Source of the DNA: a virus | DNA: 22,001 nucleotides | Reading direction: 5' to 3' (one strand) | Virus record (IMG/VR): IMGVR_UViG_3300035152_000026 | Coordinates: 1-22,001 of that record | Shown here: piece after piece, positions 1-22,001 of the stretch | Numbering within the stretch: the first letter of the stretch is position 1 | How the letters are laid out: each line of letters opens with the position of its first letter | Translations under genes and position numbers: made by a program | The notes under the pieces: generated by a model | Databases searched by the model: none | The model's input: only the letters and a program-made list of their open reading frames with translations | What the model was told of the DNA's origin: nothing

Positions 1-6884: not shown

Positions 6885-7165
6885 AGCTTGCAAGATGGTA
6901 CGAGATCTGACCATTGGCCTGCTTGTTGACGGAGCTTGTTGAGCTTCTCGCAGTACCTGTCACGTGCCCTGTCCACGAGCGTATCAGCTCGAATCTCGAC
7001 ACGTCGTATCGCAGTCGATCGAGCTGCTTGTTCCACGTCTGCGCTGCCGTAGCGTGCAAAAGCCTCTTTGCGTGCTTTGGCACGAAGTCGTGCAGCCTTC
7101 GTCAGGGAGGATTTGTAGGCACGGCGTGCTCGGTGTACAGCGTCCAGTACCTCTTTGTCAGTCAT
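6881..7165 (-). CDS. basic, probably helical hypothetical protein (94 aa)
   Basis: ATGA overlap with the stop of the upstream gene at 7162-7165. Arg/Lys/Ala-rich. Confidence 0.45.
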   Translation of the reverse strand: MTDKEVLDAVHRARRAYKSSLTKAARLRAKARKEAFARYGSADVEQAARSTAIRRVEIRADTLVDRARDRYCEKLNKLRQQAGQWSDLVPSCKL

Positions 7166-7891
7166 CGTGATCCTCTTCGTATGTATCGTGGGCTCGCAAG
7201 AACCTTTCCTCTCAGGTGAGGCTGCAACTCATAGACGTGTTCTATACCTGACGAGGTGTGAAAAACGATCGGTGTACCGTCTGGATAATGCGACTTGTAC
7301 CAGCTGACGCTCCAATCGTTTGACATGAATTTGGCGTCTGCTCGCAGGTTGCCTTCCGATGGAAAACCACCGTACCAGAATTCACGAACGTTCTGCCAGC
7401 CACCTACAGCACGCGCGAACTCTGCGGGAGTAATATCTTCGGCGTGCTCAGTGATGTAATCGATGAGATCGAAGCCCGTCTCCTCGTAGGCTTGTTTAGT
7501 ATGTTCCGGCGGTGGCGACGGACAGTGCCAAGCGAAAGTGTATGCGCCGGGCGTCAACTTCTGTGAACCCGCGGCGTGCAGCCCGTTGTTGATCTTGCAT
7601 GCGCGACGACCCCAGTTGCGAAGCGACACGTCGATCTTCTCAGTGCAGCCGTGCTTCTTCCTCATGCCGTCCATACGCTTGTTGAACGCGACGACGCGCT
7701 TGGCGAACTTGCAGTCGGCTGCCGTCCACTTGCTCGTGGGCTTCGCTTTGAGCTTGGCGAGCTGCGGCAGCCGAGCGCGTGTCGAAGCGAAGCTCGCTTT
7801 CTTCGAGCGCGGATTCTTGTGCCACTTGCGGATTTCCGCCGGTGACATGTTGACGAGCTTTCGGAAGTCGGCGGCGTACGGACAGTGCATG
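7162..7891 (-). CDS. hypothetical protein (about 243 aa)
   Basis: Track ORF 7162..7989. The ATG at 7891 (MHCPYAADF...) is preferred because the conserved leader TTATCCACAGGTGT and three direct repeats lie immediately upstream. No family recognised. Confidence 0.45.
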
Positions 7892-7905
7892 ACTCTCAGT
7901 CTACA

Positions 7906-7936
7906 CCTGTGGATAAGCTGTGGACAAGTTGTGGGT
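7906..7936 (-). promoter_or_regulatory. three helically phased (11-bp spacing) DnaA-box-like direct repeats: TGTGGATAA, TGTGGACAA, TGTGGGTAA (plus-strand reading)
   Basis: Box 1 at 7906-7914 is a perfect reverse-complement TTATCCACA. Boxes 2 and 3 at 7917-7925 and 7928-7936 each carry one mismatch. All three are in the same orientation, 17 nt upstream of the 7891 ATG. Confidence 0.45.
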
Positions 7937-8075
7937 AAGTTCGCGTACTCGTAACCGTGCTGAATTGAGTTGACAGCCGTACCCGGCATGACTACTGTCG
8001 CGTATTGCTAATGGCAACGTGGGTTACCCAAGAACATCTTTGGCTTCTCCGTTGATGGTGAGCAGGACATAACGA

Positions 8076-8150
8076 GGCGCAGCGGGGCGGGGCGCGGCGG
8101 GGCGTGGCGGGGCGTGGCACGGCGAAGTAAGGCAAGGGCGCGTATGCGCA
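8076..8150 (+). repeat. GGCNN pentanucleotide tandem array (about 12 copies, 8076-8135) + conserved box GGGCGCGTATGCGCA (8136-8150): unit A
   Basis: Read directly from the sequence: ggcgc ggcgg ggcgt ggcgg ggcgt ggcac ggcga agtaa ggcaa | gggcgcgtatgcgca. The ATG of 8164 lies 13 nt downstream. Confidence 0.9.
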
Positions 8151-8163
8151 AAAGAGAGACGAA

Positions 8164-8652
8164 ATGGACACAATCGACAAACGAATACGGCACGACGCGA
8201 TCTTTCTCCGGCTTCGAGAGAACCTGTTGTTGAAGGTGAAGCGAGGCGATCTACTCACCTACGAAGAATGCGAGAAGCATCTCGATGGCGACAGCTTTGA
8301 GATTTACCGCCAGCGCGTCAAACGCCACTTTGCCCGTCAAGGAATCGACCTCATTCCCGTGCCAGGTATGGGCTATCGTCTCGCGACGCCGGAACAGCAG
8401 CTCCATGAAACCGGGCCGCTCCACATGCGCAAGGCCATTCGCCAAGGGTCGATGGCGCTGCGAAGCCACGTGACGACACCCGACACGGACTTGAGCACGA
8501 CTGACAAAGCACATCGACAACACGCTATCGAGCGACTGGCCGGAACGTTGGCGAGAGCGAAAGACGACGAGATTCAGCTGTCCCGGAAACTCAAACCAAC
8601 AAACGTGAAGGTTGACGTTCCTCGCTTGGGAAAGAAGCCGGACGAAATGTGA
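8164..8652 (+). CDS. hypothetical protein (162 aa)
   Basis: ATG ORF directly downstream of repeat unit A. Confidence 0.5.
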   Translation: MDTIDKRIRHDAIFLRLRENLLLKVKRGDLLTYEECEKHLDGDSFEIYRQRVKRHFARQGIDLIPVPGMGYRLATPEQQLHETGPLHMRKAIRQGSMALRSHVTTPDTDLSTTDKAHRQHAIERLAGTLARAKDDEIQLSRKLKPTNVKVDVPRLGKKPDEM

Positions 8653-8660
8653 GGAAGACT

Positions 8661-8953
8661 AGCGTGGCGGGGCCGGGCGCGGCATGGCGCGGCAAGGCGA
8701 GGCAGGGCAAGGCATGGCTAGGCAAGGCAAGGGCGCGTATGCGCACAACAGATTTGACAGGGCATGGCAAGCGCGGCGAGGCACGGCAGGGCCGGGCCTG
8801 GCGCGGCAGGGCGCGGCCAGGCTAGGTCTGGCACGGCGAGGTAAGGCAAGGGCGCGTATGCGCACAACAGACAGATTTAACAGAGCGTGGCAGGGCATGG
8901 CCAGGCCTGGCTAGGCAGGGCAGGGCACGGCAAGGCAAGGGCGCGTATGCGCA
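8661..8953 (+). repeat. three consecutive GGCNN-array + GGGCGCGTATGCGCA units (B1 8661-8745, B2 8761-8864, B3 8884-8953)
   Basis: B1 has 14 pentamers, B2 about 18 (with one 1-nt phase slip near 8770), B3 has 11. Each ends ...GG(C/T)AA GGCAA GGGCGCGTATGCGCACAACA. Only B3 is followed by a gene (AAGGAG Shine-Dalgarno site, then ATG 8970). Confidence 0.9.
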
Positions 8954-8969
8954 CAACAAGGAGCTAAAG

Positions 8970-9632
8970 ATGGCGAAGAAGGCGAAGAATCAAGTACCGA
9001 CGAGATCAGTTCTCTACAAAGTAACGATTCATGGCGTTACTCCGCTACTCATGCATCGAGATGCATTCGACGAAGTCGAGGTGCTGAGTGGAGGTAAAAA
9101 AGGTGACGATCGCACACCGTCCGACCGATGGAAGCAGTACCTGTACCTGGAGAACGGTCGAGTGGTCATGCCTGAAGCCAACATCAAAGCGGCGCTCGAA
9201 AAAGCCGGTGCCGCGATCTCGATCGGTGGCAAGCTCACACTCAAGCGACCGATTGTGGCAGGCTGTTTTTTCGATACGCCGTTTTTGCCGCTGCTCGTCG
9301 AAGACGAAGAGGTCACGATCGATACAATCGACGCGATCACCGGAGACTTCGAGCAACAGTGCGTCGGTGCAAGAGAAGCCGGCTTCTCTCTCGACATACA
9401 CCGGGTGAAGATCGGCGCGTCTCGTCATATTCGGGTGCGTCCCCGCTTCGACGTATGGACGTGTGTGGGCACGTGCGAAGTGATGATCCCAGAGGAGATC
9501 ACGTTTGATCGTCTCGCAGAGTGTTTCCGAATCGCAGGCAACAGCGCGGGGCTGTGTGACTGGCGGCCAGCGAGTCCGAAACGTGCCGGCAGCTTCGGCC
9601 GTTTCGAGTCTCGTGTTGAGCTGCTTAGCTAG
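8970..9632 (+). CDS. hypothetical protein (220 aa)
   Basis: ATG with an AAGGAG Shine-Dalgarno site 7 nt upstream, immediately after unit B3. No family recognised. Confidence 0.55.
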   Translation: MAKKAKNQVPTRSVLYKVTIHGVTPLLMHRDAFDEVEVLSGGKKGDDRTPSDRWKQYLYLENGRVVMPEANIKAALEKAGAAISIGGKLTLKRPIVAGCFFDTPFLPLLVEDEEVTIDTIDAITGDFEQQCVGAREAGFSLDIHRVKIGASRHIRVRPRFDVWTCVGTCEVMIPEEITFDRLAECFRIAGNSAGLCDWRPASPKRAGSFGRFESRVELLS

Positions 9633-9634
9633 AC

Positions 9635-9880
9635 GGTGTGGCGCGGCGGGGCACGGCAAGGCCGGGCCGGGCGCGGCATGGTACGGCCGGGCTAGGCGGG
9701 GCTAGGCTAGGCGGGGCGAGGCAAGGCAAGGGCGCGTATGCGCACAACACAACAGGTTCAACGAAGCGAAAGCAGGGCACGGCGTGACGTGGTGTGGCAT
9801 GGCCTGGCCCGGCGAGGCGCGGCGAGGCGCGGCGCGGCGGGGTCGGGCACGGCAAGGCAAGGCAAGGGCGCGTATGCGCA
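9635..9880 (+). repeat. two consecutive GGCNN-array + box units (C1 9635-9744, C2 9776-9880)
   Basis: C1 has 19 pentamers and starts 3 nt after the stop of 8970..9632. C2 has 18 pentamers. Both end GGCAAGGCAAGGGCGCGTATGCGCA. Confidence 0.9.
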
Positions 9881-9899
9881 ATAGAATTGAGTTGACCTA

Positions 9900-10049
9900 A
9901 TGGCGGCACGCACAGAATTGAAGATCGTTACGCTGCGCTTACGCAGTGCAGACATTCGCAAGGCCAAAGCCATCGCCAAACGAGACGGCTTGCCTTATCA
10001 AGTGCTCATCCGACAGTGGGTCGCTGAGAAAGTACGCGAGGAGCGGTAG
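9900..10049 (+). CDS. small ribbon-helix-helix (CopG/BrnA-antitoxin-like) DNA-binding protein, 49 aa. Not in the ORF track (<60 aa).
   Basis: Translation: MAARTELKIVTLRLRSADIRKAKAIAKRDGLPYQVLIRQWVAEKVREER. The beta-strand IVTLRL plus two helices, and a C-terminal GLPYQ.LI...V motif, are typical of RHH antitoxins. The ATG lies 19 nt after box C2. Confidence 0.45.
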   Translation: MAARTELKIVTLRLRSADIRKAKAIAKRDGLPYQVLIRQWVAEKVREER

Positions 10050-10128
10050 ATGATATTAGGCCTGTCGGGTTCCGAGGCATTGAGCCACGCCACGACCAAG
10101 AAAGCCACCGCTGTGTTACATTGAAGAC

Positions 10129-11187
10129 ATGCGCACAGGGTTAGCTCTCGGAATAGGCACTCTCGGTACGGCTGTCGCCGCGTTTGTCTGGGGTTATACG
10201 CGGCGGCGACGTAACCGGCTTGGCATGGTCGCGCCAGCATCGAGAACTTCGTCATACCCCATCAATCCGTGGACCGCTGAGGCAGACAAGAAGCGGCTAG
10301 CGCGGGCCTTCATGGACGTTCGCACGAAGCAGGTGCGCGACATCGTACCGCGTGGGCTACCACTGCCTGAACACGTCAAACCCTTCGCTGAGTACATGAC
10401 GCGTCGTGCTGGGAAGCCTGTCACGAACCGTGACATTGTGAAGGCCTATCTCATGACGATGGGGAGCATTCAACGCAGCGAGGTTAGTGCCGCAGCATTA
10501 CGTCCCGGATGGCCTACGCCGGAGGGACCCAAGAACGGGATGGTGCGGCCTGAGGATGCCGTGGGTCAACTCCTGTTTACACCAGCTGGTCAAGCCTATC
10601 TCAACGCGGCAGAACGCGGTCAGTACGACGAACGTGCTGCGGCGGCGCTCGCACGAGCGTTCCGTCGATACGGCCTAGCGAACCAATTCGAGAGCGCACT
10701 GCGGAACGCACCTGCTATTGCACGTCAAGGCAGTACGTTGCGCAAGAACCTTCGTCGGAACCGCAAAGACTGGTATCGGTTCGTCGATGATAGCTTGCCG
10801 GGTATCAGCTACTCGAAGGCGGGGTTCATCGCAGCGTTGCTCGGCCGTGGCGACATGGCTACGGCGGACAAACGTCAAATCAACTTCTGGACATGTCCTC
10901 CAGGGCAGTGGAACAAGGACAAGAGGGAGTGCGCATTCCCAGCGCTGTGGAAACGGCGCCGAAGTGGACAGCTAGTCCCAGGGCAATTCGAGGACGTAAA
11001 GAGCTTGATCGATCCGGTCTATCTCGAACGGCTGAATCAGCGTATGCGAGCACTCAAGGTGGACATGCCTGAACGCTACAAACCGTTCTACACACACCTG
11101 GCGCACCACACGTTCTGGGATGCCATCGACCGAACGAAGACGACGCACGCGGACGTCATCCGTGCGATGGAGTTGGCCGGCAGCTAG
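10129..11187 (+). CDS. hypothetical protein with N-terminal TM/signal-anchor (352 aa)
   Basis: ATG ORF. N-terminal hydrophobic LALGIGTLGTAVAAFVWGY followed by RRRRNR. No family recognised. Confidence 0.5.
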   Translation: MRTGLALGIGTLGTAVAAFVWGYTRRRRNRLGMVAPASRTSSYPINPWTAEADKKRLARAFMDVRTKQVRDIVPRGLPLPEHVKPFAEYMTRRAGKPVTNRDIVKAYLMTMGSIQRSEVSAAALRPGWPTPEGPKNGMVRPEDAVGQLLFTPAGQAYLNAAERGQYDERAAAALARAFRRYGLANQFESALRNAPAIARQGSTLRKNLRRNRKDWYRFVDDSLPGISYSKAGFIAALLGRGDMATADKRQINFWTCPPGQWNKDKRECAFPALWKRRRSGQLVPGQFEDVKSLIDPVYLERLNQRMRALKVDMPERYKPFYTHLAHHTFWDAIDRTKTTHADVIRAMELAGS

Positions 11188-11733
11188 TCCTTCTCCGCTG
11201 CACACATCGCGTGTTGGCTCCAGTAGACGATAGACCGAGCGAAGTCTTCTGCTGTGTACTCGGCCTTGCTGCCACCAGGCAGCCCGAGGAAGTTGCGTGC
11301 CATCGCCATCGGCGAAAGCGGCTCCGGCTCCTCGTCGAGCCGTGCATTGATCGAGATGATCTCCCACGGCGCGTCCGTGCTGGCGTCGCCATCGGCAGCT
11401 AGAACGTCATGGCTGTAGATCACCACGTCCACAGCCCTCGCAGGCTGCTTCGCAGTAGCTGAAGCACGGACCTCGACGAAGGGTGCCTCGTCCTCACACC
11501 GGGCCGCATAGACGGCCTGGAGCGGCGTCTTAGGCGTCAGAGCGACCACGCCCGCGTAGAAGCCCTCAGCGGGCACAGGGACGAGCTGCACGCCCGGCAT
11601 GTAGCCCTCGCGGGCCTCGGCGAGATGTGCCTCCACAAGCGCTGCAAGCGCCTCCCAAGAGCCCTCGAAGTGGCTGAACTGGCTGGCGGCAGTCTGACGG
11701 GTGACGAACGGGTTGACTGCGATTTGCGACATT
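11184..11733 (-). CDS. hypothetical protein (about 183 aa)
   Basis: Track ORF 11184..11798. I prefer the start at MSQIAVNPF. Its stop overlaps the stop of the convergent 10129..11187 gene by 4 nt. Confidence 0.45.
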
Positions 11734-11866
11734 TCGTGTTCTCTCTGGTGGCTAAGAGGAGGACGGGGCTGACAGCCTGGATCTGACACCTGCTGCAAAA
11801 AAAAAAATCTCTCGATGGCTTCGTGGACTAACGCGTGCTGTCATACCCGTCTGGTAGGGTCCACGG

Positions 11867-12148
11867 ATGCGGCTCGTCAGCTATTTGATCGGAGCGGGCA
11901 TCGTTGCGTTGGCCATCGTCATTGAGGGCTTGGTGCTTTCCTGCCTATGGGACTGGTTCATGATGCCTCTCGGCCTCCCTGCGATATCCGTAGCACACGC
12001 TGTCGGGATCGCAGCACTGAGCGGCGTACTCACGTCGCAGTACATTCCGAAGGCGCAAGAAGATGACGCGGGAAAACGCCTTCTCTACTGCTTCGGTAGT
12101 CCTCTGATGCTGTTCGTTGTTGGGTGGTTCGCGAAGCTTTGTATGTGA
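11867..12148 (+). CDS. small integral membrane protein (93 aa, about 3 TM helices)
   Basis: Strongly hydrophobic ORF. Confidence 0.5.
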   Translation: MRLVSYLIGAGIVALAIVIEGLVLSCLWDWFMMPLGLPAISVAHAVGIAALSGVLTSQYIPKAQEDDAGKRLLYCFGSPLMLFVVGWFAKLCM

Positions 12149-12158
12149 GTGGGCTAGC

Positions 12159-12818
12159 GTGAAGATCACCACGAGGAAGACACTAAAGCCAGGATGGGTC
12201 CGCGTTCGCGGTGGCCGTATTCTTCGTGTTGCGAAGGCACACGCAGTAAAAACCAACACGCGATCATCGCTACAGCCGGGACTACACCCGTCAGAGGGGC
12301 AGGACTGGGTCTACGCAAACGAGGGAGATCTAGCGATTGAGATCGTGCGTCGCGGGGGCACTTCTGACGTCGTCGGCTACTCCTACCTGTCAGGGCCTGC
12401 AATTCAGTTGCACAGATACATGCCGTGCGACGTGGACTGGTTCGGTGAGGAAGTGAAAGCCACATACTTGGACGTTCCTCATCCTCACGGCGCGTTTGGG
12501 CAGGAGTTCATCGAGCAAGTCGTCGGGCTGTTTATGGGCTTCAAGTACAACGAGGAGTACGGCGTCGGTGCCTTTGACTACAAGTGCGATGCAGGCGAGG
12601 ACACCCAGGACGTAGCCAACGGGCTCATCACTATGTACGGTTATGAGCACCCAAAGTGGACTGCTCCCCGTACACATTTGTTCGGGCTCATACGACCATA
12701 CAGAGGGAAGAAGAACGTTGTCGTGTTGCACTGCCAGCCACCGCACGACGCGTCAGACTTCTGCGCAGCCGGATTCCAGGTCGAACTGGTTGTCGGGGCT
12801 CTCCGTGCGAATCGTTGA
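12159..12818 (+). CDS. hypothetical protein (about 220 aa)
   Basis: Track ORF 12117..12818. The start is uncertain: GTG at 12159 or ATG at 12117, the latter overlapping the previous gene. Confidence 0.4.
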   Translation: MKITTRKTLKPGWVRVRGGRILRVAKAHAVKTNTRSSLQPGLHPSEGQDWVYANEGDLAIEIVRRGGTSDVVGYSYLSGPAIQLHRYMPCDVDWFGEEVKATYLDVPHPHGAFGQEFIEQVVGLFMGFKYNEEYGVGAFDYKCDAGEDTQDVANGLITMYGYEHPKWTAPRTHLFGLIRPYRGKKNVVVLHCQPPHDASDFCAAGFQVELVVGALRANR

Positions 12819-12987
12819 TGCAAAATGGACGACCTCGGGCAACGTGCTGATTGTCGAGTGCCCTTGCGGAAACCGCTTTGAGCATCGCACTGACCGTTGG
12901 CAAGTGTTTTGCCTGCGATGCCGTGCGCAAGCGTCCATCACACGGCTACGTGACGATTATCAGCGCCAAAATGAAAACGTTCGATGA
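12805..12987 (+). CDS. putative small zinc-ribbon protein (about 60 aa)
   Basis: In-frame CPCG...(24 aa)...CLRC pattern. GTG start at 12805 overlaps the upstream stop. Its stop forms an ATGA junction with the next ORF at 12984-12987. Confidence 0.3.
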   Translation: MRIVDAKWTTSGNVLIVECPCGNRFEHRTDRWQVFCLRCRAQASITRLRDDYQRQNENVR

Positions 12988-13226
12988 TAGAGTTGGTAGG
13001 TATGGACGATATGGATCATCGCGTACCAGTAAAGATCATTGTTCGGAGTACCGATCCCAACGTCACGTTGCTTTGCTCAGAGGCCCTGCGTGTGGGCAGA
13101 CCACCTGGGATGTACCTCACGCAACGTACGCAACTGGAAGGCGCAGAGCGTTGCTGGGAAGCTGAGATTGACGTCGGTGAGCTGCTCCGCGACTCTCCCT
13201 GGCTACGCGCCGTACTTAATCAATGA
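12984..13226 (+). CDS. hypothetical protein (80 aa)
   Basis: ATGA overlaps at both ends (12984-12987 and 13223-13226). Confidence 0.45.
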   Translation: MIELVGMDDMDHRVPVKIIVRSTDPNVTLLCSEALRVGRPPGMYLTQRTQLEGAERCWEAEIDVGELLRDSPWLRAVLNQ

Positions 13227-13792
13227 TCTGGGTCAACACTGAACGTCCGGGGTACTTCGGGCGCCACCGCGATCAACGCATCGCACAGTACAACGCTCGT
13301 TACGGGTTCGGTAACTGGCGCATCACACACGTCGTCGCTGACGTGACCTACGATTTTCTGGAAGCGTGTCAGCTCTTCTATGAGGAGAGCTACTACTGCT
13401 ACCTGGCGAACCGCCCCGAAGACGTAGACTTCATTTGCCAGTTCGGTGAGTGCATCGACAATGCGCCATCGAACATTCAATCTGGCTGCGACTACGAGCA
13501 CCAGGAAGCATACTCAACGCACATTCAGGACATTGCGGTGCGCAACGTACTCAAACGTCTTGGGCGTTGGTTCACCGCTGAACGCGAGGAGATCCTGGTC
13601 ATTCGCTCGTCCAATACGAACGGCTACCGTTTCAGTCCCGGGAATATCCCCTTTTACGACCCTGCGTTGATTACGCAACCCGAGATCCGTCCGCGATGGG
13701 CTGGTGTGAACTCGACCGAGGCCTTCTGGCAAAGCAACAAAGTATTACAGGTGAAAAAGGAGATCCTTGATGCCCGCACCGAAGCTCGGTGA
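13223..13792 (+). CDS. hypothetical protein (189 aa)
   Basis: ATG ORF coupled to its neighbours. No family recognised. Confidence 0.5.
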   Translation: MIWVNTERPGYFGRHRDQRIAQYNARYGFGNWRITHVVADVTYDFLEACQLFYEESYYCYLANRPEDVDFICQFGECIDNAPSNIQSGCDYEHQEAYSTHIQDIAVRNVLKRLGRWFTAEREEILVIRSSNTNGYRFSPGNIPFYDPALITQPEIRPRWAGVNSTEAFWQSNKVLQVKKEILDARTEAR

Positions 13793-14012
13793 CATTGTTC
13801 TCTACGAGCCCCCTGAGGATTCCACAGTCAAAGGTACGATCGTCGGTGTTGTCGTGAAGGTCGAGGACTTCAAAGACATCGACAAGGAAGATGGCTGCAA
13901 GATCGCGCTGTGGTGCTTCCCGCACGAGAAGGACATGCCGTCAGGGTGGGCGACGCCAGAGGGTTACTCGAAGAAGGCCAAGCCCGACCATTGGCGTTGG
14001 CCAGCGGTGTAG
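13770..14012 (+). CDS. small hypothetical protein (80 aa)
   Basis: ATG at 13770 with AAGGAG 8 nt upstream (track start 13767 is TTG). Confidence 0.5.
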   Translation: MPAPKLGDIVLYEPPEDSTVKGTIVGVVVKVEDFKDIDKEDGCKIALWCFPHEKDMPSGWATPEGYSKKAKPDHWRWPAV

Positions 14013-14067
14013 CTACCCGAGGGATAGGGCTCCGTGGTAGGCTGGTGTTCCTACCAAGGAGGATTTC

Positions 14068-14193
14068 GATGGCCAGAAAGCGCAAAACCCGCAAAGCCCG
14101 TAGTAGATGCACCACGGTCGTATTCAAACGCGAGAAGCGTGGTGGGAAGCTGCTACCGAAGTCAGAGTGGAAACACGTTCGCTTCTGCCGCTA
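14068..14193 (+). CDS. very small, highly basic protein (41 aa, MARKRKTRKARSR...)
   Basis: Strong Shine-Dalgarno site CAAGGAGG 7 nt upstream of the ATG. Preceded by inverted repeat GGTAGG-N8-CCTACC (14037-14056). Confidence 0.4.
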
Positions 14194-14198
14194 GTACA

Positions 14199-14414
14199 TT
14201 ACCGACAGCCGCGTCCCTTGAAGAAGCAGCCCGGACCGGACAGGCCGCGCTTCCGTTTGCACTTGACGATCCACTCGGCGAACCGCCTGTCATCAAAACG
14301 GGGATTCTCACTGCGGAAGTAGCTTCCGAACGCGTTGATCATGCTTGGCTTGGCGTTCTCTTCGCAGAGAATGTCAGCGATAGCCTGGAAGTGCTTTTTC
14401 GTGAGTGCTGCCAT
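14199..14414 (-). CDS. hypothetical protein (71 aa)
   Basis: ORF with plausible composition, in tandem with 14427..14648. Confidence 0.4.
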   Translation of the reverse strand: MAALTKKHFQAIADILCEENAKPSMINAFGSYFRSENPRFDDRRFAEWIVKCKRKRGLSGPGCFFKGRGCR

Positions 14415-14426
14415 GGCCCTACCCTA

Positions 14427-22001: not shown

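What the first reader, a model, noticed from the sequence alone, without database searches (positions are those of the whole stretch)
7891..7936. Three helically phased DnaA-box-like direct repeats and a leader shared by two unrelated minus-strand genes
TGTGGATAAGC / TGTGGACAAGT / TGTGGGTAAGT (7906-7938) are 11-bp direct repeats. The first contains a perfect DnaA box (TTATCCACA on the other strand) and the others differ by one base; all three share orientation and helical face. The 14-mer TTATCCACAGG(C/T)GT recurs at 4531-4544. In both places it lies 17-20 nt upstream of the ATG of a minus-strand gene (7162..7891 and the sulfotransferase 3923..4528). The motif may be a promoter or operator for a regulator that copies DnaA specificity; the alternative is genuine DnaA titration or replication-control sites on a mobile element. 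The triplet sits about 140 bp from repeat unit A, so the 7900-8160 interval could also be a replication origin-like region.
Basis: partly seen in the sequence, partly recalled or inferred. Interest (0 to 1): 0.6.

Follow-up and report, generated by a model that had tools for sequence, protein, structure and literature searches.

The report
Phased DnaA boxes over phage promoters
A metagenomic phage carries three head-to-tail binding sites for the host replication initiator DnaA on top of the promoter of one gene, plus a fourth at the same position of a second gene, so host DnaA most likely shuts these genes off; this is a modest new example of a known kind of control.

Summary
Three 11-bp head-to-tail units sit at 7906-7938. 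On the minus strand they read TTACCCACAAC / TTGTCCACAGC / TTATCCACAGG. The 11-mer TTATCCACAGG recurs at 4530-4540. Two exact copies are found against about 0.007 expected.

The "shared leader" is not a leader. The genes of this phage are largely leaderless: a TAnnnT -10 box lies 5-7 nt before the start codon in 12 of 38 genes (p = 3e-10). The boxes therefore lie inside core promoters, at -26..-18 in gene A and -27..-19 in gene B.

The 9-mer plus 2-bp spacer is the known cooperative DnaA arrangement. The same unit forms arrays in at least 119 IMG/VR contigs and matches 268 isolate phage records from unrelated hosts. That points to real DnaA rather than a mimic.

Best reading: host-DnaA operators that occlude two leftward promoters, and possibly a third. 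This is inferred and no binding was tested.

The origin reading is poorly supported. I found no AT-rich unwinding element, no DnaA-trios, no skew inflection and no initiator gene. No relatives conserve the locus.

It is a new member of a known kind, of moderate interest.

The parts
7908..7916 (-). DnaA box 1, TTATCCACA (9/9). With its GG flank (7906-7907) it forms the 11-mer TTATCCACAGG. It lies at -26..-18 relative to the A of the gene A ATG.
7919..7927 (-). DnaA box 2, TTGTCCACA (8/9 to the E. coli consensus; identical to the actinobacterial consensus, from my own knowledge). It lies at -37..-29, and its TTGTCC doubles as a -35-like hexamer 18 nt upstream of the -10 box.
7930..7938 (-). DnaA box 3, TTACCCACA (8/9), at -48..-40.
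   Evidence: the same unit TTACCCACAAC forms arrays in L092
7898..7903 (-). Predicted -10 hexamer TAGACT of the leaderless gene A promoter, 7 nt before the ATG.
   Evidence: inferred, no TSS data
7162..7890 (-). Gene A, 242 aa. It has an N-terminal DUF3140-like domain and a C-terminal domain shared with P0002. It is the first gene of a three-gene leftward operon (7890 to 6546).
4532..4540 (-). Single consensus DnaA box TTATCCACA, with GG flank at 4530-4531, at -27..-19 relative to the ATG at 4513 of gene B.
4519..4524 (-). Predicted -10 hexamer TACGCT, preceded by TGC (an extended -10 element), 5 nt before the ATG at 4513.
   Evidence: inferred
3923..4513 (-). Gene B, 196 aa (JGI aa, starting at 4507). 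It has a P-loop-like GCPRSGTKY motif. The sulfotransferase assignment is unconfirmed.
1185..1193 (-). Possible third site: TCATCCACA (8/9) at -39..-31 of the leaderless promoter (TACGTT at 1166-1161) of gene 822..1154. It may simply be a -35-like sequence.
7970..7998 (+). Rightward sigma70/sigmaA-type promoter candidate TTGACA-N17-TACTGT, the only such match in the window. It starts 29 nt after the end of the third 11-bp repeat unit (7940).
   Evidence: pattern match only

Best explanation
The window is part of a 57-68 kb metagenomic phage genome. Its host uses leaderless mRNAs, which suggests Actinobacteria or Deinococcus-Thermus. The three 11-bp repeats form a head-to-tail array of DnaA boxes: one consensus box and two one-mismatch boxes, each separated by 2 bp. 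This is the geometry in which host DnaA binds cooperatively. The array covers the spacer, the -35 region and the upstream region (-18 to -48) of the leaderless promoter of gene A. A lone consensus box occupies the same spacer position (-19 to -27) in the promoter of the unrelated gene B. When host DnaA occupies these boxes, RNA polymerase cannot bind. Transcription of the two leftward units would then be tied to the amount or nucleotide state of free host DnaA, that is, to the host's replication status. The array may also influence the canonical rightward promoter that starts 29 nt beyond its last repeat unit. Shown: the sequences, their phasing, their improbability by chance, their position relative to start codons, the genome-wide leaderless signature, and the cross-phylum recurrence of the same 11-bp unit in phages. 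Inferred: that DnaA binds, that the TAnnnT hexamers are the active -10 boxes, and that the effect is repression.
For: There are two exact TTATCCACAGG copies against 0.007 expected, and 7 boxes with at most 1 mismatch against 2.24 expected. All 8 boxes are on the minus strand. Five of them, at 3 loci, lie within 60 nt upstream of same-strand start codons, a zone that covers only 5.3% of positions. The box-to-ATG gap is 17 nt in A and 18 nt in B. TAnnnT lies 5-7 nt before the start in 12 of 38 genes against 2.8% of all ATG/GTG (p = 3e-10), and the same pattern appears in related contigs. This matches the leaderless promoter architecture described for Mycobacterium and Deinococcus (PMC3898074, PMC4007540, PMC12340547). 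In E. coli, DnaA binds preferentially to box pairs spaced 2-3 bp apart and represses several promoters (PMC11317965). The pattern TTRYCCACA-NN repeated three times occurs in at least 119 IMG/VR contigs, against a rough own estimate of about 4e-4 by chance. There the unit is overwhelmingly TTATCCACAGG. A four-unit array matches 268 isolate phage records, including Streptomyces and Arthrobacter phages. Variation among the three units is confined to box positions 3 and 4 and the 2-bp spacer; TT..CCACA is invariant. The 11-bp period is not a multiple of 3, and homology to relatives starts at the ATG at 7890, so the repeats are non-coding.
Against: There are no binding or transcript data. The host is unknown, so its DnaA-box preference is unknown. 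No diverged relative of this locus exists: the copies in L001 and L003 are identical, and homologues of gene A elsewhere have no boxes upstream. Conservation therefore cannot be tested. A lone box, as at gene B, is often not bound in vivo in E. coli (PMC11317965). DnaA-box arrays in other phages are mostly not promoter-proximal. They tend to sit at genome ends or near terminase genes, so the common function of such arrays may be something other than promoter control. TTGTCC and TCCACA resemble a -35 hexamer, which could by itself explain boxes 2-3 and the site at 1185.
Confidence: 0.45

Rival explanations
1. The boxes recruit host DnaA for replication. The intergenic region 7.9-8.2 kb, or the gene B / TROVE gap, would then be a DnaA-dependent phage origin or an origin accessory site, as in P1 oriR, F, RK2 or lambda.
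For: Clustered, phased DnaA boxes are the hallmark of oriC and of plasmid-type origins. The most AT-rich 30-mer of the whole window (4572-4601, GC 0.30) lies 32 nt from the gene B box. Streptomyces phage Faust has boxes in a 1.5-kb repeat-rich non-coding region that looks origin-like. The triplet borders a repeat-dense region.
Against: The flanks of the triplet have GC 0.47-0.60 and no unwinding element. No DnaA-trio periodicity is visible on either side. There is no GC-skew inflection at 7.9 kb; the skew is dominated by the G-rich repeats. No initiator, helicase or loader was recognised among the window proteins or in the gene table of the left flank. The DNA next to box 1 is the start of a coding region. 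The repeat A blocks all point rightward and sit 13-19 nt before start codons, so they look like tandem promoters rather than iterons.
Confidence: 0.15
2. The boxes bind DnaA, but their purpose is to manipulate or exploit DnaA itself. They could titrate it, act as a datA- or DARS-like element, or tether the DNA, as proposed for the T5 injection-stop DnaA boxes. Under this reading the overlap with promoters is incidental.
For: DnaA-box arrays are widespread in phages. They often lie at genome ends or in direct terminal repeats, or between terS and terL-like genes. Such positions do not suggest promoter control (T5 model in bioRxiv 10.1101/866236).
Against: There are only four good boxes in 22 kb, far fewer than in the arrays of other phages. 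The site is internal to the contig. The near-identical offset from two start codons (17 and 18 nt) is unexplained by titration.
Confidence: 0.15
3. A protein other than DnaA binds the repeats. It could be a phage-encoded regulator, for example the divergently encoded 162-aa protein, or a host OmpR/PhoB-type response regulator. That family typically recognises 2-3 direct repeats with 11-bp spacing.
For: An 11-bp direct-repeat periodicity is typical of winged-helix response regulators (my own knowledge). The 162-aa protein contains 'IDLIPVPGMGYRLA', and its model shows a helix-helix-beta-hairpin followed by long helices. A CopG-like 49-aa protein is also encoded nearby.
Against: The 162-aa protein is an orphan. 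It has no family hit, its model confidence is low (pLDDT 66.6), and it has no significant fold match (best E = 0.16). A lineage-specific regulator does not explain why the very same 11-mer forms arrays in phages of many phyla.
Confidence: 0.12
4. There is no dedicated binding function. A slipped-strand triplication of a -35-like promoter segment happens to resemble DnaA boxes.
For: TTGTCC and TCCACA each match TTGACA at 4 of 6 positions. Other promoters in the window have TTGTCA or TTGCCA at -35. Short tandem repeats arise easily.
Against: The two perfect 11-mers lie in the promoter spacer, not at -35, and sit 3.4 kb apart. They are found 2 times against 0.007 expected. The units have diverged only at positions that DnaA tolerates.
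Confidence: 0.08

Closest known systems
Closely spaced double DnaA boxes and the low-affinity arrays of E. coli oriC (boxes 2-3 bp apart, head to tail)
   Same: The 9-mer consensus, the same orientation, the 2-bp spacers giving an 11-bp period, a strong box next to weaker ones, and a 3' G flank (PMC11317965).
   Different: Here the array lies on a phage and over a promoter. There is no unwinding element and no opposing array.
DnaA-repressed promoters such as dnaA, mioC, rpoH, uvrB and guaB in E. coli
   Same: DnaA boxes lie within or next to the core promoter, so that DnaA occupancy would block RNA polymerase (list in PMC11317965).
   Different: The target genes are phage accessory genes of unknown function. 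The promoters are leaderless, of the TAnnnT type. Regulation is inferred, not shown.
DnaA boxes of phage and plasmid replicons, and of the T5 injection-stop region
   Same: Host DnaA boxes carried in clusters on a mobile element (T5: bioRxiv 10.1101/866236; P1, F, RK2 and lambda from my own knowledge).
   Different: Those sit in origins or terminal repeats alongside iterons or inverted repeats. Here there are no iterons of Rep type, no initiator gene nearby, and the location is internal to the contig.
(TTATCCACAGG)n arrays found here in IMG/VR contigs and isolate phages
   Same: The identical 11-bp unit, including the GG spacer. GC, AC and AG spacers are also used.
   Different: Those arrays are usually perfect, have 3-6 or more units, and lie at genome ends or near terminase genes. 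They show no consistent orientation towards a start codon. The window's array is short, degenerate and abuts a promoter.
Stoperators of cluster A mycobacteriophages (asymmetric 13-bp repressor sites, from my own knowledge)
   Same: An asymmetric site, 14 nt long here (TTATCCACAGGYGT), found in one orientation next to promoters of an actinophage-like genome.
   Different: Stoperators occur 20-30 times per genome and bind a phage repressor. Here there are two copies in 22 kb and the sequence is the DnaA consensus.

Membership tests
DnaA-box cluster (cooperative DnaA-binding site) | 9-mers that match TTATCCACA / TT(A/T)TNCACA | tested here: met
   Two 9/9 boxes (7908-7916 and 4532-4540) and two 8/9 boxes (7919-7927 and 7930-7938).
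DnaA-box cluster (cooperative DnaA-binding site) | Neighbouring boxes in the same orientation, 2-3 bp apart | tested here: met
   Both spacers are exactly 2 bp. The criterion comes from PMC11317965.
DnaA-box cluster (cooperative DnaA-binding site) | Physical binding of DnaA (EMSA, footprint or ChIP) | not testable with these tools
   The host is unknown and no experiment is possible.
DnaA-box cluster (cooperative DnaA-binding site) | The same unit is used by unrelated elements, as expected for a universal host protein | tested here: met
   At least 119 IMG/VR contigs and 268 isolate phage records across many host genera.
DnaA-dependent replication origin (oriC-like / basal unwinding system) | AT-rich DNA unwinding element next to the boxes | tested here: not met
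   GC is 0.47-0.60 in 40-nt windows across 7800-8060.
DnaA-dependent replication origin (oriC-like / basal unwinding system) | DnaA-trio repeats next to the proximal box | tested here: not met
   No trinucleotide-periodic GAT/TAG-type run on either side, by inspection. The side next to box 1 is the gene A start.
DnaA-dependent replication origin (oriC-like / basal unwinding system) | GC-skew inflection or a nearby initiator or helicase-loader gene | tested here: not met
   There is no sign change at 7.9 kb. No replication family was found among the window proteins scanned, and none appears in the gene table of the left flank. The rest of the 57-68 kb contig could not be read.
Iteron-type origin (Rep-binding direct repeats) | 17-22-bp iterons with a cognate Rep gene | tested here: not met
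   The units are 11 bp and no Rep family hit was found.
DnaA-regulated promoter | Box overlaps the core promoter or the early transcribed region | tested here: met
   The boxes lie at -18..-48 (A) and -19..-27 (B) relative to the predicted leaderless start. The -10 TAnnnT signature is enriched genome-wide. The promoters are predicted, not mapped.
DnaA-regulated promoter | Expression responds to DnaA level or to box mutation | not testable with these tools
   This needs reporter assays or RNA-seq.
OmpR/PhoB-type response-regulator site | Two or three direct repeats at 11-bp spacing plus a cognate winged-helix regulator | tested here: inconclusive
   The periodicity is met. The candidate 162-aa protein is an orphan with a low-confidence model and no significant fold match.
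Stoperator-like phage repressor sites | Many copies genome-wide in a fixed orientation and a cognate phage repressor | tested here: not met
   Only 2 copies of the 14-mer occur in 22 kb, even allowing 3 mismatches. No repressor was identified.

The most novel reading that the evidence does not exclude
The window's boxes may belong to a large and essentially undescribed class of phage-borne (TTATCCACAGG)n DnaA-box arrays. Phages of many phyla would use these arrays to read or exploit the host initiator. In this phage the module would have been co-opted as a sensor of host replication state that gates leaderless promoters and possibly flips a divergent promoter pair.
Probability: 0.2. Interest if true: 0.6.

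Novelty: new member of a known kind. Interest (0 to 1): 0.38.

Why it matters
If host DnaA really gates these promoters, the phage couples accessory-gene expression to the replication status of its host. It would do so using only a few base pairs and no regulator of its own. That would be a compact example of a virus reading a universal cell-cycle signal. The survey done to test this also showed that the same 11-bp DnaA unit forms arrays in hundreds of phage genomes, often at genome ends. My literature searches turned up only the T5 case, so the wider phenomenon may deserve study in its own right.

Tried and rejected
- **Close relatives for conservation.** Megablast of the whole window against isolate phages found nothing. 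Protein-guided scans of IMG/VR and GTDB genomes with gene A found nothing. tblastn of gene A against isolate phages found nothing.
- **Other copies of the locus.** The other metagenome copies (L001, L003) are 100% identical. Contigs with partial homologues of gene A (L005, L007, L009, L194-L196) have no DnaA boxes upstream. Covariation and conservation tests were therefore impossible.
- **Reading the rest of the contig.** Attempts through neighbouring genes gave only gene tables, or about 2 kb of extra DNA.
- **The 15-mer of repeat A in IMG/VR.** It gave only single hits, 47 of 48 loci with one match, which I judge to be chance level.
- **The 162-aa divergent protein as regulator.** There were no homologues. 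The only sequence hit was an insignificant match to SigA region 1.1. The AF2 model has low confidence, and Foldseek against the PDB gave nothing significant.
- **Host inference.** TROVE and phrog_4652 homologues gave mixed hosts.
- **Rfam.** Nothing was found, neither on the whole window nor in the gaps flanking the TROVE gene.
- **Sigma70 consensus scan.** No sites were found, because the -10 boxes are of the TAnnnT type.
- **Megablast with a perfect 33-nt array.** It found nothing; blastn with a 47-nt array did work.
- **Orientation of phage arrays relative to neighbouring ORFs.** No clear bias: 42, 36, 33 and 27 in the four configurations.

Full report
**1. What is there**

The plus strand at 7908-7940 reads TGTGGATAAGC TGTGGACAAGT TGTGGGTAAGT. 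TRF reports period 11 and 3.1 copies. On the minus strand, which is the coding strand of the gene downstream, this is TTACCCACAAC TTGTCCACAGC TTATCCACAGG, followed by TG TAGACT GAGAGTC ATG.

So there are three 9-mers matching the DnaA box TTATCCACA at 8/9, 8/9 and 9/9. They are head to tail with 2-bp spacers. A second perfect box with the same GG flank lies at 4530-4540, in GAGAG TTATCCACAGG CGTGC TACGCT CCTCC ATG.

Chance does not explain it:
- Exact TTATCCACAGG occurs twice against 0.007 expected.
- Boxes with at most 1 mismatch occur 7 times against 2.24 expected, and no shuffle of 100 reaches 7.
- All eight boxes within 1 mismatch of TTATCCACA or TTGTCCACA are on the minus strand.
- Five of them, at three loci, lie within 60 nt upstream of a same-strand start codon, a zone that covers 5.3% of positions.

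**2. What the surroundings are**

The window is an internal piece of a 57-68 kb metagenomic contig that is seen, identical, in several samples. It looks like a phage:
- TROVE/Ro60-like RNA-binding protein (phrog_850);
- phrog_4652 protein;
- peptidase C39 with a ParB-like tail;
- DUF3228 protein;
- many ORFans.

It has no DNA-level relative among isolate phages. The host is unknown.

**3. The "leader" is a promoter**

Listing the 60 nt upstream of every called gene shows a TAnnnT hexamer, often preceded by TG, 5-7 nt before the start codon. This holds in 12 of 38 genes, against 2.8% of all ATG/GTG triplets (p = 3e-10). Related contigs show the same pattern.

This is the known signature of leaderless transcription in Mycobacterium, Streptomyces, Corynebacterium and Deinococcus-Thermus (PMC3898074, PMC4007540, PMC12340547). 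Genes A and B conform:
- Gene A has TAGACT, then 7 nt, then ATG.
- Gene B has TGC-TACGCT, then 5 nt, then ATG.

Taking the A of the ATG as +1, the positions are:

| Site | Position |
|---|---|
| Gene A, box 1 | -26..-18 |
| Gene A, box 2 | -37..-29 |
| Gene A, box 3 | -48..-40 |
| Gene B, single box | -27..-19 |

The TTGTCC of box 2 doubles as a -35-like hexamer with an 18-nt spacer. It is not an untranslated leader.

The start of gene A at 7890 is supported by the JGI call and by homology that begins at residue 2 (A1). The longer ORF reaching 7989 would read through the repeats. An 11-bp period cannot encode a peptide repeat, and the extension has no homologue.

A possible third case is TCATCCACA at 1185-1193. 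It lies at -39..-31 of the leaderless promoter of gene 822..1154. This could simply be a -35-like sequence.

**4. Who binds**

The geometry of a 9-mer plus 2 bp, in the same orientation, is the one in which E. coli DnaA binds cooperatively at oriC and at nearly all in-vivo targets. Most of those targets also carry a G 3' of the box (PMC11317965).

To ask whether the unit is specific to this phage, I scanned IMG/VR for TTRYCCACA-NN repeated three times.
My rough estimate of the chance expectation is about 4e-4.
- The contigs span GC 0.30-0.67.
- The unit is overwhelmingly TTATCCACAGG. Among 294 spacers, GG occurs 199 times, AG 36, AT 20, GC 13 and AC 11.
- The three spacers in the window (GG, GC, AC) are all among these.

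A four-unit array matches 268 isolate phage records, including Klebsiella, Salmonella, Escherichia, Lactococcus, Streptomyces, Arthrobacter, Listeria, Pseudomonas, Vibrio and Microviridae.

A motif shared by phages of such different hosts must be read by a universal host protein. That argues for DnaA itself rather than a mimic encoded by this phage.

The one candidate phage regulator is the divergent 162-aa protein. It is an orphan with a low-confidence model and no significant fold match. That rival cannot be tested further here.

**5. What it does**

Because boxes 1 and 2 cover the spacer and the -35 region of PA, and the lone box covers the spacer of PB, DnaA occupancy and RNA polymerase binding should be mutually exclusive. 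Repression is therefore the most direct reading. It follows the precedent of the dnaA, mioC, rpoH and other DnaA-repressed promoters. The near-identical offsets (17 and 18 nt from box to ATG) in two unrelated genes are hard to explain otherwise.

The only canonical TTGACA-N17-TAnnnT in the window (7970-7998, plus strand) starts 29 nt after the end of the third repeat unit and points rightward. The boxes may therefore sit in a divergent control region. This is a pattern match only.

**6. Why not an origin**

- Forty-nucleotide windows around the triplet have GC 0.47-0.60.
- No DnaA-trio periodicity is present.
- The DNA next to box 1 is coding.
- GC skew shows no inflection at 7.9 kb and is dominated by the G-rich repeats from 8.0 to 10.5 kb.
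- No initiator, helicase or loader family was found in the window or in the gene table of the left flank.
- The six repeat A blocks all point rightward, in groups of 1, 3 and 2 immediately upstream of the genes at 8164, 8970 and 9900. Each block is (GGCNN) repeated 12-18 times followed by AAGGCAAGGGCGCGTATGCGCACAACA. They look like tandem phage promoters rather than iterons.

One point in favour of an origin is that the most AT-rich 30-mer of the window (4572-4601) lies 32 nt from the gene B box.

**7. Caveats**

- There are no binding or transcript data.
- No diverged relative of the locus exists, so conservation cannot be tested.
- Arrays in other phages are mostly not promoter-proximal. They cluster near terminase genes and at genome ends. 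Examples are the right end of Arthrobacter phage Tiff81, the left end of Klebsiella phage ZK1, the Salmonella T5-like DTR, and the gap between terS and a terL-like gene in L045. DnaA boxes on phages may therefore often serve another purpose, such as tethering or titration, as proposed for T5 (bioRxiv 10.1101/866236).
- A lone consensus box may bind poorly in vivo (PMC11317965).

**8. Verdict**

This is a new member of a known kind, namely DnaA boxes acting at promoters of a mobile element. Interest is moderate.

My probabilities:

| Reading | Probability |
|---|---|
| Real DnaA sites (sum of the next three rows) | about 0.75 |
| Promoter occlusion as the main role | about 0.45 |
| Origin or replication recruitment | about 0.15 |
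| Titration or other use of DnaA | about 0.15 |
| Another protein binds the repeats | about 0.12 |
| No binding function | about 0.08 |

Noticed in passing
window 8076-8155, 8665-8750, 8771-8869, 8886-8958, 9645-9749, 9790-9885 (+): There are six blocks of 12-18 pentamer repeats (GGCNN). Each ends in the invariant AAGGCAAGGGCGCGTATGCGCACAACA. All point rightward, in groups of 1, 3 and 2 directly upstream of the genes at 8164, 8970 (with an AAGGAG SD) and 9900. They look like tandem phage-specific promoters with an unusual 5-bp-periodic G-rich upstream array. The 15-mer core has only single hits in IMG/VR (47 of 48 loci with one match), which I judge to be chance level.
   Followed up: partly
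IMG/VR loci L011-L129; isolate phages H19-H58 (e.g. L192 49-93, L193 19-145, L045 7294-7337): Arrays of the 11-bp unit TTATCCACAGG, with 3-6 or more copies, occur in at least 119 viral contigs and match 268 isolate phage records across many host phyla. They often lie at genome ends or in DTRs, between terS and terL-like genes, or in 4-6 kb microvirus-sized contigs. The most frequent neighbouring Pfam families are terminases. My literature searches found only the T5 case.
   Followed up: partly
whole window (e.g. starts at 794, 1154, 1258, 1947, 2718, 11867, 14414, 14648, 14679, 21566): There is a pervasive leaderless gene architecture: (TGn)TAnnnT lies 5-7 nt before the start codon in 12 of 38 genes (p = 3e-10). 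This points to an actinobacterial or Deinococcus-Thermus-type host.
   Followed up: yes
window 7970-7998 (+): This is the only canonical TTGACA-N17-TAnnnT promoter-like site in the window. It points rightward and starts 29 nt after the end of the third repeat unit (7940). It is followed by a 14-codon ORF at 8011.
   Followed up: partly
window 4645-4668, about 6365-6390, and 6449-6472 (+): The TROVE/Ro60-like gene (4727-6349) is flanked by noncoding gaps of about 190 nt. These gaps carry three copies of GCAGTGARG...CGGTTACTTC, and one copy can form a hairpin. They may be Y-RNA/YrlA-like partner RNAs. Rfam finds nothing, even at E <= 1.
   Followed up: partly
window 4572-4601: The most AT-rich 30-mer of the window (GC 0.30), AAAGTTATTTTTCGAGACTGTGGAATTTGT, lies 32 nt from the gene B DnaA box and contains a weak box-like CTGTGGAAT.
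   Followed up: no
window 9900-10049 (+): A 49-aa protein has a weak CopG-antitoxin / ribbon-helix-helix match (E = 8e-4). It may be a small DNA-binding regulator in the repeat-rich region.
   Followed up: no
window 8164-8652 (+): This is a 162-aa orphan protein divergent from gene A. Its single-sequence model shows a helix-helix-beta-hairpin followed by long helices. It has an insignificant similarity to sigma A region 1.1 (5mww, E = 0.95).
   Followed up: partly
window 2327-2367: A near-perfect 17-nt inverted repeat with a 7-nt gap (GAATATTCCGGCCGATC / GAACGGCCGGAATATTC) lies upstream of the gene at 2411. It could be a terminator or an operator.
   Followed up: no
window 7162-7890 (-) and P0002-P0010: Gene A is a fusion of two domains that occur separately elsewhere. 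The DUF3140-like N-terminal domain is 61-77% identical (one at 44%) to proteins that carry GNAT or other extensions. The C-terminal domain is shared with P0002 (L005).
   Followed up: partly

What the first reader, a model, noticed from the sequence alone, without database searches (positions are those of the whole stretch)
8076..9880. Six promoter-proximal modules made of same-strand (GGCNN)11-19 pentanucleotide arrays capped by a conserved 25-nt box
Read directly from the sequence. At three intergenic loci (8076-8150; 8661-8953; 9635-9880) there are six head-to-tail units. Each is a tandem array of 11-19 pentamers with invariant GGC and two free positions, always on the + strand, and always ends in GG(C/T)AA GGCAA GGGCGCGTATGCGCA, usually followed by CAACA. 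Three units are followed within 13-20 nt by an ATG (8164, 8970, 9900). The other three (B1, B2, C1) are followed by the next unit instead, so the module is not simply one promoter per gene. The box holds a GCGC-GTAT-GCGC mini inverted repeat. The period is 5, not 3, and the antisense ORFs through the arrays (PRRA/ARQG repeats in the track) are artefacts, so these are not coding repeats. They are not CRISPR either, since there are no spacers and the period is 5 nt. The arrays degenerate towards their 5' ends: the last two or three pentamers are always GGCAA while upstream copies vary. This is the signature of repeated slippage expansion from the box-proximal end. I do not recognise this architecture from any described promoter, iteron or repeat family. 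Candidate roles include a cooperative binding platform for a GGC-reading protein, or a phage or mobile-element promoter/enhancer family. Transcription-coupled structure is another possibility, since GG-N3 runs on the non-template strand can form two-tetrad G-quadruplexes and R-loops. Replication iterons are also possible, as a DnaA-box triplet lies about 140 bp upstream of unit A.
Basis: seen in the sequence. Interest (0 to 1): 0.88.

Follow-up and report, generated by a model that had tools for sequence, protein, structure and literature searches.

The report
Phage VIPR guide-RNA arrays with RAMP gene
The six GGCNN arrays are real, but they are most likely guide-RNA genes (vrRNAs) of a phage VIPR system, a CRISPR-like RNA-guided DNA-binding system first described in two 2026 preprints, and its Cas7-like protein gene lies between the arrays.

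Summary
Six exact copies of GGCAAGGGCGCGTATGCGCA lie on the + strand, and each is preceded by 11-19 in-register GGCNN pentamers. None is expected by chance.

The promoter, iteron and slippage interpretations are not supported. The gene between the arrays (8970-9632) folds as a Cas7/Csm3-like RAMP. Its family profile matches PDB chain 36pp_D, 'SUSP1 Vipr protein' (E 2e-16). It keeps the five residues that read the GGY motif in that structure.

Same-strand GGCNN arrays occur in 73 of 80 viral contigs encoding relatives, and also in Mycobacterium phage Philus. They flank the homologous gene. Where arrays end in a hairpin, the stem covaries.

This is the architecture of VIPR (bioRxiv 10.64898/2026.04.26.720920 and .720927). 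One Vipr protomer binds each GGY, and the variable NN dinucleotides pair with DNA while skipping every third base.

The locus is therefore a new, uncharacterised member of a recently described kind. I did not find its natural targets. Expression was not tested.

The parts
7962..7974 (+). 13-nt direct repeat GAATTGAGTTGAC, left copy, upstream of the module. It contains a TTGAC -35-like hexamer. It may be a promoter or operator, or a cassette boundary.
   Evidence: Two exact copies in the window, 0.01 expected by chance.
8076..8150 (+). vrRNA A: 12 GGYNN repeats (8076-8135) plus the 3' tail GGGCGCGTATGCGCA (8136-8150).
8164..8652 (+). 162-aa gene, a candidate accessory gene (vap1-like).
   Evidence: BLASTP against SUSP1 vap1 gives E 7e-5 over 53 aa, including the G.GYR..P..Q motif. 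Weak homologues lie next to vipr in L017 and L021. No Pfam or PADLOC hit and only a marginal PHROGs hit (phrog_5926, E 0.0095). No other homologue in the large protein database.
8661..8750 (+). vrRNA B1: 14 repeats (8661-8730), then the tail box 8731-8745 and CAACA.
8770..8869 (+). vrRNA B2: 16 repeats (8770-8849), then the tail box 8850-8864 and CAACA.
8884..8958 (+). vrRNA B3: 11 repeats (8884-8938), then the tail box 8939-8953 and CAACA.
8970..9632 (+). vipr gene: 220-aa minimal RAMP (Cas7/Csm3-like) with motifs GDDRTP, HIRVRPRF and GLCDWRP.
   Evidence: AF2 model pLDDT 90.5. Foldseek against the PDB puts type VII Cas7 complexes and type III-A Csm complexes (Csm3-sized chains) at the top, E down to 7.5e-6. 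The family profile hits PDB 36pp_D 'SUSP1 Vipr protein', E 2.1e-16, and the SUSP1 ORF at 63.8 bits. The GGY-contact residues are conserved. It belongs to phrog_4652, function unknown.
9635..9749 (+). vrRNA C1: 19 repeats (9635-9729), then the tail box 9730-9744 and CAACA.
9776..9880 (+). vrRNA C2: 18 repeats (9776-9865), then the tail box 9866-9880.
9884..9896 (+). 13-nt direct repeat GAATTGAGTTGAC, right copy, directly after the last vrRNA tail.
9900..10049 (+). 49-aa ribbon-helix-helix (CopG-like) gene directly downstream. It may be a second DNA-binding accessory or an unrelated early regulator. Membership in the system is uncertain.
   Evidence: Sub-threshold Pfam CopG_antitoxin hit, E 8e-4. 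Not conserved next to vipr in relatives.

Best explanation
The region 8076-9880 is a VIPR (Viral Interference Programmable Repeat) locus. It holds a vipr gene (8970-9632), a vap1-like gene (8164-8652) and six vrRNA genes. Each array would be transcribed with the operon strand into an RNA of roughly 75-115 nt, made of 11-19 GGYNN repeats and a conserved 3' tail (GG, then the GCGC-GUAU-GCGC hairpin, then A and often CAACA). By homology with the SUSP1 system, one Vipr protomer binds each repeat. [quoted passage not shown] The NN positions pair with double-stranded DNA whose recognition sequence skips every third base (NNxNNx...). This forms a gapped R-loop/triplex that blocks transcription. The hairpin tail would cap the 3' end of the filament. 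The six different NN series would be six guides, most probably against competing phages, prophages or satellites in the same host.

Shown here: the anatomy of the locus; the RAMP fold and sequence homology to the solved SUSP1 Vipr; conservation of the GGY-reading residues; the family-wide, strand-specific linkage of arrays to the gene; the tail hairpin.

Inferred from the preprints, not tested here: transcription and processing of these arrays; RNP formation; DNA targeting; the biological role.
For: (1) Protein.
- The AF2 model has pLDDT 90.5.
- The listed Foldseek PDB hits (50 shown of 65 with E<=1e-3) are all chains of type VII Cas7 or type III-A Csm effector complexes.
- An HMM of 35 family members matches the SUSP1 195-aa ORF at 63.8 bits and PDB 36pp_D 'SUSP1 Vipr protein' at E 2.1e-16.
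- SUSP1 residues H17, R138, D177, W178 and R179 contact G1, G2 and Y3 (10.64898/2026.04.26.720927). They align to H29, R157, D197, W198 and R199, which are invariant or nearly so in the family.

(2) RNA genes.
- There are six arrays of 11-19 GGYNN repeats, each with an identical 20-nt 3' end.
- Same-strand arrays occur in 73 of 80 IMG/VR loci encoding relatives and in phage Philus, and none lies on the opposite strand.
- They lie directly up- and/or downstream of the gene.
- NN entropy is 3.85-3.9 of 4 bits at internal repeats.
- Of 204 array ends not followed by GGAAC-type punctuation, 134 are followed by a short hairpin, 101 of them starting right after 'GG'. Four of the five stem pairs covary.
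- The SUSP1 locus fetched here shows the same layout with GGT-NN arrays.

(3) Literature. The preprints report small-RNA sequencing, co-purification, in-vitro binding, GFP silencing, phage defence and cryo-EM for homologous systems.

(4) Consistency checks.
- No guide matches its own 22-kb window under the 1-nt-skip rule, as the preprint reports for natural systems.
- The array RNAs fold no better than shuffles, z -0.2 to -2.2, as expected for a protein-bound single strand.
- No CRISPR or cas hits appear among the window proteins scanned with Pfam or PADLOC.
Against: - No expression or binding data exist for this locus.
- No natural target was found for any of the six guides. This rests on exact 8-9-NN seeds in the IMG/VR, metagenome and GTDB collections plus full scoring on 3.1 Mb of fetched loci. 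All extensions were at the level of permuted guides or explicable by the seed.
- The tail is a minimal 4-bp hairpin, not the pseudoknot described for SUSP1.
- Two arrays (18 and 19 repeats) exceed the 9-16 range reported.
- The vap assignment rests on a weak pairwise match.
- The window itself has no hallmark phage structural gene among the ORFs scanned.
- The covariation set was selected for pairing, so only the diversity of stems, not the percentage paired, counts as evidence.
Confidence: 0.88

Rival explanations
1. The arrays are DNA-level regulatory modules. Each array plus box would be a promoter, enhancer or iteron platform bound cooperatively by a DNA-binding protein, such as the RHH protein or DnaA, that controls the downstream gene or replication.
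For: Three boxes lie 13-19 nt upstream of start codons. An 11-bp x3 DnaA-box-like repeat lies at 7908-7941. A TTGAC-containing 13-mer flanks the module. An RHH gene follows it.
Against: No sigma-70-like promoter lies in 7700-10300. Three units are followed by another unit rather than a gene. Every array found in the 82 sequences scanned is on the strand of the vipr gene. The tail stems covary while keeping their pairing, which is an RNA signature and not a protein-operator signature. The RHH gene is not conserved with the arrays, whereas the RAMP gene always is. Homologous arrays are shown to be ~100-nt RNAs bound by Vipr.
Confidence: 0.04
2. The RNA-protein filament forms as in VIPR, but in this clade its main role is in cis. 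Vipr coating of the polycistronic early transcript just upstream of the ribosome-binding sites of vap, vipr and the RHH gene would regulate their translation or stability (autoregulation). DNA targeting would be secondary or absent.
For: Tails end 13-19 nt before three start codons. No DNA target was found for any guide.
Against: NN positions are at near-maximal entropy, as expected for guides, whereas a cis-acting platform needs no such variability. In relatives many arrays sit downstream of the last gene or head-to-tail. The GGY-reading residues are conserved, and the homologous SUSP1 system targets DNA. The target search here was shallow because it used exact seeds only.
Confidence: 0.06
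3. The arrays are neutral microsatellite or slippage debris, or they are coding Gly/Ala/Arg-rich repeats.
For: The period-5 simple-sequence appearance. Some gene callers translate through the arrays: the Philus gp52 N-terminus, the P0005 C-terminus and the P0080 N-terminus.
Against: Arrays are linked to one protein family across very distant phages, including hosts as different as Mycobacterium, Pseudomonas and E. coli. They are identical or nearly so in four other assemblies. GGY is fixed while NN is hypervariable. A 5-nt period cannot keep a reading frame. Other annotators leave the region unannotated.
Confidence: 0.02

Closest known systems
VIPR systems (Vipr protein plus vrRNA), described for type II systems of Escherichia phage SUSP1 and a Pseudomonas fulva prophage (bioRxiv 10.64898/2026.04.26.720920 and 10.64898/2026.04.26.720927)
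   Same: A small single-RRM RAMP with G-loop and thumb. The GGY-contact residues H, R and D-W-R are conserved. Same-strand GGY/NN pentamer arrays lie in the intergenic regions flanking vipr. The arrays have a conserved 3' tail. A small vap1-like neighbouring gene is present. There are no cas genes or CRISPR array. No guide targets its own window. Sequence homology to the solved SUSP1 Vipr is significant.
   Different: Here Y is almost always C, whereas SUSP1 uses GGT. The tail is a 4-bp GCGC/GUAU hairpin plus CAACA rather than a hairpin with a pseudoknot. The vap-like gene precedes vipr. Arrays reach 18-19 repeats, against 9-16 reported, and vrRNA tails abut start codons. The type (I-VII) could not be assigned with the data available. 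Targets are unknown.
Class 1 CRISPR-Cas backbone proteins (Cas7 family: Csm3/Cmr4, type VII Cas7)
   Same: The fold (top Foldseek hits). According to the preprint, the same RNA-binding mode: RRM helix 1, G-loop and a thumb that flips bases, with one protomer per repeat of the guide.
   Different: No CRISPR repeat-spacer array, no other cas genes and no adaptation module. The periodicity is 5 nt with three flipped, sequence-specific bases (GGY), not 6 nt with one flipped base. Pairing is noncontiguous. The system is phage-encoded.
TRAP (trp RNA-binding attenuation protein) binding 11 (G/U)AG triplets separated by 2-3 nt
   Same: A conserved triplet recurs every ~5 nt on RNA and is read by one subunit of a homo-oligomer per repeat. 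This comes from my own knowledge and was used only as an early lead.
   Different: An unrelated fold (a beta-sandwich ring). The spacers carry no information. TRAP acts by cis attenuation, not as a guide.
Omega repressor heptad arrays and plasmid iterons (RHH or Rep proteins on tandem short DNA repeats)
   Same: Tandem short repeats near gene starts, with an RHH gene nearby. From my own knowledge.
   Different: Those act on duplex DNA, tolerate either orientation, and the repeat sequence itself is what is conserved. Here every array lies on the vipr strand, a covarying hairpin follows, and the linkage is to a RAMP gene and not to the RHH gene.

Membership tests
VIPR (Vipr + vrRNA) | A Vipr protein: a minimal RAMP with an RRM core, glycine-rich loop and thumb, homologous to characterised Vipr proteins | tested here: met
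   AF2 pLDDT 90.5. Foldseek top hits are Cas7/Csm-complex chains. The family profile matches PDB 36pp_D 'SUSP1 Vipr protein' at E 2.1e-16 and the SUSP1 ORF at 63.8 bits.
VIPR (Vipr + vrRNA) | Residues that read G1, G2 and Y3 (SUSP1 H17, R138, D177, W178, R179) | tested here: met
   They align to H29, R157, D197, W198 and R199. All are invariant or at least 90% conserved in 35 relatives. The Y3-pocket residues E71, M72 and C173 are not conserved (A70, N71, A193).
VIPR (Vipr + vrRNA) | Tandem YNNGG (GGY/NN) repeats with a conserved GGY and hypervariable NN, at least 4 and typically 9-16 units | tested here: met
   Six arrays of 11-19 units. NN entropy across relatives is 3.85-3.9 of 4 bits. GGC then GGT are the commonest triplets.
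VIPR (Vipr + vrRNA) | An invariant, structured 3' tail after the repeat tract | tested here: met
   An identical 20-mer ends all six arrays. Hairpins follow array ends in relatives, and 4 of 5 stem pairs covary. The tail is simpler than the SUSP1 pseudoknot.
VIPR (Vipr + vrRNA) | Arrays on the vipr strand in the intergenic regions flanking vipr; no CRISPR array or cas genes | tested here: met
   All arrays found in 75 of 82 sequences are on the + strand. No cas or defence hits with Pfam or PADLOC among the proteins scanned.
VIPR (Vipr + vrRNA) | An accessory vap gene next to vipr | tested here: inconclusive
   The 8164-8652 product against SUSP1 vap1 gives E 7e-5 and 25% identity over 53 aa. 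It has weak relatives next to vipr in L017 and L021 and no other homologues.
VIPR (Vipr + vrRNA) | vrRNAs are expressed as ~100-nt RNAs and co-purify with Vipr | not testable with these tools
   Shown only for SUSP1, P. fulva and type III and V systems in the preprint.
VIPR (Vipr + vrRNA) | Guides match natural DNA targets under the 1-nt-skip rule (at least 80% NN match) and do not target self | tested here: inconclusive
   No self-target in the window: the best match is 18/24 (75%, guide A) across all fetched loci, none of the best 1-nt-skip matches lies in the window, and the other guides stay below 73%. No convincing target after seed scans of three collections and scoring of 3.1 Mb. Two guides, A and B3, exceed 80% only in seed-selected loci and only at chance-expected levels.
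VIPR (Vipr + vrRNA) | A phage or prophage context | tested here: inconclusive
   Relatives occur in 80 IMG/VR contigs and in cultured phages Philus, LittleE, LESphi2 and SUSP1. In the window only PHROG-type hits were found (phrog_850, phrog_2169, phrog_4652), and no structural genes among the ORFs scanned.
Class 1 CRISPR-Cas | A CRISPR repeat-spacer array and multiple cas genes (Cas5, Cas6, large subunit, Cas1/2) | tested here: not met
   Tandem-repeat scanning of the window lists nothing with a period above 25. No cas families were found with Pfam or PADLOC among the proteins scanned. Only the Cas7-like fold is shared.
Rfam-curated RNA families | A match to any covariance model | tested here: not met
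   No match at E<=1 over the whole window.

The most novel reading that the evidence does not exclude
This GGC/hairpin-tail clade may differ functionally from the characterised type II systems. The module is bracketed by 13-nt direct repeats (7962 and 9884), which suggests a mobile vrRNA-vap-vipr cassette inserted between an early promoter and the RHH gene. Its vrRNA tails also sit 13-19 nt from three start codons, so filament assembly on the primary transcript could double as translational autoregulation of the operon. Relatives with 7-nt GGAACNN punctuation and no hairpin, and the ~50-repeat tract in Mycobacterium Cluster F-type phages, might be array or processing architectures not yet characterised experimentally.
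Probability: 0.15. Interest if true: 0.55.

Novelty: new member of a known kind. Interest (0 to 1): 0.35.

Why it matters
VIPR is a newly reported way for RNA to specify DNA targets, through noncontiguous pairing by the NN positions of pentamer repeats. It has been proposed as an ancestor of CRISPR RAMP effectors.

This locus adds a well-resolved natural example. It has six guides, a minimal hairpin tail, GGC-only repeats and longer arrays than reported. The same module is linked here to cultured Mycobacterium and Pseudomonas phages, where the arrays are currently unannotated or mistranslated as protein.

For annotation, the practical lesson is that same-strand (GGYNN)n runs next to a ~200-aa protein with the motifs H..RPRF and CDWRP mark a VIPR locus. 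They are not promoters, microsatellites or Gly/Arg-rich ORFs.

It is no longer new as a class.

Tried and rejected
- Rfam over the whole window at E<=1: nothing. tRNA/tmRNA scan: none.
- Scan of IMG/VR for the box plus three pentamers: 0 hits, so this exact tail is specific to this phage lineage.
- Early lead from my own knowledge, a TRAP- or CsrA-like sponge RNA or nut/put-like antitermination hairpins. I dropped it once the RAMP fold and the SUSP1 homology appeared.
- Neighbour-gene clustering in 80 loci. Only vipr is universal. The clusters were contaminated by array-derived ORFs.
- Homologues of the 162-aa protein in the 5.8-billion-sequence database: only itself.
- Target search under the 1-nt-skip rule:
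  - Full scoring of all six guides with 0-3-nt skips on the window and fetched loci.
  - Exact 8-NN seeds for C1, B2, C2, B1, B3 and A in IMG/VR.
  - A 9-NN seed for C1 in metagenome contigs and for B2 in GTDB genomes.
  - Extensions never exceeded what the seed plus chance explains. Guide A reached 21/24 in Gly/Ala/Val-rich stretches of 59-67% GC phages, and B3 reached 20/22 in a 40% GC contig. Both were judged chance.
- RNA folding of each unit. The arrays fold no better than shuffles, and only the small tail hairpin recurs.
- The afdb50 fold library was unavailable, so the preprint's UniProt seed proteins could not be matched directly.
- No supplementary tables of the preprint are held, so the type could not be assigned.
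Full report

Yes. The 20-mer GGCAAGGGCGCGTATGCGCA occurs six times, always on the + strand, at 8131, 8726, 8845, 8934, 9725 and 9861. Allowing three mismatches finds the same six and nothing else, and 100 shuffles gave none. Walking back from each box in 5-nt steps gives in-register GGCNN arrays of 12, 14, 16, 11, 19 and 18 units. A simple detector (at least 6 in-phase GGC, one miss allowed) finds six arrays on the + strand, none on the - strand, and none in 200 shuffles of the window. The distances from box to ATG are 13, 16 and 19 nt.

GGC is not strictly invariant. GGT, AGC and GAC variants occur, and across relatives GGT is the commonest alternative. The motif is therefore GGY.

**2. What surrounds it?**

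The arrays interleave with three + strand genes: 8164-8652 (162 aa), 8970-9632 (220 aa) and 9900-10049 (49 aa, a sub-threshold CopG/RHH match). Pfam and PADLOC give nothing for the first two. In PHROGs the 220-aa protein belongs to phrog_4652, function unknown.

A distant blastn of the region against cultured phages gave an unexpected result. Arrays B1/B2 aligned to Mycobacterium phages Philus, Saal, BobaPhett, Gorge and others. Philus carries a run of about 50 GGCNN pentamers. The gene directly downstream of that run is a homologue of the window's 220-aa protein: 27% identity in alignment A1, with a shared C-terminal motif, G.GDWRPS.PK...G.YGR in Philus. Its annotated N-terminus is simply the array translated.

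**3. Family-wide linkage**

The 220-aa protein has at least 247 homologues, none with a Pfam domain. The conserved motifs are GDDRTP, H(V/I)RVRPRF and GLCDWRP.

I fetched 80 IMG/VR loci encoding relatives. Of these, 73 carry GGCNN arrays, as do Philus and the window (75 of 82 sequences scanned). Every array is on the strand of the gene, and arrays sit directly upstream and/or downstream of it. No other neighbouring gene is conserved.

Array ends fall into two classes:
- GGC(A/G)A, then GG, then a short hairpin. The window's box, GG-GCGC-GTAT-GCGC-A, belongs to this class.
- A 7-nt GGAACNN punctuation followed at once by the next array.

Of 204 array ends not followed by GGAAC-type punctuation, 134 have a hairpin, and 101 of those start exactly after 'GG'. 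There are 69 distinct stem/loop combinations. In the 37 distinct tails with a 5-bp stem and a 3-nt loop, four of five pairs show double changes: 46 cells against 11.5 in shuffles. That set was chosen for pairing, so the diversity of stems counts as evidence but the percentage paired does not.

Strand specificity plus a covarying stem argue that the element works as RNA.

**4. What the protein is**

An AlphaFold2 model built on 35 relatives has mean pLDDT 90.5. Foldseek against the PDB returns 65 hits at E<=1e-3. The 50 listed are all chains of two kinds of effector complex: type VII Cas7 complexes (8yhe_J, E 7.5e-6) and type III-A Csm complexes (6xn3_F, TM 0.55; 6ifn; 9g9f), with Csm3-sized chains at the top. 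The arrays are therefore linked to a stand-alone Cas7-like RAMP, with no CRISPR array or other cas gene found among the window proteins scanned.

**5. It is already described**

[quoted passage not shown] These define VIPR systems:
- A small phage-encoded RAMP, Vipr.
- vrRNAs of 9-16 YNNGG (GGY/NN) repeats followed by an invariant structured 3' tail, encoded in the intergenic regions around vipr.
- Usually one accessory gene, vap.

According to the preprints, one Vipr protomer binds each repeat in a right-handed filament. It sequesters G1, G2 and Y3 and presents the NN dinucleotides. These pair with double-stranded DNA while skipping every third target base. The outcome is transcriptional silencing of competing phages, satellites or prophages.

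**6. Membership tested, not assumed**

I fetched the SUSP1 genome (KT454805.2). Its locus on the - strand has the described layout: a 195-aa ORF, a 146-aa ORF, one GGT-NN array upstream and three downstream.

- The HMM of the window's family scores 63.8 bits on the SUSP1 195-aa protein.
- In a search of all PDB sequences the same profile hits 36pp_D, named 'SUSP1 Vipr protein', at E 2.1e-16 over nearly full length.
- The five residues reported to read GGY (H17, R138, D177, W178, R179) align to H29, R157, D197, W198 and R199. All are invariant or nearly invariant in the family.
- The 162-aa product resembles SUSP1 vap1 only weakly, with pairwise E 7e-5. That assignment is tentative.
- NN entropy is near-maximal at internal repeats and drops only in the last two repeats.
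- The arrays are 100% identical in three other metagenome assemblies of the same phage and 99.95% identical (one mismatch, no length change) in a fourth. They are not unstable microsatellites.
- No sigma-70-like promoter lies in 7700-10300.
- The array RNAs fold no better than shuffles.

**7. What I could not establish**

- Expression and RNP formation for this locus.
- The VIPR type (I-VII). No supplementary tables are held and the afdb50 library was unavailable.
- The natural targets. Under the 1-nt-skip rule no guide matches its own window, which agrees with the preprint's finding of no self-targets. Exact 8-9-NN seeds for all six guides in IMG/VR, plus one guide each in the metagenome and GTDB collections, produced only hits whose extensions were at chance level. 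Permuted guides scored as high. This search was shallow compared with the preprint's nhmmer approach, so absence of targets is not shown.

**8. Differences from the characterised systems**

- Y is almost always C.
- The tail is a 4-bp GCGC/GUAU hairpin plus CAACA, not a pseudoknot.
- The vap-like gene precedes vipr.
- Two arrays have 18-19 repeats.
- Tails abut three start codons.
- The whole module is bracketed by an exact 13-nt direct repeat at 7962 and 9884.

These points are worth follow-up but do not change the classification.

**9. Verdict**

The promoter, iteron and slippage interpretations are rejected.

The locus is a new member of the recently described VIPR kind. I put 0.88 on that classification. 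The mechanism is inferred by homology to SUSP1. Interest is moderate to low (0.35) because the class is now published, although it remains a striking system and this clade has some uncharacterised features.

Noticed in passing
window 4718-6349 (+): A 543-aa protein with a TROVE (Ro60-like) domain (Pfam E 6e-10; phrog_850 'RNA-binding protein', E 1e-39), about 2 kb upstream of the VIPR module. Bacterial and phage Ro60 homologues usually pair with Y-RNA-like non-coding RNAs. Rfam and tRNA scans of the window found none.
   Followed up: partly
window 7908-7941: Three tandem 11-bp units, TGTGGATAAGC/TGTGGACAAGT/TGTGGGTAAGT. They resemble DnaA boxes and lie in the divergent intergenic region between the - strand gene 7162-7891 and the VIPR module. 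They could be operators of the early control region.
   Followed up: no
window 7962-7974 and 9884-9896: An exact 13-nt direct repeat, GAATTGAGTTGAC, brackets the whole vrRNA-vap-vipr module. Each copy is followed by CTAATGGC, after 31 nt for the left copy and immediately for the right. It may be a duplicated promoter or operator, or a cassette insertion scar.
   Followed up: partly
L001 (Mycobacterium phage Philus PP208935.1) 2480-2740; gene 52: The annotated CDS 52 starts inside a run of about 50 GGCNN pentamers (MAGMARHGAAWQ...). The true start is probably the MADNEKLITL methionine downstream. The array ends in a GGCTGG-GCAA-CCAGCC hairpin. Related Cluster F-type phages (Saal, SwagPigglett, James) leave the same region unannotated.
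   Followed up: partly
proteins P0005 and P0080: Database gene calls read through arrays. P0005 has a C-terminal extension (...ARRGAARHGVAWHGEARRGMARRGEA...) and P0080 an N-terminal one (MAVDGIGPARHGTEWQGLG...). Both are translated GGCNN repeats.
   Followed up: no
L014 3474-3911 and 4668-4968; L002, L030, L037, L041: Many relatives lack the hairpin tail. Their successive arrays are separated only by a 7-nt GGAACNN punctuation, with up to 12 arrays in a row in L037 and L041. This may correspond to the 'staggered' arrays mentioned in the preprint, or to a different processing signal.
   Followed up: partly
window 2924-3901 (+): A 325-aa protein with a peptidase C39 (bacteriocin-processing-type) domain (Pfam E 7e-13). 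This is unusual in what looks like a phage early region.
   Followed up: no
OQ594955.1 (Pseudomonas phage vB_Pae_LESphi2) 4900-5463; NC_042322.1 (Mycobacterium phage LittleE) 25304-25864: tblastn finds Vipr-family homologues (31% and 27% identity), annotated as hypothetical proteins, in these cultured phages. They would be convenient experimental systems.
   Followed up: no
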